Of a stretch of DNA of 64,000 bases, positions 1-64,000 are shown piece after piece (position 1 is the stretch's first letter; each line of letters begins with the position of its first letter). Below the pieces are notes generated by a model that was not told the origin of the DNA, ran no database searches, and saw nothing but the letters and a program-made list of their open reading frames with translations. Location: assembly GCA_016840405.1 (NCBI GenBank), contig JAEOSK010000001.1, positions 64,001 to 128,000 of the forward strand, given 5' to 3'. The position numbers were made by a program, and so were the translations under genes. This DNA is from Candidatus Hermodarchaeum yapensis. GTDB lineage: Archaea > Asgardarchaeota > Hermodarchaeia > Hermodarchaeales > Hermodarchaeaceae.

Positions 1-2
1 TA

Positions 3-143
3 GTAAGGCGCGCCTCACAACGGCTTCATAATGCCTTAAACCAAGGTGTGATTAGGGACCTTAATGAAGTCCAAACACTGCTCCTCCACCCATTAGCAGT
101 AGTTGAAATGGAACGAGAGAAGTTCCTAATTGGAAAATCTTAA
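3..143 (+). CDS. possible 3' end of a CDS truncated by the window edge
   Basis: Open frame VRRASQRLHNALNQGVIRDLNEVQTLLLHPLAVVEMEREKFLIGKS* ending TAA at 141-143; no family recognised. Confidence 0.35.
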   Translation, partial: VRRASQRLHNALNQGVIRDLNEVQTLLLHPLAVVEMEREKFLIGKS

Positions 144-222
144 TCCATGTATTGGAATTTTGAACTTCATTGGCAGCTCTGATGTTGAATCGTGTATCTA
201 GTTTATTGGTATCTGGTTTTTG

Positions 223-900
223 TTAAATGGCGAAGTTTGGTGGGGCTCCAAGGGTAGTAAGAATGAAAAGAATTCCAACGAGCAAAGTGATGGAGAGAGG
301 AATCTCAAAGTAGCCCAGACTTTTTAGAGGTAGCAGAAACGATGTGTTTTCCTTGTATTTTGTGTAGGTGGCATCAAAGGTTTTGGTAAGGTGGGATTCT
401 TCGATGAGGGCAAGGGTGATATAGATTGCAAGTTGACCAAACCATAATGCAAGTGTGGCTTCGGGCGTGAGCCAGCCTATGCCAAACGTGTTCTTGAGGA
501 GATTATAGCTTATTGAAGTTAAGCCTAGGGTTAGAAGAATAAAGCCCGCATATTGGGGGTGGCGAATAAACCGGTACGGACCAGTAGTGACAAGCCCTTC
601 CTTTCGATGGGTATACAAGTAGATAATCGAATAAATTACAAGGATGAGCCCTGTAACAGCAACAATAGTTTCTAGAGGGTACATATGAATGCTCATTTGG
701 ATCCCTTCGAGGATTGCATTCGGGATGCTCCAAGGAAATTGTGATGCTAAAACAAGCAGGTAGAGAAATACTGGCATAGTCATTAATACAGGATATACAC
801 CCAAAGGAGGAATCTGTTGGAGGAGCAGAACGAGGTAGCCACTGACATTCAAGAAACCAGTTTTAATCTTCTTTAGAAATGACATTTTACGTCCCTTCAA
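223..900 (-). CDS. isoprenylcysteine carboxyl methyltransferase/PEMT-family membrane methyltransferase
   Basis: LVTTGPYRFIRHPQY motif, EESHL..F...Y..YK, multiple TM segments; ATG at 885 is a likely start. Confidence 0.8.
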   Translation of the reverse strand: MKGRKMSFLKKIKTGFLNVSGYLVLLLQQIPPLGVYPVLMTMPVFLYLLVLASQFPWSIPNAILEGIQMSIHMYPLETIVAVTGLILVIYSIIYLYTHRKEGLVTTGPYRFIRHPQYAGFILLTLGLTSISYNLLKNTFGIGWLTPEATLALWFGQLAIYITLALIEESHLTKTFDATYTKYKENTSFLLPLKSLGYFEIPLSITLLVGILFILTTLGAPPNFAI

Positions 901-986
901 ACAGAAGTTCTCTTACCTACACGAACCTATAATCCTAAAGTTTAGAACACACTGTTCAAGGGTTTAGCACAATTCGGAAAAAAGGA

Positions 987-1520
987 TCAAAATCTAAATT
1001 CCATGTGAATATCCTCTGGTTCCAATTCGAACAATTTCGGATCAATTACCTTGGCCAGTTGGAATCCACAACTCAAATAGAACTCGACAGTTTTCTTTGA
1101 TGGCGTTGCAGAAACATAGAGATTTTTTGCTCCCAGTGTTTTCGCGTTCTTTTTAACCAATTCAACTAGGTGTCTGCCAACACCTCGGTCTCGAAATGGT
1201 TGGCTGACCCAGAGAGCAGCGAGATTAAGACGATCCTTATTGCTCCCGAAGAACTCATGGTCAAGGGCAATAATTCCTGCAATTTTCGAACCCTTGAAGG
1301 CACCAATCACAGTGCCACCCCGGTGGTGGATGTCCAGTAATCGTTGGTGGTATTCTTGTTTCTGTTCTGTTGACCATTCAGGGATGTCCCAGTGTTCTTT
1401 TTCGAGTTCTAACTTGCTGTCCCGAAAATAGTAGATGTGTTCGATGACTTCGCGGCGATTGAGCTCTGCTACGCGGTGTAGCTCATCTTTGTGCATTTGT
1501 CGGTATTTCATTTCAGCCAA
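987..1520 (-). CDS. GNAT family N-acetyltransferase
   Basis: LWVSQPFRDRGVGRHL acetyl-CoA motif A; TVEFYLSCGF. Confidence 0.9.
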   Translation of the reverse strand: MAEMKYRQMHKDELHRVAELNRREVIEHIYYFRDSKLELEKEHWDIPEWSTEQKQEYHQRLLDIHHRGGTVIGAFKGSKIAGIIALDHEFFGSNKDRLNLAALWVSQPFRDRGVGRHLVELVKKNAKTLGAKNLYVSATPSKKTVEFYLSCGFQLAKVIDPKLFELEPEDIHMEFRF

Positions 1521-1717
1521 CTCAAAGGCTTCTTACTTCATCTAACTTAAAACCCCGACCATGCGTAGTGTTTTGCTGAAGATTTCTGACTTTGTCGGTT
1601 CGAAAAACCACTCAGTTACGGGTTTTAGCCGCAGTTTTTCTCATTTTCCGGTTTCCATGTAAATAAAAGGGAGATTAAACTAACAAAAGAGTAACTTTCC
1701 CATCGTGGTGATCTGTC

Positions 1718-2677
1718 TTGTCCTGGTGGCTTTCTTGGAGGCGGAAACAACATTCCGCATATGTATGTCTCATTGTTCTGACTTTGTTTTTTGGGTCCCT
1801 AGTTTCTGTGCTACCAAGAACCGTTGTAGCCCAACCACCCACCGATTTGGAGGGTGTTAATGTAGCGGTATATGGCATTGAGGAATATCATAGTAGCATC
1901 GTCAATAATAACCCGAGTTACAATGCAATGTGGAATATGTATTCTTGGATGAACGCTACCGTAGAACTAGTCGAAGGGGCTGATATTATCGCGGGGGCGT
2001 TAGCAAATTATGATCTTCTCGTCTTCCCTGCATGGGGACCAAATCACTACATTTGGGATGTAACCCAGGCTGGGATTATCCAAATACGCCAATATCTTGC
2101 TGCAGGTGGATCGTTGTTCAGTGTTTGTCGTGGCACAGAATTTGTGATACAAAATCTAGCCCTAATCGACGCCGAATTAGACTACATTACAGCCTACATG
2201 CCCCAATGTATGGATACACATACAGGGCCTCAATATCTAATGGAAATGACAGTCAACCGCGCCTCGACCGGTCCTGACCTCTCGGATGAACCCGAATCGT
2301 ATCGCCTCTTCTGTTCAGGTTCAGCTGCCTTCGTAGGCGCTGGTGTAGCCGATGCTATTCCAATCCTATCGTATCCGGATAATGGTGGATCTGGCATGAT
2401 TGTATTTCATTTTGGAGCGGGAACTGTTTGTCTGTGTACGCCTCATCCAGAGTTTGAAGAAGGTAGTGATCGGGATGGGGCTGTGTTCCGTGAAAGGCTG
2501 AATGATACTGATTCCGAGTGGGATTTGGTGCGAAAAGTGTCAAGTTGGCTTGTTGAAGCCTCACCGGATGTTCCTCCAGTAATGGTCCATTTACCAATTA
2601 TTGTGGCTGGAGTAATCGGGTTTGTTGTAGTAATTGGAGGCCTTTTCGTATTTATAAGAGTGAAAAGAGGAAATTAA
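1718..2677 (+). CDS. secreted, membrane-anchored BPL-N / class I glutamine amidotransferase-like protein
   Basis: Signal peptide; YDLLVFP..G, YLAAGGSLFSVCRG (nucleophile Cys), PHPE motif; C-terminal TM helix plus basic tail. Confidence 0.75.
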   Translation: MSWWLSWRRKQHSAYVCLIVLTLFFGSLVSVLPRTVVAQPPTDLEGVNVAVYGIEEYHSSIVNNNPSYNAMWNMYSWMNATVELVEGADIIAGALANYDLLVFPAWGPNHYIWDVTQAGIIQIRQYLAAGGSLFSVCRGTEFVIQNLALIDAELDYITAYMPQCMDTHTGPQYLMEMTVNRASTGPDLSDEPESYRLFCSGSAAFVGAGVADAIPILSYPDNGGSGMIVFHFGAGTVCLCTPHPEFEEGSDRDGAVFRERLNDTDSEWDLVRKVSSWLVEASPDVPPVMVHLPIIVAGVIGFVVVIGGLFVFIRVKRGN

Positions 2678-2781
2678 TCGAACTATTCAGTTACCTTCAT
2701 CAGCATTTCTTCCCTCTATAAGGAAGATTAATGAGTCCACAGAACTGGTTGGCGTTTATCCCTTCTCTTTGACAATGCTCT

Positions 2782-3594
2782 TTGTTATGGGTGATATTAG
2801 TGATAGAAAAAGGTCGAACCTTCCTCAAGGCTACAGACCATGAGAAACTCGTGAAATTAGAAGAGAAACATCCTGAACTTCTTCCCGATCAAATGAAAAA
2901 AATCCCTCCTCCTCCGTATCAGAAGAATTATCCCAAGGATGCAGAGCTCATCGACTTGGTGGCACCCAAAGACTTCACCATTGGCCAAATCCCGTTAATT
3001 GATGCCATAAACCGTCGTAAAAGTCATCGAGGGTTCACGAAAGAATCCCTTACAATCGAAGAATTGTCCTTCTTACTATGGGCCACGCAAGGTATTCGGG
3101 AAATCAAAGTAGATCATCGCCATGGTAAAGTTGAGACCACTAAACGCACCGTTCCTTCTGGTGGTTCACGACATCCCTATGAAACCTATCTTCTGGTGAA
3201 TCGTGTCGATGGACTTCAACCCGGAATTTATCGTTATCTGGCTATTGAACACAAACTTTACTGCGTGGCGCCTGGAGAACCTGACTTCTCGGATCGAATG
3301 ACCAAAATCTGTGGGGGTCAAACGTTTGCAGGACGCGGAGCCGTCGTCTTTATTTGGGCTATCATTCCGTATCGAATCGAATGGCGCTATAGCATTGCTG
3401 CACACAAAGGAGCAGCAATTGAAGCTGGGCACATTTGCCAAAATCTCTATTTGACCTGTGAAGCCATTGGAGCTGGAACATGTGCTATCGCGGCCTACAA
3501 TCAAAAATCTGCGGATGCTTTCATCGGCGTTGACGGCAAAGACGAATTTACTGTCTACATTTCGTCCGTGGGGAAAATTCCACAGCAAAAATGA
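2782..3594 (+). CDS. SagB/ThcOx-family dehydrogenase (nitroreductase fold)
   Basis: RRKSHR, LSFLLWATQG, RTVPSGGSRHPYETY, EAGHICQNLYL motifs. Confidence 0.9.
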   Translation: MLWVILVIEKGRTFLKATDHEKLVKLEEKHPELLPDQMKKIPPPPYQKNYPKDAELIDLVAPKDFTIGQIPLIDAINRRKSHRGFTKESLTIEELSFLLWATQGIREIKVDHRHGKVETTKRTVPSGGSRHPYETYLLVNRVDGLQPGIYRYLAIEHKLYCVAPGEPDFSDRMTKICGGQTFAGRGAVVFIWAIIPYRIEWRYSIAAHKGAAIEAGHICQNLYLTCEAIGAGTCAIAAYNQKSADAFIGVDGKDEFTVYISSVGKIPQQK

Positions 3595-3655
3595 GTAATT
3601 TACCAAGCGGAACTGGTAGATACAAATTAACAGCTTTAAGAGAGATACCGGATTA

Positions 3656-4045
3656 TTGGTTGATGTGGTTTCTATGCCGCGAGTTATTGATTTTGAAATT
3701 CCTGCAGATGATGTAGAACGAATTACAAAGTTCTACAAGACCGTGTTTGGATGGAAGGTAAAAAAATGGAAGGGCCCGGTTGATCATTGGTTTCTGGTAA
3801 CTGGTGACGACGCTGAGCCTGGAATAAACGGTTCCTTTGCTAAGCGAGAAGACTTTCCTGAAGGAACCACAGTGAATGTTATAGGCGTTGACAATGTGGA
3901 CAAATATGCTTTGCTGGTGAAAACGAATGGAGGGACGCTTGTCGGGGAAAAAATCACGATACCAAAGGTTGGCTATTATCAGTATTTTAAGGATACAGAA
4001 GGAAATCTCATGGGAATGATGCAATACGATACGCCAGTAAATTAA
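3656..4045 (+). CDS. VOC/glyoxalase family protein
   Basis: FEIPADDVER..KFY..VFGW, PGINGS, FKDTEGN; real start probably MPRVIDFEI. Confidence 0.9.
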   Translation: MVDVVSMPRVIDFEIPADDVERITKFYKTVFGWKVKKWKGPVDHWFLVTGDDAEPGINGSFAKREDFPEGTTVNVIGVDNVDKYALLVKTNGGTLVGEKITIPKVGYYQYFKDTEGNLMGMMQYDTPVN

Positions 4046-4057
4046 TCATCCAAATCG

Positions 4058-4645
4058 GTGGAGCTGATGTCCGGGATAGTATCAGGCCTTCCTGAAAAAC
4101 TGGAGAGTCAACGTCTACTGATACGAAGATACTCGGAAGGAGATGGAATAGCGCTTTTCGCATTCTTGGAACGCAACAATAACCGAGAATTTCTCTTCCC
4201 CAATGTCGAAGAAGTTGCCATAATTAAGACAATAGAAGAAGCGGAAACTAAGGTGCAAAAACATGCAGCAGAGTGGGACTCCCGAAAACGTTTCGTGTTG
4301 GGTATCTGGGACAAAAAGACCAATATTTACATTGGTGAGATCTGGATTGAACCCAAAATATGGGGTGTCCCCTCTTTTGAGCTTGGCTGGTTCTTGGGTC
4401 AGGGATACCTTGGAAAAGGCTTTGCGACGGAAGCCGCACAGCGTTCCTTGGAATTTCTCTTCCATGACTTGGGAGCACATAAAGTAATTGTCATAACCCG
4501 TGATACTAATCATCCGAGTATCAAACTCGCTGAACGACTTGGATTTAAAAAAGAGGGACATTTACGTGAAGCACGAATCGAGCATGGAACTCGTTATGGC
4601 CTTGTTTACTATGGCTTGTTAAAAACAGAATTCACAAGTTCCTAA
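4058..4645 (+). CDS. GNAT family acetyltransferase (RimJ/RimL type)
   Basis: LESQRLLIR, ELGWFL...YLGKGFATEA, N..S..LAERLGFKKEGHLR. Confidence 0.9.
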   Translation: MELMSGIVSGLPEKLESQRLLIRRYSEGDGIALFAFLERNNNREFLFPNVEEVAIIKTIEEAETKVQKHAAEWDSRKRFVLGIWDKKTNIYIGEIWIEPKIWGVPSFELGWFLGQGYLGKGFATEAAQRSLEFLFHDLGAHKVIVITRDTNHPSIKLAERLGFKKEGHLREARIEHGTRYGLVYYGLLKTEFTSS

Positions 4646-4673
4646 TTTCTGAAAATAGTACCCCCTTCTCGTT

Positions 4674-4709
4674 GAAAATCGTACTTACCGGTTCCCGTTC
4701 ATAAAAATA
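4674..4709 (+). promoter_or_regulatory. conserved 36-bp upstream element, copy 1
   Basis: GAAAATCGTACTTACCGGTTCCCGTTCATAAAAATA; 34/36 identical to copies 2 and 3; ends in a TATA-like CATAAAAATA. Confidence 0.75.
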
Positions 4710-5920
4710 TGAGAAAACATCTTCATTGGTCAATCCTACTGGTGCTACTGAAAATGTTGAGGACTAAACGTTGGATACTGATATTAATTCCAATAATACT
4801 TGCATCAACAATTTCACCTGTGACTAGCACACTTTCTTCGCCAATCCAAAGACGTGATTATTGGCCCAATATGGGGTGGCGATTATTACACCCTGAGGCG
4901 CAAGGTATGAATTCAACTCGATTGAACGAATTTTGGAACTATATGTATACAGAAGCACTTCTGGGAGGATTCTTGCTTATCCGTAACGGGTATCTGATTT
5001 ATGAAGCGTTCTATCCTGGTGTGGGCGCAGATCACCTCTGGAGTGTTGTTTCAGTTGCAAAAAGTGTTACTGCGACAGCTCTTGGTGTTGCCCTAGCAGA
5101 GGGATACGTTACGGGTATCAATGCTTCCGTCTTAGACTTCTTTCCAGACCGAACAATAGCAAATCTGGATCCACGCAAGGATGCTATGACAATTCGGCAT
5201 CTGCTCACTATGTCCGCTGGGTTTGAATCCCAACTTGAGCAAATTGTTCTTCCAAATGACTGGATACAATACCTTCTCGATTTGCCTATGATCCACGAAC
5301 CTGGAGAAGTCTGGAACTTTGACGGTGGTTGTTCACATCTCATCTCGGCAATCATCACACAAACAACAAGTCTACCCATGGCAGAATACGCTCAAATCCG
5401 ACTCTTTGGGCCAATGGGGATTTCCAATTATGAATGGGATGCAGACCCACAAGGGAACACGATGGGATTTGGACATTTAACTATGAATTTACGGGATTTA
5501 GCCAAAATTGGGTTTCTGTACTTGAATAATGGAACTTGGGGTCCTTTCCAACTAGTCCCCTCAGAATGGGTGATTGAATGTACCCAGACACACTTTCTTT
5601 TACCAGATGGTGTTGGTTATGGGTATCAGTGGTGGGTTGATCCCGCCATTTCAGGATATTCTATGCGTGGGACAGGTGGGATTCGCGTTTTTGTACTTCC
5701 CGAACAGGACATAGTCCTCGTATTTGCTGGCGCATCGGTCTTTGGCATTCTTGACTATTATTCTGCCTTTGAGGAATTTCTTTATCCCGCAATCATTGGT
5801 GACCCTGTTAGTTACCCACAATCGGTAACCGAACAAATTTTACCTTTCGTGATTGTACTCCTTGTTGTTGTGATCCCAATTGTAATTGTTAATAAGTCCC
5901 GACGAGGAAAACGGTCTTGA
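4709..5920 (+). CDS. beta-lactamase class C-like serine hydrolase, membrane-anchored (paralogue 1)
   Basis: SVAKS (SxxK), TIRHLLTMSAG, RDLAKIGFLYLNNG, YGYQWW; signal peptide and C-terminal TM; likely start ATG 4754 (MLRTKRW). Confidence 0.9.
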   Translation: MRKHLHWSILLVLLKMLRTKRWILILIPIILASTISPVTSTLSSPIQRRDYWPNMGWRLLHPEAQGMNSTRLNEFWNYMYTEALLGGFLLIRNGYLIYEAFYPGVGADHLWSVVSVAKSVTATALGVALAEGYVTGINASVLDFFPDRTIANLDPRKDAMTIRHLLTMSAGFESQLEQIVLPNDWIQYLLDLPMIHEPGEVWNFDGGCSHLISAIITQTTSLPMAEYAQIRLFGPMGISNYEWDADPQGNTMGFGHLTMNLRDLAKIGFLYLNNGTWGPFQLVPSEWVIECTQTHFLLPDGVGYGYQWWVDPAISGYSMRGTGGIRVFVLPEQDIVLVFAGASVFGILDYYSAFEEFLYPAIIGDPVSYPQSVTEQILPFVIVLLVVVIPIVIVNKSRRGKRS

Positions 5921-6005
5921 ACCCATATTGATCTTTCCTAAGGTCGAATGCCAAAAAAAGAATTCAAGAGTTACAGTTTTGACGCGATATCTACTCAAGG
6001 TTGTT

Positions 6006-6041
6006 GAAAATCGTACCTGCCGGTTCCCGTTCATAAAAATA
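6006..6041 (+). promoter_or_regulatory. conserved 36-bp upstream element, copy 2
   Basis: GAAAATCGTACCTGCCGGTTCCCGTTCATAAAAATA. Confidence 0.75.
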
Positions 6042-6058
6042 CCTGGTGAACTCTTTGT

Positions 6059-7252
6059 GTGATATCCTTGTGGATGTTGCTGAAGATGTCAATTCAGAAG
6101 AATTGGGTTCTCACTTTGATTCCATTAATATTAGTCTCCCTATTCTCACCGGTTGCAGGAACCCAAATTTTTCCTGTGCAGGGTCGTGATTATTGGCCTA
6201 CAACAGGTTGGCGAATGGCACCACCTGAATCTCAAGGAATGAGTTCCGCCCAGTTAGACGAGTTTTGGGACCAAATGAATGAAGGAGCTGATTTGGGAGG
6301 ATTTGTGCTTATTCGAAACGGGTATCTGTTGTATGAAGTCTATTATCCTGGTGTAGGACCAGAGTATCTATGGAGGCTTGCCTCGATAGCCAAGAGTTTT
6401 ACAGCGGGTGTCCTCGGGGTCGCAATGGCTGATGGCTACATTACAAGTATTAACAACTCTGTTTTGGACTATTTTTCTGATCGAACTTTTGCGAATCCGG
6501 ATCCGCGCAAGGATGCTATGACAATTCGGCATCTCCTCACTATGTCCTCCGGATTTGAATCTAATGCCGCAACAATGGGTTTTAGCTCAGACTGGGTGCA
6601 ATATCTTCTCGATTTACCCATGATTCGTGAACCCGGAGAAGTCTGGAGGTATGACGGAGGGTGTCCGCATCTCATTTCAGCAATAATTAGTAAATCAACG
6701 GGAATATCTATGCTCGATTTGGCTCGAGAAAAGCTTTTTACCCCGATGGGAATTTCTAATTTTGAGTGGGATGCAGACCCACAAGGCAATACAATCGGAT
6801 TTGGGAACCTCGCTTTGAGTCTACGGGATTTAGCCAAATTCGGCTATCTGTATTTGAATAATGGTTCTTGGGGGCCTTTTCAGCTACTTCCCGCCGAATG
6901 GGTGACCGAATGTACTAAAGCACATTTTCTGTTTTCTAATGGCTATGGTTATGGCTATCAATGGTGGGTTGATCCGATAATTTCGGGGTACTCTATGCGT
7001 GGGGCTGGTGGTCTGCGAGTATTCATACTGCCGAAACAGGACCTTGTCCTTGCAATTGCTGGCGCAATCAGGTACACTTATTTAGATTTCTACTCGGTCT
7101 TTGAGGAATATCTCTTTCCTGCAATAATTGGTGACACTATTAATTACACACCATCAGTTGGGGAACAAATCTTTCCATTCATAGTAGTTCTTCTACTTAC
7201 TGTGATTCCAGTTATTGTCGGTAACATGTATCAACAAAGAAAACGGCATTAA
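6059..7252 (+). CDS. beta-lactamase class C-like serine hydrolase, membrane-anchored (paralogue 2)
   Basis: SIAKS, WRYDGG, same architecture as paralogue 1; likely start ATG 6086. Confidence 0.9.
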   Translation: MISLWMLLKMSIQKNWVLTLIPLILVSLFSPVAGTQIFPVQGRDYWPTTGWRMAPPESQGMSSAQLDEFWDQMNEGADLGGFVLIRNGYLLYEVYYPGVGPEYLWRLASIAKSFTAGVLGVAMADGYITSINNSVLDYFSDRTFANPDPRKDAMTIRHLLTMSSGFESNAATMGFSSDWVQYLLDLPMIREPGEVWRYDGGCPHLISAIISKSTGISMLDLAREKLFTPMGISNFEWDADPQGNTIGFGNLALSLRDLAKFGYLYLNNGSWGPFQLLPAEWVTECTKAHFLFSNGYGYGYQWWVDPIISGYSMRGAGGLRVFILPKQDLVLAIAGAIRYTYLDFYSVFEEYLFPAIIGDTINYTPSVGEQIFPFIVVLLLTVIPVIVGNMYQQRKRH

Positions 7253-7265
7253 ATACCATTTTGTT

Positions 7266-7310
7266 CTTGCTTTTTATGGGATGCTGAAAACAGAATTTGC
7301 TGGTTACTAA
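7266..7310 (+). pseudogene. relic of the GNAT gene 3' end
   Basis: Translates LAFYGMLKTEFAGY* versus LVYYGLLKTEFTSS* at 4601-4645, at the same distance from the 36-bp element. Confidence 0.7.
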
Positions 7311-7338
7311 ACTGTTAAGAAATTCTCTAACACAAGTC

Positions 7339-7374
7339 GAAAATCGTACCTGCCGGTTCCCGTTCATAAAAATA
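7339..7374 (+). promoter_or_regulatory. conserved 36-bp upstream element, copy 3
   Basis: Identical to copy 2. Confidence 0.75.
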
Positions 7375-7405
7375 TATGATAAACCTTCTCTGGTTCACCT
7401 AACGG

Positions 7406-8581
7406 GTGCTGCTATACATGTCAACACAGAAGAATTGGATTCTCGTTCTAATCCCCCTGGTCTTGGCCTCAGTAATCACACCTGTAACCAGCACCCACTT
7501 TACACCCATTCAAGATCGTGATTATTGGCCCACCGCTGGATGGCGAATACAACCACCTGAATCTCAAGGAATGAATTCTACTCGACTAGACGAATTTTGG
7601 AATCACATACACCCAATAGATGGACTAACAGGTTTTCTGCTAATCCGTAATGGATACCTGTTGTATGAAGCTTACTGGCCAAACTTAGGACCAGACACTC
7701 TTGGGACAGTAGCATCAATTACCAAAAGCATTTCCGCAACAATCCTCGGTGCTGCGATAGCAGATGGTTATGTCACAAGCGTCAATGATTCGGTCTTGGA
7801 CTATTTTACAGACCGAACTATTGCAAACCCGAGTCCACAGAAAGACGCTATGACCATATGGCATTTGCTCACGATGTCCTCGGGATTTGAGTCTAGTGCA
7901 CAAACAATGGGATTGGCGCCAGACTGGATTCAGTATGTCCTCGATTTACCAATGGTCAACGATCCAGGAGCGGTTTGGAACTATGATGCTGGTTGTTCAC
8001 ATCTCATCTCGGCAATCATTTCCCAAACCACAGGTATGTCTATGGCGACGTATGCTCAAGCTCGGGTTTTGGGACCGATGGGAATCTCGGTTTATGAATG
8101 GCCCACAGATCCACAAGGAATAACAACGGGATTTGGAGGGCTAGAATTAAAATTACGAGACTTAGCAAAATTTGGCTACCTATTCTTGAATAATGGTACC
8201 TGGGGTCCTTTTCAAATTATACCCACAGAATGGGTGGCGGCCTGCACTCACTCATACTTTAATTTCACTATTGATGGTTATGGGTACCAGTGGTGGGTTG
8301 ATCCAGAACTCTCTGGATATTCCATGCGTGGGGCTGGTGGAAAGCGAGTTTTTATTCTTCCTGAACAAGACCTTGTACTCGTCTTTGCTGGAGCTACCAC
8401 CTATAGCATTTTAGACTTCTATTCGCTCTTCGAGGAATTTCTTTATCCCGCCATCATCGGAGATACCACTAGTTTACAGCAACCCGTTCAAGAGCAGGTT
8501 TTACCATTCGTGCTCGTACTCCTGATAATCATCATCCCACTTGTCGTAGGAACCAAGTACATACAAAGAAAACGGTCCTAA
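7406..8581 (+). CDS. beta-lactamase class C-like serine hydrolase, membrane-anchored (paralogue 3)
   Basis: SITKS, WNYDAG, same architecture; likely start ATG 7418. Confidence 0.9.
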   Translation: MLLYMSTQKNWILVLIPLVLASVITPVTSTHFTPIQDRDYWPTAGWRIQPPESQGMNSTRLDEFWNHIHPIDGLTGFLLIRNGYLLYEAYWPNLGPDTLGTVASITKSISATILGAAIADGYVTSVNDSVLDYFTDRTIANPSPQKDAMTIWHLLTMSSGFESSAQTMGLAPDWIQYVLDLPMVNDPGAVWNYDAGCSHLISAIISQTTGMSMATYAQARVLGPMGISVYEWPTDPQGITTGFGGLELKLRDLAKFGYLFLNNGTWGPFQIIPTEWVAACTHSYFNFTIDGYGYQWWVDPELSGYSMRGAGGKRVFILPEQDLVLVFAGATTYSILDFYSLFEEFLYPAIIGDTTSLQQPVQEQVLPFVLVLLIIIIPLVVGTKYIQRKRS

Positions 8582-8737
8582 AACACAATTGATACTGTTC
8601 AGTATATCGGAACGAATACGTCGCCTACTCTAGATGTGTAAAAACCTTTTTCTGCGCCCCCTCCAAACCTTGATTGAAGCCAAGGCGACAGACTCCTTAC
8701 GGTCGACTCAAGTTCCTTTGCTAGAAGGTGTGTTAGT

Positions 8738-9757
8738 ATCCCTCGTGGGCTAGTTCTCAGTCATTGGGACACCAAAGAAGGACTCAAGATACTAGCCAAT
8801 TATCCGGCATCCTTAGAAATTGATGCCGAACAACTTTCGATGATGTTTTTCAACTGCGCTCCCGAAGAATCAGAGCATATTTTCAAAGTCTTTCCTTCAA
8901 AGGATGTAACAGAGCGCGCAGCAGTAGCTTGCACCAGAAGTCTGCGTGATGGCATCGAAGATGATATCTTCATTACTGCACTCCTCACCGCCGAGGAAGA
9001 AGGATCTGTGTACGAAGAAATCCTCACCGCTACACTTCAACGGCTCCTAAAATTGAAAGGCGATCCGGTAAAAAAGCAACGCAGGTATCGTCAAATCCTC
9101 TCTGACAGTTATCGAAAAATCGAACGCCGTGGGGGCTCACGCGACCGCTCTCTCTGTCCTTACATGTATGAACGACCCATAAGAGACGATGAGATTACAT
9201 CCTTCTGTCGTGTTGTCAAAAAACAATGCTATCTCACCATCTATGAAATGCCCGGGTATCCCCAATGTCCGCGATATATTCGCCGTCAACGACAAATCCA
9301 ACTTGCCAACGCCCGTCAACTGGTACGTGCAGGTATCCAGCGTATCCTTGAAGACCACGACCAACAACGTCAAGACGCTAAACACCATAAACCAGGTACC
9401 TGGAGCGAACCCATTCATACAATTCTTGATCGCGTTTTTGCTGTCCTCAGTCTGTCAGAAAAAACCGAAGATCTCTCCCATAATATCGTCGAACACGTCG
9501 GGAAAGAAGGGCTTTTTCAGGGGCATCCTCGCCCCATTGTTGCTGCTTCTATCGCCTATTATGCTGCAAAACAGACTGGCGACTCTCTACCCGAAAATGA
9601 TATAATCGAACTCGTCGGATGTTCTCGTACTTCCCTACGCCGAAACTACCGGGAACTTCGAAGCCTTCTCGGCTCTGATATAAAGAAACTCCCCATGCAA
9701 AAACCACGGCGGCGACGTACAAGCACCCAAGATAAAGCGGTTACTCGCGCTGAATAA
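8738..9757 (+). CDS. longin/uDENN-like domain + Cys4 motif + TFIIB cyclin-like domain protein (start extended upstream of the track's 8840)
   Basis: Frame is open upstream of 8840 to TGA 8675 and reads IPRGLVLSHWDTKEGLKILANYP, homologous to MPHGLSVCRWDDKVGLRIVGVYP of 10846. C-terminus GHPRPIVAASIAYYAA..GDSLPENDIIELVGCSRTSLRRNYREL resembles a TFIIB repeat. CPY..FC..QCY..QCPRY lies in the middle. Confidence 0.7.
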   Translation: MPRGLVLSHWDTKEGLKILANYPASLEIDAEQLSMMFFNCAPEESEHIFKVFPSKDVTERAAVACTRSLRDGIEDDIFITALLTAEEEGSVYEEILTATLQRLLKLKGDPVKKQRRYRQILSDSYRKIERRGGSRDRSLCPYMYERPIRDDEITSFCRVVKKQCYLTIYEMPGYPQCPRYIRRQRQIQLANARQLVRAGIQRILEDHDQQRQDAKHHKPGTWSEPIHTILDRVFAVLSLSEKTEDLSHNIVEHVGKEGLFQGHPRPIVAASIAYYAAKQTGDSLPENDIIELVGCSRTSLRRNYRELRSLLGSDIKKLPMQKPRRRRTSTQDKAVTRAE

Positions 9758-9778
9758 ACAACAAGGAGAACACAACAT

Positions 9779-10648
9779 ATGATTCACAATGTCTTCATCA
9801 TGAACCGTGACGGACGTATCGCCTTCCACCGCCAATACTGGTCAGTTGATATTACCACCGAAATCCGCCAAGAATTCATTGCCACCTACAAACACTTCGA
9901 AAAGGACCTGGGTCCCACCGTCGACCTTCCAATCCACGTTAAAAACAATAAATTCCTCTACACCGATCTGGGCACCCACCTTCTCCTTGTCTTCGCGGTC
10001 GATACCAGCGACGAAGATGAAACCATCCGTGAATACCTCAAAAAAACCCGTGAACTTCTCATCACTAAATACAGCCACGAAATCGACTCATACATCCAAA
10101 ACCCCGTTCCCCTTGGCCAAGCCTTTCAAGAATTCGCCAAAGAACTTGACAGCGTTATCGTCACCATGCTCAAAATCTGCCTCCTCGGACAAGGCGGCGT
10201 CGGCAAATCTACCATGCTCAAACTCCTCACCGCTGACAGCATCCCTGGCGAATACTACCCCACGATTGCGGTCGACATCGAAACCCTCCAAGGCGTCCGA
10301 TTTGGTCCCTATGAATTGGCGGTCTGGGATTTTGCAGGTCAAGACCGCTTCCGTTCACTCTGGAACTATTATCTCCGTAATGCCGATGCCGTATTGTTAG
10401 TAACCGATTCGACGTTGAAGAATGTGCTCGAAACCCGCGACATTCTTGAGGTTGTACGGAAAAACGCGCCTTCCTCAATTGTCTGGTCGATTGCAAACAA
10501 ACAGGATCTCCCCGGAGCACTAGCTCCGAAACTGGTTCAACGTATTCTCGGTGTTCAATCCTACGGGCTAGTAGCAATTGATCCCCGGTATCGCGAAGTG
10601 CTTTATAAGATAATTCTCGGGGCTGTAGCTGAAGCGACTACGGACTAG
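9779..10648 (+). CDS. longin domain-small GTPase (Arf/Rab-like) fusion
   Basis: N-terminal MIHNVFIMNRDGRIAFHRQY longin start; G1 GQGGVGKST, G2 YYPT, G3 WDFAGQ, G4 NKQD; SD AAGGAG upstream. Confidence 0.88.
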   Translation: MIHNVFIMNRDGRIAFHRQYWSVDITTEIRQEFIATYKHFEKDLGPTVDLPIHVKNNKFLYTDLGTHLLLVFAVDTSDEDETIREYLKKTRELLITKYSHEIDSYIQNPVPLGQAFQEFAKELDSVIVTMLKICLLGQGGVGKSTMLKLLTADSIPGEYYPTIAVDIETLQGVRFGPYELAVWDFAGQDRFRSLWNYYLRNADAVLLVTDSTLKNVLETRDILEVVRKNAPSSIVWSIANKQDLPGALAPKLVQRILGVQSYGLVAIDPRYREVLYKIILGAVAEATTD

Positions 10649-10845
10649 AACTCACTTATGCCATCGTACAATATGCCTGCTTTGTTGTGAAAAATTGCGG
10701 AAAGCAATACGGTAAACCTTACCTTGTAAGGAGTCGGCAAACAAGTTAAATACGGGAATCTGAATAGTCAAAAAGGAGTGCCAATAGGTCACTTTAAGTA
10801 ATAAAGCTACAGAAACCATTTGAATAAACGGGAGGCTAAGTAAAA

Positions 10846-12444
10846 ATGCCACACGGATTAAGTGTATGTAGATGGGACGATAAAGTAGGTCTCCGCATTG
10901 TGGGAGTGTATCCGCGTAATCTTGGTGTGTCCGAAGATGACATGTTGCGTGTGTTTACGGCGCATGCGATGGGCAAACCGGAAGCGGGTTTTTTGACGAT
11001 GACTCTTGAGGGGACGAATCTGGCGGTGGCCTCGTTTTATACGGGCATTTTGCGGGGTCGGGACCAGTTTTGTATTATGTTGTTTATGGAGCTCGATGAA
11101 GAGCCCCGAAGTTATGAAGAGGGTTTGACATTAGCGTCAAGTGAGATTGTCGAAAATATTGGTGAACCAGAGTTTGTAGAATACATGGGTGAAGTGTTTG
11201 AGAAACTGAAGCGGATGGTGGAACTGTCTGTAGAGCAGCGACTTGCCAAGGTGTTTGTTGATCATGAGACGCGGTTATTGATGCATAAGCTAGCCCGCGG
11301 TGGCATCCCTGCTGAAGAGTTGCGAGAGTGGCTAGAGTTACAGACTGGGAAACACTACCCTGATTTAGGTCTAGTTACCTTACCGTTACTGCGGAGCGGG
11401 TTAGTAGAAGAAGACTGGATTAATGCAGTCTCAGACAACTGTGTTTTCTTGGTGAATGACCTGTTGGGCGCGCGGTTTCCACCCGAGCAAGTGATCAAAC
11501 TGGCCAAGGGTGGCGGATTGAATAAGGAACAGTTACGCGAACTCGAAACCCGAGTGAAGAGCTTCTTTGAAGGGTATCAGTGGACGGAAGAAGACACCAT
11601 CATGATGGGGCAGCTGCTTCTTGACCCAGATATTTACGATGTGACAAAGACGTTGCGTCGGAAAATTACGCATAAATCCGAGTTAGCTGGTGTCGTCGAA
11701 AAAGAAGCCTCCCTTGATAATGTGCTTCGGCGATTAGAACAGGCACAAGTGATTACAAAATTTGGAGCGAATGCCATCGAGGTAGCAGCTAAAGATGATC
11801 CGCTGATTGTATTAATGGCGGATGTACACTTCGAATCTTTCTTCCCAGAGTTCTTGGTTTTACGAATTCAAGAGCGACTCGAGGCAAAGGATATTCATCC
11901 GGATATCGCAAAACGGCATCTTGAGTTACTCAGTGAAACGTACATGCGTATGCGTGAGAAGATGAAGGAACGCAAGAAGCGGAAAGAGGAAGAAGAGAAA
12001 GCCGAGGAAGAACTCCCTGAAATGGAAGGGGAAATGGTACCTCCTCCTGAACCAGCAGAAATTGAAACTCCTGAGGTCCTCGAATCGGCGCCCGCTGACG
12101 AAGAAGAAGCTAAGCGAATTAAAAAAGAAGAAGAGATAGCGCGAAAAGAGGAACAGAAGCGGCTCAAAGAAGAGGAAAAGCGTCTAAAGGCTGAAGAGAA
12201 ACAGAAGAAGAAAGACGAAGAAAAGGCGCAGAAAGAGGAAGAGAAGAAGCGTAAGGAAGAGGAGAAGCAGAAGAAGAAGGAAGAGGAACAGAAGCGTAAG
12301 GAAGAGGAGAAGCGCCTGAAGGAAGAGGAGAAGCAGAAGAAGAAGGAAGAGGAACAGAAGCGTAAGGAAGAGGAAAAGAAACGCAAAGAAGAAGAGAAGC
12401 AAAAGAAGAAGGAAGAGAAGAAAAAAGAGAAGGAATCCTCTTAG
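10846..12444 (+). CDS. longin/uDENN-like domain protein with probable winged-helix middle region and E/K-rich single-alpha-helix tail
   Basis: N-terminal GL...WDDKVG....YP longin-like motif; helical middle; C-terminal ~105 aa of E/K/R repeats; SD GGAGG. Confidence 0.75.
   Translation: MPHGLSVCRWDDKVGLRIVGVYPRNLGVSEDDMLRVFTAHAMGKPEAGFLTMTLEGTNLAVASFYTGILRGRDQFCIMLFMELDEEPRSYEEGLTLASSEIVENIGEPEFVEYMGEVFEKLKRMVELSVEQRLAKVFVDHETRLLMHKLARGGIPAEELREWLELQTGKHYPDLGLVTLPLLRSGLVEEDWINAVSDNCVFLVNDLLGARFPPEQVIKLAKGGGLNKEQLRELETRVKSFFEGYQWTEEDTIMMGQLLLDPDIYDVTKTLRRKITHKSELAGVVEKEASLDNVLRRLEQAQVITKFGANAIEVAAKDDPLIVLMADVHFESFFPEFLVLRIQERLEAKDIHPDIAKRHLELLSETYMRMREKMKERKKRKEEEEKAEEELPEMEGEMVPPPEPAEIETPEVLESAPADEEEAKRIKKEEEIARKEEQKRLKEEEKRLKAEEKQKKKDEEKAQKEEEKKRKEEEKQKKKEEEQKRKEEEKRLKEEEKQKKKEEEQKRKEEEKKRKEEEKQKKKEEKKKEKESS
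12253..12374 (+). repeat. 56-bp perfect direct repeat (66-bp period) inside the E/K-rich coding tail
   Basis: 12253-12308 equals 12319-12374. Confidence 0.85.
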
Positions 12445-12463
12445 GCTCTCAATTCATAGCTCT

Positions 12464-13129
12464 TCAATCTTTGAATGTCTGTTGACGGTGTGCAGCACTG
12501 ATACTACGTGCTGTTTCCCACGTTTTTCGTACAATATCAGGAAACGTGTTATGTGTTCTAATCCAATCACGTAGGAATTTTCTGGTTTTGGGATCATTTG
12601 GGTATCCACTACCGAAGTCTCCATAGTTTCGATGAAGTTCGCGAATTCGCATGTCGCGGCGAACTTTGGCTAAAACGGAGGCGGCAGCAACAACTGGGTA
12701 GGCAGAATCGGCTTTGTGTTCACTCACAACTTTGTTCTTTGCTTTTAATTGTGCAGAAATTAGTCGTCCGTAACGTTCTGCATTGACATCGGAGGCATCG
12801 ACATATGCAATATCCCAGTTCAGCTGGTTCAGAACTTGAGCCATCCATTGGGCTTCTAAAATGTTGAGACTGCGCCGTTGTTCCCGTTGGGTATCAATTT
12901 CTTTTGCACTGATTTCAAGGATTTCGACTTGACTTGCTAGTTGTTGAATTCTTTGTTCGAGGGTTTCTCGCCGTCGGGGCGTTAATTGTTTGGAATCTCT
13001 AACTCCCCACTCAATGAGTGCGTCTTCCTGTGAAGGTTCTATTACAATGCCTGCGATGACGAGTGGACCTATGACGGGTCCTCGACCTGCTTCATCAATC
13101 CCTGCAATTCGTTGCGTCAATCCCAACAC
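12464..13129 (-). CDS. rnhB: ribonuclease HII
   Basis: IAGIDEAGRGPVIGPLV, DSKQL, KAD..YPVVAAASVLAKV.RD, GSGYPNDP. Confidence 0.97.
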   Translation of the reverse strand: MLGLTQRIAGIDEAGRGPVIGPLVIAGIVIEPSQEDALIEWGVRDSKQLTPRRRETLEQRIQQLASQVEILEISAKEIDTQREQRRSLNILEAQWMAQVLNQLNWDIAYVDASDVNAERYGRLISAQLKAKNKVVSEHKADSAYPVVAAASVLAKVRRDMRIRELHRNYGDFGSGYPNDPKTRKFLRDWIRTHNTFPDIVRKTWETARSISAAHRQQTFKD

Positions 13130-13215
13130 CTGCTTGCTTGTTTCAGTTGTTCCGAAACCATTAACAGCGGTTCAGACTTATTAGTTCCTACTTAATTTGC
13201 TTGCGTGGGGCTTCC

Positions 13216-13500
13216 ATGTCTGAATGTAAATATCCTGAAATATGGCTAAGTATCCTCGACGGGAAATTCCGTGTTTCATCACGGCTACCTCCACCCGCCC
13301 AAGTGCCAGAAGATTTCCGTTGTGTCACACCAGAGGGTGAAATTACGCCTATCTGTGTATCTCCTTTGTACACTACGATTCACGATGCTAAGGGTCGTGC
13401 GGCAACGCTCCAAGCAGACCTCCAACAACAGGGCTGCCGAGTGATCTTTTACTTTGAACTTCGTCCGGCAGTTGTTGGCGACCTTCACCACGATCTATAG
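13216..13500 (+). CDS. small hypothetical protein
   Basis: ORF from ATG 13216 fills the gap divergent from rnhB; overlaps the 3' end of the DedA gene. Confidence 0.45.
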   Translation: MSECKYPEIWLSILDGKFRVSSRLPPPAQVPEDFRCVTPEGEITPICVSPLYTTIHDAKGRAATLQADLQQQGCRVIFYFELRPAVVGDLHHDL

Positions 13501-14233
13501 CTTCTGGATTCGATTCTGCCTTATCTTCTGCTACCGCTGCTTTTGCCCTCCTAGCACGACGGCGGATGATAATGCGGTAAAGAATGAAAACCACTAAGAA
13601 GACGATTAAAAGGACAAGGATTAGGGTTTCGAAAAGATCTATCATCTCTGCTAAATTTTGCCATCCTACCCCAATTACCCATCCTAAAAGACCAAGAATC
13701 AGATATCGAGGAAGCGCACCCAAGAAGGTGAAAAACGCAAACCGTTTTGCATCCGCCCGCAGAGCTCCATAGAGCACTGAGACAACGGAAAGCGGGATAA
13801 TGGGGACAGCTCGGGCCGTGAATAAGTAGATTTCATCACGGGAAGAAGCCTCCATGTTTTTGCGCATATACTCAATTTCTTCAATAGAAGTTCCTAGATA
13901 TTTACCATACCGTTCGATGATTGGATAACCACCGAAGTAGGCAATGCCATAACCGAAAAATGATCCGATGGTTGCCGCAAGAGCCCCAACTAGCATCACA
14001 CTAAACAGGATTACAAAGATGGACTCCAGAGGCGTTAACTCAAAGGTTAGGATGAATCCCGCTGCCATCGGAACAAGTGGCGATGGAATGGGAGCAATGA
14101 ATGTTTCAATCATAACACCAAAGAACACGCCTACTGGGCCCAATGCAGTGACCCATGAAATAAGAATCCAAATGATACTTTCTACCCACACATCAAACGC
14201 ATGTAACCAGGCGATAATTACGTCAATAATCAA
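13388..14233 (-). CDS. DedA/VTT-domain membrane protein
   Basis: ETFIAPIPSPLVPMAAGF, GATIGS..GYGIAYFGG, ARAVPIIP, F.FFTFLG motifs. Confidence 0.9.
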   Translation of the reverse strand: MIIDVIIAWLHAFDVWVESIIWILISWVTALGPVGVFFGVMIETFIAPIPSPLVPMAAGFILTFELTPLESIFVILFSVMLVGALAATIGSFFGYGIAYFGGYPIIERYGKYLGTSIEEIEYMRKNMEASSRDEIYLFTARAVPIIPLSVVSVLYGALRADAKRFAFFTFLGALPRYLILGLLGWVIGVGWQNLAEMIDLFETLILVLLIVFLVVFILYRIIIRRRARRAKAAVAEDKAESNPEAIDRGEGRQQLPDEVQSKRSLGSPVVGGLLGALPHDP

Positions 14234-14276
14234 TCTTAGCTCTCCTTAGATACGAGCGCTGGGTATTGTTTGGTTT

Positions 14277-14633
14277 TTATTCACCAGGATGCTTACTCAT
14301 TATGTCTTCCCGAGACAGAAACTCGGGATCATCGACGATGGCAATACTACCATAGCGTCCCGCGGAAAGTTCCATCTCGCCACGAAACGTTTTGATAAAA
14401 CCATTTTCAACCTCGACGATTACACCTTCATCAACTTTGTCGATGTCATCATTCCACAGGGACAATTTGATTGTACCTGTTTCATCTCCCGCTTGGGCCG
14501 TGGTAACACGTGCCTTTCCATATCGTGTTTGCACATCTCGAACCGGCTCTAATGTCAAGATACGTAAACGAATGTCAACACGACGCGATGCAGACGTTAG
14601 TTCATGAACTTTCATTTTCTGAAAAACCTTCAT
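14277..14633 (-). CDS. single-stranded DNA-binding protein (single OB fold, RPA/SSB type)
   Basis: VGDETG-type motif AGDETGTIKLSLWND, VEVENGFIKTFRGEMELSAGRYG. Confidence 0.88.
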   Translation of the reverse strand: MKVFQKMKVHELTSASRRVDIRLRILTLEPVRDVQTRYGKARVTTAQAGDETGTIKLSLWNDDIDKVDEGVIVEVENGFIKTFRGEMELSAGRYGSIAIVDDPEFLSREDIMSKHPGE

Positions 14634-14697
14634 AACAGGAATTTACCAAGGATGTACTAATGCACACTTTTAAAAATTGTAGGGTAACAGGTTTTTC

Positions 14698-16440
14698 GTG
14701 AGACGAAGTGAATTTTGCATGCCTTCACCCACGCCGTTTAACAAACTTGCTGAAGTGTCTGAAAAAATCTTGGCGACTACAAAACGCCTGGAAAAAATGG
14801 ATGCTGCAGGTTCCTTCCTCTCAAACGCTCATCCTGATGAGATAGAAGCCGCTTCGCTTCTTCTGATTGGCCGTCCATTTCCACGGACTAGTCAACGGAC
14901 ATTAGACCTTGATTGGTCAGCGCTATACAAGGTTCTTCAAGAGTTACTGCAACCGTCTTCCGAATTAATCAGTGAGTTGTTTGCACAGTCAGGTGACATT
15001 GGTGAGGTGGTTCACCAATTGTTCCTGCGTTCAGGGAAAATTCGACAAACAACACTTTTCACTGTGCCTTTATACGTTCAAGAGGTATATTCCATATTCA
15101 CAGAAATCGCTGATGTTCAGGGTCCAGGGTCACGAAAACGAAAAACAGCACTTCTACGGTCACTATTCACTCGCGCCACACCACTTGAAGCAAAGTATCT
15201 AGCCAAAATTTTGGTGGGTGACCAACGGATTGGGTTTAGTGAAGGGATGCTTGAAAGCACAATTGCGCGAAAGTTAGACCTCTCTCTCGATTTGGTCCGT
15301 CGGGCGAACATGCTGAGAGGTAACATTGGTGAGGTTGCACAAATTGCATTCACCGAGGGTGTTGAAGGTCTTGAAAAGGTCGAATTACGCCCCTTTACTC
15401 CGCTCCTACCCATGCTTGCTTCTCAAGCTGAAAATGCTGAGAATGCCCTTCAAACACATGATGGAACATCTGCGTTTGAAACGAAAATTGATGGGGCTCG
15501 AGTTCAAATTCACATGCAACATCAAAATGACACACACCAGATACGGATTTACAGCAAACGACTCACTGAAGTCACACCCAGCTTCCCTGATCTCGTTGAG
15601 CTTGTTGAACGAGAAGTGAAAACACAAAGCTGTATTCTTGAAGGTGAAGTTCTAGCGATGGATGCACAAGGACGACCTTATCCCTTTCAACACTTAATGC
15701 GACGATTCCGACGTGTACGTAATGTCGAAGAAATGATGGCTGAATTACCTGTAACCCTGTTTCTCTTCGATTTATTGATGATAGATGGTAAAGTGCTCAT
15801 TGATACACTCTACACCAGTCGACGCGAAAAACTAGACAAAGTACGGGGGACAATACCCTTAGTCGATCAATTGGTGTCCTCTAAAGTGGATGAAGTATCG
15901 GCTTTCTTTGACAAGGCCATTGAAGCTGGGCACGAGGGACTCGTAGCGAAAAGGCTCGACAGCACCTATCAGCCCGGTATCCGAGGTAAAGCTTGGCTGA
16001 AAATTAAACGGAGTATGGAAACCTTAGATTTAGTAATTATTGCTGCCGAGTGGGGAACCGGTCGGAGACATAAATGGCTCAGCGATTACCACCTAGCGGC
16101 TCAAGATCCAGAAACAGGCGAATATCATATGTTGGGAAAAACGTTCAAAGGTCTAACTGATGCTGAATTTGCAGAGATCACCCAACGGCTTTTAGAGCTG
16201 AAAATTGAACAAACGCGAGGAACCGTTAGGGTTCAACCACGAATTGTCGTTGAAGTCGAATATGATGAGATTCAACGAAGCCCAACGTATCAATCCGGTA
16301 TGGCCCTTCGGTTCGCACGAATCAAACGCCTTCGCTACGATAAAGGTCCAGAGGACGCAGATACCATACACCGGGTTCAAGCATTATATGACTCCCAGTT
16401 CTCTAGGAAAGCCTCATCAGATCTCGTAGGCCGAAGCTAA
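14698..16440 (+). CDS. lig: ATP-dependent DNA ligase
   Basis: ETKIDGARVQIH (KxDG), EGE, FDLL, EGLVAK, WLKIK, LDLVII.AEWG.GRR, LRFARI..LR.DK. Confidence 0.97.
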   Translation: MRRSEFCMPSPTPFNKLAEVSEKILATTKRLEKMDAAGSFLSNAHPDEIEAASLLLIGRPFPRTSQRTLDLDWSALYKVLQELLQPSSELISELFAQSGDIGEVVHQLFLRSGKIRQTTLFTVPLYVQEVYSIFTEIADVQGPGSRKRKTALLRSLFTRATPLEAKYLAKILVGDQRIGFSEGMLESTIARKLDLSLDLVRRANMLRGNIGEVAQIAFTEGVEGLEKVELRPFTPLLPMLASQAENAENALQTHDGTSAFETKIDGARVQIHMQHQNDTHQIRIYSKRLTEVTPSFPDLVELVEREVKTQSCILEGEVLAMDAQGRPYPFQHLMRRFRRVRNVEEMMAELPVTLFLFDLLMIDGKVLIDTLYTSRREKLDKVRGTIPLVDQLVSSKVDEVSAFFDKAIEAGHEGLVAKRLDSTYQPGIRGKAWLKIKRSMETLDLVIIAAEWGTGRRHKWLSDYHLAAQDPETGEYHMLGKTFKGLTDAEFAEITQRLLELKIEQTRGTVRVQPRIVVEVEYDEIQRSPTYQSGMALRFARIKRLRYDKGPEDADTIHRVQALYDSQFSRKASSDLVGRS

Positions 16441-16456
16441 ATTCCTCGATGATGAT

Positions 16457-19400
16457 TTAGCTCCGAAGACGGATTTCTTGAGAAGCCGAAATCCATCGAG
16501 GTCCAAGCGTTCGGTTAAAGAGTGAAATGTAACTAGCTTGATCACTAACCACGGCAACAATTTCACCCTGGTCCACTGCTGTTGGAGCAATAAGGACTTC
16601 TTCACCATCACGTGATCCTCCATAAAATTTCATTACAGGATTATCCCAAATTCGGATATTCCCTTGTTGGAGGAGTTTCTTCGCGCTTGTCTTATGTTTA
16701 TCACCATCAAGAGTAGTAATTATATGAACACGACTTTGGGGCTTGACCTTACTCAGTTCATCGATTGGCACTTCCTCAAAGGAAGGATACACCAACGTGA
16801 CTGTCTCGTTGACACGTCGAAACATTTCCAACAGATGGTTCTGAACACCCTCACAGGTTACTACTATGCCAGTTCGTTCGACCTCAGCGAGTTGAAGAGT
16901 AGAAAGCGTTTCCCATAAACCAGCTAGGATTTGTTCAGTACCAGTGGCTTGGTTCCGGAGGCGCTCTAGGATGGGCTCTGTTTTCATCGAAAAGAGCTGC
17001 AATGTATTAACTGATGTGGTTTCTGCTGATTTTGCTTTAGATGTAATTTCTTTGGCAAGAGTTTGGTATTCGGTTTTCAGAGTTTGTCGCTCTTTGCTCA
17101 ATGTCCGGCTTATCCTTCTCCCCGTTTGTTGTGTCTGAGCAACCAATCCTTCTTCTGCGGTTTCTGTGATTTGTTGTACCGCCGCTAGAATATTACTACT
17201 CCTTTGATTAATATCGGTCAATGCGGTCTCTTCGAATTGTTGCATCACCTCATTCGTATGACGAATATTATCTTGGGTGGCACGAGCCAACCGGGTCTTA
17301 ATCAAATCGAGGGATTTTGCATGGCTTTGAAGGCTTTGTTCAATATCCTGGCCAAATGCTGTTTTGAGTTTCTCATTGTCTTCATCGATAGCTTGACTTG
17401 TATCAGAAATAATTTTGCTTAGCTCTCTTTGAGAGCCAGAAAGTGTCGATGTGCTCAACTCAATAAGCTGATCTAGGGTTGCATTTACGCTATTACCTAA
17501 AGCGGATAACTTCTCTCGTAGCTGGTCTGACAGAGTGTTGGTGTGTGTAGTCAAACTACTCTGTTGAGCCTGAATTATCTCCGCACCTTTTGATACGGTT
17601 TGATTTTTGGTTTCTTCTAACACCATTTCAATTTGTTCGCTTGTAAGAACAGATCCTTCCTTTCCTTCTTCAGCAATTTGTGTCAGTTGATCGATTAATT
17701 GAGTTTGAATCGTATTAAGCTCTTCAACAAAGGATTGAAACACAGATGAACTCTCTTTACTAAGTGATGCTTGTTGGTCATCAATAGCAGTTAGCAAATT
17801 CACTTTATTCATTTCAAGCAGTTTACTTGATTCTGTGTTAATCGTTTCACTAGTGCTTCCAATTGCCTCAACCAGTTTGGAAGCAACAGTTTGTAATTGT
17901 ACAAGCTCCTGCTGGAGAGTAGACACATAGTCTTCAGTTTCATCCAAAAGTGCAGTAGCAAAGGTTCCTAAGTGTTTATCAATTGCATTTCGTTGCTCAT
18001 CAATTTTCGAAGCACAAGTTTGCCCAATATTCTCAATTATGTCCTGGGTACTAGTAATTTGGTTTTGATCAAAATTCTTTAGTTGGGTTTGAATTTCAGA
18101 AATTGTCGCAGTCACAGTCGCACTTTGTTCACGGATTAGGTCTCGCATGTGATCAACTATGTCTTCTGCGCGTTTGGTTTGTGATTCTGATTCGTTTTGA
18201 ACGCTTTCCACAAATTTGTCAGCTGTTTGACGAATTGCAGAAAGGTTGGAGTCAGTTGCTGTTTCAATCTCGTCTGACATTGTCTCCATTTTTTGCGTCA
18301 AGATGGTTTCTTGAGCGCTAATATCCTCGACTAATCCTTCCAGTAGAGTTTCTGTTTCATTAAGCTGGGCAAGGCAATCTTCTTGCATTTCATTGATTCC
18401 CTGAGTAAGTTGTTCATTGAATCCTGTTTTCTCGCGTTCAAAGGCTTGAGCTGTGGCTGTCAGTAAATTCCCTGCATCATCTCCAAAATTCGCGAGCGTC
18501 GTGGAAACATTCACCGTTGCTTGATCAACAGCCGAACCAATAGCTGTATTAAGGGCATTAAGATTCGCTGCGATATTAGACGAATAGTCATCCATTATCT
18601 TGGTAATGGGCAGCCAATAACGATCAACTCGTGTTTTCACACGCGTATCATACTTTTCAAGAGCCTCACCTAGCTTAGTTTCAAGGGCTTGAATTGTGGA
18701 GCTTACAGGAGGCGCCTGAGTATCTTGATATTCTCGGAGTTTTTCTGACAATTGAGTTCGAAGACGTTTATCTAAGCTATTTTGAAACGCAGTATTTGCT
18801 TGAACTTCCAGATCTGCATAACTGTTTGTGAGGGTTGTTTGATAGTTTTCTACTGCTGTGCTGGAACCTTTCTTCACAAGGTTGGTAAGTGTAATTTTCA
18901 AGTCATTGCTGTAATTAGCATAGAGTAGCTGTTCATGAAGGGATCTGAGTTTGGTTGCGATGTTTTTCGCATAGTCTTTTTGTTGTTTTTCAAGAATAGA
19001 TTGATAATCAACGAAGATTGACTGGGGAGTAATGACCTGGCTGTGAAGATGCTGTTCAGCTAATCCTGGGAGTAGTTCTTGAGGGAGTTGTTGCAGGGTC
19101 GAAAGTGTTTCTTCAAATATTGTTGAAATTTGTGATTCCCGGTCAGTTTGATTGCGGAGTTTCTCTCGAAATTCATCCAAAATGACAGTTAATTCGTTTG
19201 TGAGTTTATCACGAACCATCTTCTTCTCTTTTGGTAAAAGGGTCTTTGGAAGGGCAAGAACTCGGTTCACGGTTTTTTGGAATAGGGTGTCTATTTGTTT
19301 TTCTCGCTTAATCTGCCGTGATACTTTCGTTTTACAATTACGAAGATTGGCAGTTATCTGAGTTGAGAATTCTTCGTTTATTAACTCGATGAGCTTTTGG

Positions 19401-21844
19401 GTTTGCTCATCTTGTATTGTATTGAATTCTTCACGGGTCTTTTTGAAAATTGTATCAGATTGTTTGTTGAAAGCTGCGTATTGTTTTGCAGTAAAGTCTT
19501 GAAATGCTGTCAAGAGTGTATCAAGTTGTGTTTTTATGCTCAAGATGATTTTCTTGTTAATTCTCTTGAGTGCAGCTTTTGTTACTTGCTTTCTTCCAGC
19601 TAATTGGGCGGTTTTGGCTGCTTGCTTTTCCAAGGTTGTTTGTTTGTTTTTCAGTGTGGTCTTGTAACCATCTAAGGCTGCTAGGGCATTTGGAGGTATT
19701 ATTTCTGAAAGAGAGGTAGTTAGACCATTGATTACTTTTAGATCTCTGTTGGTTAACTGAGTTGAATGGGATTGAACGGCCTTAGCAATCGCTGCTTCTC
19801 GTTTATCTTGAATTTCAATAATTGAGGGCTGAAACTCTGCAATTGCGGTTTCAACTTTGGCAATCTGTTCCTGTCTTAAACGGGTTGCAGTGGTTTCAAC
19901 ACCATCAGAGTATTGTTTCACAATATTTTCAAGTTGGGAAAATTCCCTTTGCAACTCTGAGGTTGATGTGTTCGTGATTTTATTCAAGGCTGCTTTAAAT
20001 GTACGCAGCTGTTTATCTACAATTTGTTGAGTCTTGGTGGCTTTAGTGATATTTTCTGCTGCTGCCTGTTTAACTGCCTTCTGGGTTTGTCTAATCCTGT
20101 CTTGAGCATATTGACCGATTTGATCCTTAGTTGTTTTTAGGCTAACAAGCACAACGTTTCTTTCTTGGTTTACCAGTTTTTGGACCCGTTTACTAAGAGT
20201 ACGACTCTGTTCTTCTTGTAATGCAATTTTCGATTGGAAATCGGTGAGAAACGATTCAGTAGTTTTTTGGGCAGTTGTCAACCGTCGTTTTAGCCGTTTT
20301 CCAATCTGGCCTCCCATGGATTTGAAATTCTTTTGCAGAGTGGTTTGTGTTGCAGCAAAATTCTTGATTATTGATTGGAGGAGAGTGCGTACTTCAAGAA
20401 GGTGGGAAAGGTAAGCATCCCTCATTTCGATACCTAAACCTTCACTGGCGGCCTCAAGGATTTGTTCATGTTCTAATTTCACTTGTTCTGTAAGCGCGGC
20501 TAAATCAAATTTGATTTTTGAGAACTGATTAAACGTGAGTGCAGAAGGTGGCCATTGAGCAATAGTTGTGCTCGCTTCTTTATGCAACCCTTGGAATCCC
20601 CGGCTAGTGGTTTCAAATGACTTCTGCAACTCTTGAAAGAGGGAATTAGTGATTTGAACAGAAGTTTTTCGGGAGGTATTTATTGTAGTTTCCATTTCAG
20701 TTGCGGTTTTATTTGCTCTCTGTGTTAAACGGCGGCCATCTTTCTTCAGCGCCTTCTCCATTTGTACTACAGTTTCATTCAATGCCTGGGTTCGTCGCGT
20801 CCAAACATCAAAAACTTGAGTGTTGATATCTTGAATGCTCTTTGAGAGGGTTTTTTCAATGCCTGCTTGAAAAGTTTTGAGGGCTTGTTGTGATTCTTGA
20901 CTATAGGTGTCGATTTTGCTTGTAAGATCAATAGCAGTTTCGTCTGTAATTTCTGATGTACCTTCTTTTTGTGTCGTAATTCCTGCTGATAATGTCTTGA
21001 GGGTGGAATCAACACTTCTCTGGTAAACGGAGTCGGCGTCTTCAAGGTGTGATTTCACTTGTTGGGTACAGGTATCCGCTTGATTGAGTACACGGTCTGC
21101 AATTGTTGTGGTCCATTGTTCTGTTTCCTCTCTGTGAGTTTCCATCGCCTTGTTGGCATCGTCCAAAGCTAGTTTCTGGGTGTCCTCGAATTGCTTTTTT
21201 CCCTCTCCTATTGTTTGTTTAAGAGATTGTTGCAGAGCAATTGTTTGATTTGATAGTTCATCGGTGCTTGAAGCAGAAAGATTGGTCAAAGCTTTTTGAA
21301 GGTTTTCAGAAACATTGCTCAAAACAATATTTGTGGTCATCGCGGCTTCATTCAATGCAATTCCCTGTCGCTCATTCAGATGTTCCAAGGATGAACGGAT
21401 CTGTCTGGTCATGGACTGTAATTCGCTGTGTATCTCGTCTGTGGTTTTGTTTTGAAGTTTTTGTAATTCTTTCCATGACGCCCGAGTTTCCTTAGAAAAT
21501 GCTTGAACTTCATTAGCTAGTTCCTTATAGGGTGCAAAAGCTCGGTAACGAGCAACCACGCCGGGGAGCGGTTTGACCAACTGTTTCTTCACGAGTGCGG
21601 CGATTGTACTCTCGACTTTGACTAGAGGAACGCCTGAATAGAGACTTATTTCTCCGGGTGTTAGTCGGCCCATAATTAGCAAAGCCGTGTATACTCGGCT
21701 CTGTGGCTCAGAAAGTTTAAATTGGACCTGCAATGCTAAAAGCAAGTCCGGAGAAATCTCAATTGGTGCTGGGCACTGTGGAGAACTTGCCTTCTCCCTT
21801 TCTGGGGCTGGAGGGGGGTTAGAATTACCTTCTTGTGGCGTCAT
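16457..21844 (-). CDS. TrmB-type HTH protein with ~1500-aa helical/coiled-coil insert and C-terminal TrmB-like effector domain
   Basis: LSEPQSRVYTALL..G.LTPGEIS..SGVP..KV...IAALVKKQLV (TrmB wHTH); long Q/T/E/K/L helical region; C-terminal V.NHLLEMFRR....V.LVYP..RDGEEVLIAP. Confidence 0.8.
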   Translation of the reverse strand: MTPQEGNSNPPPAPEREKASSPQCPAPIEISPDLLLALQVQFKLSEPQSRVYTALLIMGRLTPGEISLYSGVPLVKVESTIAALVKKQLVKPLPGVVARYRAFAPYKELANEVQAFSKETRASWKELQKLQNKTTDEIHSELQSMTRQIRSSLEHLNERQGIALNEAAMTTNIVLSNVSENLQKALTNLSASSTDELSNQTIALQQSLKQTIGEGKKQFEDTQKLALDDANKAMETHREETEQWTTTIADRVLNQADTCTQQVKSHLEDADSVYQRSVDSTLKTLSAGITTQKEGTSEITDETAIDLTSKIDTYSQESQQALKTFQAGIEKTLSKSIQDINTQVFDVWTRRTQALNETVVQMEKALKKDGRRLTQRANKTATEMETTINTSRKTSVQITNSLFQELQKSFETTSRGFQGLHKEASTTIAQWPPSALTFNQFSKIKFDLAALTEQVKLEHEQILEAASEGLGIEMRDAYLSHLLEVRTLLQSIIKNFAATQTTLQKNFKSMGGQIGKRLKRRLTTAQKTTESFLTDFQSKIALQEEQSRTLSKRVQKLVNQERNVVLVSLKTTKDQIGQYAQDRIRQTQKAVKQAAAENITKATKTQQIVDKQLRTFKAALNKITNTSTSELQREFSQLENIVKQYSDGVETTATRLRQEQIAKVETAIAEFQPSIIEIQDKREAAIAKAVQSHSTQLTNRDLKVINGLTTSLSEIIPPNALAALDGYKTTLKNKQTTLEKQAAKTAQLAGRKQVTKAALKRINKKIILSIKTQLDTLLTAFQDFTAKQYAAFNKQSDTIFKKTREEFNTIQDEQTQKLIELINEEFSTQITANLRNCKTKVSRQIKREKQIDTLFQKTVNRVLALPKTLLPKEKKMVRDKLTNELTVILDEFREKLRNQTDRESQISTIFEETLSTLQQLPQELLPGLAEQHLHSQVITPQSIFVDYQSILEKQQKDYAKNIATKLRSLHEQLLYANYSNDLKITLTNLVKKGSSTAVENYQTTLTNSYADLEVQANTAFQNSLDKRLRTQLSEKLREYQDTQAPPVSSTIQALETKLGEALEKYDTRVKTRVDRYWLPITKIMDDYSSNIAANLNALNTAIGSAVDQATVNVSTTLANFGDDAGNLLTATAQAFEREKTGFNEQLTQGINEMQEDCLAQLNETETLLEGLVEDISAQETILTQKMETMSDEIETATDSNLSAIRQTADKFVESVQNESESQTKRAEDIVDHMRDLIREQSATVTATISEIQTQLKNFDQNQITSTQDIIENIGQTCASKIDEQRNAIDKHLGTFATALLDETEDYVSTLQQELVQLQTVASKLVEAIGSTSETINTESSKLLEMNKVNLLTAIDDQQASLSKESSSVFQSFVEELNTIQTQLIDQLTQIAEEGKEGSVLTSEQIEMVLEETKNQTVSKGAEIIQAQQSSLTTHTNTLSDQLREKLSALGNSVNATLDQLIELSTSTLSGSQRELSKIISDTSQAIDEDNEKLKTAFGQDIEQSLQSHAKSLDLIKTRLARATQDNIRHTNEVMQQFEETALTDINQRSSNILAAVQQITETAEEGLVAQTQQTGRRISRTLSKERQTLKTEYQTLAKEITSKAKSAETTSVNTLQLFSMKTEPILERLRNQATGTEQILAGLWETLSTLQLAEVERTGIVVTCEGVQNHLLEMFRRVNETVTLVYPSFEEVPIDELSKVKPQSRVHIITTLDGDKHKTSAKKLLQQGNIRIWDNPVMKFYGGSRDGEEVLIAPTAVDQGEIVAVVSDQASYISLFNRTLGPRWISASQEIRLRS

Positions 21845-21963
21845 ATCTTATCACCAAATCAATTCCACGGTTGCTTACGTAAGAGGTGGATGGAATCGAC
21901 TGCTGCGATAGTACTTGTTTCTCGTACCCCTCTATAAGGATGCCGCGCCTTTGATGTTAAAAT

Positions 21964-23139
21964 TTAGTAACTTTCTTTGAGCATTTGTTCTTGAGCTGCT
22001 AAAACTCCAGAACCAATGGGTACATCATAGCCAAGACGTTTCAGTACTACCTCAATGATAGCGATTGTTGCTAACACGTCTCGTTCAGTACAGATGTTCA
22101 TGTGGTTAGTTCGCCAAATCTTTCCTTTGACTGGACCTTGACCACCTGCAATGAGAATTCCCAGATTACGAACTTGATTCCGAAATTCCTTGTCAGTAAT
22201 GCCGCCTGGATATCTGACGGCTGTTACAGTGTTAGAATAAAAGGCGGGGTCAGCAAGGAGGTCAAGACCCATCCCAAGGTATCCTGCCCGAGTAATTCTT
22301 CCTAAACGGCGATGACGTTCAATTCGCTGTTCATAGCCTTCCTCAAACATTAAGGTCAGAGACTCGTGGAGTCCGTACATGAGGGTGACTGCCGAGGTGA
22401 AAGGTGAATCGCCAAAACTGTCATAGCGCTTCTTCGCCTTTACCAAATCAAGGTAGTAAGTGGGGTTCGGCTGTTTTCGAGTATCAATCTTTTTCCAGGC
22501 ACGTGAACCCACCCAGATAACTCCAAGGCCCGGTGGCACACCAAGGCATTTCTGGCTTCCTGTAACCAAAATGTCAAAATTCCACTTATCTGGATAAACG
22601 TAATCTCCACCAACAGATGTGATACCATCAACAATGAGGAGGCGGTCATAATCACGCACAATCTGGCCGATTTCTTTGGCTGGATTAAGAACACCTGTTG
22701 ACGTTTCGTTGTGACAAATCGTTACTGCCCTAATTGAAGCATCTGAAGCTAACGCTTCGCGTACAGCCTCGGGGCTAGCTGCTTGACCGTAAGTAACCTC
22801 CTGTAGTTCAGATTTTGCACCAAATGCTGTAGTAATTTCTTGCCAGCGTTCACTAAATTTTCCGTTGATCACGTTTAGAACTTTTTCGCCGGGTTCAATC
22901 GCATTTGCAATAGCCGCTTCCATCGCAGCCGTTCCCGATCCCGCAAACAATAACACGTCTTGTTCTGTCTGAAGTAACCGTTGTAGGAGTCCAACTGTCT
23001 CTTTGTAGGTGGTCTGGTACTCTTTTGTTCGATGACCATATATGACTCGTGACATCGCCCGATAAACACGTGGGTGAATCGGTACAGGTCCAGGAATCAT
23101 CAGGGTGGTAAGCTCTTCATCATACATGTTAATACACAC
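21964..23139 (-). CDS. class V PLP aminotransferase (alanine-glyoxylate/serine-pyruvate/archaeal aspartate aminotransferase family)
   Basis: LMIPGPVP, GSGTAAMEAA, HNETSTGVLN, VDGITS.GG, GSQKCLGVPPG. Confidence 0.93.
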   Translation of the reverse strand: MCINMYDEELTTLMIPGPVPIHPRVYRAMSRVIYGHRTKEYQTTYKETVGLLQRLLQTEQDVLLFAGSGTAAMEAAIANAIEPGEKVLNVINGKFSERWQEITTAFGAKSELQEVTYGQAASPEAVREALASDASIRAVTICHNETSTGVLNPAKEIGQIVRDYDRLLIVDGITSVGGDYVYPDKWNFDILVTGSQKCLGVPPGLGVIWVGSRAWKKIDTRKQPNPTYYLDLVKAKKRYDSFGDSPFTSAVTLMYGLHESLTLMFEEGYEQRIERHRRLGRITRAGYLGMGLDLLADPAFYSNTVTAVRYPGGITDKEFRNQVRNLGILIAGGQGPVKGKIWRTNHMNICTERDVLATIAIIEVVLKRLGYDVPIGSGVLAAQEQMLKESY

Positions 23140-23232
23140 CTGTCAACACTCATGCCCCCGCTGAACATTTTCCGTTATAAGCCTTTGTGTTAGGATTGAG
23201 TCTCAATTTTTCCTCTAATTATAAGAACTGAG

Positions 23233-24891
23233 TTATGCAGGAAAGTGACGGTATTTCAGGTAAGTTAATGCTTCGTAGAAGTATTTTCCACCAAACACAC
23301 CACTCGTTTTCAGGCCACCGAGGTGTGGGAAGAACGTGTCGAAGTGAAGATGATCAGAGTTAATGGCTACTCCTGGTGCTTCAATTTCGTCGAAGAAACG
23401 TTGCCAAATTGTTGGATCTTCGCTGTACACCGAAGTTCGAATACCGTATGGTGTATTATTCGCCTGATTCATTGCCTCTTCAAAAGTGCGAATCTTCATG
23501 ATAGGCAACACAGGCCCAAAGGTCTCTTGATACCATATCTGACACTCGAGGGGCACATCACTAAGAATAGTAGGCTTGTAAAAAAGGCCCGCCTCATCAC
23601 GTTCTCCGGAGACGTTAATTCGATAGCCACCTACTTCTAATTTAGCTCCTTTTTTCAAAGCCTCTTGGGTCATATCAATCACTTGATACAATGCCCTACT
23701 CCCAACGATGGGTAAATCGGTTTTAGGATCTGCTGGAATGCCTGGCTGCAATTGTTCACTTTCCTCGACTAGAGCTTTGATGAATTCATCATAGATGGCT
23801 TCGTGGAGAAAGAGCCGTTTGGCAGCAAGACAAATTTGTCCTGAACCAAAGAACCTCGCTTGTGTCACAAAGTTGGCTACTTTATCAATGTCAACATCTT
23901 TCCATACGAGGCTGGCTCCACTTCCAGCAAGTTCAGGTACAAAATGTATTCCTCGCTTAATCGCCTGCCCCATTAACTGTAATCCAATTTGTGAATCACC
24001 ATAGTAGACCATTGCATTCAGTGGTGCTTCGTTCACCATATACTGGGCTATTGGTCTAGCAGGTCCAATAACGGCTTGAAATGCGCTAACTGGAAAGTCT
24101 AGCGTTTTCATGGCATCACGGAGAACATAGGCAAGTTCCATATTCGTCAATGGCATCCGGGCAGGAGTTCGGGTCACATTTGCGTTCCCAGCATAGTAGG
24201 AACTTACAATCGCCGTAAATCCAAGGCCTAATGCTGCGTTGTAAGGTGGGAAAATACCGACTGCACCGAAGGGATACCTTGTTAGAATGGTCCTCTCTCC
24301 CTCGATGGAACAGGGGATTTCTTTTGGGCCTAATCGTTCAGTTATGAACTCTGCTTTTTCTTTGCAAAGCGTTTTGAAGACTTTTGTTGTCTGCCAGTCA
24401 AATAATTTGACAGGTGTCCCCTCAGCAATTCCAATTTTCTTAAACTCTTCATAATGTTTCCACATGAAATCATGTAATGAGAGGATGCTTTCCATTCGGT
24501 CCTGAAGGCTCAATCCTTTCCCGTTTTCTTCGAGTTCACGGTGCATTAATCCACGAATTTGGGCTGCTTCTTCACAAGCCTCAGCTGTTTCTTTCACTCC
24601 CCCAATGGCATACTCAGCAAAAATAATCTCATCAATTTCTTCTTTCTTTGCTTTGGGGTACCCATGGACACGAATGTGATCTTTGAGCAAACGAATTTCA
24701 GGAACTTTTTCTGGTAGCATTCCAGTGAAGTATCGTGCCGCAAATTGATTCAGAGAACTCTGATCCCGTAAAGCCATTGCAAAGAGAATTCGGGGATCAC
24801 CAATCGCCTTATTCATATCAGGAAATTTTCCAATACGTCCCTCATCGGGTTGGGATATTTCACCCTTTATCAGGTGCCCAAAGAATTGCAT
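23233..24891 (-). CDS. aldehyde dehydrogenase family protein (divergent)
   Basis: PFGAVGIFPPYN, ELAGS, SGQICLA (catalytic Cys), ETFGPV, ANNTPYG, GGLKTSG. Confidence 0.9.
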   Translation of the reverse strand: MQFFGHLIKGEISQPDEGRIGKFPDMNKAIGDPRILFAMALRDQSSLNQFAARYFTGMLPEKVPEIRLLKDHIRVHGYPKAKKEEIDEIIFAEYAIGGVKETAEACEEAAQIRGLMHRELEENGKGLSLQDRMESILSLHDFMWKHYEEFKKIGIAEGTPVKLFDWQTTKVFKTLCKEKAEFITERLGPKEIPCSIEGERTILTRYPFGAVGIFPPYNAALGLGFTAIVSSYYAGNANVTRTPARMPLTNMELAYVLRDAMKTLDFPVSAFQAVIGPARPIAQYMVNEAPLNAMVYYGDSQIGLQLMGQAIKRGIHFVPELAGSGASLVWKDVDIDKVANFVTQARFFGSGQICLAAKRLFLHEAIYDEFIKALVEESEQLQPGIPADPKTDLPIVGSRALYQVIDMTQEALKKGAKLEVGGYRINVSGERDEAGLFYKPTILSDVPLECQIWYQETFGPVLPIMKIRTFEEAMNQANNTPYGIRTSVYSEDPTIWQRFFDEIEAPGVAINSDHLHFDTFFPHLGGLKTSGVFGGKYFYEALTYLKYRHFPA

Positions 24892-25072
24892 GATAAAACG
24901 CCTTCTAGTTGTTGGTGGAATGTTGCGAGTTTGATAGAAGCTCGAAAGTACCTGTTCTTATGCATATCACTTACTCAAGAATTCTGCTTTCATCAGAACA
25001 GCTTTAATTGTTGAAAAAGGTAATCCTAACAGTTCCTTGAAAAACCCTAACTTGACAGGTGGAATTCGTGAA

Positions 25073-27103
25073 ATGACGCTCACCAACGATGATGAATTAA
25101 TTTACACGTCTGACGAACTTGAATTTCGTTCACATGTGCGTGAATTTGTAAATCGTGAAATCAAGCCCTTGGTCAAGCAGATTGAAGAAAGGAATTTCGA
25201 TTATCGTGGGTTTTTCAAAAAAATCGCTGACGCTGGGTTTTCAGGGTTGTTACTTCCCGAAAAGTATGGTGGGTCCAACAAGTCCTTGATGTATCAACTT
25301 ATTGCAGGGGAAGAAATCTCAGCTGTATCGCCATCTGCCTTGATGATGTTCGGAGCAAGTTGCATGTTGAGTGCAGTTCCTATACTCCGATTTGGCTCAG
25401 ATGAGCTAAAACAGCGATACCTTGTTCCCTTAGCCAAAGGTGAATCGATTGGGGCTTTAGCAGTAACAGAACCTGCTGTGGGAAGTGATACTGCTGGAAT
25501 GGAGACTCGCGCTGTTTGGAGTGAAAAGGAGAACTGTTGGATTCTCAATGGTGAAAAACGCTATATCACTAATGGGAGCATCGCTGACCAAATCATAGTC
25601 TTCGCAATTACTGATCCCAAAGTTGACAGCAAAAGTGGAATGTCTGCATTCATCATCGAATCAGCATGGAAAGGATTCTCTGTGGAAAGAGATTATTCAC
25701 TGATGGGACGGGGAGGAAGTTACGCATCACATATCCGATTTGAAAACCTGAAAGTGCCCAAAGAAAATCTACTCGGTAAGCTCAACCAAGGCTTTCTCAT
25801 CCTTATGGATGAATTAGATACAGAAAGGATCGGTATTGCCGCTGAAGCACTCGGTTGTATGCGAACTCCCTTCGAAATCGCTGTCACTTATTCACAAGAA
25901 CGTGTTCAATTTGACCGACCCATCTCTCGATTCGAAGGAATATCTTTCAAAGTTGCAGACATGGCCACCAAAATGCGTGCGGCCCGGCTCCTAATCGTGG
26001 CTGCAGCCCGAATGGTTGATCAAGGACTCCCCTGCACTAAAGAAGCCACCATGGCAAAACTCTTTGCTACCGAAGCAGCCGTCGAAGTGTGTGATCTCGC
26101 CATCCAAATCTGTGGTGGCGCAGGGTATGTCAAAGACTACTTCCCCTTGGAGCAGTTCTACCGCGATGCTCGTCTTGGAACCATTGGTGGTGGCACATCC
26201 GAAATCATGCGGTTTCTCATTCAACGAGAAGTGTATATTGAAGACAAACGCAGTAAAGCCCGGGCACAGGTCATGCCAGAGGTAGAAGAACTTGACTTCG
26301 ATACACTCATGACAGCAATTCCGAATGGCTTTCGTTCTGAACGCGCCGAAGGTGTAACCGCTAAAATTCAGTTCCTTTTTCCTGATCAAACCCCTTGGCT
26401 GATATCAATCAAGGATCAAGAGTGCAGTATCAAAAAGAAACAAATCAAAAATCCAACAATGACCGTGAAAACCGATTCTAATACGTGGAGAAGTATCCTT
26501 CTTGGGAAGCTTGATGCCATGCAAGCGATGACGACAAGCAAAATCGTCATTGACACTGATGATATGGATTTATTATTGAAATTTGCCCGCATGTTTCGGT
26601 TCACACCCGAAATCCTTCAAGATATCACTGCTAAATCCATACGCCCTCCGAAAACACCAGATAGAAGCGAATCAGAATTTAAGCTAGGTAAGAGCCTGAA
26701 TGAAATCAAAATCGGCGAGAAGGCACAAGGATCAATGAAGGTTACAGCCGAGCATATTGAATGGTACGCCAAACTATCAGGTGACTATAATCCTCTCCAT
26801 TTCAACGACGATTATGCCGCTACGACTATCTTTGGTCGACGAATCGCACATGGTCCAATTGGAGGCGCCCTAGTCGCTCAAATTCTTGGCATGCAATTAC
26901 CGGGCTTGGGCACACTGGCTTACAATATGAAGGTGAATTTCACTGCTCCTGTTTTTCCGGGGGATGAAATCACTGCCATAGTCGAAGCCACAGAAAAAGT
27001 GCCAAAGAAAAACCTGCTCCGACTTAGCTTCAATGTAGTAAATCAAAATGGACTCGAAGTGATGAACGGCTACGCTAATGTTCTCCCACCACTCAAAGAG
27101 TAG
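25073..27103 (+). CDS. acyl-CoA dehydrogenase-SCP2-MaoC (R-specific enoyl-CoA hydratase) fusion
   Basis: AVTEPAVGSD, NGEKRYITNG, ERVQFDRPI, GGAGY, IGGGTSEI; SCP2-like GKLDAMQAMTTSKI; MaoC SGDYNPLH..RIAHG; SD AGGTGG before ATG 25073. Confidence 0.9.
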   Translation: MTLTNDDELIYTSDELEFRSHVREFVNREIKPLVKQIEERNFDYRGFFKKIADAGFSGLLLPEKYGGSNKSLMYQLIAGEEISAVSPSALMMFGASCMLSAVPILRFGSDELKQRYLVPLAKGESIGALAVTEPAVGSDTAGMETRAVWSEKENCWILNGEKRYITNGSIADQIIVFAITDPKVDSKSGMSAFIIESAWKGFSVERDYSLMGRGGSYASHIRFENLKVPKENLLGKLNQGFLILMDELDTERIGIAAEALGCMRTPFEIAVTYSQERVQFDRPISRFEGISFKVADMATKMRAARLLIVAAARMVDQGLPCTKEATMAKLFATEAAVEVCDLAIQICGGAGYVKDYFPLEQFYRDARLGTIGGGTSEIMRFLIQREVYIEDKRSKARAQVMPEVEELDFDTLMTAIPNGFRSERAEGVTAKIQFLFPDQTPWLISIKDQECSIKKKQIKNPTMTVKTDSNTWRSILLGKLDAMQAMTTSKIVIDTDDMDLLLKFARMFRFTPEILQDITAKSIRPPKTPDRSESEFKLGKSLNEIKIGEKAQGSMKVTAEHIEWYAKLSGDYNPLHFNDDYAATTIFGRRIAHGPIGGALVAQILGMQLPGLGTLAYNMKVNFTAPVFPGDEITAIVEATEKVPKKNLLRLSFNVVNQNGLEVMNGYANVLPPLKE

Positions 27104-27161
27104 AATCGGTTTTTAACGAAATCTACACACAAAAGACATTGGTTCTCTTCTGAAAATTTAG

Positions 27162-29075
27162 CTATGATGGAAGTACTCCTTGGGATTTCAAATCCTTTGC
27201 AATATCCTCGAGTCCTAACGTTTGAAGTGTATTATAAGTAGGAATTCCCGTCTTAACATCCCAATCATAGAGTGTATAGTATTCATCGAGCATAGGCTCC
27301 AAATCAACCGTCTGTCCTTTGCTAGGACCACTGGGAAATGGTTCATGTGTAAAACGACGGGGTAAACGATCATCTTTACGACTAATGCCTTCACGAACGT
27401 TAAAGCATCGTTTCAATGTCACTAGGCGTGCTCCAATATGCATCATTTCCTCGATACTATCAAAGGCAGGTTCACCTGTCACCGCGGCTAGAAGTGGAGC
27501 GAAATCTTCAACCCAAAATATGGGTGGCCATGAACAGGTATACCAACACACAATTAGGCTATCGCGAATGGCGTACACTTTTTCAGTTACTACGGTGGCT
27601 AGGGCTTTGTGGGTTTCGACGTATGGATCACAGATTTCTGGGAGTTTGTCCTCTCCAAAACGTTCTGCTGCGACTTCTTTGTAGGCCAGCTGATCCATCG
27701 TCACAAGGTTTCGTAAATGATCAGCACCTCGAGCTGAAACGGCATGGCCTAACGCCATGGATCGATGGGCTCGTCCATCTTGTCCGGAAATCTCCATACC
27801 CTTGACCGTCATATCATAAGGTTCAGCTGTGGCACCCTTTTTCTTTGCAATTCGATGGCTCCCTTCAGCTGCAAGATCACCCAAACCTTTTCGTTCTGCT
27901 ATTGCCTGAATCAGCTGAACAAGGCCCTCCTTATTGCCCCATTGAATATCCAATTCTCTTCGTTCTTCTTCGGATAGAAGTCCATGTTCTGCCAATTCCA
28001 TAAGAAATGCAGCTGTACAGCCTGCGCTGATAACATCTAATCCATATTCATTGCACAAGTGCTGTGTTTGCAAAATAGTTGGAATATCATCAATTCCCAC
28101 ATTACTCCCCATTGCCATAATACCCTCATATTCCGGTCCCTCAGTAATGAGTCCCTTATAGGGGCCTTCCTCTACTTTGAATGCCTTCTTACAAGCTAAC
28201 CGACACGTAGCACAGGCTCGTGTGGTGTGATAATAGTTGTCGTGAAAGGTTTCGGCGGAAATCCGGTCCCATCCCTCATAGACTCCTTCTCGGTGGTTAT
28301 AGGTTGGTAATTCTCCGATACTTTGTTTGGTTGCTACCAGAATAGGTGTACCATATTTTCGCATTTCCAAGGCTTGGGGATTTTCTTGGACTCGCTGGTG
28401 TCCTTCTTCCCATAGCGCTTTGAATCGTTGGGGATCTGCCACGTCAACACTCCCGGTTCCCCGCACCACGATGGCTTTCAGCTTCTTACTTCCCATCACC
28501 GCTCCCAGTCCTGTACGCCCTGCCGCGCGAGCTCCATCCACCATAATCGCTGAATATTTTACCAGGTTTTCTCCACCCGGACCAATTAGGGCCACATGAC
28601 CATGCTGCTGTTTTAGATCTTTTCGCAGTCCTTTTGAAGCTTTGAGTGTTTTTTGCCCCCAGTAGGGGATTCCAGAATGAAACTCAACCTTTTCATCTAC
28701 AATAGAGAGTACTGTAGGCTTCTCAGCTTGTCCCCCAATAATGATGAAATCATACCCCGCATATTTGATTTCAGGTCCTAGATGGCCCCCGACATGACTT
28801 TCCGCCCAAATACCCGTAAGCGGCGATTTACTCACCACCGCCATGCGACCCGCAGTCGGCCACACCGTGCCAGTAGCTGGACCCGTACAGAAATACAACT
28901 TATTCTCAGGGCCCAACGGATCAACGCCCTTTGGAATCTCATGGTAAAGGAGGTGCCCAGCATAACCCGTTCCTCCAATGAACCGACGTGCGAGATCCTG
29001 AGAGGTAGACTCGGTGGTAACCTTCTGACTAGTCAAATCGATGCGAAGAATCTTACCCGCGTAGCCTTTGTACAT
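27162..29075 (-). CDS. aor: aldehyde:ferredoxin oxidoreductase family (tungstopterin) enzyme
   Basis: YAGKILRIDL, KSPLTG, IGPGGENLV, AAGRTGLGAVMGSKKLKAI, CxxCxxxC, GPEYE, RGADH, DDRLPRRF. Confidence 0.93.
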   Translation of the reverse strand: MYKGYAGKILRIDLTSQKVTTESTSQDLARRFIGGTGYAGHLLYHEIPKGVDPLGPENKLYFCTGPATGTVWPTAGRMAVVSKSPLTGIWAESHVGGHLGPEIKYAGYDFIIIGGQAEKPTVLSIVDEKVEFHSGIPYWGQKTLKASKGLRKDLKQQHGHVALIGPGGENLVKYSAIMVDGARAAGRTGLGAVMGSKKLKAIVVRGTGSVDVADPQRFKALWEEGHQRVQENPQALEMRKYGTPILVATKQSIGELPTYNHREGVYEGWDRISAETFHDNYYHTTRACATCRLACKKAFKVEEGPYKGLITEGPEYEGIMAMGSNVGIDDIPTILQTQHLCNEYGLDVISAGCTAAFLMELAEHGLLSEEERRELDIQWGNKEGLVQLIQAIAERKGLGDLAAEGSHRIAKKKGATAEPYDMTVKGMEISGQDGRAHRSMALGHAVSARGADHLRNLVTMDQLAYKEVAAERFGEDKLPEICDPYVETHKALATVVTEKVYAIRDSLIVCWYTCSWPPIFWVEDFAPLLAAVTGEPAFDSIEEMMHIGARLVTLKRCFNVREGISRKDDRLPRRFTHEPFPSGPSKGQTVDLEPMLDEYYTLYDWDVKTGIPTYNTLQTLGLEDIAKDLKSQGVLPS

Positions 29076-29076
29076 C

Positions 29077-29607
29077 CTACTTACCTCCCTGCCGATCTAG
29101 CGGCAGCTCCTTTTGTTGAAGAAAGAATTCCAAGGCCTCCATCATCTCCCCTACACCGAATTCGCCTTCAACCAGATTATCAGTGTACACTAGCGCTTCC
29201 GTAGGGCAGAACTTGACACATTGTGGGTCTCCACCACAAAGGTCACATTTCAAGGGAAACTGCGTATCCTCATCCAGGCGAATCGCCAGCTTCTGTTCTG
29301 AAGCCACTGCATCCAGTCCTATGACACAAGCACTCACACATGAGCCACACTGAATGCACAAGTCCTGATCAACTACGACAGCATTTGTCTCCGCATCACG
29401 GGAAATGGCTTCTTCTGGACATGCTTCAAGACATGGGGCATCAGCACACTGCTGACAAACCACGGGCACATCCTGAACCGTCTCATCAAAAGACAGAACG
29501 TGAATGCGTGCCTTACTGGGCTGAAATCGCTCTTCATGTTGCTCACTACATGTCAATTCACAAACACGGCATCCAGAACATCGATTGGGAATCACAGCAA
29601 CCCGCAA
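29077..29607 (-). CDS. 4Fe-4S dicluster ferredoxin-like subunit partnering AOR
   Basis: CSGCRVCELTC, CQQCADAPCLEACP, CIQCGSCVSAC, KCDLCGGDPQCVKFCP. Confidence 0.93.
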   Translation of the reverse strand: MRVAVIPNRCSGCRVCELTCSEQHEERFQPSKARIHVLSFDETVQDVPVVCQQCADAPCLEACPEEAISRDAETNAVVVDQDLCIQCGSCVSACVIGLDAVASEQKLAIRLDEDTQFPLKCDLCGGDPQCVKFCPTEALVYTDNLVEGEFGVGEMMEALEFFLQQKELPLDRQGGK

Positions 29608-29953
29608 AATCCATCACAAACCAGGTAAAATCCTCACCTAGAGGGCTCTGATGTGTCAAAAAAAGCTTATGAATCAACCTCGCTAATTGGTTTTTACCCC
29701 CGTCTCTTCTTTTTTATACAAGAAAATAGACTTGGTGCATTTCAGTCAAAGCGGAATACCTCAATGAATCTACAAGAAAAAGAGCCGCTAAACCTATCCA
29801 AAACTAAACGGAACCGTCTAAAATTCCAATAAATGATATGACTCGTTAACCACAAATTTTAGGAAATCTCATCTCTGCCACCGAACAGTTTTTTAGAGTC
29901 CGACCGTAAACCCAAGAATAGAACAGAGCAAGTACAGCGGGAAGCGCGCAACC

Positions 29954-30499
29954 GTGGAAGACGAAGGCATCATGCTCAAACTCGTCATCGCAGGCGAAGG
30001 CGGTGTGGGCAAAACCACAATGGTCCGACGATACGTCGAAGGCACATACCACGATTCAATTCTTACCGTAGGCGCTGCTTTTGCGGCAAAGCGATTAATT
30101 GTGAATAATAGTAGGGAGCAGACGGGTGTTAAATTACAGATTTGGGATTTTGGTGGGGAGAAGCGGTTTCGGTTTTTATTGCCGAAGTTTTGCCTTGGGG
30201 CGCGTGGGGCGATGCTTGCCTTTGATTTGAATCGGTTTAGTACGTTTTTGAAGCTTGATCAGTGGCTTGAGCTTATCCGGGATAACACCGAAGAGATTCC
30301 CGTCGTGTTAATCGGGATGAAGGCGGATTTGCAGCGGGCGATTGAACAAAAGGAAGTTGTCAATTTCGCGAAGACCCATAACTTGAAAGCATATTTTGAG
30401 ACGAGTTCAAAGGATGATTTGAATGTCACTCCTGCCTTTGAGTATATTGCAAAAGAAATGCTGGAGTATGTCCAGCAACGCGTCAATAAATCCGCATAG
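29954..30499 (+). CDS. Rab-like small GTPase
   Basis: KLVIAGEGGVGKTT, LTVG, LQIWDFGGEKRF, GMKADL (G4 variant), ETSSK; no C-terminal prenylation Cys. Confidence 0.92.
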   Translation: MEDEGIMLKLVIAGEGGVGKTTMVRRYVEGTYHDSILTVGAAFAAKRLIVNNSREQTGVKLQIWDFGGEKRFRFLLPKFCLGARGAMLAFDLNRFSTFLKLDQWLELIRDNTEEIPVVLIGMKADLQRAIEQKEVVNFAKTHNLKAYFETSSKDDLNVTPAFEYIAKEMLEYVQQRVNKSA

Positions 30500-30505
30500 G
30501 ATAAC

Positions 30506-31879
30506 AATGATGTTGGGAGAAAGCCCTTGACTTCAGTCGTGGAATGAACTCCTCCGCAACCCGTGATATACAACACTTCTCTCCACCCCCCAACGGTTTA
30601 AATCCCCTCACCATGAAATCCCCCTTCACATGACTGAACAGGTGAACCGGGCTCCGTCGCACCAACACAGTAACCCTCACACCCTCCGCCTCCCAACACC
30701 TACACCTCCTGCAGCTGGCCGAAGAGTGCGCCAGACTCTGGAACGAACTCACCTACTGACGCCGCCAAGCATTTTTCCGTGGAAAAATCACCTGGGAGTG
30801 GCAGGACCTCTACGACGCCTACAAAGGTGATGTGGGCTCGGCCACCGCCCAACAGATTGAACGCAAGAACAGTGAGGCCTGGCGTTCATTCTTCGCCCTC
30901 CTCTGATTAAAAACGAAGGGACGACTTCCATCCCATATCAACTGCGTAGGTCCACCGGGCTACTGGAAGTATCGTCGCACCAATACACGGAAGCTCATCA
31001 TTATCTTTCGCTGTGATTCCTATCGATTTGACGAGGGCATATTATATCTCCCCAAAAAATTGACTGTTAAATGGCAGGGGAAGCCCAAATGGGTGGGTTG
31101 GACCAAACAGGGTCAGCTAACCATCCACTATGATAATGTTACTGGCAAGTGGTATGCCCGTCAACCAGTGGAGGTTGAACCTCCCCATCAACCGCTCTCG
31201 CATCGGAGAGCCTTTGTTGGCCTGGGCGTGATTAATTTGCTGACCGTTGCCCTGGATGGTGCGTGGCAAACGTTGGTCTACAGTGGGCGTTCGGTCTTGG
31301 CGGATTGGTGGTATCTCTCTCATCGGATTGATCGGTTGAAGTCTCTAGCAAAGACGATAAACCATCGGAAATCAACGCATCGGATCCGTCGGTTATTTCG
31401 TCGTCGTCTGCGGTTACGCCAGTATGTGAATACGGTGGTTCGTCGGGCGGTAGCTGATTTGTGGGCGCACGGTGTGTCGCAGCTGGTGGTAGGGGATCTC
31501 ACTGGGATTCTGGCGGTAAAAAGTGGTGGGCGGAAGGCTCATGCGATGACACATAATTGCTGGAGTCATCGGTATCTTATGCAACGGATCACGGAGGTGG
31601 CAGAAGAATATGGTATTGTGGTGGAACGGGTGGATGAGCGGGGCACTTCAAGTAAGTGTCCACGCTGTCGGTCGAAGCGAGTAACACGACTAGGTCGCCT
31701 GTTCAAATGCCAGGAGTGTAGATTAGAAGCTCATCGAGATGGTGTGGGCGTAGTCAACATAGGGCTTGCTCAAGGCGCAGCGTTCCCTGGGGAAGTCGTT
31801 AACGGGGCAGTGGCATGCCCTTTGGAGGTCAGTGGATGACATCCAAGAATCTCCCGGCTTTAGCCGTGGAGAGTGTCAA
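30506..31879 (+). mobile_element. IS200/IS605-family element, tnpB only (IS1341-like), decayed
   Basis: Left-end hairpin after AAAG (AAAGCCCTTGACTTCAGTCGTGGA, 30520-30543); right end GAATCTCCCGGCTTTAGCCGTGGAGAGTGTCAA with the GAAT/TCAA pair as in IS608; left boundary approximate. Confidence 0.85.
30652..31839 (+). pseudogene. tnpB: tnpB pseudogene
   Basis: One frame from RRTNTVTL..ARLWNE to the CPRC/CQEC Zn finger and HRD..G..NI; in-frame TGA at 30757 and 30904; RuvC-I Asp replaced (AFVGLG). Confidence 0.88.
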
Positions 31880-31889
31880 ATTGTGACAT

Positions 31890-32106
31890 CCTTTCCTTCC
31901 TTTTAGAAGGAGTTTCGGACTGTTCCTTGCTGTTACACTCGTCGCCGAGGCCCGTTTAGCCCAAAAATTATCAGGTTCTGATGTTGCTCCGCCCCGCACC
32001 TGCCCCTTGTTCAGGGGAATTTCTTGCACATGCCGGAGGGGGCATCATGTACGGAGATGCAGCCCTGCCACATAATGACTGGGGCAATAGTATTCCAGTC
32101 GGGCAT
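31890..32106 (-). ncRNA. candidate structured ncRNA of unknown family (or a 31-aa leaderless ORF)
   Basis: Minus-strand TTTATA at 32136-32131 about 25 nt upstream; several short stems; GC-richer than its flanks. Confidence 0.35.
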
Positions 32107-32233
32107 ATTTTGAGCTGTAGCAAAAAATTCTATAAACCCCGTGATTCATCCCCAAGTACAGGTGGAGGGCTTCTCGCCGACAAGGTTAAATCAATTCTGC
32201 TTTTATTCCCTCCTTGTAATTGGTGACTTCACC

Positions 32234-33547
32234 TTGAAAGATAAAGTGCTCAAAACGTTTGGAAAGACCCATTACGTATCAGAACTGGGTCCCTCAATGA
32301 AAGATCAATCAGTCACACTTACCGGATGGGTTCACCGTAAACGTGAACATGGCGGTGTCATTTTCATTATTGTGCGTGATTCCACAGGTATTGTTCAGGT
32401 GGCAGGGCATCGTGGGCAAATGCCTGATGTGGTCTTTGATGCTATGCAGCAAGTGACTGTTGAATCGTCCATTGTTGTTACGGGAACTATTACAATTGAT
32501 AAGCGAGCTCCAACGGGTATTGAGTTGAAGGTCACCGATTTTCAAATCATCAATCTCGCGGATTCAGAGTGGCCTTTGGAAAAGGATGCGGGTGAAGCGT
32601 TTCTGTATGATAAGCGCCACCTCTATCTTCGCAGTCCTAGTCAAACGTCGATAATGCAAATCAAAGCAGGGATTAGTCGCGCGGCTCATCAATTCTTTGA
32701 TGGAGAGGGGTTCACAGAGATTTTTCCTCCGGTCATGGTAGGAGCTAGTGTAGAGGGTGGAGCTACGCTTTTTCCTTTCAAGTACTTTGGAAGTACGGCT
32801 TATTTGAGTCAGAGTGCGCAGTTGTATGAAGAGGCGGCTATTTGTGGCCTAGAAAAGGTGTATTTGTTATCGCCGAGTTTTCGTGCTGAAAAACATAGGA
32901 CTCGTCGGCATCTCACGGAATATTGGCATTTAGAATCTGAGATTCTCTTTGGCACTCATGATGATATTATGGGTGTGGAAGAACGCTTAGTTCACGCGAT
33001 GGTCTCCTATGTAGAAAAACACTACCAAAGCCAATTGAAAATTCTCGATGTAAAGGTGCGAGTGCCCAAACTACCCTTCAAACGGATAACTTACGATGAG
33101 GCTGTGGAAATTGCTGGTCAGCAAGGGTTCACAGTTCGGTGGGGTGAAGATTTGGGGACCGAAGCTGAACGTGCAGTATCGAAACAATTCAAAGATCCCT
33201 TTTTCATCATGGGATATCCGACTGCAGCCCGGTCATTTTATCATATGCCTGACCCTGCACGTCCTGAGGTTACCTTAAGCAGCGACCTCGTTGCGCCAGA
33301 AGGATATGGTGAATTGACAAGCGGAGGTCAGCGTATCCACGATTTAGACCTTCTGTTAGAACGGATTAAGAATGAAAAACTGGATCCGTCTGCTTACGAT
33401 TGGTATCTCGAGTTGCGGAAATTTGGATTACCCCCGCATTCAGGGTTCGGGATGGGGCTAGAACGGTTTTTAGTTTGGCTTTTGCGCCTTAAACACATTC
33501 GCGAGGCTTGCCTGTTCCCCAGGACACCCAGCCGGATACAACCTTAG
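32234..33547 (+). CDS. asnS: asparagine--tRNA ligase
   Basis: OB fold GWVHRKR, VEGGATLF..KYF...AYLSQSAQLY, FRAEKHRTRRHLTEYWH, PHSGFGMGLER; likely start TTG 32234 (track 32141). Confidence 0.9.
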   Translation: MKDKVLKTFGKTHYVSELGPSMKDQSVTLTGWVHRKREHGGVIFIIVRDSTGIVQVAGHRGQMPDVVFDAMQQVTVESSIVVTGTITIDKRAPTGIELKVTDFQIINLADSEWPLEKDAGEAFLYDKRHLYLRSPSQTSIMQIKAGISRAAHQFFDGEGFTEIFPPVMVGASVEGGATLFPFKYFGSTAYLSQSAQLYEEAAICGLEKVYLLSPSFRAEKHRTRRHLTEYWHLESEILFGTHDDIMGVEERLVHAMVSYVEKHYQSQLKILDVKVRVPKLPFKRITYDEAVEIAGQQGFTVRWGEDLGTEAERAVSKQFKDPFFIMGYPTAARSFYHMPDPARPEVTLSSDLVAPEGYGELTSGGQRIHDLDLLLERIKNEKLDPSAYDWYLELRKFGLPPHSGFGMGLERFLVWLLRLKHIREACLFPRTPSRIQP

Positions 33548-33649
33548 ATTGTCGTAAAGTAAAGTTTTTTCACTATCATTCTGAGGTCGGGGCAAGCTTA
33601 AAGATGAGTGTCCGTTCTAGTAACCAGCTCGGATATCTAGGTGCCTTGT

Positions 33650-34336
33650 ATGGTAGTACATGCAGTGTGGATAATCGATACTAGTGGAATCCCACTTTAC
33701 CATAAGGCATATTCTCCCCTCGAGTTTGATCCAACGCTATTTAGTAGTTTTTTCTCTTCTCTAGTGCATTTCCAAAGCGAAATGATGGGACGCCAATTAC
33801 AGGATATCACCTTCGAAGATCTCTCCTTTAGTTACATTGTGGATGCTGGCCTCGTATTTCTAGCAAGTGTGAAAAAAGATGCTTCTACTGGGAAGCTGCT
33901 AGAGTCCCTCCGAGACGTTTTCTTCAAGTTCTTCAAAGACGATTTAATTCTCCTTAGTACAATGCTGCGAACGAGTCCAAGGGCTCGCGAACTGCTCCAA
34001 AACTTTGAGCTGGAAGTCGACACACTCGTCGGGTATACTCCTCAAAAGGAGCCTGTTCCTGTTCGGGTTACGGCCATTCCACGGCTTTTACATAAAGACT
34101 CACCAATTCGGCAAGATCTGTTGCGACGCTTTGGTATGAAGGCGATTTTGATAGTGATGTTAGCGGATGGAACTTATCGTATAAATGACATTTCAACGGC
34201 TTTGGATATTCCAGCAAAAGAAGTTGAAGAAATTGTAGGGCATGCACAACGACGTGGCTACTTGAAAGTCGTTTCTGCCTATCAATCTGAAGAACTTGCA
34301 CAACCTGAACCCGGGGAACAACTTCCTGAACCCTAG
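33650..34336 (+). CDS. longin-like domain + winged-helix protein
   Basis: VHAVWIIDTSGIPLYHKAY...DPTLFSSFFSSL..F..E (longin-type); C-terminal ADGTYRINDIS..LDIP..EVEEIV....RGYL wHTH. Confidence 0.75.
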   Translation: MVVHAVWIIDTSGIPLYHKAYSPLEFDPTLFSSFFSSLVHFQSEMMGRQLQDITFEDLSFSYIVDAGLVFLASVKKDASTGKLLESLRDVFFKFFKDDLILLSTMLRTSPRARELLQNFELEVDTLVGYTPQKEPVPVRVTAIPRLLHKDSPIRQDLLRRFGMKAILIVMLADGTYRINDISTALDIPAKEVEEIVGHAQRRGYLKVVSAYQSEELAQPEPGEQLPEP

Positions 34337-34337
34337 T

Positions 34338-35165
34338 CTAATCGCTCTTCTCTATGCTCCGACGAGGGTCTTCAGCCTTAAATTTCGAGAGACAGGTTTT
34401 TTCAAAACATTGGGAGCACGTTAAATCGCTTTGTTCCCAACGATTACGGAAAATGTCGAGATACAATCCGCGCACCCATTGGGATGTTGAATATTCCACC
34501 ATATCATCAAGACCACCTAATCCTCTATCCGTAAGTGGTGCGGTTCCCCGCCAAACACCACTATCATCAACTAAGATCCCATTGAAGTGGAGATGAGAGC
34601 AAAGACGAAACTCGACGCCTTCATTTTCCAAGGTTCGTAGGGCATCTGCCTGTTTCCATCGTTCGACTCCCTGAATAAGGGCGGGCGGAGTAGTGATAAT
34701 GCGGATTTTCACACCAGCTTCATGTAATTCCTTCAGCAACGTGAGGAGATTCACAACTGGTTTCTGCTCTTCTGGATCAACTAAATCGATGCCATGGAGC
34801 TGGTGAGTTAAAATCAGAACTCGATATTGTGCTGATTGCAGCATGCGCAGAAGCTGTTGAACAACCTGTGGTCCACGAAGTAACTGTACTTCGCCCCTCC
34901 CTTCTTGGTCCGCTAGAGATTCTGCTTCTGCCTCGGGAGTAAGATGCGAACGCTTCAATTGGGTTGCATTATTGGCGTATTCTAAACTTCGTTGCATGAG
35001 TACTCCTCGTAACGAAGAAGTATTCGCTCGATCGGCTAATTCCCGTAATTCTTGAGAAAGTTGGGTAAGAAGCTCAACAGCTTCGTCGATTTTTCCCTCT
35101 TCCTCAAGGCGCTTTGCTTCACTTGTGCGAATTCCAATTTCACGAAGTTCTTTGTCCAACGCCAA
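34338..35165 (-). CDS. MIT-like domain + degenerate PLD-fold domain protein
   Basis: EAKRLEEEGKIDEAVELL...L.QRSLEYANNATQLK (MIT pattern); AGVKIRIIT, HLHFNGILVDD..VWRGTAPLT (HKD-like, Lys lost). Confidence 0.72.
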   Translation of the reverse strand: MALDKELREIGIRTSEAKRLEEEGKIDEAVELLTQLSQELRELADRANTSSLRGVLMQRSLEYANNATQLKRSHLTPEAEAESLADQEGRGEVQLLRGPQVVQQLLRMLQSAQYRVLILTHQLHGIDLVDPEEQKPVVNLLTLLKELHEAGVKIRIITTPPALIQGVERWKQADALRTLENEGVEFRLCSHLHFNGILVDDSGVWRGTAPLTDRGLGGLDDMVEYSTSQWVRGLYLDIFRNRWEQSDLTCSQCFEKTCLSKFKAEDPRRSIEKSD

Positions 35166-35321
35166 AACGGGTGCCTCCCAGCGTCAAGCCTAAGATTCGC
35201 TAGGCGCCCTTACATTTAACGCTTTTCTTAGATGGTCTGAAGAAGTTGCCGATGAACTTTAAGCCCACTCTGTCGATAAACCCATGAATGAAACGCGCAT
35301 TGAAATTCAAGTCAAAGGGGG

Positions 35322-36971
35322 TTGCTTCCAATCTCTAAGGTTCTTCGAAAAAGCTCTCCATATTTTGAGGTCACTGAAGCAGATGACAATACCATTAAAC
35401 GCCTAGGTCAAGTCGCAGAACATCTTGCGCCTACTGAGAATACGAAGCCGACGCGGTTCAAATTTCAAATTGAAAAAGCCGTTTTACAGCCTCTGGACGA
35501 TTTGAATAAACTTTTTGCTCAGGTTAATTACACTCTGTCGCCAAACCTACAGAAAACCATACTCAAGAAACAAGCAATCAGTAGATACGCTGAGCTCAGG
35601 CTCCGGAAGAGCGATCTGGTCCTAAAACCCACTGGATTTCTAGACCTTACTGGAATCAAATCCTTACTTACATATAACTCGAAAGAAAAAATCTTCCACG
35701 CACGAATAATGGACTATTATACCATTCATCGGTTTTTAGAAAATAAAGGCTATCCGGTAATCGTCCACTTCGTCTTGGATTTCCAATTACCAGAAGAGGT
35801 TAGGAGTCAACTTGAATTAGATATGGTGCTGCGAGAATACCAAGAAGAGGCACTTCGACGCTGGGAGGGGGCACGCGGTCGTGGCGTAGTTGTTCTCCCA
35901 ACAGGTGGAGGGAAGACAATACTTGCTTTGGAAGCCATTCGGAAATTTGCTGTAAAGACGCTTATTGTTGTTCCTACGCTAGATCTTCTCAGTCAATGGA
36001 AAGAAGCTCTCGAAGTCCTGCTTCACGTTCCTGAAGTTGGTATCCTTGGTGGAGGCAAAAAGACAGTTCACCATATTACGGTTGCGACTTATGACTCTGC
36101 ATCGCTGTTGGCACATCAACTAGTCAATAAGTTTGGATTACTCGTGTTTGACGAAGTACATCATCTCCCCAGCCCTACTTACCGTTTAGCTGCTGAATTC
36201 TCATTAGCTCCTCACCGTCTAGGACTTACAGCAACCCCCAAACGATATGATGAACTCCATCACGACCTCGATCTGCTCGTAGGTCCAACAGTATATCGCA
36301 TAGCACCTCGTCTTCTAGAAAAAAATGGTTATCTTGCACCCTATCAAATTCAGCGGATTCAAGTATCTCTCAAACCAGAGGAACAGACTCGTTACGAATC
36401 CCATATTCGCATTTTTCGGAATTATACGCGTCGATTGGACGATATTGAACCTGGCTGGCAGTTTGATACCATTGTGAAACGGACTGTCTTTGATCCCGAT
36501 GCACGAGAAGCGCTTTCTAATCTTGAAAAGGCTCGACGTGTGGCCCTCGAAGCCTCAGGGAAAATTGAACATATAGAAAAGCTTCTTCAACAGTATCGCG
36601 ATGAAAAGGTTATCATATTTTCGCGATACACTCGAGTTGTGGAGAAAGTATCTAACCTTTTTGGTCTGCCTCTTATTACTCATAAAACCAAAGTCTCGGA
36701 ACGCGAACGCATATTATCGCAGTTCAAGACAGGAGGCTTATCAAAAGTTGTGACGGGACAGGTGCTTGATGAAGGCGTGGATGTGCCTGATGCATCTATA
36801 GGAATTATTGTTTCGGGGACAGGTAGCAAACGCGAGTTCATTCAGCGTCTTGGTCGGCTTCTCCGACCACAAAAAGAGCAGGCTATCTTGTATGAACTCG
36901 TAACTGAATCAACGTTGGAAGATGGTCTTTCACGTCGTAGGCAGTTTGATGAAGAAGACGGTGGAAGCTAG
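35322..36971 (+). CDS. xpb: XPB/Rad25-family SF2 helicase
   Basis: LREYQEEA, LPTGGGKT, DEVHH, LGLTATP, LDEGVDVPDA, QRLGRLLRP. Confidence 0.92.
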   Translation: MLPISKVLRKSSPYFEVTEADDNTIKRLGQVAEHLAPTENTKPTRFKFQIEKAVLQPLDDLNKLFAQVNYTLSPNLQKTILKKQAISRYAELRLRKSDLVLKPTGFLDLTGIKSLLTYNSKEKIFHARIMDYYTIHRFLENKGYPVIVHFVLDFQLPEEVRSQLELDMVLREYQEEALRRWEGARGRGVVVLPTGGGKTILALEAIRKFAVKTLIVVPTLDLLSQWKEALEVLLHVPEVGILGGGKKTVHHITVATYDSASLLAHQLVNKFGLLVFDEVHHLPSPTYRLAAEFSLAPHRLGLTATPKRYDELHHDLDLLVGPTVYRIAPRLLEKNGYLAPYQIQRIQVSLKPEEQTRYESHIRIFRNYTRRLDDIEPGWQFDTIVKRTVFDPDAREALSNLEKARRVALEASGKIEHIEKLLQQYRDEKVIIFSRYTRVVEKVSNLFGLPLITHKTKVSERERILSQFKTGGLSKVVTGQVLDEGVDVPDASIGIIVSGTGSKREFIQRLGRLLRPQKEQAILYELVTESTLEDGLSRRRQFDEEDGGS

Positions 36972-36993
36972 TTGATTCTTGGTGTTCGTCGAG

Positions 36994-37344
36994 TTAATAG
37001 CCTTTACTGGCACCGCCCATGATGAAGACAAGGCCAACAAGGATTAGGAAACCAGCACCAAGAGAGAGTAGCGCGGGAATCAGGAGTGTTGAATCGATCA
37101 AGTAGAACCATCCAACAAATCCTACTGATACAGCAATACAGATTCCACCAATTGCTAATTCAGCATAATGGGCTTGGTCGCCAAGAGTCCCTGCAAGGAA
37201 TAATCCGGCAATGAAGAAGAGACCTGGAATTACAGCTAACTGCCAAGTTACGGGAGTCAGAAAGAAAATGACAAAGACTTCTAACCAAGCAGCTGCGCCA
37301 ATCATGATACCGCCAAATAGGGCTGGACCTGCCATAAGCATCAC
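36994..37344 (-). CDS. small 4-TM membrane protein
   Basis: Four hydrophobic segments; fills the intergenic gap. Confidence 0.7.
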   Translation of the reverse strand: MMLMAGPALFGGIMIGAAAWLEVFVIFFLTPVTWQLAVIPGLFFIAGLFLAGTLGDQAHYAELAIGGICIAVSVGFVGWFYLIDSTLLIPALLSLGAGFLILVGLVFIMGGASKGY

Positions 37345-37437
37345 CGTTTATATTAAGTGAACTAGACACACAAATCTGACTATTTATCTTTTCAGGTATA
37401 AAGTGTAATAGTATGTAGATATCAAGGAGTTCGGGCT

Positions 37438-39378
37438 GTGTCGAAAACTACGTCCTCTGACCGTTCATCAAAGGTTGCGAAAAAAGCTAAACCTGCACCT
37501 CTTCCAGAGGAAGGGCGTCCTGCTAAGTCTTGGTCACGTGTAGCTGTCGATGCTAATTTCTTCATTTTAGCCTTTGCTCAAGATATTCAGTCACTAAATC
37601 GGTTTAAAGAGATTGCTGACCGAGTGGCTTTCAAACTTTATACATCTAGTCAGATTTTACAGGAATTACGGGGAAGGCTACGCCGACAAGTACGAAAAGT
37701 TGTCCAAGTTATTGATGTTACTCAAGACGAATTGGATGCTTACATCGACAAAGCCCGGGATATTGTCGATCGGATTCCACAAGCTCCGGACCTTTCCCTA
37801 CTCATTGTGCTGAACAAATTAAATGAAAAAAGGCTAATCAGTTCCGATTTTCAGCTATTACAATCACTCCGAAATCTTGAACCAGAAATTGAAGGATTGA
37901 TGGGCAGCGCCTTTCTGTTACACCTTCTCGAGAGAAGTCACGAAAACGCTGAGGATACTGCCTTCCTTGAGACTCTCCGAGAACGAGTGTTACACACAGA
38001 AATCAAGTACAGCATTACTCGGCGGAGTGTTTATGATCCTACTACTCGAATCAAGCTAATTGAAAACCAAGCCTTCCAAGTCGTCCGTTCTTTACGAGGA
38101 CCACGCATTGCTGAAGAAGATCTTATTGGCATGACTGATCAAGAAGCGCTTGGGCTGCTTACGTTCCTCCAGGAGCTCCGTCGGAATTATGCCAGTTATG
38201 TGAATAAAATACAGGAACAAAACTATCGAGAAGCGCTCGAGGATATTGGCGTTGACCGTGAAGAACTCTACAATCACCTGGTCCTCCTCTCGTGGGAACT
38301 GTCAGCAACTGCACACCGTAGACTTCTCAGGCAGATCACGCCTGATATGGTGCTCTTAAACTATCTAACTGCGCTCTGTTACCTGTATCTTGGCGAACAA
38401 GACGATTTGGAGAAAGCCAAAGAGGCTATTGAGGAATGCAATCGAATCCTCCTGAGTGTTCGACCTGATGCGACCACCTATCGGCGTTTAATGGTAATGA
38501 CTCACATGCTCCGCATTACCATCAATCTACTCTTAGAGGATTTTGAATCAGCAACTATGTACTTCACCATATTCGCCAGGAAAACACAGGAATGGGGCTT
38601 TGTAAATGAACAGGCGACCGCTCAGGCCCTCTATCTAGCCCTCCTCGTCATCCGTGGAGAAATTACCTCGAAGGAATTCCCGTCTATAACGGATCCGGAA
38701 GAGGTGATTCGGTTTCTAATTGACCTTTCTTCTATCTATTTTGCACTCAGGAGATTTTCTGAAGCCTGGAATCTTCTCTATCAAGTCCTGTTAATTATTC
38801 AGTATTTTGAATTGTTCGAGATTCTTGAGCCGATGGTCCAGCGATTAATCCTTGTTTATTATGCAGAGGGTCGACGAAGGACAGACGAATTTGATGTTAT
38901 TTCAAAGAATTTACGCTCTTGGCTTCAAGAGTATAATCAACCAACAACTCTTGTGGACGATTTGGATGCTGAACTTGCAGAAACAGTAATGCCAACATCT
39001 GATTATTTCACAGAACAAAGCCTGCCATCTGATAAGCTCCATCCTGATTTACAAGAATGGCTGACAGTCATCGACCGAGTGGACACAGTACTCCTTCAAG
39101 GTAGCATTCTCATATGTCGAAGCCGAAAACTCATGTGGAACATCGCTCTCCTTATTCAAGGTGTACTTCAAGAAGAAAGAGCAAAAGGTGGGGAACAAGT
39201 GCGGCTTGGTGAAGGAAAATTCAAAGTCGATGATCCCCCACCCAGCCTTAAGGACCGATATCACATTCTAGCCCTGATTCATTCCGATCCCACCGGAAGT
39301 AGCCGCATTTACGTTCGTGGAGGAGAAGGACTTCGACTTCTCCAATTGGGTACCCTCTTAGATGAACGCATCTCATAA
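37438..39378 (+). CDS. PIN-domain protein with long alpha-helical (TPR-like) region
   Basis: VAVDANFF, ILQEL, PDLSLL, LISSDFQL give the PIN acidic residues; followed by helical repeats. Confidence 0.75.
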   Translation: MSKTTSSDRSSKVAKKAKPAPLPEEGRPAKSWSRVAVDANFFILAFAQDIQSLNRFKEIADRVAFKLYTSSQILQELRGRLRRQVRKVVQVIDVTQDELDAYIDKARDIVDRIPQAPDLSLLIVLNKLNEKRLISSDFQLLQSLRNLEPEIEGLMGSAFLLHLLERSHENAEDTAFLETLRERVLHTEIKYSITRRSVYDPTTRIKLIENQAFQVVRSLRGPRIAEEDLIGMTDQEALGLLTFLQELRRNYASYVNKIQEQNYREALEDIGVDREELYNHLVLLSWELSATAHRRLLRQITPDMVLLNYLTALCYLYLGEQDDLEKAKEAIEECNRILLSVRPDATTYRRLMVMTHMLRITINLLLEDFESATMYFTIFARKTQEWGFVNEQATAQALYLALLVIRGEITSKEFPSITDPEEVIRFLIDLSSIYFALRRFSEAWNLLYQVLLIIQYFELFEILEPMVQRLILVYYAEGRRRTDEFDVISKNLRSWLQEYNQPTTLVDDLDAELAETVMPTSDYFTEQSLPSDKLHPDLQEWLTVIDRVDTVLLQGSILICRSRKLMWNIALLIQGVLQEERAKGGEQVRLGEGKFKVDDPPPSLKDRYHILALIHSDPTGSSRIYVRGGEGLRLLQLGTLLDERIS

Positions 39379-39389
39379 CAATAAAAGTA

Positions 39390-40685
39390 ATGGGGATTGC
39401 AGCAATGGTGTTGCGACTGCAATATCTCAAATATCAAATCAGAGGAAACCATCTGCTTCCCTTTTTTCTTGCGCACCCAATGGATCAAGCACTGCCTCAA
39501 CGGTTGATAGATCATTTCGAAGCCCATATCGGAAAAAACCGCGGTTCCATTGATTTTGATACATCTCTTACGTGGGCTCCTGACAGTCGAGTGGTTCGCG
39601 CGTTGATAGCGACATTACTGAGTCGGTTTTACGCATTTTCACCCAACCAACTTGAGGATCTTCTTGATGCAACGGAACTCGCTGGATTACGTGGTCAAGG
39701 GATTTCGTCTCTTGAGGATTTTCGGCTATGGTTTTGGCAATTTGTGCAAAGTGAGTCCGGAGGCTTTTTTCTACGTGACCAACGAAATGAGTTTTTCCAA
39801 AAGGTTGCCCACACTCTCCAACTCCCGCCCCAAAGTATTGAACCGTTACTCACTGCTCATCGAGAAGATGTTATGCAACTTCACCGAAAAAATCACAGTC
39901 CCTCAGCAAAAGATGTAATCGGTGCTTATAACTACGAAGTGTTAGAAACTCTCCTTTTCAACAGTGACACTGTTGTCATTTCCATTACAGGGAGTAGCTT
40001 GGGAGCTACCGCGCGCTCTCTTCTAAAATATACGAAACGCTTTGGAGTGTTAGTAGATTTAGAATCATCCGATGAAACTCTTCGTGCCACCATTGCTGGA
40101 CCACGAGTCTTTTTCGGTCGGGCCTCCTCCTTCGGATGGAATATTGCCCAAGTAATAACTAGTCTACTTGAGGAAGCACCGGGTCTTGGTATTTCGGTGG
40201 ACAAGGTTTCAATTGATGTTATCCTACGAGATCGGCACTATATGGTTCAGTTGGACGCTGATTCTATCCCATTAATTATTCCACGAAAGCAAGTTCGTGA
40301 AGACGAAGCTTTTCTTGATTCCAAGGTAGAGAAACAATTCTTTTGGAGTTGGCATAACAACAAATTTCGGGGCTGGGACATCATCCGTGAACCGGAGGCA
40401 ATCATCTTAGGATCCCAGTTAATCATCCCCGATTTTGCCCTCGTGAAAGGGGACCATAGCGTTCTTCTTGAAATCATTGGGTACTGGCGAGAAGAATATA
40501 CCCAAAAGAAACTCGCACAACTTGAAATGCTCAAGCAACAAGGTTTGAAACACATGATCCTCCTTGTTGATACCAAACACCGTCGCTATTTTTCCAAATC
40601 CACCTATCCTGTGGTTTTCTACCGGTCACGAGGAAAACGTTACGAAATTCCTTATGGAAAAATCTTGAAAGTTCTCCCCGAATAA
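39390..40685 (+). CDS. bax1: Bax1/DUF790 endonuclease
   Basis: YNYEVLETLLF, GP..FFG, DSKVEKQF, WDIIREPE...IPDF, LEIIGYWREEY..KK. Confidence 0.88.
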   Translation: MGIAAMVLRLQYLKYQIRGNHLLPFFLAHPMDQALPQRLIDHFEAHIGKNRGSIDFDTSLTWAPDSRVVRALIATLLSRFYAFSPNQLEDLLDATELAGLRGQGISSLEDFRLWFWQFVQSESGGFFLRDQRNEFFQKVAHTLQLPPQSIEPLLTAHREDVMQLHRKNHSPSAKDVIGAYNYEVLETLLFNSDTVVISITGSSLGATARSLLKYTKRFGVLVDLESSDETLRATIAGPRVFFGRASSFGWNIAQVITSLLEEAPGLGISVDKVSIDVILRDRHYMVQLDADSIPLIIPRKQVREDEAFLDSKVEKQFFWSWHNNKFRGWDIIREPEAIILGSQLIIPDFALVKGDHSVLLEIIGYWREEYTQKKLAQLEMLKQQGLKHMILLVDTKHRRYFSKSTYPVVFYRSRGKRYEIPYGKILKVLPE

Positions 40686-40861
40686 TTCGTCAAGCCGTTT
40701 AACGGATGGTTTAAATAGATGAACCTGGAAGTTGTTGCTCCAGAGTGTACGGATGGGCTGATGCCTTGGAATTTCAACAATCATGAACAATCACTGCTCA
40801 TTCTTCATCCCCCCTATTTTGTGCCATCAGTCCCTCGAGCCAATTATTCTCTTCTTAGGAC

Positions 40862-42412
40862 GTGAGTTGTGTGAAGTACAGGTTATCTGAAAAAGCTCGA
40901 CAAATTCTTAACCATCTCAGTACAATGAAGAGACCCCTATCTGCTTCATCCATCGCAAAATCACTAGGGTTAAAAGATGAAACAGTTCGTAGCCTTTTGC
41001 GAAGTCTTCGCCAAAGGAAACTCATCGAGGATAAAGAAACAACTCGTATCGAATTCTACCAATTAACGCCCGAAGGGCAACACTTCGCCACAAAGGGGCT
41101 TCCAGAAATACGGTTAGTAAAGTTACTTGCCAAACAAGGCGATGAGGGTTCTGTTGAATCCATTGCAAAGGAGAAGGTGCTTAAACCATCAGAACAAACA
41201 TTAGCCCTGGGGTGGGCTCGTCAAAATAAGTGGATTTCAGTTTCAGAACGCGATGGTCACACTTGGATGAAACTGATGTCAAATGCTACAGAAGCTATCA
41301 AACAGCATCCACTCCAACTTGCCCTGGAATCGGCTGAGGAGTCAGGTTTACTTCAGCTAGATGATGTAAAATTCGAAAAGAAGGACCTTAGAAGGATTCA
41401 AAACACTTTACGTAAACGAAAGTTAGCTGAACTCGTTTCCCGCCAAACAATTACAGTATCCATCACATCAAAGGGACATCAAGCACTTAAAGCAGCACTA
41501 ACTGATGAAGAACTAATCCGCGATTTATCTCCTGATTTACTGAAATCAGAATCCTGGAAAGACCAAGACTTCATGCCCTATAACCTCCGTGCCCCAACCT
41601 CACCCTTATATCCTGGGAAAAAACATCCCTTTGTAGAATTCATCGATCGATTGAAACGCGTTCTTATTGGACTTGGTTTTCAAGAGGCAAAAGGACCTCT
41701 TGTTGAGATAGAGTTCTGGAATAATGATGCACTCTTTATGCCACAAGACCATGTGGCCCGTGAGGTCCATGATGCCTATCAAATCAAAACACCAAAAGGA
41801 CCTGGTCGAATAATTGATGAGTCCGCTCTAAAACGCGTTGCCAAAACGCATGAAAATGGTTGGACAACTGGCTCTACTGGTTGGCGTTATCCCTATAGCT
41901 TCGACATCGCCCGCCGGCTCGTTATGCGAAGTCAAACCACATCGGTTTCGATGCGTTTCCTGTCTAAACACAAGAAACCTCCAATAACCATGTTTAGTAT
42001 TGATCGGAATTTCCGCCCCGAGAAATTTGACGCAACCCACTCTGCAGAGTTCATTCAAATTGAAGGGATTATTGGTAGTAAAGATCTAACTCTGCGCGAT
42101 TTGATGGGTTATATCAAAGCAATTGCAAAAGGAGTAGGCGTTGAAAAATTAAAATTCAAACCCGGGTTCTTCCCTTTCACCGAACCATCTGTTGAAAGCT
42201 TCATATTTATTCCAGAGCTTGGATGGAGAGAATTTGGTGGTAGTGGAATTTTCCGACCAGAAGTCACCCTCCCCTTCGGTATTGACTTTCCAGTTCTAGC
42301 TTGGGGACTTGGTGCCGATCGTTTAGCCATGGCCGCTTTGGGAATTGGTGATATTCGTGAGCTAGCAACCCGAAACCTCGGACAGCTTCGCAAAGCCTCA
42401 ATGAGATTCTAA
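40862..42412 (+). CDS. pheS: phenylalanine--tRNA ligase alpha subunit (archaeal long form)
   Basis: PGKKHP, FWNNDALFMPQDH.ARE, RSQTT, DATHSAEF.QIEG, FPFTEPS, GIFRPEV, AWGLG. Confidence 0.97.
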   Translation: MSCVKYRLSEKARQILNHLSTMKRPLSASSIAKSLGLKDETVRSLLRSLRQRKLIEDKETTRIEFYQLTPEGQHFATKGLPEIRLVKLLAKQGDEGSVESIAKEKVLKPSEQTLALGWARQNKWISVSERDGHTWMKLMSNATEAIKQHPLQLALESAEESGLLQLDDVKFEKKDLRRIQNTLRKRKLAELVSRQTITVSITSKGHQALKAALTDEELIRDLSPDLLKSESWKDQDFMPYNLRAPTSPLYPGKKHPFVEFIDRLKRVLIGLGFQEAKGPLVEIEFWNNDALFMPQDHVAREVHDAYQIKTPKGPGRIIDESALKRVAKTHENGWTTGSTGWRYPYSFDIARRLVMRSQTTSVSMRFLSKHKKPPITMFSIDRNFRPEKFDATHSAEFIQIEGIIGSKDLTLRDLMGYIKAIAKGVGVEKLKFKPGFFPFTEPSVESFIFIPELGWREFGGSGIFRPEVTLPFGIDFPVLAWGLGADRLAMAALGIGDIRELATRNLGQLRKASMRF

Positions 42413-42416
42413 GGAA

Positions 42417-44084
42417 GTGGATGTTATGAACGTAGATGTTAGACTATCGGATCTCCTTACACTTGTTGGCCGTGACTTGTCTGAAGAAGAATTGGTAGAA
42501 AGCCTCTTCTTACTCAAGTGTGAAATTGATAGTATATCCAATGGCATCGTGACAATTGAAGTAAATCCTGATCGCGTGGATTTGCTCTCTGTAGAAGGCA
42601 TTGCAAGGGCACTTCGTGGGTTCCTAGAAATTGAAACTGGAGCACCAAACTATTCAATTCGAAAATCTGATTGGCAGGCCATTGTGGACCCATCGGTCAA
42701 AGAAGTCCGACCGTTTCTAGCCTGTGGAATCGTCAAAGGTCTCCAATTAGATGACGACCTTATTGCAGAATTCATGCAACTGCAAGAACGCCTTACGGGA
42801 ACCTTTGGTCGAAATCGAAAAAGAACAAGCATCGGACTGTATGTCCTGGATCTCATTACTCCCCCTGTTCATTATCGAACTGAGTCCCCGGATGATATCA
42901 AGTTTGTACCTCTTGAATATTATACTCCACTAACTGCCAGGCAAATACTTAGCCAACATCCCAAGGGGCAAGAGTTTGGCAAAATCATCAAAGACTTTCC
43001 CAAATATCCAATTCTTGTTGATGCAGAGAACAAAGTCCTGAGCTTACCTCCTGTAATAAATAGCAATGATCTGGGACGACTTGTAGAGGATACAAAAGAT
43101 GTCTTCGTTGAAGTAACAGGAACGCATAAGCTGACGACGCTTCAAACTTTGAATATAATGATAACGGCCCTAGCGGAGAGGGGCGGGATAATTGAAGATG
43201 TCGAAGTTGTGTATACCAAAGGGAGTGAACGACTCCCTGATCTTACATTCCAACAGCGTGACGTATCTCTGAATTATATTAACAAAATCGTCGGTTATGA
43301 CTTTGACGATTCTGCAGTAATGAAAGCCCTTGGTCGAATGCGAATGGATTCCTCCGTTCGTGGCGATACGGTTCAAGTAAAAATACCTGCATATCGGATG
43401 GATATTCTTCATGATGTTGACATCGTTGAAGATGTAGCGATAGGCTATGGATATGATCGCTTCGAATCAACAACTCCTCAGTTAATGACGCTTGGCAGGG
43501 AGTTACCTCTCACAACCCTGTTGCGTACAATTCGTGACCTGATGGTAGGACTCGCTTACCAAGAAATTCACAATTATGTCTTAACTAATACCCGTGTTCT
43601 TTTCGAAAAGATGAATCGTCCCATGAAAGAGGTTGTAGAGATTGCCAATCCAAAGTCAATGGAGTATCACCTGGCGCGGAACGCCTTGCTCCCTGGATTA
43701 CTAGCATTTTTGGGAGATAACACTGCCCAAGAATTACCACATAACATCTTCGAAGTCGGTGATGTAGTCACCTTAGACGCTAATGCAGAAACCTGCACGC
43801 GCTCAACTCCCCATCTTGCTGCTGCTTCAGTAAATTCACGCGTTGATATCACTGTATTGAAGGCTAAACTTATGACATTATTAGGGAATTTAGGGCTGTC
43901 TGCTACAGTTCGCAAAACCTCCAACGTATCCTTCATCAAGGGACGGGTCGCAAACCTCTTCATTGAGGGGACCCATGTGGGCATAATGGGTGAAATTCAT
44001 CCGGCAGTACTGAAGAATTACGGCATTGAAGCACCCTGTGTTGCCTTTGAGCTGGAAATCCTTGCGGATTGGATTATCCAATAA
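42417..44084 (+). CDS. pheT: phenylalanine--tRNA ligase beta subunit
   Basis: NPDRVDLLSVEGIARAL, SLPPVINS, PAYRMDILHDVDIVEDVAIGYGY, GEIHP. Confidence 0.97.
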   Translation: MDVMNVDVRLSDLLTLVGRDLSEEELVESLFLLKCEIDSISNGIVTIEVNPDRVDLLSVEGIARALRGFLEIETGAPNYSIRKSDWQAIVDPSVKEVRPFLACGIVKGLQLDDDLIAEFMQLQERLTGTFGRNRKRTSIGLYVLDLITPPVHYRTESPDDIKFVPLEYYTPLTARQILSQHPKGQEFGKIIKDFPKYPILVDAENKVLSLPPVINSNDLGRLVEDTKDVFVEVTGTHKLTTLQTLNIMITALAERGGIIEDVEVVYTKGSERLPDLTFQQRDVSLNYINKIVGYDFDDSAVMKALGRMRMDSSVRGDTVQVKIPAYRMDILHDVDIVEDVAIGYGYDRFESTTPQLMTLGRELPLTTLLRTIRDLMVGLAYQEIHNYVLTNTRVLFEKMNRPMKEVVEIANPKSMEYHLARNALLPGLLAFLGDNTAQELPHNIFEVGDVVTLDANAETCTRSTPHLAAASVNSRVDITVLKAKLMTLLGNLGLSATVRKTSNVSFIKGRVANLFIEGTHVGIMGEIHPAVLKNYGIEAPCVAFELEILADWIIQ

Positions 44085-44200
44085 TACTTCTACTATGCAT
44101 GCCATTAAGGTTATATTGCTTGATATCTACTGTAATCGAGGGCTTCACAGGTCCTTAGCAGATTGCCTAATGGTTACTGCTCGTACACGGTAACACATAC

Positions 44201-45028
44201 GTGGTGAAAACATTGGGTAAACACACAAATCTTCTATCTCGGCTTCTCCAACTCACTGCGTTGATTTTCTTCATCTTTGCAATATATCGGCTCTACCGGT
44301 ACTTCACCGGCTGGTTAAATTCACCTGATTACATGATTTATGCGATTTTCGCTGCTGCAATTGTCGGTGTTAGTATACTCATCTTTGATGATGTCTTCAA
44401 ACCAGGAACTGATTTTGTAGGCTGGGCATTTCTCTTCGGTGTTGGTGTCTTTTCACTGCTGACTGGAGTCATTTTCACCTTCAATCCAGCTTTCATAACC
44501 AATAATCCATTTACGGGGATTTGGCTACGCGCGTTCTTTTTCCTTATCATGGGAATAATCGTTATTATTGAATCGTTTCTCGTCCGACGTGAAGTCGTTA
44601 AAACTGATCATGGGCTGGTTGCTGATACCGTGGGACCCGTAATCCTCAAATTCGCAGCAACCTTTGGCCTTGCTTGGGGCAGTTATCAAATGGCCTGGGT
44701 TCTCGTACCATATCTACGCCTTGTACCTCTCACTAGCATGATGCCCCTTTTCCTCTCTGGACTGGGATTTATCTTTGTTAGCGTGGTACTCTTAGGTTAT
44801 GTAGAATCCCAAAACCGACAACCCCATTTCCGCTATCGCCGGTTCCCCTTACTGATGAGCTTCCTTCTCCTTCTAATGATATTTCCCGTTACAACCTTCT
44901 ACATAGTAGTGTTCGTAGAATTTACCAATTACGAGCTCTTATTCAACGCTATCATGGGTTTGGTGGTTAATCTCACCATTCTAAGCACATCATTGTACAT
45001 TGTGTATCATCCGACCAAAGCGCGCTAG
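44201..45028 (+). CDS. multi-pass membrane protein, unknown function
   Basis: About 8 hydrophobic segments. Confidence 0.75.
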   Translation: MVKTLGKHTNLLSRLLQLTALIFFIFAIYRLYRYFTGWLNSPDYMIYAIFAAAIVGVSILIFDDVFKPGTDFVGWAFLFGVGVFSLLTGVIFTFNPAFITNNPFTGIWLRAFFFLIMGIIVIIESFLVRREVVKTDHGLVADTVGPVILKFAATFGLAWGSYQMAWVLVPYLRLVPLTSMMPLFLSGLGFIFVSVVLLGYVESQNRQPHFRYRRFPLLMSFLLLLMIFPVTTFYIVVFVEFTNYELLFNAIMGLVVNLTILSTSLYIVYHPTKAR

Positions 45029-45047
45029 CTTTGGTCTCTACCATTTT

Positions 45048-45584
45048 TTAAAGACCCAAAAGGGTACAAGCCTGCTGATAGACGGTAGTCCGTACTTCTG
45101 GGGTCAATGTTAGAATGGTAACATCATTTCGGTTCTTTATCTGATTCACAAAATGTGTTTTCAGTTTCAATCCTATTGTCCCTAACACGGGCTTAGGTGA
45201 ATCGAATGCCATAATGACCACGCGCTGAAATTCGGGAACTGCTAATTCCATTTTCCCAATTTCATCAATTACTATGAGCTCTGTTGAAGTTGTTGCATAA
45301 TCTATTGCGGTGACTCCGACTTCTCGGATGGCATTGAGATCGACTCCATAGCGACCAACTTTCACAGGACTGGAAATATCAACAGCTGCCATAACCTGTT
45401 CCGCCCCAGTAGCTATGTCACAGATCAGAAACCCTCCTCGCCTTCCTGAATCTAACCGGAACTCAGGTGTGCTAATTCCTCCCACTTTCAAACCTTCCTG
45501 TTTTGCCCTGTCAACAACGCGGTTTACTAATGTACTTTTTCCGCAGCCTGGAAAGCCTGTAATGAGGAGGTTAACCTTAAGCAA
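45048..45584 (-). CDS. NTPase (THEP1/NTPase_1 family)
   Basis: LITGFPGCGKST, GG..T.E.R..GRR.GF, VGRYGV, IVIDEIGKME. Confidence 0.93.
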   Translation of the reverse strand: MLKVNLLITGFPGCGKSTLVNRVVDRAKQEGLKVGGISTPEFRLDSGRRGGFLICDIATGAEQVMAAVDISSPVKVGRYGVDLNAIREVGVTAIDYATTSTELIVIDEIGKMELAVPEFQRVVIMAFDSPKPVLGTIGLKLKTHFVNQIKNRNDVTILTLTPEVRTTVYQQACTLLGL

Positions 45585-45586
45585 GA

Positions 45587-46087
45587 TTAGGCTTCACCCT
45601 GATAAACACCTTCATAGGGTTGAGTTTCCTGCATTAATTGGAAAAAGACAAGGTGGAGAAGTCGGGCATTTGGTTTGACAAAAAAGCCATTTGGATTATA
45701 CACAGTTAGTAATCCACGAGAACGTCCTTCATATCCTGCGTCCCAAACGGCTGATTCAATTGAAACACCGGAACGGAGAAGCGATGACCTCGGACGCCCA
45801 ATAGCGATTATGTTGGCTGGAATTCGAACGATTTCGTTATAGGTCACAAGGTAGGTTCCAGGTTGAAGATTGTACCATCCTTGCTTTAGTTGGACTTCTT
45901 CATAATTGGGAATATGACGCTCTTTGTTAGAGAAATCAATAGTTCCAGCTTCCTTGTAGGTATAGAGTTTTTGAAGTGTCAGTTCCACGCCATTAGGAGA
46001 GACTTGGATATTTTGGTCAACCATTTTTGTAATTAGCTTGTGCTTAGAAATCAGCTCAAGAATGGTCTTACGATCTAATACTACCAA
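45587..46087 (-). CDS. dut: trimeric dUTPase / dCTP deaminase family (archaeal dUTPase)
   Basis: PNGVELT, PRSSLLRSG, AVWDAGYEG, YEGVYQ. Confidence 0.85.
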   Translation of the reverse strand: MVVLDRKTILELISKHKLITKMVDQNIQVSPNGVELTLQKLYTYKEAGTIDFSNKERHIPNYEEVQLKQGWYNLQPGTYLVTYNEIVRIPANIIAIGRPRSSLLRSGVSIESAVWDAGYEGRSRGLLTVYNPNGFFVKPNARLLHLVFFQLMQETQPYEGVYQGEA

Positions 46088-46200
46088 ATTTGAAGCCCAC
46101 CTAGTACATGGATGAAGTGTTGAACCCTTTAAGGTGTCTGGTGTAACTCAGGGACTGAGGTTGTTGAAAGGTCTCGGACGGAAAGCCTTTTCCTGAGGTC

Positions 46201-46734
46201 TTGATAAGATGTGGTTTTATGGGGGAACCTGATAGGTCACCGAAAATTACTCAGAAGCAATCAATTATTTGCTGTCCAGTTTGTGGACAAGACTTGGTTG
46301 AACTTCCCTTAGAGCAAATTGAAAAATGTCCGAACTGTGCATTCAACCTAGCTCTTGTTCAATCACCTCACGAATCTCCAACCAAACCTCCTATCCAGGT
46401 AGTTGTTCCTCGTTTTGCTTATCTGCTATTAGTAATTCAAGCAATTGTTGCAGCAATCATTGGGCTGTTGTTTCTTTTCTTTGCTAGTCCCTACTACTTT
46501 GGAATGCACTTAATATTTGCATTAATTCAGTTCCCTTCAGTTCTCATCATTGCACTTTTTCTAATTGTGCTTCGTTTCCCAAATATTGCCTTCATTGCAA
46601 GAATTGGTCTGATTATTTTCAGTATTGTCACTCTTCCTCTAGGTCTTTTTGCCTTCACTGCAGCTTTTTCCATCTCAGCTCCTCGACAACAACCCATAAA
46701 ACAGCACAACAGTGGAGGGACCAATGGTGGCTGA
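46201..46734 (+). CDS. zinc-ribbon membrane protein
   Basis: CPVCG...CPNC followed by three TM segments. Confidence 0.7.
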   Translation: MIRCGFMGEPDRSPKITQKQSIICCPVCGQDLVELPLEQIEKCPNCAFNLALVQSPHESPTKPPIQVVVPRFAYLLLVIQAIVAAIIGLLFLFFASPYYFGMHLIFALIQFPSVLIIALFLIVLRFPNIAFIARIGLIIFSIVTLPLGLFAFTAAFSISAPRQQPIKQHNSGGTNGG

Positions 46735-47557
46735 ACGAAGGTATCCCACTCGATTTTGTCCCTACTGTGCAACCGAAATAACGACGCCTACTAAATATTG
46801 TGTAACCTGCGGTGTAGAAATTACATGGTCAATAAGAGAGGCGCAGGCCCCTCCATATCCCTGGTCACCCAGAACAACATATGTCATCACAATTATTACA
46901 TATGGATTATTTTTCGTCCTGACATTCGCGCTACTTTTTTACTATCTTATCTTCTTTGGTATCCCACTCTATCTACTTGACACTATCTTAATCACAGATC
47001 CCTTCTTTACAATCATACTCACTTTAGGCGAAGTTACCTTCTTCCTGATTCCCTTTGCCATTGTAAAGAGATTGAAAGTCAGACGAGAGAAACTTGGCCT
47101 CTTTTCTGGGGGCATCAGGAACCTATCAAAAGATATTATATTGGGACTAGGCGTGGGCGTAGTTTTGGCTCCGCTAATCTTGCTCCTTGATCTGTATGAA
47201 CTCCTTGCACCTGGAGCTGGTCCACCACCAACTCCCCCGACCCCCGTTGACCTGTTCTGGATGGGAATGCTGTGTCTTTCTGTGATTCTTATTATTGCAC
47301 CCGCTGAAGAAGTGCTCTTTCGCGGGTTTATCCAAAACTCCCTAGATGCTCATTATGGTCGAATTGGAGGGCTCCTTGTATCCTCCATTATTTTCGGACT
47401 GGCTCATCTCAACCCGTTTATTGGTGTCTTTCAAACAGTTGGAAGCATATTCCTCGGATTGCTATTCCAATGGCGAGGACGCCGTCTTGCCAGTCCAATT
47501 GTCGCTCATGCAACCTATGATTGCTTGATAATAATCTTGGATGCCTTCCTTATCTAA
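46724..47557 (+). CDS. zinc-ribbon + CPBP (CAAX/Abi) intramembrane metalloprotease
   Basis: CPYC..CVTCG; APAEEVLFRG, FGLAH, AHATYD motifs. Confidence 0.9.
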   Translation: MVAERRYPTRFCPYCATEITTPTKYCVTCGVEITWSIREAQAPPYPWSPRTTYVITIITYGLFFVLTFALLFYYLIFFGIPLYLLDTILITDPFFTIILTLGEVTFFLIPFAIVKRLKVRREKLGLFSGGIRNLSKDIILGLGVGVVLAPLILLLDLYELLAPGAGPPPTPPTPVDLFWMGMLCLSVILIIAPAEEVLFRGFIQNSLDAHYGRIGGLLVSSIIFGLAHLNPFIGVFQTVGSIFLGLLFQWRGRRLASPIVAHATYDCLIIILDAFLI

Positions 47558-47772
47558 ACCTCGAAAAGCTCCCGTTCGTCAGGCTGGGGACCACTCGCGG
47601 TGTTTAAATAAGTTTCTTGGCATCTAGATGTGAGGTCCTAGTCTGCGGTCCGAGAACCAAGGACATCTGACCGGGCAACATCGCCGGAACGGCGAGTAGA
47701 GCCTGTGGACCAGTCGGCAGGAGCCGATGGCATGAAGCAGGAAGCTCACACAATCAGATGTGGGCAGTTCAC
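47550..47772 (+). mobile_element. ORF-less IS200/IS605-derived mini-element (left-end-like hairpin + TATA + omegaRNA-like right end)
   Basis: Left-end-like GAAAAGCTCCCGTTCGTCAGGCTGGGGA; TTTAAATA 47603-47610; GCCTGTGGA...ATGAAGCAGGAAG-hairpin-AGTTCAC terminus typical of tnpB right ends; left boundary approximate. Confidence 0.7.
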
Positions 47773-47790
47773 CTAACGAAGACTCGTGCC
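47635..47790 (+). ncRNA. putative stand-alone TnpB omegaRNA/reRNA (scaffold 47635-47772 plus flanking guide)
   Basis: Stems GTCCT/AGGAC, TCGCCG-GAA-CGGCGA, TCGGC-AGGA-GCCGA, GCTCACA/TGTGGGC; TATA about 25 nt upstream. Confidence 0.6.
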
Positions 47791-50700
47791 TTAAAAAAGG
47801 GTGAGAAATGGGTTTCCACATAGACTGTAACTTAACCAGCTATGGAGAGGGGGACCTGTACTGGCTAGTTTTCGTCGTGTGTGGAGCATGGCAACAGCAA
47901 TGGGATCCCCTCCATATAGCTGTCTAATCAGGTTTTGAGTAAAGGTGGGTTGTAACTTATGTTCTGGACGCCATCGTGTGAATACAATCGAGGGAGATCC
48001 AGCAGTGACGAGATGTCGTAGAAAACCAGCTAAACTCATTCCATTCTCCATGGGATCTATCCGCATCGAATCATCAAGCACAAGAATAGGTGCACCTTTG
48101 AATAGAGTTGTGACCCCGATTTCAATCACTCGAAGACTATCCGGGTGTTGTAGTGGGATTTCGCCTTTACGATGGTGAAGGGTTGTGGGAGTTGAGAAAA
48201 AAAGAAGTGATCGGGGCTGCTCAAGGTTACTGGATAGCAAAGTCCGAGTAAAATCACTTCCAAAAAGAACAATTGGCTCAGTGATACCTTGGCGCGTGGG
48301 AACCGAGTCAAGAAATGACTTGGCAATTGCTTCAGCCACTGCTCTACGCGAAGCCTGCTCTTCTGCACCTGAATAGACACCTAGTACAACTGAAGGCATT
48401 GTAGTCTGGGCTAATGCTTTAGTCTTTAACGTGCTTTCGAAAAATTGGAAATCCGGAGCCCATGCCATAGGATACTTGAGACCCCAGTATTCTTTTCCAT
48501 CAAATACGAGTTCGAAGGGTACATTATTGAGAAATCCATCTGTGATGAATTGAAGAAATCCATAATTGTGGCTTTGGAGTTCCCGTTCAAGCCGACTCGG
48601 AATCAAACCGCGATATAGAAAGGATGCGATGTCTCTTAGATCCGCGATAGGAGGTAGTTCTTGAGTATTTTTGATTCCTTGGAGTGATTGTACAACTGAG
48701 GCTAAATCCGGTGAGATGGGTAAAGTATGGATACCGTGTCGACCGACATGGTCTAATGTAGTGACAATAATTCGTTGTTTTTCAAGTAGCACGTCATAGT
48801 TAATTAGAATCCACCGGCGGTCGGTAGGCATGAGGGTCATGAGTTTTTGTGGCATCTTATAATCTGAAGGCAACATCCCTCTTCCTGGGTCTGGACACGC
48901 TGCAGCGATTACGTTACGGTTGACATTCATTTTCTCCAATGATTCGACTAATTCAGTTCTAAGTGCCTTCCGACGGGATTTGTACTCTTCTTGGAGGAGA
49001 CTTTTTGGAGGTAAATGTGCGAGTTGCTGTCGCAGACCGCTTATTTGTGTGAGAAGATTAGTTTCTTCTTGTAGTAATTTTGGTAAATCCACACAACGTT
49101 CATACCCGAGATTATCGGATAGATAAGGATGCAATTTAGCGATTTTACGAGGGCTAGACCAATCAATCACCTTGTCTACAATCATTCGATCATTCTGTTT
49201 ATGATAGTAATGTGTAGCAATCAGGATTGCTTCTTCTAAGGCATGTTGCATTTGGTTCCACGCAAGAGGAAGATTTTCAATGTTGAAGTCAGTGGGAATA
49301 TCAAGTTCTTCACCAATTGAAATTGCCTGCTCAATTAGCTTCAGGATGTCTGATATTCCAGCAGAATCAACCAGTAAATTCGCCTGTCGCAAAAGGGTTT
49401 GAAAATACTCTTCACGGTATTCGGCTTCGCTGAAAATGCTTGCTGCCTTTTCATAATATTCCAAGGCTTTTGCTGAATCTTCTGCTTCAACTAAAGGCGC
49501 TAATTCAAAGTATAATCGACCCTGAAATTTTTCCTCAGTGGATGGTTTAAGTGTCAAAAGAGAACCTTTGAGCGCATCTTTACGTAGGCTGGGTTTTTCG
49601 AGATTACGATAAGCCTCAGCCAATTGATAATATGCTTCACTTGTGTCAAAGCTGGGCTCAGCTTTAAACTCTTTAATCGCTTGACTTAGATACTGCGCAG
49701 CTTCCGTATACTCGGCATTTCGCATCAAAACCAATCCAAGATTAATCGCAGCCTCTGCACGAAGCTCCATTGGGAGTTGTTCATCATGAATGGCTTGTTC
49801 CAATATGCCTTTGACCTGCTCTGGTGCCTGAGCCTCTAAAGTTAGTTGTGTAAGACTGACCATCAGAGATGTGGCTAATAGAGTTCTTCCCTGAGCATTC
49901 GCTTCTTTTGCAGCTTTTTGTAAAAGCGGAAGGTCCTCTTCAAGTCGTTGGGTCCTTCGGGAAGCATTAAGCAATAAACGGTATCCCCGAATTTCCATCT
50001 TTTCTTCAGGATGATCTTTTAGCAACAAAAGAGCCATTTTGCTTTGTTCTATCGCTTCTGGATATCGTTCAAGTTGATAGAAGGTTTCACCTACTTCGAT
50101 GTATATTTCTGCTTCTTCTTTCTGGCGTTTATGTTCTTGATAATAGCGAATAGCTTGTGTAAATTCCTGTTCCGATTGCTTATCTTTTCCAAGGCGTAGA
50201 AGTGCTTTTCCTTTCGAAATGCGCGCGTGAATATTTCTAGCTTGTTCGCCTAATTGTGAGAATATCTCAATGGCTTTGTCAAATAGACGGAGTGCTCTCA
50301 CATCCTGAACCAAGCGCTCTAAGATTTGAGCCACTATCAGTGCACTTTCTGCAAAGGCTATAGACGCTTTTTGGTTTTGGAAAAATTGGAGCGCTGCCTC
50401 GCCATGGGGGAGTGCCTGTTCTGGTTGATCTTTTTCCAATAAAAGACGTGCTGTGTGAAATTCGCATAAGGAGAGGCCTGTTTCATCATTGGCCTTTGAA
50501 AACACAGTTCGAGCTTGTTCGATGTGTTCTTCTGCCTTGTCCAGGTTTCCCTCAGCTTGGTAAATGCGTGCTACTCCAAGAAGTGCATGAGCCCTTGGTG
50601 TCGGTTTTCCTGCTGTTCCCCATAATTCGATTAGTTGTCTTAGGACCCTTTCTGCGTCATCGTACGCAGCAAGCTTGTGAAGGATACTAGCATATTCTGT

Positions 50701-51210
50701 AAGCGCTTTACCACGAAGTTCCACGTCATCTATTTGTTCAGTCATTTTGACTGCAGTGGCAAGATGCTCAGAGCCCTCCTGATATCTTCCAGATTTTGAT
50801 AATAAACTGCCACTCTCAATTAATAGTGATACTCGCGCTGATTTTTCTTCTCCTGGAATTTGGATTTCCAATGCTTGACTAAAAGCACGATTCGCCTCCT
50901 CATTGTAACCCAGCTGGTCCATTATTCTCCCCATTGTCAACAGGGCGGTCCGGAGGCTAGAGGGCTCTTTTACCCCTCGTAAGATTCGAATCGCTTGGGT
51001 GCTAGTGACAAGTGCTTCTTTATACTGTCCGAGGTTCACCAAAGCCTGAGTCATATAAATTGAGACAATACCCGCTTCACGTTTTTTCCCCTCCCGCTCG
51101 TATATCTCTAATGCCCGTTTCCATTCCTCTAAAGCCTTCTTAAAGGCTCTCTCCCTGTAATGGCTTTTACCCTTTGTAACTAATACATGTGCCTCGGATG
51201 AAGTCGACAC
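47791..51210 (-). CDS. TPR-repeat + CHAT (caspase-like) domain protein, catalytically degenerate
   Basis: Many TPRs; CHAT hallmarks LYRGLIP, FITDGFLNNVPFELVFDG, GDPIAVAM..TR, WLSYSLCGNP; His and Cys sites replaced (FFSTPT, LVLDDS). Confidence 0.85.
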   Translation of the reverse strand: MSTSSEAHVLVTKGKSHYRERAFKKALEEWKRALEIYEREGKKREAGIVSIYMTQALVNLGQYKEALVTSTQAIRILRGVKEPSSLRTALLTMGRIMDQLGYNEEANRAFSQALEIQIPGEEKSARVSLLIESGSLLSKSGRYQEGSEHLATAVKMTEQIDDVELRGKALTEYASILHKLAAYDDAERVLRQLIELWGTAGKPTPRAHALLGVARIYQAEGNLDKAEEHIEQARTVFSKANDETGLSLCEFHTARLLLEKDQPEQALPHGEAALQFFQNQKASIAFAESALIVAQILERLVQDVRALRLFDKAIEIFSQLGEQARNIHARISKGKALLRLGKDKQSEQEFTQAIRYYQEHKRQKEEAEIYIEVGETFYQLERYPEAIEQSKMALLLLKDHPEEKMEIRGYRLLLNASRRTQRLEEDLPLLQKAAKEANAQGRTLLATSLMVSLTQLTLEAQAPEQVKGILEQAIHDEQLPMELRAEAAINLGLVLMRNAEYTEAAQYLSQAIKEFKAEPSFDTSEAYYQLAEAYRNLEKPSLRKDALKGSLLTLKPSTEEKFQGRLYFELAPLVEAEDSAKALEYYEKAASIFSEAEYREEYFQTLLRQANLLVDSAGISDILKLIEQAISIGEELDIPTDFNIENLPLAWNQMQHALEEAILIATHYYHKQNDRMIVDKVIDWSSPRKIAKLHPYLSDNLGYERCVDLPKLLQEETNLLTQISGLRQQLAHLPPKSLLQEEYKSRRKALRTELVESLEKMNVNRNVIAAACPDPGRGMLPSDYKMPQKLMTLMPTDRRWILINYDVLLEKQRIIVTTLDHVGRHGIHTLPISPDLASVVQSLQGIKNTQELPPIADLRDIASFLYRGLIPSRLERELQSHNYGFLQFITDGFLNNVPFELVFDGKEYWGLKYPMAWAPDFQFFESTLKTKALAQTTMPSVVLGVYSGAEEQASRRAVAEAIAKSFLDSVPTRQGITEPIVLFGSDFTRTLLSSNLEQPRSLLFFSTPTTLHHRKGEIPLQHPDSLRVIEIGVTTLFKGAPILVLDDSMRIDPMENGMSLAGFLRHLVTAGSPSIVFTRWRPEHKLQPTFTQNLIRQLYGGDPIAVAMLHTRRKLASTGPPLHSWLSYSLCGNPFLTLF

Positions 51211-51255
51211 TTGGTAAGGTCCTCCATGGTATGTTATCTTCGTAATCTATTCTTT

Positions 51256-52089
51256 TTACTCTTTTATTGCTTCCATATGCAATGACCAAGCTGGACGGGT
51301 GTCAAACCGCGAACCTTGCATCTGTGGAAATCTACTTTGGTAAGCATTCGTCCTATACACTTTTTGAAAACCCGCTTTTTTCAATGAGAGGACGAGTTTC
51401 TCTTCATTCCACCAATTAACATGAATTCCTCCATAACGGTGCTGAATATCAGGGGTCAACCATTCACCAATCCTTTTGGAATAATGGTTAAGGAAATTCT
51501 GTTTAGTCATGGTTCGAAAATTGCGTTGGATGGACTCTGGGGACTCATTGATATCGAGATCATGATCTGATCGTACGAAGTAACCTGCAAACATATGCAA
51601 AAGACACTGTTCAATTACAGTATATTGGCGATATTCTTCATCAATCCGATAGAAGAAGTCGAAATCATGATTCTTCGTGGCTTCGTAGGCTAAATCGATA
51701 TCAGGAACAACAAACCGTACCGCTCCGTTATTTTCGAGACACCGATAGCATTCCCCTATCACATGTTCACTTTGCTGATCAGGTAAATGCTCAAGTACGT
51801 GCTCGGAATAAAACAACTGAACCGAATTATCAGGAAAGGGAAAAGAATCACTACTCATTAAATCCAAGCTGTAATCAATATACTGTCGGGGAATCCGATA
51901 CCAAGGTGTCCGAAAATCCAAAACTTTCCAACCACGTTTGTAAAAATGTCCTCCTCCAATGTTAACCTGCATCACCTTCGGCTTGAACAAGACCTTATCG
52001 ACACTCACTCGTAGAACCCACACCTTAAGCCAGAACCTCTGGAATAATGGGACATGACTGCGTAGGAATGAGAGAACAGGCTTATACAC
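51256..52089 (-). CDS. SAM-dependent methyltransferase (glycan-locus type)
   Basis: VNIGGG, FPFPDNSV..FYSEHVLEHL, ECYRCL..NG.VRFVVPD. Confidence 0.85.
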   Translation of the reverse strand: MYKPVLSFLRSHVPLFQRFWLKVWVLRVSVDKVLFKPKVMQVNIGGGHFYKRGWKVLDFRTPWYRIPRQYIDYSLDLMSSDSFPFPDNSVQLFYSEHVLEHLPDQQSEHVIGECYRCLENNGAVRFVVPDIDLAYEATKNHDFDFFYRIDEEYRQYTVIEQCLLHMFAGYFVRSDHDLDINESPESIQRNFRTMTKQNFLNHYSKRIGEWLTPDIQHRYGGIHVNWWNEEKLVLSLKKAGFQKVYRTNAYQSRFPQMQGSRFDTRPAWSLHMEAIKE

Positions 52090-52181
52090 TCACTCAATTC
52101 CTCCTATGCAAGGATCGACAATGCATTTTTCCCATACCCTCTTAACTCTCTTTAGCTTTTGTTCTGCCTGACCAAGAAGAT

Positions 52182-53744
52182 TTACTCCTCCTTCAAGGGT
52201 TCAGCTGTTTCCTTCTTACGACTCATGATTCGATAAAATTTGATAATTGGGTTTAGCCATCGTTTCGAGGCTCTCGAGAGGATATCCAGATCTTCATTAG
52301 TGAATACTGAAAACAATGCGGATACAATCAGGATTAGTAGAAACGATATCCCAGTTATAATAAGCGTGTCTATGATATCTAGGGGCGAAAGAAGGACCGC
52401 TAACATATACACGACGAAGAATTGGATTGGAATTAAAGCGAGTAATCGGAGCAGGCTTCCTCGAGGTACTAGTGCTAGTTCCTTGGTTTGCCATGTCAAT
52501 AGGGCGAATGTTAAGGCATAGCCAAAAGTTACACACATGGCTATCCCGATGGTGCCCCAAATCCCAAAGAGTCCGAAGGCAAAGAAGAGCGCCAGAAAGA
52601 TAGCTATGTTGACCACGAAGAGGATGGAGAAGATCATCATCTTGTAGGTCTCTCCTTTAGCTCCCCGCATTCGGAGGAAGAGAGCGGAGAGAGCGAAAAA
52701 CATCATTGTCAGTGTTGCAAATGAGAGAATCAGCCCACTTTCTGGAAGAATATACTGCGGACCAAGAACAATGTGGATTATCGGTATTCCTGCGAAGATG
52801 AAAATACATCCACTGAAAAGAACGGCTATGAATAGCATTTTGAGAGTAATCCCAAACGCTATGCCTTCCCGTTCAGGACGAGAAGCAAGAACTTTGGTCA
52901 TAATTGGCAGAAAGGCAATCAGAAGGGTCAAGATTGCTTCTTCAGCAATCGAGGGGAGACGGCTAATGGTCCGATAAACTGCTAAATCTCCATAACCAAA
53001 GAACAGGATTATGATGTATTGATCAATAAAACCTCGAAATTGGTTGAAAATGAAAATAATGATCATGGGCAAAGCAAAGATCAGTAGGGCTTTGGTTGGA
53101 CGAACTAGCTTGTAAAGGTTGAGTTTCCGTTTTAGTCCACTTGTGGGAATTAGAAAAATGAGGGTTATCAGATCAGCGATTATCCACCCCCAAAAAATCA
53201 TCATGATATTTGCAGTGAAGAACAAGAAGACAAGAGGGAGGATGAAGTTAAGTACACTTCTTAGGGCTCCAAAGAGCACATTCTGCTCGATTTTCAAATA
53301 TGACAGTTGTACACCCTGCAATAGAAGAAAGAGAGATACTTGGGCTGCTGAAATTAAAACAACAACTCCAAGATCAGACACTATGCTAAGCCCGATTCCA
53401 GACAAGTATAGGGCTGTTAGAATGGGAACGAGAATAATCGTTTCAATAATACCATATATAAACATCTGGTGAACTAGCTTATCAGCTCGACTGGGATCTG
53501 TTTCTGATAAAGCTCGCTGATGCATCGTCCAAGCAATCCATGGGATAAGGACTCCACTGACAAGGGTAATGCCCAATGTTATGGCTTGAACGAATCCTAA
53601 TTCATCGGGACTTATCCAGCGGGCGATAATAAAGATGTAAACGAGCTGAACACCACGGACTATCCCCACTCGAAGCCACGCTAGCCCCGTTGATCGAACA
53701 TACCTAACTGCATAGCCGGTTTTCTCGCCTTCGGCTTCAGTCAA
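52182..53744 (-). CDS. Wzx/MOP-family oligosaccharide flippase
   Basis: About 14 TM segments; IARWISPDELG, FIDQYII..FFG..DLAVY, AFLPIM. Confidence 0.85.
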   Translation of the reverse strand: MTEAEGEKTGYAVRYVRSTGLAWLRVGIVRGVQLVYIFIIARWISPDELGFVQAITLGITLVSGVLIPWIAWTMHQRALSETDPSRADKLVHQMFIYGIIETIILVPILTALYLSGIGLSIVSDLGVVVLISAAQVSLFLLLQGVQLSYLKIEQNVLFGALRSVLNFILPLVFLFFTANIMMIFWGWIIADLITLIFLIPTSGLKRKLNLYKLVRPTKALLIFALPMIIIFIFNQFRGFIDQYIIILFFGYGDLAVYRTISRLPSIAEEAILTLLIAFLPIMTKVLASRPEREGIAFGITLKMLFIAVLFSGCIFIFAGIPIIHIVLGPQYILPESGLILSFATLTMMFFALSALFLRMRGAKGETYKMMIFSILFVVNIAIFLALFFAFGLFGIWGTIGIAMCVTFGYALTFALLTWQTKELALVPRGSLLRLLALIPIQFFVVYMLAVLLSPLDIIDTLIITGISFLLILIVSALFSVFTNEDLDILSRASKRWLNPIIKFYRIMSRKKETAEPLKEE

Positions 53745-53767
53745 AGCTACACACCAAATGGATAACT

Positions 53768-54301
53768 CTAATCAGAAACGAGGAGCTGGCCAATATACCG
53801 TTCAATTGTATCTTTGAGTATCCCTCGTGTTTCAAGGATGAATTCAGCTGCTTCCCGTACAGCTCCTTCTCCACCCTTTCGGGTAGTAACCCAATCGGAA
53901 TGCTCTTTCACTTGAGGTGCAGCGTCTGCAACTGCAATTCCTAACCCTACTTGCTGTAGAACAGGGATATCATTCAAGTCATCACCAATATAGGCTGTTT
54001 CGTCAAGCTGCAGCCCTAATTGATCCAGCAGGGATTGGAGTGCTTTGTGCTTGTTATGGATGTCTTGGAGAAGATGGGTAATTTTGAGTTTTTTGGCTCG
54101 CCGAGTCATAATTTCTGTTTTTTCTTGGGTGATTATTGCTATTTGGATGCCAGCGGTTCGTAACAGATTGAGTCCAACTGCGTCGCGTGTGTTGAATTTT
54201 TTGAGCTCGTTCTTCTGGTTGTCATAGTACATCCCTGCGTCCGTTAAGACTCCATCGACATCCATAACGAATAACTTGATTTTCTCTGCCTTTTGCTTCA
54301 C
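53768..54301 (-). CDS. KdsC-family HAD phosphatase (putative nonulosonate-9-phosphate phosphatase)
   Basis: MDVDGVLTD, KKFNTRD, AYIGDDLND, GGEGAVRE. Confidence 0.9.
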   Translation of the reverse strand: MKQKAEKIKLFVMDVDGVLTDAGMYYDNQKNELKKFNTRDAVGLNLLRTAGIQIAIITQEKTEIMTRRAKKLKITHLLQDIHNKHKALQSLLDQLGLQLDETAYIGDDLNDIPVLQQVGLGIAVADAAPQVKEHSDWVTTRKGGEGAVREAAEFILETRGILKDTIERYIGQLLVSD

Positions 54302-54514
54302 ACTAGCACCTCATCGGAAGAGTTCAGCAATCCTAATTTCAGCAGTATTTTGATGCTGATTTAAAGATGATGTTATGACACCTGTTAGCAGTACAATACT
54401 AAGGTGCAATTTCCTAATCAAGAGAATTGGACTGTGCATATAAGAAGACTATGTTAGCTACCATGGTACACAGTACTGGAAGCAAGGGAACCAGGGAGGC
54501 GAGAATTGGTGTAA

Positions 54515-55558
54515 TTATTGGAGATTATTGGCTCCCAACTGTTCATCTTCTTTGATGTCCACTTTGGCTGTTTTGCCAATGACTTCATGCAGCCGATATG
54601 GTGAAAGACCAGTTCCTGGGCTCTTTGCAATGACCATTGATTCGTCAATCTTCGTTCCGCGTGGAATAGCTTTTCGAGCAACAAGACTTTTTCCGAGTTT
54701 ATGTCGAATCGGCACCTCTTCATCGATAATGATGAGTTCGCCAGTCCCTCTAGCTTGTTCTAAAGCTCGAATGTCTCGAACCAGTTTGATGATCCCTTGT
54801 GGTTCCAATGAGGCAGCATGATCACCACCTTTCATGGTTCGATCAAGTGTAATGTGGCGTTCCACAAGGTCAGCTCCCATAGCCACTGCGGCCAAAGAGA
54901 TTGCTATTCCCCGTTCATGTCCCGAATAGCCAACCGGCACACCATAACGTTTCTTCAGTTTCTCAATACCACGGAGATTGATTTGCTCAAATTCGCTCGG
55001 ATAGGTTGAGACGCAATGCATCAATGCGATTTGATCATTATGTTTCTGAATGCTTTTCATGGCGAGATCAATTTCCTCTTGCGTTGACATACCGGTCGAT
55101 ACAATCATGGGTTTCCCTTTCTTCGCGACATGCTCGAGAAGCGGTCGATTAGTTAAATCCGCTGATGCGATTTTATAAACTGGAATCTTGAATTGTTCCA
55201 TGAAATCTGCACTTACTTCATCCCAAACCGACGCAAAGAAGATGATTTTCTTTTCTTGACAATATTTTGAAATCTCTGAATATTCTTTCTCAGAAAACTC
55301 CAGTACTGCACGATGCTCGCCATAAGTTCTTCCAAAACTGTGGGGGCTCTCATAAGGGCGGTTAAGTGCCTCCTTTGTTAAGATAAGATCGGCAGTCCGT
55401 TTCTGAAATTTCACTGCATTGGCATTAGCCAGAGAAGCCACATCAATGAGCTTCTTTGCAATCTCAACACTTCCTTGGTGGTTGATACCAATTTCAGCTA
55501 CAACGAAAGCTGGTTGTCCTTCTCCAATGGTCTTGTTACCAATCTTAATGGTCTTCAT
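54515..55558 (-). CDS. neuB: N-acetylneuraminate/nonulosonate synthase family with SAF domain
   Basis: VAEIGINHQG, AVKFQKR, KIASAD, STGMS, HCVSTYP, GYSGHE, VERHITLDR, GGDHAASL. Confidence 0.92.
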   Translation of the reverse strand: MKTIKIGNKTIGEGQPAFVVAEIGINHQGSVEIAKKLIDVASLANANAVKFQKRTADLILTKEALNRPYESPHSFGRTYGEHRAVLEFSEKEYSEISKYCQEKKIIFFASVWDEVSADFMEQFKIPVYKIASADLTNRPLLEHVAKKGKPMIVSTGMSTQEEIDLAMKSIQKHNDQIALMHCVSTYPSEFEQINLRGIEKLKKRYGVPVGYSGHERGIAISLAAVAMGADLVERHITLDRTMKGGDHAASLEPQGIIKLVRDIRALEQARGTGELIIIDEEVPIRHKLGKSLVARKAIPRGTKIDESMVIAKSPGTGLSPYRLHEVIGKTAKVDIKEDEQLGANNLQ

Positions 55559-56280
55559 TTTCCTTTCACCTGAGTTTTCCCTTCACTCCTTTTGATTCTT
55601 TTGAATGCAGCGATTTTTTCTGCAAGCCAAAAATCAAACTCTGTATCGATTTCTATCGAATCGATTTCTTCCATTATGACATAAGCAATTTTGCCACCAA
55701 GGCGATTGTGCAGTTTCATCAGAATTTCCCGTTTCGTAATATAGAGTGCCCCATTTTCCCGGAATTTTGGAGTGAGTTCCTGACGTCGTTTTCGTTCAGT
55801 GTACTCTGGCTGAATCTGTTCGTCCTTTAATTTCCAATAGAAGTGGCGGTCTTCAACTACCGAAAGGAGCGAATCAGCTGTTTCCTTTTGTATAATTTCA
55901 ATACCCTGATCGATGACAGCCGAATCTAAAAATGGGGAGGTCGGCTGCAGGAGAACCACATACTCCGGACAATATCCTTCCTTTTCGTTCAGCCATTCCA
56001 CTACGTGCTGAAGCACAGGTTCTGTTGCAGTTTCATCCCGGGCTAATTCTTCAGGACGCATAAACGGAACTTCAGCACTACACTCTATCGATATCTTTGC
56101 AATCTCTTTATCATCCGTCGAAACAATAATCCGATCGAGATATTGGGAACCGAGAGCTGTTTGGATTGTGTGACAGACTAAGGGTTTGTCAGCGAGCATT
56201 CGGATGTTCTTTCGGGGAACACCTTTTGAGCCTCCTCGGGCTGGAATGATTGCTAGAAACTGTGGTTTTTTCTTACTCAT
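55555..56280 (-). CDS. neuA: acylneuraminate cytidylyltransferase
   Basis: IIPARGGSKGVPRKNI, VSTDD, RPEELA.D, LQPTSP, ENGALY, EIDTEFD. Confidence 0.93.
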   Translation of the reverse strand: MSKKKPQFLAIIPARGGSKGVPRKNIRMLADKPLVCHTIQTALGSQYLDRIIVSTDDKEIAKISIECSAEVPFMRPEELARDETATEPVLQHVVEWLNEKEGYCPEYVVLLQPTSPFLDSAVIDQGIEIIQKETADSLLSVVEDRHFYWKLKDEQIQPEYTERKRRQELTPKFRENGALYITKREILMKLHNRLGGKIAYVIMEEIDSIEIDTEFDFWLAEKIAAFKRIKRSEGKTQVKGK

Positions 56281-56492
56281 CTTCACCGCTCCAGTCATTC
56301 TGACACGTCAATTCGTTAGTGTGTTTTTTCTCCGAATCTGTATTATTTAACTCATAGGGCTTTAGTATTCTACTAACAAACCAGCACTCTGCTCTCCGGG
56401 AACTGCAAAGGTCCTGATAATCTAAAGATTTTTCAGAACCCTTTAAGTTGCTTTGAGGCATAATCACAACTCGCTTCGTAGTAGGTGGCTAA

Positions 56493-58142
56493 ATGAAACA
56501 ATTATTTCGTTGGCTTGATGAAGTAAAGTCAGCCAAAGTAATAGAAGACAAGCCACTAATTGAAACAACGAAGTACAAGGATTTTGCTTTTTGGTGGATT
56601 CTACGGAATCGAATCTACACTGACCTGCTTATCTTTTTCACATCAGGACTAAGGCTCTATCGACCCTCATCACGACAGCGAATTATTGGACGGTTTACCT
56701 TTCTCTATTTACTGGTCATCCTAGTCCAATCAATCATTAGTAAACTCATTAGCGTGGGTCAAAAACGAAATGAAGCTTCTCACCCAGTTCTGCTCACAGC
56801 CCAATTTGAATCTTGGAAACCTATTAGAGATATTCCGACCGGTCAACTGGAGAAAGCACACGTGATTTTCGAGCCTGTCCTAAAGCAACTGCGACAGACT
56901 CGCCCCCAACTATGCTATGTCTCGTTAGCACATCTGGGATTTTCTGGGGTGAGTAAACTTAAGCAAGCCCTGGAGATGAAACAAGCTGCAAACTTGGGAC
57001 ATTTTCGAATACTCGAATCGTATCTGGGCATTAACACCCTTGCACGGTTCCTCTATGCCCGACGCCATTTCAGCCGGGTTTCTAAGAAACTACAACAAAG
57101 CCAAAACACAAAGAACGTTCCCCGGTTAAACGGCATTGATGTGTTTACTGCATTTTCTGATTACTTCGACTACTATTACACGACATATCTACCATTATTA
57201 GTCCTACTTTACGAATTAGATCTTCAAGTCTGTAAACAAGAGGAACCAGCCCTTGTTTTGCTAAGTAACGAATATGGGGGATATGAGAGAGCGCTTATCA
57301 TGGCAGCCCATGCCCAACATATTCCAAGTCTAGCCATCCAACATGGCATTATTGATGAATACAAAGCCGGTTACATGTTTGCAGCTAATGATGTATCAAC
57401 TACCGGATCAGCACATTATCCCTTTGTCCCGATACCGACCAATACTACTGTCTATGGTTCATTCACAAAAGATCTGTTGACGCGAAGCAGTTCTTTTCCT
57501 GATAATGCAGTCGTGGTTACCGGACAACCTCGTTATGATTCACTGCTACATGTTGAACGGCTCTATGATAAAACCAGGTTTTGTAATCGGTTTCAAATTG
57601 ACCAACAGAAGAAACTGGTTCTAATCACAACACAACCTTTTCCGATGGAGAGTGTTCGAGAAAAATTCATCCTCAGCACAATCAAAGCCCTCAACCAAAT
57701 TCAAGGTATACAAATTATCGTCAAACCCCATCATAACGAGACACAAGAATGGTACGAAAACCGAGTGAAAACACAGAATATCATAATTCTTCCACCCCGA
57801 TACGACACCTATGAAGCACTATATGCTTGCGACCTCTTGATTGCTCAAACTTCAACAACTATCCTTGAAGCCATGATTCTGGAAAAAGAAGTGGTTGTCG
57901 TAAATCTGTCCAACTTGCCAGAGGTGCTCCCCTGGGTTGAAGAAAAGGCAGTTTTTGGTGTCTATAATGAAGCCGATCTAGTCAAGAATTTTCAAAGCGC
58001 GCTCTTCGACAAGAAGGCTCAGATGGCGACACAGAAAGATCGAAGGACATTTCTGACAAAGCATATTTTCAAAACCGATGGAAAATCATCGGAACGAGTA
58101 GCTGCACGCATTCTTTCTCTACTACAGGAAAAAGAATCCTAA
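56493..58142 (+). CDS. GT-B fold protein, putative nonulosonate transferase / capsule-biosynthesis family
   Basis: IPSLAIQHG, VVTGQPRYD, IIVKPHH.E, STTILEAMIL..EVVVVN, DGKSSERV; divergent from neuA. Confidence 0.65.
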   Translation: MKQLFRWLDEVKSAKVIEDKPLIETTKYKDFAFWWILRNRIYTDLLIFFTSGLRLYRPSSRQRIIGRFTFLYLLVILVQSIISKLISVGQKRNEASHPVLLTAQFESWKPIRDIPTGQLEKAHVIFEPVLKQLRQTRPQLCYVSLAHLGFSGVSKLKQALEMKQAANLGHFRILESYLGINTLARFLYARRHFSRVSKKLQQSQNTKNVPRLNGIDVFTAFSDYFDYYYTTYLPLLVLLYELDLQVCKQEEPALVLLSNEYGGYERALIMAAHAQHIPSLAIQHGIIDEYKAGYMFAANDVSTTGSAHYPFVPIPTNTTVYGSFTKDLLTRSSSFPDNAVVVTGQPRYDSLLHVERLYDKTRFCNRFQIDQQKKLVLITTQPFPMESVREKFILSTIKALNQIQGIQIIVKPHHNETQEWYENRVKTQNIIILPPRYDTYEALYACDLLIAQTSTTILEAMILEKEVVVVNLSNLPEVLPWVEEKAVFGVYNEADLVKNFQSALFDKKAQMATQKDRRTFLTKHIFKTDGKSSERVAARILSLLQEKES

Positions 58143-58235
58143 AAATTCTCAATAAAGGATATCAATTTCCTCACTAGTGAGATTCTTATAATTTGAAGAG
58201 TATTTTCGCCAAGTAATAACGGATAGTGCGAGATA

Positions 58236-59264
58236 GTGCTGAATGCAATTCGCTCAAACGCATCGCTTTGGGACCTTTACGCCAAAGTTGAAGAATACAA
58301 CCCTCAGCACTTAGATGAGCATGACCGATTTCTCTACAAATACTCAAACCAAAATAACATCCTTGAACCCACAGTCTCTGAATTCTTAGTTCAACAGGGT
58401 ATGAACATTGATTACCCGGATAACTATGAATTCGGAATTTGTCTAACCCATGATGTTGACACAGTCTTCTTGTCAAAGAAGCGTGCGCTCTACGAAGCGG
58501 CACGCCGGGGAATCCGTTTCAGAATAAAACAAGCCACGAAAATGCTTATGGGTGGTGTCAGTAAGCATTACAACCCCCGATGGAACTTCAATCAAATAAT
58601 GGATCTTGAAGATTCCTTTGGAGCGAAGTCGACATTTTTCTTTATGGCATTAAAACCTAGAGAGCCTGCTTACAATTATCGATTGGATCTTCTCCAACAC
58701 GAATTGGACACCATTATCGAAAAAGGTTGGGAAGTTGGACTCCATGGAGGGTATTATGCATACAATGATCTCGAACGAATCACAACCCAACGGGACCGGT
58801 TGGAAGCGATTTCAGGTAAGACGGCGAAAGGGTATCGAAATCATTTCCTACGATTTGCCGTCCCGACAACGTGGGAATTACTGACAACTGCAAACTTTAG
58901 TTATGACGCAACTTTCGGTTATTCGGAGACATTTGGGTTCCGAAACGGGATGTGCCACCCCTTTCGACCTTACAATATCACAACCGATACGCCAATTAAG
59001 ATCATCGAAATTCCCCTGATGCTCATGGATGTTTCATTAATTCGGATGCAAATTCCCCCCAATCAAGCCTGGCCGAAATTACGCTCACTACTCGATTCAG
59101 TGCGAAAAAACAAAGGAACCGTCTCAATTCTTTGGCACAACAACCGGATGGATGGTGATTGGCTCAAACTGTATACGAAGATCCTACAATATGGAAAGGA
59201 GAAGCATGCCTGGATGACTACTGGTGAGGAACTTAGTCAATGGTGGGAAAAACGAGTTATTTAG
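58236..59264 (+). CDS. polysaccharide deacetylase family protein
   Basis: CLTHDVD, KSTFFF, WEVGLHG, GYRNHFLRF, YDATFG, ILWHN. Confidence 0.85.
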   Translation: MLNAIRSNASLWDLYAKVEEYNPQHLDEHDRFLYKYSNQNNILEPTVSEFLVQQGMNIDYPDNYEFGICLTHDVDTVFLSKKRALYEAARRGIRFRIKQATKMLMGGVSKHYNPRWNFNQIMDLEDSFGAKSTFFFMALKPREPAYNYRLDLLQHELDTIIEKGWEVGLHGGYYAYNDLERITTQRDRLEAISGKTAKGYRNHFLRFAVPTTWELLTTANFSYDATFGYSETFGFRNGMCHPFRPYNITTDTPIKIIEIPLMLMDVSLIRMQIPPNQAWPKLRSLLDSVRKNKGTVSILWHNNRMDGDWLKLYTKILQYGKEKHAWMTTGEELSQWWEKRVI

Positions 59265-59268
59265 CGTC

Positions 59269-60411
59269 ATGGTGAGGAAAATTAAGGTCTTTGTTACTGA
59301 TGCAAGTTACAAACATACACTAGCAGCAGTACGAAGTCTAGGCCGAAAACAAATCGAAGTAATTGCTGGCTCCTCCTCACGCTATGCGCAGGCCTTCTAT
59401 TCGAAATATTGCAAGAAAAAATTGATTTATCCCCCATTGGAGGAGGAAACCCGGTTCATCAGGGTAATGGACAGATTACTGAAAACCGAAAAGGTAGACG
59501 TGTTACTACCCATTGGATACCAAGCCACCGCGGTCCTATCCAAGTATCAGGAGCAGTTTTCTAAACGTGTCCAGATGCCGATAGCTCAACAAGACTCACT
59601 GCGAATTGCTGGTAACAAAAATGAAACCCTAGAATTCGCGGAACAACTGGGCCTTCGTATACCCCGGTTTTACCGAAAAATCGACGAAATCAACCAATTC
59701 CCAGTGGTCATAAAGGGAAGTGAAGGCGCCGGACAAGTTTGGTATGCGACATCCAAAAAGGATCTCGCCAAACAACACTTTGATGGCCAGATAATCCAAG
59801 AATACATTCCAGGAGAGGGCTACGGCTTCTTTGCCTTATACAATCATGGGAAGCTTCGAGCCTTTTTCATGCACCGCCGAATCCGTGAGTATCCCATAAC
59901 CGGAGGTCCGAGTACCGCCGCAGAAAGCACCTATGATCCCAATCTCAAACAACTGGGAATGAAATTATTAGAGGGACTAAACTGGCATGGCGTGGCCATG
60001 GTTGAGTTCAAGAAAGATAGACGAGATGGAAAATACACACTCATGGAAGTGAACCCCAAATTCTGGGGTTCTCTCGACCTTGCTATCTCCTCAGGAGTTG
60101 ATTTCCCATATCTTACTGCTAAAATGGCCATGGACGGCGATATTCAACCCGTTTACTCATATCAAGTCGGAAACCGGTTCCAATGGCTTTTCCCAGATGA
60201 ACTGCTGCACCTCGCAGCACGTCCCCAATCCGTTGGAAGTGTCCTCGCAGACTTTGCCAATTATCACACAAAGAGCAATGTGACTTTGCGAGACATTAAA
60301 CCTACAATGTTCCAACTTTTCTACACGGCTTGGGAATTCCTCACCCGGATTCGCAAAGGTGAATTACGCTATCCACATGGAATTCCTAGTATAGGACAGA
60401 AACGAAAGTGA
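59269..60411 (+). CDS. ATP-grasp carboxylate-amine ligase
   Basis: LAAVRSLG, FPVVIK, IIQEYIPG, R.RE.P..GG.ST, GVAMVEFK.D.RDG...LMEVNPKFWGS. Confidence 0.85.
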   Translation: MVRKIKVFVTDASYKHTLAAVRSLGRKQIEVIAGSSSRYAQAFYSKYCKKKLIYPPLEEETRFIRVMDRLLKTEKVDVLLPIGYQATAVLSKYQEQFSKRVQMPIAQQDSLRIAGNKNETLEFAEQLGLRIPRFYRKIDEINQFPVVIKGSEGAGQVWYATSKKDLAKQHFDGQIIQEYIPGEGYGFFALYNHGKLRAFFMHRRIREYPITGGPSTAAESTYDPNLKQLGMKLLEGLNWHGVAMVEFKKDRRDGKYTLMEVNPKFWGSLDLAISSGVDFPYLTAKMAMDGDIQPVYSYQVGNRFQWLFPDELLHLAARPQSVGSVLADFANYHTKSNVTLRDIKPTMFQLFYTAWEFLTRIRKGELRYPHGIPSIGQKRK

Positions 60412-60453
60412 TTGGTTTCATTTCAATGATATCAAACTATGAGGTGAAAAAGC

Positions 60454-61221
60454 CTGGAATTTGACCTCCACATCCATTCGAAATATTCCTTTGACTCGTT
60501 AACAGAGCCCAAGACAATTTTGAAAATGGCTAGGAAACGGAGGCTAGATATCATTGGAGTGACGGACCATGGAACGATCCGAGGAGGGTTAGAAACCCAA
60601 AAAATGAGTAGAAAGCTTGCTAGTGATGTTGTTGTGGTAGTGGGAGCTGAAATTCATACGAATGCCGGTGACCTTGTTGGTCTGTTCCTCAATGAAGAAA
60701 TTCAAGGTCACAACATCGAAGTGGTAATAGATGAAATCCGCACACAAGATGGGCTCGTATTTTTACCGCATCCTTTCAAAGGTCATGATATTGCACAAAT
60801 ACAAAGTGTTCTTGATCGAATTGATTTAGTGGAATTCTTGAACGCTCGTGCACCATTGACTCCAGACGAATCGCAAATTGTTGCTTCTTGGAATATTCCG
60901 TTCGTGAGTAGTAGTGATGCCCACTTAGCCCGTGAAATAGGACTTTGTCGGACCGAAATTCAGTCACTCCAAGTAAAAGATGATCTTGAGACAGTTAAGA
61001 AATCCCTCACAAATCTAAGTAAACAAATTTTGAAAGGCTCCTTTTCTCCTCCTTACTTTGAAACCATGTCCCAACTCATTAAATCAATTAAAACGAAACG
61101 ATATCAACGCATACCTCTTTTTGCGTTGATCCACCTCAGAGAAATCCTAAAATCCGTACAGAAGCGTCGTTTCCAGCTCCCAGATTATTCAAATCCCACG
61201 TATTATCTCCAGATGAAATGA
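60454..61221 (+). CDS. PHP-domain protein (start extended to CTG 60454)
   Basis: FDLHIHSKYSFDS lies in frame upstream of the track start; VTDH, GAEI, PHPF, SSDAH; SD GAGGTG at 60441. Confidence 0.85.
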   Translation: MEFDLHIHSKYSFDSLTEPKTILKMARKRRLDIIGVTDHGTIRGGLETQKMSRKLASDVVVVVGAEIHTNAGDLVGLFLNEEIQGHNIEVVIDEIRTQDGLVFLPHPFKGHDIAQIQSVLDRIDLVEFLNARAPLTPDESQIVASWNIPFVSSSDAHLAREIGLCRTEIQSLQVKDDLETVKKSLTNLSKQILKGSFSPPYFETMSQLIKSIKTKRYQRIPLFALIHLREILKSVQKRRFQLPDYSNPTYYLQMK

Positions 61222-61264
61222 TGTCCTGAAAATACCTTATATTCCCTTAGTTGCACCTTTACAA

Positions 61265-62395
61265 TTGGTGACGGTCTTGACAGCTTCCGACGAAATCATA
61301 AGCATCCTCAAAGAGGAAGGAATCAACTTCTTCACAACATATCCCTGTGCAAAATTCCAAAACCTCTACAACTTAGTTCATTCACAATTCATGAGTCTAG
61401 GCGTTACAAAAGAGGAAGATGGCGTTGGAATCTGTGCTGGAGCAAGCCTTGCTGGTGCCAAAGCAGCAATGCTGATTCAAAGCACAGGTCTTGGAAATAT
61501 GATCAATGCCCTTTGCTCACTCACACTTACCTACGAATTACCTCTACTAGTTCTTGCAAGTTGGCGTGGTGTCTATAAAGAAAACATTTCAGCACAAATC
61601 AAGTTGGGAAAAAGTCTACCCAAAATCCTCGAAGCGATTGGGGCCCAATATTGCATTGTAACTTCAAACAAAGATTTACCGAAACTACAACAAGCTGCAA
61701 AAGACGCCTATCGCCTCAATTCACTCCAAATAGTTCTACTCAGTCCTGAATTATTTGAAAACGAGCCATTGGCAGAATCTGGACCGAATATCTCCCATAT
61801 CATGGTGCCGACAGAAGAGAAGGCATTCCCTGGAGCTGAAGCAACACTTACCCGCTACGAAATCCTTCAAGCACTGGAAACATATTTTGAAAACAAACTC
61901 GTCATCTCAAATATTGGGTTTCCATCACGAGAATTACATGATATCAAACCTCAACGCACTAATTTCTATATGCTTGGAAGCCTTGGACTCGTCTCATCCG
62001 TCGGCCTTGGGATTGCCCTTTTTTCAAAACATGAAGTTGTTGTAATAGATGGAGATGGAAGTCTATTGGCTAATCTTGGGATCCTCGCTTCTATTGCTCA
62101 AGCTGAACCACCAAATCTTACAATCCTTGCCATCGACAACGGTGCTCATGGTTCAACTGGAAACCAAGCCACACCAACTGCAACCTGTGTCGATTTAGCT
62201 CAAGTTACAAGAGGTCTTGGGTTCACCAATGTTTTCCGAGCCACTAATCCAAAAGAGATCACTGATACATTATCCAAGCTAGAAGAAGGACCTAATTTTG
62301 TTCACGTGATTGCAGAAGCCGGTAACGCAGATGTACCCATTATCCCTCTTTCACCAATAGAAATCAAAAAGCAATTCATGCGAGCAATCCAGTAG
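61265..62395 (+). CDS. comDE: fused sulfopyruvate decarboxylase alpha/beta (ComDE-like; phosphonopyruvate decarboxylase not excluded)
   Basis: YPCAK, EEDGVGICAGA.LAG, IQSTGLGNMINAL.SL, SWRG...E...AQ, NIGFPSREL, NFYMLGSLG, DGDGS..N (ThDP motif). Confidence 0.8.
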   Translation: MVTVLTASDEIISILKEEGINFFTTYPCAKFQNLYNLVHSQFMSLGVTKEEDGVGICAGASLAGAKAAMLIQSTGLGNMINALCSLTLTYELPLLVLASWRGVYKENISAQIKLGKSLPKILEAIGAQYCIVTSNKDLPKLQQAAKDAYRLNSLQIVLLSPELFENEPLAESGPNISHIMVPTEEKAFPGAEATLTRYEILQALETYFENKLVISNIGFPSRELHDIKPQRTNFYMLGSLGLVSSVGLGIALFSKHEVVVIDGDGSLLANLGILASIAQAEPPNLTILAIDNGAHGSTGNQATPTATCVDLAQVTRGLGFTNVFRATNPKEITDTLSKLEEGPNFVHVIAEAGNADVPIIPLSPIEIKKQFMRAIQ

Positions 62396-62509
62396 AGGGT
62401 TCTTGTCGTACTTGAGTCCAATCGATTTATAACATCCGAGATGATATGATGCTCCGCGACGAAACTGGACTCTGAATACTTTCAGCTCGAAGGATTGGAG
62501 CATTGTTCC

Positions 62510-63628
62510 ATGAAAATACTCCATTTATCAGATGTTGGGCTCCCTGATACACGGGTTGAGCGTGCAGCGCTCCATGCCACTAAAAAAGGCTGGGAAGTGG
62601 TGTTTGCCGGTGGAAGACCTGTAGAAGATCAACTTTTCAACGTGTTCCAAAAAATCCATTACCGTCCATGGCGCCCCTCCGAAAAAACAGGATTTCCTAC
62701 TACTTTGCGGAAACTGAAACAATGGCTAAAACGCCTTGTTAGCGAAGAGGAACCTGATCTAATTCATGCTCATGACCTATTTGCCGGGAAAGTTGCTTAC
62801 GAGGTTGGTCATCCCTTTGTTTATGATGATCACGAAATCTGGGCATCACGAATTTCCTATCAGGGTTCCCAAGCGCTAAAACAGGATCGCACTTTACCTC
62901 GTCGATTAGCAACGTGGTTTGCCTTGAAAACTTGGCGTAAATGGGAACCAAAGATAATTCGAAGTTCTCCGGTTATCACTGTAAGTCAAGAAATTGCTAA
63001 TCTCTACAGTCGAATCCAACCTCAGAGTTTTGTCGTTCCAAATCTTCCAACCCAGCAGGAAGTAGAGATGATTCCTCCCAATCAAAACAATGATGATGTT
63101 TTTCGAATTGCCATGGTTTCCAGAGACGATTGGCCTCTTAGTGAACGTCCTGATCGAGAAGCGCTTCAACTTTGGTTGGATAATCGGTTTGGAGCCTCCT
63201 TAGTATTCATTGGTCCAAAAGCAATTGAAACAGATGAGGTTGAAAATCACGGGTTTGTCAGTCATGAAGAAATGCTTCGAATTTTCAGTACGTGCGATGC
63301 TGCTTTGCTTGGACAGTGGACAAATCTTCCGGTTTACTCCTTTCAAAACCGGTTTCCACTTTTTCTACACGCGGGTCTCAAAGCTATTGTCCCAATCAAG
63401 GATGTCAGTGAAGCGAATTTCTGTCGAGAACACAATGTGGGCTGGTCCTGGAGTTCAGCTGAAGAATTGAAAACAATCATTCAGAGGCTAGTTCGCAACT
63501 ACTTTGCTGATGTAAATCGTTGGAATTCTGAAAAACCAAAAGTTCGTGAAGTGGCTAAACACTATCTTTTATGGTCACATTATGCCAATCAATTGGAAAA
63601 AGCCTATGAAGCGGCTTTATCGAACTAG
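62510..63628 (+). CDS. glycosyltransferase family 4-like protein
   Basis: MKILHL, D.RVER.A, PDLIHAHD, FVYDDHE, VITVS, GFVSHEE. Confidence 0.75.
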   Translation: MKILHLSDVGLPDTRVERAALHATKKGWEVVFAGGRPVEDQLFNVFQKIHYRPWRPSEKTGFPTTLRKLKQWLKRLVSEEEPDLIHAHDLFAGKVAYEVGHPFVYDDHEIWASRISYQGSQALKQDRTLPRRLATWFALKTWRKWEPKIIRSSPVITVSQEIANLYSRIQPQSFVVPNLPTQQEVEMIPPNQNNDDVFRIAMVSRDDWPLSERPDREALQLWLDNRFGASLVFIGPKAIETDEVENHGFVSHEEMLRIFSTCDAALLGQWTNLPVYSFQNRFPLFLHAGLKAIVPIKDVSEANFCREHNVGWSWSSAEELKTIIQRLVRNYFADVNRWNSEKPKVREVAKHYLLWSHYANQLEKAYEAALSN

Positions 63629-63645
63629 TAAGCTGAAAAGCTTCC

Positions 63646-64000
63646 TTATTGTCCTTTTTCAAGAATATCTACTAATATCGGTATTGAAGCTAATCGTGCA
63701 ATAATCCATAAATTCGAACGTCCACCTAGAGCTCCGCCTCTTCGCCTCAACACTTGTCGAGCAAATTTCGTTAGTTTGGAGGAACGACGAACTAGGGTTT
63801 CTAATTGGATTGTTGTTCTGCTTCCCATTTTAATTGGATTATCTGGAAGATTCTCATCCAACAATCGTTGCCCTTCTTTGGCATTGGGGAATGCCCATTT
63901 TTTGTATCCCTGATTCCACCAGGTTAGGATATTGGGTAAAAATCCACCTTTCGTTCCTGCCGTTTTTCCTAGTTCAATTGTTGATGCAGGAAGAAGAGTA
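63646..64000 (-). CDS. 3' part of a CDS truncated by the window edge
   Basis: Frame of track ORF 63646..63864 stays open to the window end (..GKTAGTKGGFLPNILTWWNQGYKKW..); family not recognised. Confidence 0.55.
   Translation of the reverse strand, partial: TLLPASTIELGKTAGTKGGFLPNILTWWNQGYKKWAFPNAKEGQRLLDENLPDNPIKMGSRTTIQLETLVRRSSKLTKFARQVLRRRGGALGGRSNLWIIARLASIPILVDILEKGQ

Follow-up and report, generated by a model that had tools for sequence, protein, structure and literature searches.

Longin heterodimers form the catalytic part of several eukaryotic GAP complexes, namely NPRL2-NPRL3, FLCN-FNIP and C9orf72-SMCR8. The first of these pairs (Npr2-Npr3 in yeast) is the core of GATOR1, in which the longin heterodimer serves as the GAP for RagA/Gtr1. 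NPRL2 and NPRL3 combine a longin with at least two winged HTH domains, each built of four helices and two strands (PMC3747258), and in C9orf72 the residues W33-D34 and G38-P39 are essential (PMC12290439). Relatives of these proteins occur in Asgard archaea, where the described examples of 'Folliculin/SMCR8-type' longins come mainly from Heimdallarchaeia (PMC12290439). Longin-GTPase fusions of the Rag/Arf-like type and NPRL2-like longin proteins have also been described in Asgard archaea (bioRxiv 10.1101/2020.10.19.343400; PMC10933270); the partners of the reported longin fusions are two-component-system domains, and the text consulted says nothing of a longin joined to a TFB cyclin repeat. Small-GTPase genes of the cultured Lokiarchaeon MK-D1 generally lie outside operons with longin or roadblock genes (PMC10933270).

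Here we describe a locus in which two paralogous longin genes flank an Arf/Rag-like GTPase gene, one of them being fused to a TFB-type domain. It was found in a 64,000-nt stretch of Candidatus Hermodarchaeum yapensis (GCA_016840405.1, JAEOSK010000001.1:64001-128000), hereafter the window, from the first nucleotide of which all positions are counted. The three co-oriented genes reported by the first-pass annotation of the window are indeed present as + strand ORFs (8738-12444), together with all of the features attributed to them. Its remark that it knew of no characterised longin-TFB fusion also agrees with our literature search, which found no description of one. The arrangement suggests that gene regulation in Hermodarchaeota may be coupled to a small-GTPase switch.

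Longin proteins and the longin-GTPase

Gene 3 (10846..12444, + strand) encodes a protein of 532 aa, the AlphaFold2 (AF2) model of which has a pLDDT of 93.8. A longin (residues 1-126) is followed by two winged helices (127-212 and 247-333), a C-terminal helix (335-379) and an ER/K-rich tail (381-532) with 66-nt tandem repeats. The modelled winged helices are two four-helix, three-strand units (residues 129-211 and 248-332), the second of which matches those of Phr and SqrR (Z 8.6-8.8), and members of the gene 3 family match HTH_20, TFIIE_alpha and TrmB weakly. As in the NPRL2-NPRL3 core of GATOR1, an N-terminal longin precedes tandem four-helix winged-helix domains, and the model of gene 3 displays the complete NPRL2/NPRL3 domain architecture. 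Both winged helices are acidic and therefore probably do not bind DNA.

The N-termini of the gene 1 and gene 3 products share 25% identity over 130 residues (E 2e-8), which substantiates the common domain proposed for them earlier, and this longin type occurs nowhere else in the genome; its two copies lie on either side of the GTPase gene. In gene 1 the domain comprises residues 1-135 (8738..9142, + strand). A VIA fold search with the AF2 model of residues 1-139 retrieved a Lokiarchaeal longin (8yqg_B, Z 13.7) and NPRL2 (8fw5_B, Z 13.1). The modelled longin of gene 3 matched NPRL2 best (Z 13.1, rmsd 2.5 over 123 residues), 8yqg (Z 12.7) and Lst4 (Z 11.9), with further matches to Npr2/3 and FLCN/FNIP2; its neighbours in the ESM Atlas belong to NPRL2, C9orf72 and Folliculin clusters. 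NPRL2 is thus among the top structural matches to both longins, and the fold is shared with C9orf72-SMCR8 and FLCN-FNIP at Z 9-11. Judged by these models, both N-termini adopt a longin fold like that of NPRL2, FLCN and Lst4. Of the initial 'longin/uDENN-like' label the first half holds; the DENN module is absent, and we rejected the reading of gene 3 as a DENN protein, since in the model winged helices rather than a DENN alpha/beta core come after the longin, which sets it apart from C9orf72-SMCR8 and FLCN-FNIP. DENND1 and DENND10 match gene 3 through the longin part only.

Genes 1 and 3 have no detectable sequence similarity to the Pfam families NPR2 (PF06218) or NPR3 (PF03666): gene 3 matched no Pfam family at E<=1 and 55 members of its family matched neither of the two at E<=0.1, nor did a profile search of PDB sequences yield NPRL2, FLCN or C9orf72. 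The similarity to these proteins is one of fold and of a short motif. The latter, WDxxxG (W10-D11-x3-G15, conserved in gene 1), sits at the turn between beta1 and beta2 and is spaced like W33-D34 and G38 in C9orf72, but residue 16, which would be the Pro of a 'GP' motif, is Leu in both genes. The complete motif, WDDATGP, is found in another Asgard family, in a 160-aa longin-only paralogue encoded directly upstream of a full-length member. In or near the predicted beta4-beta5 loop of gene 1, R60 is invariant and R67 nearly so, whereas the gene 3 family has a nearly invariant Gly at position 67. A conserved Arg in this loop of one paralogue opposite Gly in the other may parallel GATOR1, and R67 is a candidate arginine finger.

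Gene 2 (9779..10648, + strand; 289 aa) was expected to encode a longin joined to an intact small GTPase 21 nt downstream of gene 1; the spacing and the GTPase are confirmed, and profiles point to a longin at the N-terminus. The GTPase (residues 126-289) is Arf/Rag-like: Roc, Arf and Ras of Pfam match at E 1e-17 to 1e-21, all above their cut-offs, and Arf1 is matched among PDB sequences at E 1e-18. Motifs G1-G5 are intact (GQGGVGKS, T162, WDFAGQ188, NKQD and A266, invariant in 42 homologues), with the catalytic Gln (Q188) present as in Arf and Rag. In profile searches, residues 1-125 resemble adaptor longins of the mu/sigma type (AP-3 mu1 N-domain, E 5e-4; AP-4 sigma, E 0.008; Pfam Clat_adaptor_s, E 0.06), as well as MglB (E 0.011). 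Gene 2 fits the longin-GTPase type known from the Asgard reports. Two paralogous longin proteins encoded with an Arf/Rag-like GTPase are again reminiscent of GATOR1 and its substrate; however, the putative longin of gene 2 is N-terminal to the GTPase whereas Rag GTPases carry a C-terminal roadblock domain, and gene 1 has a TFB-derived domain where winged helices would stand.

The TFB-type region of gene 1 and its possible output

Gene 1 (8738..9757, + strand) encodes 339 aa. Its longin is followed first by a segment with four Cys and a long helix, then by a single TFB-type cyclin repeat, and the protein ends in a basic tail. The four-Cys segment, modelled as a beta hairpin, and the long basic helix (residues 178-213) together span 9149..9376 (+ strand) and form the most conserved part of the protein (pN/pS 0.13). 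The four-Cys motif noted at the outset proved to be invariant in 17 homologues (C140, C157, C164 and C177), with the spacing C-x16-C-x6-C-x12-C rather than that of two CxxC knuckles. Some of its columns align weakly with TFB repeat 1 in hhalign, and the segment is possibly a remodelled version of that repeat.

The cyclin box (residues 214-316; 9377..9685, + strand) is equivalent to TFB repeat 2. Foldseek superimposed it on 1d3u_B with an rmsd of 1.2 over 87 columns (23% identity), the VIA fold search gave Z 13.2 for TFIIB and 12.7 for TFB, and hhalign against the TFBs of this genome aligned it from repeat 2 through the C-terminus (87% probability, E 4e-6). The TFIIB models of Pfam (E 0.0022, 18.4 bits against a curated cut-off of 23.6) and NCBIfam (E 5e-5) matched below their cut-offs. 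Within the box, the HTH (residues 286-311; 9593-9670, + strand) is the most invariant stretch of gene 1 (E291, L292, G294, C295, S296, T298, L300, R301, R302 and N303), and the Arg aligned with that of the TFB recognition helix is kept. Fold and profile thus identify the C-terminus of gene 1 as a cyclin repeat of the TFB type that includes an HTH, in line with the initial assignment. The accompanying background, that the C-terminal repeat of TFIIB/TFB binds TBP and BRE DNA, needs a correction: the repeat retained is TFB repeat 2 with its BRE-reading HTH, and repeat 1, through which TFB mainly contacts TBP, is degenerate and represented by low-confidence remnants in the four-Cys segment. Unlike TFB and TFIIB, the protein has a single intact repeat, and a longin stands at its N-terminus in place of a zinc ribbon, B-reader and B-linker; it cannot serve as a general initiation factor.

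We put at about 0.45 the probability that the three genes constitute a Hermodarchaeota-specific small-GTPase regulatory system with a transcription-type output. In such a system the gene 1 and gene 3 longins would join at their edges to make a docking platform for the gene 2 GTPase, whose nucleotide state the platform would alter or read, with R67 of gene 1, facing the Gly of the gene 3 family, acting as the putative arginine finger. The nucleotide state of gene 2 would in turn govern DNA binding by the TFB-like domain, the target of which could be BRE-like sequences or conserved blocks in its own locus. Being unable to recruit RNA polymerase, gene 1 would therefore be a regulator or a decoy rather than an initiation factor. 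A more specific version, in which the GTPase acts directly on the basal transcription machinery through a GATOR1-like heterodimer of genes 1 and 3, an R67 finger for gene 2 and a gated, BRE-binding regulator or decoy derived from TFB, is unlikely. If true, it would represent a prokaryotic precursor to the eukaryotic logic leading from Rag, GATOR and folliculin to transcription factors, and the first cellular output assigned to any Asgard longin-GTPase system.

The same proteins could instead form a GATOR1/folliculin-like complex that has no link to transcription and acts in the cytoplasm or at the membrane, the cyclin box and the winged helices being protein-protein scaffolds. We regard this as somewhat unlikely, although several observations fit it. 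Besides the acidity of the gene 3 winged helices, these include the near-neutral pI of the gene 1 cyclin domain (6.65), the scores of cyclins (Z about 11-12), which approach that of TFIIB and whose boxes are common protein-protein modules, and the occurrence elsewhere of the longin and two-winged-helix module in fusions to SIR2-like, TPR and giant non-DNA-binding proteins; a scaffold role is known for the C-terminal domains of NPRL2/3 (PMC3747258). Against this, profiles select TFIIB/TFB specifically, notably from the HTH-bearing repeat 2 to the TFB C-terminus; invariance in gene 1 peaks at the HTH, which keeps the recognition-helix Arg; and the segments adjoining the cyclin box are strongly basic, with a pI of 9.6 for the four-Cys/helix segment and 11.8 for the tail.

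Gene order, distribution and conserved non-coding blocks

Gene 2 begins 21 nt past the stop codon of gene 1 with an SD of its own (AGGAG), and no terminator was seen in the spacer. Because of the short spacer and the separate SD, co-transcription of genes 1 and 2 is almost certain, so that, in contrast to the general situation in MK-D1, a longin-GTPase gene would share an operon with a longin gene. Gene 3 starts 197 nt 3' of gene 2 behind its own conserved promoter-like region, and is therefore probably a separate transcript. Two alignments of nine genomes resolve this region (10680..10845, + strand) into TTGCGAAAAATTGCAGAAAGCAA, a variable hairpin, AAACAAGTTAAATACGGGAA, the TATA-like GGTCACTTTAA and an SD (GGGAG). 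An Rfam search of the region returned no match, and the nine-genome alignment gave no covariation support.

Among 400 Asgard genomes, gene 1 is present in 19 of the 19 Hermodarchaeota and absent from all others. Wherever the contig shows the neighbourhood, the order is gene 1-gene 2-gene 3, and the gene 2 orthologue always lies 21-45 nt 3' of gene 1; in one genus a second longin-GTPase paralogue is found directly upstream. No GTPase gene occurs within 1.5 kb of gene 3 homologues in other Asgard lineages. The conserved linkage expected by the first-pass annotation is thus kept in every Hermodarchaeota genome with an adequate contig, but it is not specific: unrelated flanking genes (hydrolase genes, RNase HII, DedA, OB-fold and ligase) are just as syntenic, and linkage of the three genes alone is therefore weak evidence. 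Their order may reflect only close kinship.

Upstream of gene 1, an alignment of 15 genomes revealed two non-coding blocks, TTCAGTATMTCGGAA and GYAAAAACCTTTTTCTGC (8598..8655, + strand), which are nearly invariant in the genus, whereas synonymous sites of the adjacent gene differ at 72%. The second is a near-palindrome. Each block is unique in this genome, where the motifs showed no enrichment over reversed controls; they are probably a promoter or operator.

These observations bear on another explanation, in which gene 1 is a stand-alone TFB-derived regulator, its longin and four Cys serve for dimerisation or as a sensor (of metal, Fe-S or redox state), and adjacency to genes 2 and 3 is meaningless. 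Synteny of the whole region makes adjacency uninformative, the upstream blocks suggest autoregulation, and the invariant Cys fall in the most conserved segment of the protein; moreover, this genome holds 6-7 TFB paralogues, so that duplication and divergence of TFBs are common in it. We nevertheless find this explanation improbable, given the arguments for co-transcription with gene 2, the position of the genome's only other longin of this type two genes away, the ties of this longin subtype to GTPases, and the fact that gene 1 never occurs without genes 2 and 3.

Start codon and selection on gene 1

The conserved domain of gene 1 begins at the ATC at 8738, and no in-frame ATG, GTG or TTG precedes position 8840. 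A Shine-Dalgarno-like GAAGGTG (8724..8730, + strand) ends 7 nt before this codon; AAGGTG or AGGTG is kept in 19/19 genomes, and the start codon is conserved as ATC or ATT at the same fixed spacing. Although the lack of a canonical start and the faster evolution of gene 1 (52-77% identity across its family versus 70-99% for genes 2 and 3) might suggest that the gene is decaying or that the ORF was mis-called, this reading is effectively refuted and was rejected in view of the conserved SD and ATY start, a frame intact in 19/19 genomes, a dN/dS of ~0.08, purifying selection on the first 34 codons (pN/pS 0.28) and the invariant Cys and HTH residues.

An AUU start codon is known from bacterial infC. 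Gene 1 is archaeal and is a different gene; it resembles infC in that different species keep a non-canonical AUY start downstream of a good SD. By analogy, this combination suggests controlled or low translation, and within the proposed GTPase system the conserved AUC/AUU start would keep gene 1 expression low or regulated.

The TFB-derived part of gene 1

Three co-oriented open reading frames occupy the + strand between positions 8738 and 12444 of the window, which sits on contig C14; the host is an Asgard MAG of 2.7 Mb with a completeness of 86%. Gene 1 (8738–9757, 339 aa) encodes a longin domain, a four-Cys segment, a long helix and a TFB-type cyclin repeat; gene 2 (9779–10648, 289 aa), with AGGAG in front of it, starts 21 nt past the gene 1 stop codon, and gene 3 (10846–12444, 532 aa) follows after a gap of 197 nt. 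The first-pass annotation had described this arrangement, as well as a four-Cys motif and a TFIIB-type cyclin repeat with HTH in gene 1 and a longin fused to an intact small GTPase in gene 2, and these claims are upheld here, that of the gene 2 longin by profile matches.

In a search with the modelled structure of the gene 1 product, residues 214–316 were recognised as a cyclin box (Z 13.2 to TFIIB and 12.7 to TFB), superimposable on 1d3u_B with an rmsd of 1.2 Å over 87 columns at 23% identity. At the sequence level, TFIIB was matched in NCBIfam (E 5e-5, model positions 224–310 of 312) and in Pfam with an E value of 0.0022, under the curated cut-off, while the profile of the gene 1 family matched repeat 2 of the Pyrococcus TFB. 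The host genome encodes 6–7 canonical two-repeat TFBs; when these were used in hhalign comparisons, residues ~225–317 aligned with repeat 2 as far as the C-terminal end of TFB (probability 87%, E 4e-6), and the four-Cys segment aligned, at low confidence, with what may be remnants of TFB repeat 1 (RGRS/RGGSR, C-x-Y/CPY, SRVGRKE/CRVVKKQ). The HTH (E291 to N303) is invariant almost throughout and retains an Arg aligned with that of the TFB recognition helix. The four cysteines (C140, C157, C164 and C177) are invariant and, in the model, sit on a predicted beta hairpin, after which comes a long basic helix (pI 9.6); this segment is the most constrained part of gene 1 (pN/pS 0.13).

Given the evidence from fold, profiles, hhalign and the HTH, gene 1 is best read as a TFB core in which a longin domain stands in place of the zinc ribbon, B-reader and B-linker and the first repeat has been remodelled. 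Its product cannot act as an initiation factor and could bind DNA. Whether or not the coupling to the GTPase discussed below exists, the longin-TFB fusion is a record of basal-factor paralogues being recycled into regulators. The TFB paralogues of the host reside on contigs C10, C18, C40, C65, C73 and C8, with two in tandem on C73.

Longin domains and their relatives

The first 130 residues of the gene 1 and gene 3 products are 25% identical (E 2e-8), and these are the only two copies of the domain in the host genome. Residues 1–380 of gene 3 gave a confident AlphaFold2 model (pLDDT 93.8), in which residues 1–126 adopt a longin fold. The top match was to NPRL2 (Z 13.1; rmsd 2.5 Å over 123 residues), followed by the Lokiarchaeal longin 8yqg (Z 12.7), Lst4 (Z 11.9), Npr2/3 of the SEA complex (Z 11.8) and FLCN/FNIP2 (Z ~11), and Foldseek was in agreement. 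The modelled residues 1–139 of gene 1 (pLDDT 78) likewise matched 8yqg (Z 13.7) and NPRL2 (Z 13.1). Therefore, both the common N-terminal domain and its longin fold, as originally proposed, are correct. The accompanying 'uDENN-like' label has to be abandoned, and a DENN reading was rejected, since the longin of gene 3 is followed in the model by two winged-helix units of four helices and three strands each (residues 129–211 and 248–332) and then by a long C-terminal helix. The predicted organisation is that of NPRL2 and NPRL3, in which a longin domain is combined with at least two winged HTH repeats (PMC3747258). Within the ESM Atlas, the closest non-archaeal shapes belonged to NPRL2, C9orf72 and a Heimdall cluster that is in part annotated as Folliculin.

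W10, D11 and G15 are conserved in both the gene 1 and gene 3 families, with the same spacing as W33-D34 and G38 of C9orf72, where W33-D34 and G38-P39 are essential (PMC12290439); P39 is replaced by Leu16 in genes 1 and 3. No sequence link to NPR2, Folliculin or C9orf72 was detectable with Pfam or profile searches, and when PDB sequences were searched with a profile of 58 N-domains, only chance-level matches came back, so that the connection to NPRL2, FLCN and C9orf72 rests on the fold and a short motif. Since sequence-level matches are lacking, we do not assign genes 1 and 3 to these families; our claim concerns fold, architecture and the short motif.

The winged helices of gene 3 are acidic (pI 4.7–5.2), which makes a role as a scaffold more likely than DNA binding. 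Residues 381–532 form an ER/K-rich tail, probably a single alpha-helix, encoded by 66-nt tandem repeats (11986–12441); tail length differs between orthologues, the total size of which ranges from 415 to 553 aa. The 370-residue core (longin and two winged helices) is present in 310 of the 400 Asgard genomes, often in at least four copies, and its family comprises 246 clusters at 50% identity, sometimes joined to SIR2-like, TPR or giant proteins. In such fusions (proteins P0100, P0112, P0117, P0118, P0127, P0139, P0154 and P0186) the module is found at the C-terminus of giant proteins of 1,330–2,548 aa, one with Laminin_G_3-like domains, or at the N-terminus of proteins that combine SIR2-like and TPR parts.

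The GTPase half of gene 2 is intact (GQGGVGKS, T162, WDFAGQ188 and NKQD) and closest to Arf (E 1e-18 against PDB), with Pfam matches to Roc, Arf and Ras. In profile comparisons, residues 1–125 of gene 2 matched MglB and the longins of AP-3 mu and AP-4 sigma, with E values from 5e-4 to 0.01. The host genome encodes five longin-GTPase fusions. Genes 2 and 3 are thus of kinds already described in Asgard archaea, longin-GTPase fusions being known (PMC10933270) and NPRL2-like longin families having been reported from Thor and Loki MAGs (bioRxiv 10.1101/2020.10.19.343400). In our literature search, no description was found of the longin-TFB fusion, of its operon with a longin-GTPase or of its AUY start, and all three appear to be undescribed.

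Gene linkage and a possible GTPase-to-transcription switch

The four-Cys and cyclin part of gene 1 is present in 19 of 19 genomes of one family, spanning two genera, and in none of the 381 other Asgard genomes searched, weak matches to true TFBs aside. The order gene 1, gene 2, gene 3 is conserved wherever contigs permit. However, the order of the flanking genes for a hydrolase, RNase HII, DedA, an OB-fold protein and DNA ligase is conserved too, so that synteny alone says little. The junction between genes 1 and 2 is operon-like (21–45 nt across genomes). In the second genus an additional longin-GTPase paralogue (~41% identity with gene 2) is located immediately upstream of gene 1 (loci L048–L051 and L096–L099), and in one genome of the first genus (locus L087) such a paralogue is found 3.3 kb upstream, an arrangement reminiscent of paired Rag GTPases. 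Furthermore, genome G004, from another Asgard family, encodes a 160-aa longin-only protein with the full WDDATGP motif directly upstream of a 362-aa longin and two-winged-helix protein (2873–3355 and 1525–2613 of locus L031; also L032), a short/long pair resembling genes 1 and 3. The three genes may form a functional unit, the evidence for which comes from the operon-like junction, the position of the only two such longins on either side of a GTPase, the paired paralogues of G004 and what is known of longin GAP heterodimers in eukaryotes.

R67 is nearly invariant in gene 1, and a nearly invariant Gly occupies the corresponding position in the gene 3 family. NPRL2(Arg78)/NPRL3 and FLCN(Arg164)/FNIP are asymmetric pairs, which the Arg/Gly difference recalls by sequence position. 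We propose, with a probability of roughly 0.45, that the longins of genes 1 and 3 would form a heterodimer to which the gene 2 GTPase docks and by which it is regulated, and that the DNA-directed output would be the TFB-derived domain of gene 1; the coupling of GTPase to transcription is inferred. The predicted complex of the gene 3 longin, the full gene 2 product, the gene 1 longin and GTP scored 0.01 against a mark of 0.32, which counts neither for nor against binding. A less likely variant is the same longin-GTPase complex without an output on DNA. Still less probable is a stand-alone TFB-derived regulator with incidental neighbours, with which the order conservation of the whole region is compatible and against which the operon-like junction and the flanking longin paralogues argue.

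In Asgard archaea, small GTPases and longin or roadblock proteins number in the dozens; none of them, to our knowledge, has been assigned a cellular output. Asgard GTPases can rarely be paired with regulators from gene order (PMC10933270), and the present locus offers a small defined set: a single GTPase, a pair of paralogous longin proteins of GAP type and a domain with a predicted, assayable DNA/TBP-binding activity. If the proposed switch is real, archaea had GTPases controlled by a longin heterodimer, in the manner of GATOR1 and folliculin, and such control could be linked to transcription. Outside the family of the 19 genomes, no GTPase was found within 1.5 kb of gene 3 homologues; in Lokiarchaeota (locus L079, RDOG01000009.1) a 458-aa Arf/RagA-like GTPase is encoded two genes downstream of one. 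This closest Lokiarchaeal homologue is a tailed protein of 583 aa, sitting after the L11-L1-L10-P1 ribosomal protein genes.

The start codon of gene 1 and conserved non-coding regions

The reading frame of gene 1 contains no ATG, GTG or TTG between the stop codon at 8676–8678 and the ATG at 8840, and it encodes IPRGLVLSHWDTKEGL from ATC 8738, 7 nt downstream of GAAGGTG. The conserved N-terminus opens with ATC in 14 and with ATT in 5 of the 19 family genomes (loci L033–L051; 8724–8740 in the window), and in all 19 this ATY codon lies exactly 7 nt after (A)AGGTG. The TGA within GGTGA forms an in-frame stop two codons upstream of the start in 14 genomes; a canonical start codon is absent in 18, and the remaining one has an ATG two codons upstream, merely 2 nt past the SD core. 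Without a canonical start at the conserved N-terminus, gene callers truncate the product to 303–305 aa, ~34 residues short in public calls. Purifying selection acts on codons 1–34 (pN/pS 0.28) and on the gene in its entirety (median dN/dS ~0.08). The ATC start suggested in the first-pass annotation is thus borne out by codon, spacing and selection, and the predicted AUY start is conserved rather than erroneous. It offers a clean case for the study of non-canonical initiation in archaea. Decay of gene 1 into a pseudogene, to which its missing canonical start might point, is effectively refuted by the conserved ATY start and SD spacing and by purifying selection.

Genomes of the genus differ from one another at 72% of synonymous sites; despite this, two blocks upstream of gene 1 (8598–8612 and 8638–8655) are nearly invariant. 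One of them is a near-palindrome, GYAAAAACC/TTTTTCTGC, and both are unique in the host genome. Since matches to the blocks in a genome-wide search were no commoner than those of reversed-pattern controls, no regulon is inferred. Approximately 165 nt upstream of gene 3 (10680–10845) are also nearly invariant across nine genomes. Rfam had no match in 8500–12600 at E<=1, and RNAalifold yielded, for the region before gene 3, small hairpins only, with no compensatory pairs and no statistical covariation, so that no RNA element is claimed there. A sigma-70 promoter and terminator scan gave results at chance level, the sigma-70 model being unsuited to archaea. The regions upstream of genes 1 and 3 are candidate operators; TGC(A/G)(A/G)AAA-type half-sites occur in both. 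The region before gene 3 holds TTGCGAAAAATTGCAGAAAGCAA, a hairpin, a TATA-like CACTTTAA and GGGAG; the sequence of the hairpin is variable and its inverted repeat persists. In genome G095 this region carries an insertion of ~580 bp.

What the first reader, a model, noticed from the sequence alone, without database searches (positions are those of the whole stretch)
47550..47792. ORF-less IS200/IS605 mini-element reduced to ends, promoter and an intact omegaRNA scaffold
Seen: the ~230-bp gap between convergent genes holds a left-end-like hairpin resembling that at 30520, a TTTAAATA box, four well-paired stems and the terminus GCCTGTGGA..ATGAAGCAGGAAG-hairpin-AGTTCAC, with no tnpB coding remnant. 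GAAG at the hairpin foot with terminal TCAC parallels the IS608 GAAT/TCAA rule. Established: tnpB right ends encode the omegaRNA scaffold and the 3' flank supplies the guide. Inference: a self-transcribed guide-RNA cassette (guide about CTAACGAAGACTCGTGCC) that borrows TnpB/TnpA in trans, either as a minimal parasite or as a domesticated guide. Its right end differs from the 30.5-kb element, so the partner protein is probably encoded elsewhere.
Basis: partly seen in the sequence, partly recalled or inferred. Interest (0 to 1): 0.72.

Follow-up and report, generated by a model that had tools for sequence, protein, structure and literature searches.

The report
Gene-less mini-transposon carrying TnpB guide RNA
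This 219-base insertion in an Asgard archaeon is a protein-less miniature of an IS200/IS605 jumping element that keeps a promoter and the guide-RNA scaffold of the RNA-guided nuclease TnpB; it is a well-supported new example of an already described kind of selfish element.

Summary
Window 47554-47772 (219 bp) is a discrete insertion. A sister species (91% identical flanks) has the same site empty, reading CTTAT|CTAACGG. So the element sits 3' of a TTTAT-type target without duplication and ends in TTCAC.

It is one of 15 gene-less copies in this genome. Its left ~80 bp and right ~99 bp match the ends of eight ~1.3-kb tnpB-only elements elsewhere in the genome. The right 99 nt match the 3' ends of most related tnpB genes fetched from other genomes, chiefly archaeal. 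The fold is strongly supported: 95.5% of cells paired, 21 of 27 pairs compensatory.

The host is archaeal, so TTTAAATA is a TATA box. It predicts a ~143-nt scaffold followed by a guide that matches the empty site. At least one ISDra2-like TnpB with intact catalytic motifs is encoded elsewhere.

Not supported: a stable left-end hairpin, sequence similarity to the 30.5-kb element, and any domesticated target. No cognate TnpA was found, and transcription is not shown.

Papers already describe PATEs that encode omegaRNAs and standalone omegaRNAs acting in trans. This scan already reported sister copies on other contigs. It is a new member of a known kind.

The parts
47549..47553 (+). Target / transposon-adjacent motif (TAM) CTTAT, a one-base variant of the family consensus TTTAT
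   Evidence: The empty site in G002 reads CTTAT|CTAACGG. 12 of 20 aligned copies have TTTAT and 7 have a one-base variant. This is the same TAM as ISGst2 TnpB2 (PMC10055086).
47554..47772 (+). The whole non-autonomous IS200/IS605 mini-element (219 bp). The left border has a 4-nt ambiguity because CTAA occurs at both the element start and the flank.
   Evidence: It is missing precisely in G002:C11 and present at the same site in G005:C26 at 89% identity. It is one of 15 copies found by an nhmmer profile.
47554..47629 (+). Left end, homologous to the left ends of ~1.3-kb tnpB elements up to the position of the tnpB start codon
   Evidence: Profile positions 4-87 hit upstream of the family's tnpB genes: five at E 1.5e-7 to 0.058, and two more (C40:48032-48104, and an LE-like site on C14) at E 0.04-0.34. 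Alignment. A hairpin is not supported.
47603..47610 (+). TTTAAATA, a predicted archaeal TATA box
   Evidence: It is conserved in 13 of the 15 mini copies (degenerate in C34, lost in C54) and appears as TTCAAATA (TTCGAATA in C67) in the 7 full-length left ends, ~22-24 nt upstream of the tnpB ATG. The host is archaeal. Its function is inferred.
47630..47772 (+). Predicted omegaRNA scaffold (~143 nt). The 5' end is placed where the full-length elements have the tnpB ATG.
   Evidence: Conservation starts at GAGGTCC. RNA fold -54.3 kcal/mol, z -2.28. The 5' end is inferred, not mapped.
47637..47675 (+). 5' helix specific to the mini-element family (47637-47643 pairs with 47669-47675), enclosing a small hairpin
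   Evidence: RNAalifold on the 15 copies: 3 of its 7 pairs carry compensatory changes, and U-G / C-G alternation is seen on this strand.
47674..47772 (+). Conserved 99-nt omegaRNA / right-end module. Helix 1: 47681-47686 with 47690-47695. Helix 2: 47702-47706 with 47737-47741. Helix 3: 47710-47718 with 47723-47730. Helix 4: 47744-47750 with 47759-47765.
   Evidence: Covariance model R1 scores 103.2 bits, E 3.7e-25, over the full model. The module is homologous to the 3' tails of tnpB genes.
47768..47772 (+). Transposon-encoded motif (TEM) TTCAC, the right border
   Evidence: All 23 family members in this genome end in TTCAC, as do 46 of the 47 aligned sequences; the Hermodarchaeota copy reads CTCAC. 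Similarity stops here, and the empty site confirms the border. Same TEM as ISGst2.
47773..47788 (+). Predicted guide CTAACGAAGACTCGTG. The 16-nt length is assumed from ISDra2-type TnpB.
   Evidence: It lies directly 3' of the right end. In the sister species the homologous sequence follows the TAM at the empty site. There is no second site in the genome.

Best explanation
Window 47554-47772 is a non-autonomous, protein-less derivative (PATE / standalone-omegaRNA type) of an ISDra2-like, tnpB-only IS200/IS605 element in an Asgard archaeon.

Shown:
- It is an insertion 3' of a TTTAT-type target (here CTTAT), without target duplication, and it ends in TTCAC.
- It consists of the left end of the parent element up to the tnpB start, a family-specific ~45-nt stem region, and the last 99 nt of the parent. 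In full-length elements that stretch doubles as the tnpB tail and the conserved omegaRNA scaffold.

Inferred:
- The left-end TATA box (47603-47610), which drives a leaderless tnpB mRNA in the parent, drives here an RNA that starts near 47630, runs through the ~143-nt scaffold and continues into the flank.
- TnpB made by an intact full-length relative elsewhere in the genome (for example the 401-aa protein on contig C59) binds this RNA in trans.
- The 3' flank (CTAACGAAGACTCGTG) then guides TnpB to the TAM-flanked empty version of this same site. That would cut chromosomes that have lost or never had the element and favour its retention by recombinational repair.
- Movement to new sites would need a Y1 TnpA supplied in trans. 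None was found.
For: - Empty against filled orthologous sites define both borders.
- There are 15 gene-less copies, and the left and right ends are homologous to those of eight ~1.3-kb tnpB elements.
- The right-end module is found at the 3' end of 65 of 80 related tnpB loci from other genomes, chiefly archaeal.
- Structure: 95.5% paired, 21 of 27 pairs compensatory, 0 of 500 shuffles reach this. Frequent G-U pairs on the tnpB-sense strand would be A-C mismatches on the other strand.
- Covariance model: 103 bits for this copy, and exactly 23 hits (15+8) in the genome.
- Partner TnpB: E 1.9e-67 to ISDra2 TnpB structures, with the three RuvC motifs and zinc-finger cysteines present.
- The TAM/TEM pair is identical to that of ISGst2.
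- The host is archaeal and carries ESCRT-II, so the box is a TATA box. The aligned tnpB ATG lies ~27-30 nt after it.
- Published precedent: PMC10055086 and PMC10691335.
Against: - Transcription, the RNA 5' end and use by TnpB are not shown. The only RNA-library signal is one 151-nt contig of a G005-like orthologue, at the same low depth as the neighbouring gene. It may be DNA carry-over or read-through.
- The ~45 nt 5' of the conserved module do not align with the full-length elements. The scaffold also differs from theirs by many compensated changes, so compatibility with the resident TnpBs is assumed.
- The TAM here is CTTAT, not TTTAT.
- No Y1 transposase was found in this genome (86% complete). 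Only one was found among 15 genomes of the genus, and it belongs to another element family.
- The left-end hairpin that TnpA would need is not supported.
- Five or six of the eight full-length tnpB copies are broken.
Confidence: 0.8

Rival explanations
1. It is an inert relic. The element is a real mini-IS but is now neither mobile nor used. The conserved fold would only reflect selection that acted on the element lineage before this copy inserted.
For: - No cognate TnpA was found.
- The left-end hairpin is not maintained.
- Most full-length tnpB copies are pseudogenes.
- Copies are only 74-85% alike, so they are old.
- The G005 orthologue carries changes at positions that are invariant or nearly invariant among this genome's 15 copies, in the GAAGCAGGAA motif.
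Against: - This copy keeps every invariant base and all 27 pairs of the module, and scores as high as tnpB-linked copies.
- At least one TnpB with intact motifs is present.
- The site is polymorphic between species that are ~90% identical, so the family moved fairly recently.
Confidence: 0.15
2. It is a domesticated guide. The host keeps the cassette to aim TnpB, or an inactive relative, at another locus or at a virus, for defence or gene control.
For: - It carries its own promoter and has no nuclease gene nearby.
- One exact 16-nt match to the guide exists in an IMG/VR contig.
Against: - That viral match has AAAAG, not a TTTAT-type TAM, upstream. It does not extend beyond 16 nt, and it lies in unrelated coding sequence.
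- None of the 23 guides has a second site in the genome beyond 13-16-nt chance matches.
- Every guide is simply the flank of its own insertion.
- The site is empty in most of the genus.
- The resident TnpBs keep their nuclease motifs.
Confidence: 0.04
3. It is a host structured non-coding RNA or an intergenic terminator/regulatory element, unrelated to transposons.
For: - It is intergenic, between convergent genes, and well folded.
- There is no Rfam match.
Against: - There are 15 dispersed copies in unrelated contexts.
- Its ends are homologous to those of tnpB elements.
- It is precisely absent from the orthologous site in relatives.
Confidence: 0.01

Closest known systems
PATEs (palindrome-associated transposable elements) of IS200/IS605 that encode omegaRNAs, as noted for Geobacillus stearothermophilus (Meers et al. 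2023, PMC10055086)
   Same: - It is gene-less.
- Its left and right ends are shared with tnpB-bearing elements of the same genome.
- It carries an omegaRNA that must be used in trans.
- It has the identical TAM/TEM pair TTTAT/TTCAC, as in ISGst2.
   Different: - The host is archaeal (Asgard), with a TATA-box promoter taken from the parent's leaderless tnpB.
- No cognate TnpA was detected.
- The left-end hairpin is not demonstrable.
- The 5' part of the scaffold is not alignable with the parents.
Standalone omegaRNAs of OMEGA systems (described in PMC10691335, which credits Altae-Tran et al. 2021)
   Same: They are mobilised omegaRNA loci that lack both effector and transposase, lie in genomes that also hold effector-containing loci, and are reported to work in trans.
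   Different: That demonstration was made in other systems. Nothing has been tested for this family.
ISDra2 TnpB / omegaRNA (reRNA) of Deinococcus radiodurans (PDB 8exa, 8h1j)
   Same: The partner protein is a clear homologue (E 1.9e-67 over residues 3-370). The guide RNA derives from the tnpB 3' end plus the right end, with the guide in the flank.
   Different: ISDra2 is a full element with tnpA and tnpB. I did not compare the RNAs directly, because no ISDra2 sequence was at hand.
IS1341-type (tnpB-only) elements
   Same: The eight ~1.3-kb parents in this genome have this architecture.
   Different: The finding itself lacks tnpB.

Membership tests
Non-autonomous IS200/IS605 element (PATE) | Both ends homologous to those of protein-coding IS200/IS605 elements | tested here: met
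   Right end: profile hits at the 3' ends of 8 tnpB genes (E 7e-17 to 2e-11). Left end: hits upstream of 5 of them at E 1.5e-7 to 0.058, with weaker ones (E 0.04-0.34) at two more sites. Alignments.
Non-autonomous IS200/IS605 element (PATE) | No protein-coding gene inside | tested here: met
   Only chance ORFs of 49-65 aa occur, on the opposite strand. The only protein similarity is to the 26-aa tnpB tail.
Non-autonomous IS200/IS605 element (PATE) | Insertion 3' of a short conserved target, without target-site duplication | tested here: met
   Empty site CTTAT|CTAACGG against filled site CTTAT|CTAAACC...TTCAC|CTAACGA. The TAM is conserved across copies.
Non-autonomous IS200/IS605 element (PATE) | Subterminal hairpins at both ends (TnpA substrates) | tested here: inconclusive
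   The right-end hairpin (helix 4) is 91.5% paired with 5 compensatory pairs. The left-end hairpin is no better than shuffles and is unstable in this copy.
Non-autonomous IS200/IS605 element (PATE) | A Y1 (HUH) TnpA available in trans | tested here: not met
   PF01797 is absent from this genome, which is 86% complete. It is present in 1 of 15 genus genomes, on an element whose ends do not match this family. Absence from incomplete MAGs is not proof.
Non-autonomous IS200/IS605 element (PATE) | IS608-type pairing of the 4 nt at the hairpin foot with the cleavage motif (GAAG with TCAC) | tested here: inconclusive
   GAAG/TCAC fits the IS608 pattern as I recall it. But TTCAC and GGAA are effectively invariant, so no covariation can be seen. 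The fourth base is A in 11 of 47 sequences and behaves as the first pair of helix 4 (G-U, A-U, G-C).
TnpB omegaRNA (OMEGA guide RNA) | Scaffold homologous to the 3' end of tnpB plus the right end | tested here: met
   Model R1 scores 103 bits.
TnpB omegaRNA (OMEGA guide RNA) | Conserved secondary structure supported by covariation | tested here: met
   95.5% paired, 21 of 27 pairs with double changes, slid controls 33-57%.
TnpB omegaRNA (OMEGA guide RNA) | Guide is the DNA just outside the right end and matches the TAM-flanked unoccupied site | tested here: met
   In G002 the TAM is followed directly by the homologue of the guide. This is shown at sequence level only.
TnpB omegaRNA (OMEGA guide RNA) | A compatible TnpB with catalytic residues in the same genome | tested here: met
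   P0001 (C59, 401 aa) and P0002 (C67) have open frames and the RuvC I/II/III motifs. Compatibility with this diverged scaffold is inferred.
TnpB omegaRNA (OMEGA guide RNA) | The RNA is made and bound by TnpB and directs DNA cleavage | not testable with these tools
   There is only a low-depth contig in one metatranscriptome library. No raw reads or strand information were available.

The most novel reading that the evidence does not exclude
In this Asgard genus the guide-RNA-only elements outnumber their tnpB parents. They keep their RNA fold under selection while the TnpA-related features (the transposase gene and the left-end hairpin) have decayed. On this reading they persist mainly through TnpB-driven homing, or serve the host as a dispersed set of guides, rather than as ordinary transposase-dependent parasites.
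Probability: 0.1. Interest if true: 0.6.

Novelty: new member of a known kind. Interest (0 to 1): 0.3.

Why it matters
It gives a cleanly bounded natural example of a guide-RNA-only offshoot of a TnpB transposon in Asgard archaea. The empty site, TAM, TEM, predicted promoter and covariation-backed fold are all defined. That is useful for annotating these genomes, where such repeats are otherwise unlabelled intergenic DNA. It also provides a compact archaeal omegaRNA / TnpB pair for testing. It does not change the current picture of how OMEGA systems work.

Tried and rejected
- Rfam gave no family at the gathering threshold and only noise at E up to 10.
- The sigma-70 promoter and intrinsic-terminator scan found nothing relevant, and it does not apply to an archaeon.
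- Folding the whole 241-nt gap was not significant on either strand, z about -1. The signal appears only when the RNA is delimited and in comparative analysis.
- The left-end hairpin had no consensus structure and no covariation.
- Likeness to the sequence at 30520 was not above shuffles.
- Guide off-targets in the genome: none beyond chance.
- Guide against IMG/VR: one 16-nt hit without a TAM, taken as chance.
- Cognate TnpA: the only Y1 gene in the genus sits on an element with unrelated ends.
- RNA evidence: the run holds only contigs at a depth of 2-5, equal to the neighbouring gene. The shared start of two contigs near 47673 is best explained by assembly breaks at the repeat core, not by an RNA 5' end.
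- The X5/X6 contig that skips the element differs at ~8% of positions. It is therefore a relative's empty allele, not excision in this strain.
Full report
**What is there**

The finding lies between two convergent ORFs. One is an Rce1/CPBP-like protease gene ending at 47557. The other is a TPR-CHAT gene on the minus strand whose stop is at 47791-47793. Rfam has nothing for it.

**It is a repeat with sharp ends**

- BLAST and an nhmmer profile find 15 full-length copies of ~220-240 bp in the window's own 2.7-Mb assembly. They are 74-85% alike and lie in unrelated contexts. All stop abruptly at (T/C)AGTTCAC and begin after a TTTAT-like motif.
- The same profile splits cleanly on eight tnpB genes of the genome. 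Its last ~100 positions match their 3' ends. Its first ~85 positions match sequences ~1.3 kb upstream, just before several of the tnpB starts.
- The mini-element is therefore an internal-deletion derivative of a ~1.3-kb tnpB-only IS200/IS605 element. It is not a relative of the different tnpB element at 30.5-31.8 kb in the window, whose left end shares only GTTTAAAT with it.

**Borders proven by an empty site**

- Among 14 other genomes of the genus, G005 has the element at the orthologous site (89% identity).
- G002, whose flanks are 91% identical, joins the two flanks directly: CTTAT|CTAACGGAGG. The window reads CTTAT|CTAAACC...GTTCAC|CTAACGAAGA.
- More distant members have a 30-40-nt spacer and no element.
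- The element is therefore 47554-47772 (219 bp). The left border has a 4-nt CTAA ambiguity. It inserted 3' of CTTAT without duplication.
- Across 20 aligned copies the upstream 5-mer is TTTAT in 12 and a one-base variant in 7.
- TTTAT as TAM and TTCAC as TEM is exactly the pair reported for ISGst2 and its TnpB2 (PMC10055086).
- A contig in two metagenomes also skips the element, but it differs at ~8% of positions and so belongs to a relative.

**The RNA module**

I aligned the last 99 nt of the 15 mini copies, the 8 resident tnpB elements and 24 tnpB loci from other archaea (Hermodarchaeota and Methanosarcinales).

- RNAalifold gives four helices.
- In the pair count, 95.5% of 1255 cells pair, against 33-57% when partners are slid.
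- 21 of 27 pairs show changes on both sides, and no shuffle of 500 reaches any measure.
- Helix 1 is entirely rewritten between the mini copies (TCGCCG/CGGCGA) and the resident tnpB copies (CCGAGG/CCTCGG). The single-stranded motifs (GGAAC, AGAGCCTGTGGA, GAAGCAGGAA, AGTTCAC) stay.
- Many pairs are G-U on this strand (for example U-G in 40 of 47 at one pair), which would be mismatches on the other strand. The fold therefore belongs to the tnpB-sense strand.
- A covariance model built from this alignment finds exactly 23 sites in the genome (15+8). The window copy scores 103 bits. The model also hits 10 of the 14 other genus genomes.
- In full-length elements the tnpB frame runs through the whole module and stops at the TAG of TAGTTCAC. 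The mini copy still reads a recognisable tail in that frame.
- Upstream of the module the mini family has its own helix (47637-47643 with 47669-47675), with compensatory changes among copies. It does not align with the parents.

**Host and promoter**

The genome encodes ribosomal protein L21e and an ESCRT-II (Vps25-type) domain. The nearest TnpB outside the genus (66%) is in a Hermodarchaeota MAG. The DNA occurs in marine-sediment, estuary and marsh metagenomes. I therefore read the host as an Asgard archaeon.

TTTAAATA is then a TATA box. It is kept in 13 of 15 mini copies and appears as TTCAAATA in 6 of the 7 aligned parental left ends (TTCGAATA in C67), where the tnpB ATG follows ~22-24 nt later. 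That spacing is typical of a leaderless archaeal mRNA. In the mini-element the aligned position is G47630, exactly where strong conservation (GAGGTCC) begins. The predicted RNA is therefore 47630-47772 plus the guide. On its own it folds at -54.3 kcal/mol, z -2.28. This is inference; nothing maps the 5' end.

**Partner proteins**

- The C59 copy encodes a 401-aa TnpB with HTH, OrfB_IS605 and zinc-ribbon domains. It matches ISDra2 TnpB structures at E 1.9e-67 and keeps the GVDVG, VESLN and DRDINAA motifs.
- C67 is also open.
- C40a has a frameshift only in the tail.
- The other five carry stops or a deletion.

**What is not supported**

- The left-end hairpin has no consensus fold, pairs no better than shuffles, and is unstable in this copy.
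- No Y1 transposase is found in this 86%-complete genome. The single one in the genus sits on an element with unrelated ends.
- The guides of all 23 elements match only their own flanks.
- The one exact 16-nt match in a viral contig lacks the TAM and any extension.
- RNA evidence is a single low-depth contig from one metatranscriptome library, covering 47673-47817 of a G005-like orthologue. It proves nothing.

**Comparison with what is known**

- Altae-Tran et al. 2023 recount that mobilised standalone omegaRNAs without effector or transposase occur beside effector loci and work in trans.
- Earlier notes of this scan describe sister copies of this same family on other contigs of this genome, with the same verdict. 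I reached the reading independently before opening them, then checked the paper they pointed to.

**Verdict**

This is a new member of a known kind. It has modest interest as a well-bounded archaeal example.

Noticed in passing
window 30515-31839: A different tnpB element: an ORF at 31060-31839 of 259 aa, with the OrfB_IS605 and zinc-ribbon domains. Its left end carries its own GGTTTAAATCC box near 30596. It is not a sequence relative of the mini family.
   Followed up: partly
window 32118-32191 (minus strand): A weak left-end-like match to the mini-family profile (E 7e-4), just downstream of the tnpB element above and in the opposite orientation. It may be a further degraded element.
   Followed up: no
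G000:C14:139087-144629 (11-17 kb beyond the window's right edge): Three tnpB elements lie head to tail. The first two belong to the parent family of the mini-element, and both carry in-frame stops.
   Followed up: partly
window 47766-47768 and the same position in all family members: In the tnpB-bearing copies, the tnpB stop codon is the TAG inside the conserved TAGTTCAC right-end motif. Five of the 15 gene-less copies, including this one, read CAG there.
   Followed up: partly
window 47554-47557 / 47555-47557: The stop codon TAA of the upstream protease gene lies in the CTAA that is shared by the element's first bases and the original flank. The insertion therefore left the reading frame and stop unchanged.
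   Followed up: yes
window 47678-47731 in metagenome runs X2, X5, X6: Summed contig depth over the conserved scaffold core is 230-720, against 13-60 on the flanks. With many loose ends leading into other copies, this shows the family is highly repeated in these sediment communities.
   Followed up: no
L039 (G013:C208:400-2012): This is the only Y1 transposase found in the genus. It sits back to back with a 379-aa ORF on a 2.3-kb contig. Its ends do not match the mini family.
   Followed up: partly
L120:9216-9231 (IMGVR_UViG_3300035388_000088): An exact 16-nt match to the guide lies inside a coding region of a viral contig. It is preceded by AAAAG rather than a TAM, and I judged it a chance match.
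   Followed up: yes
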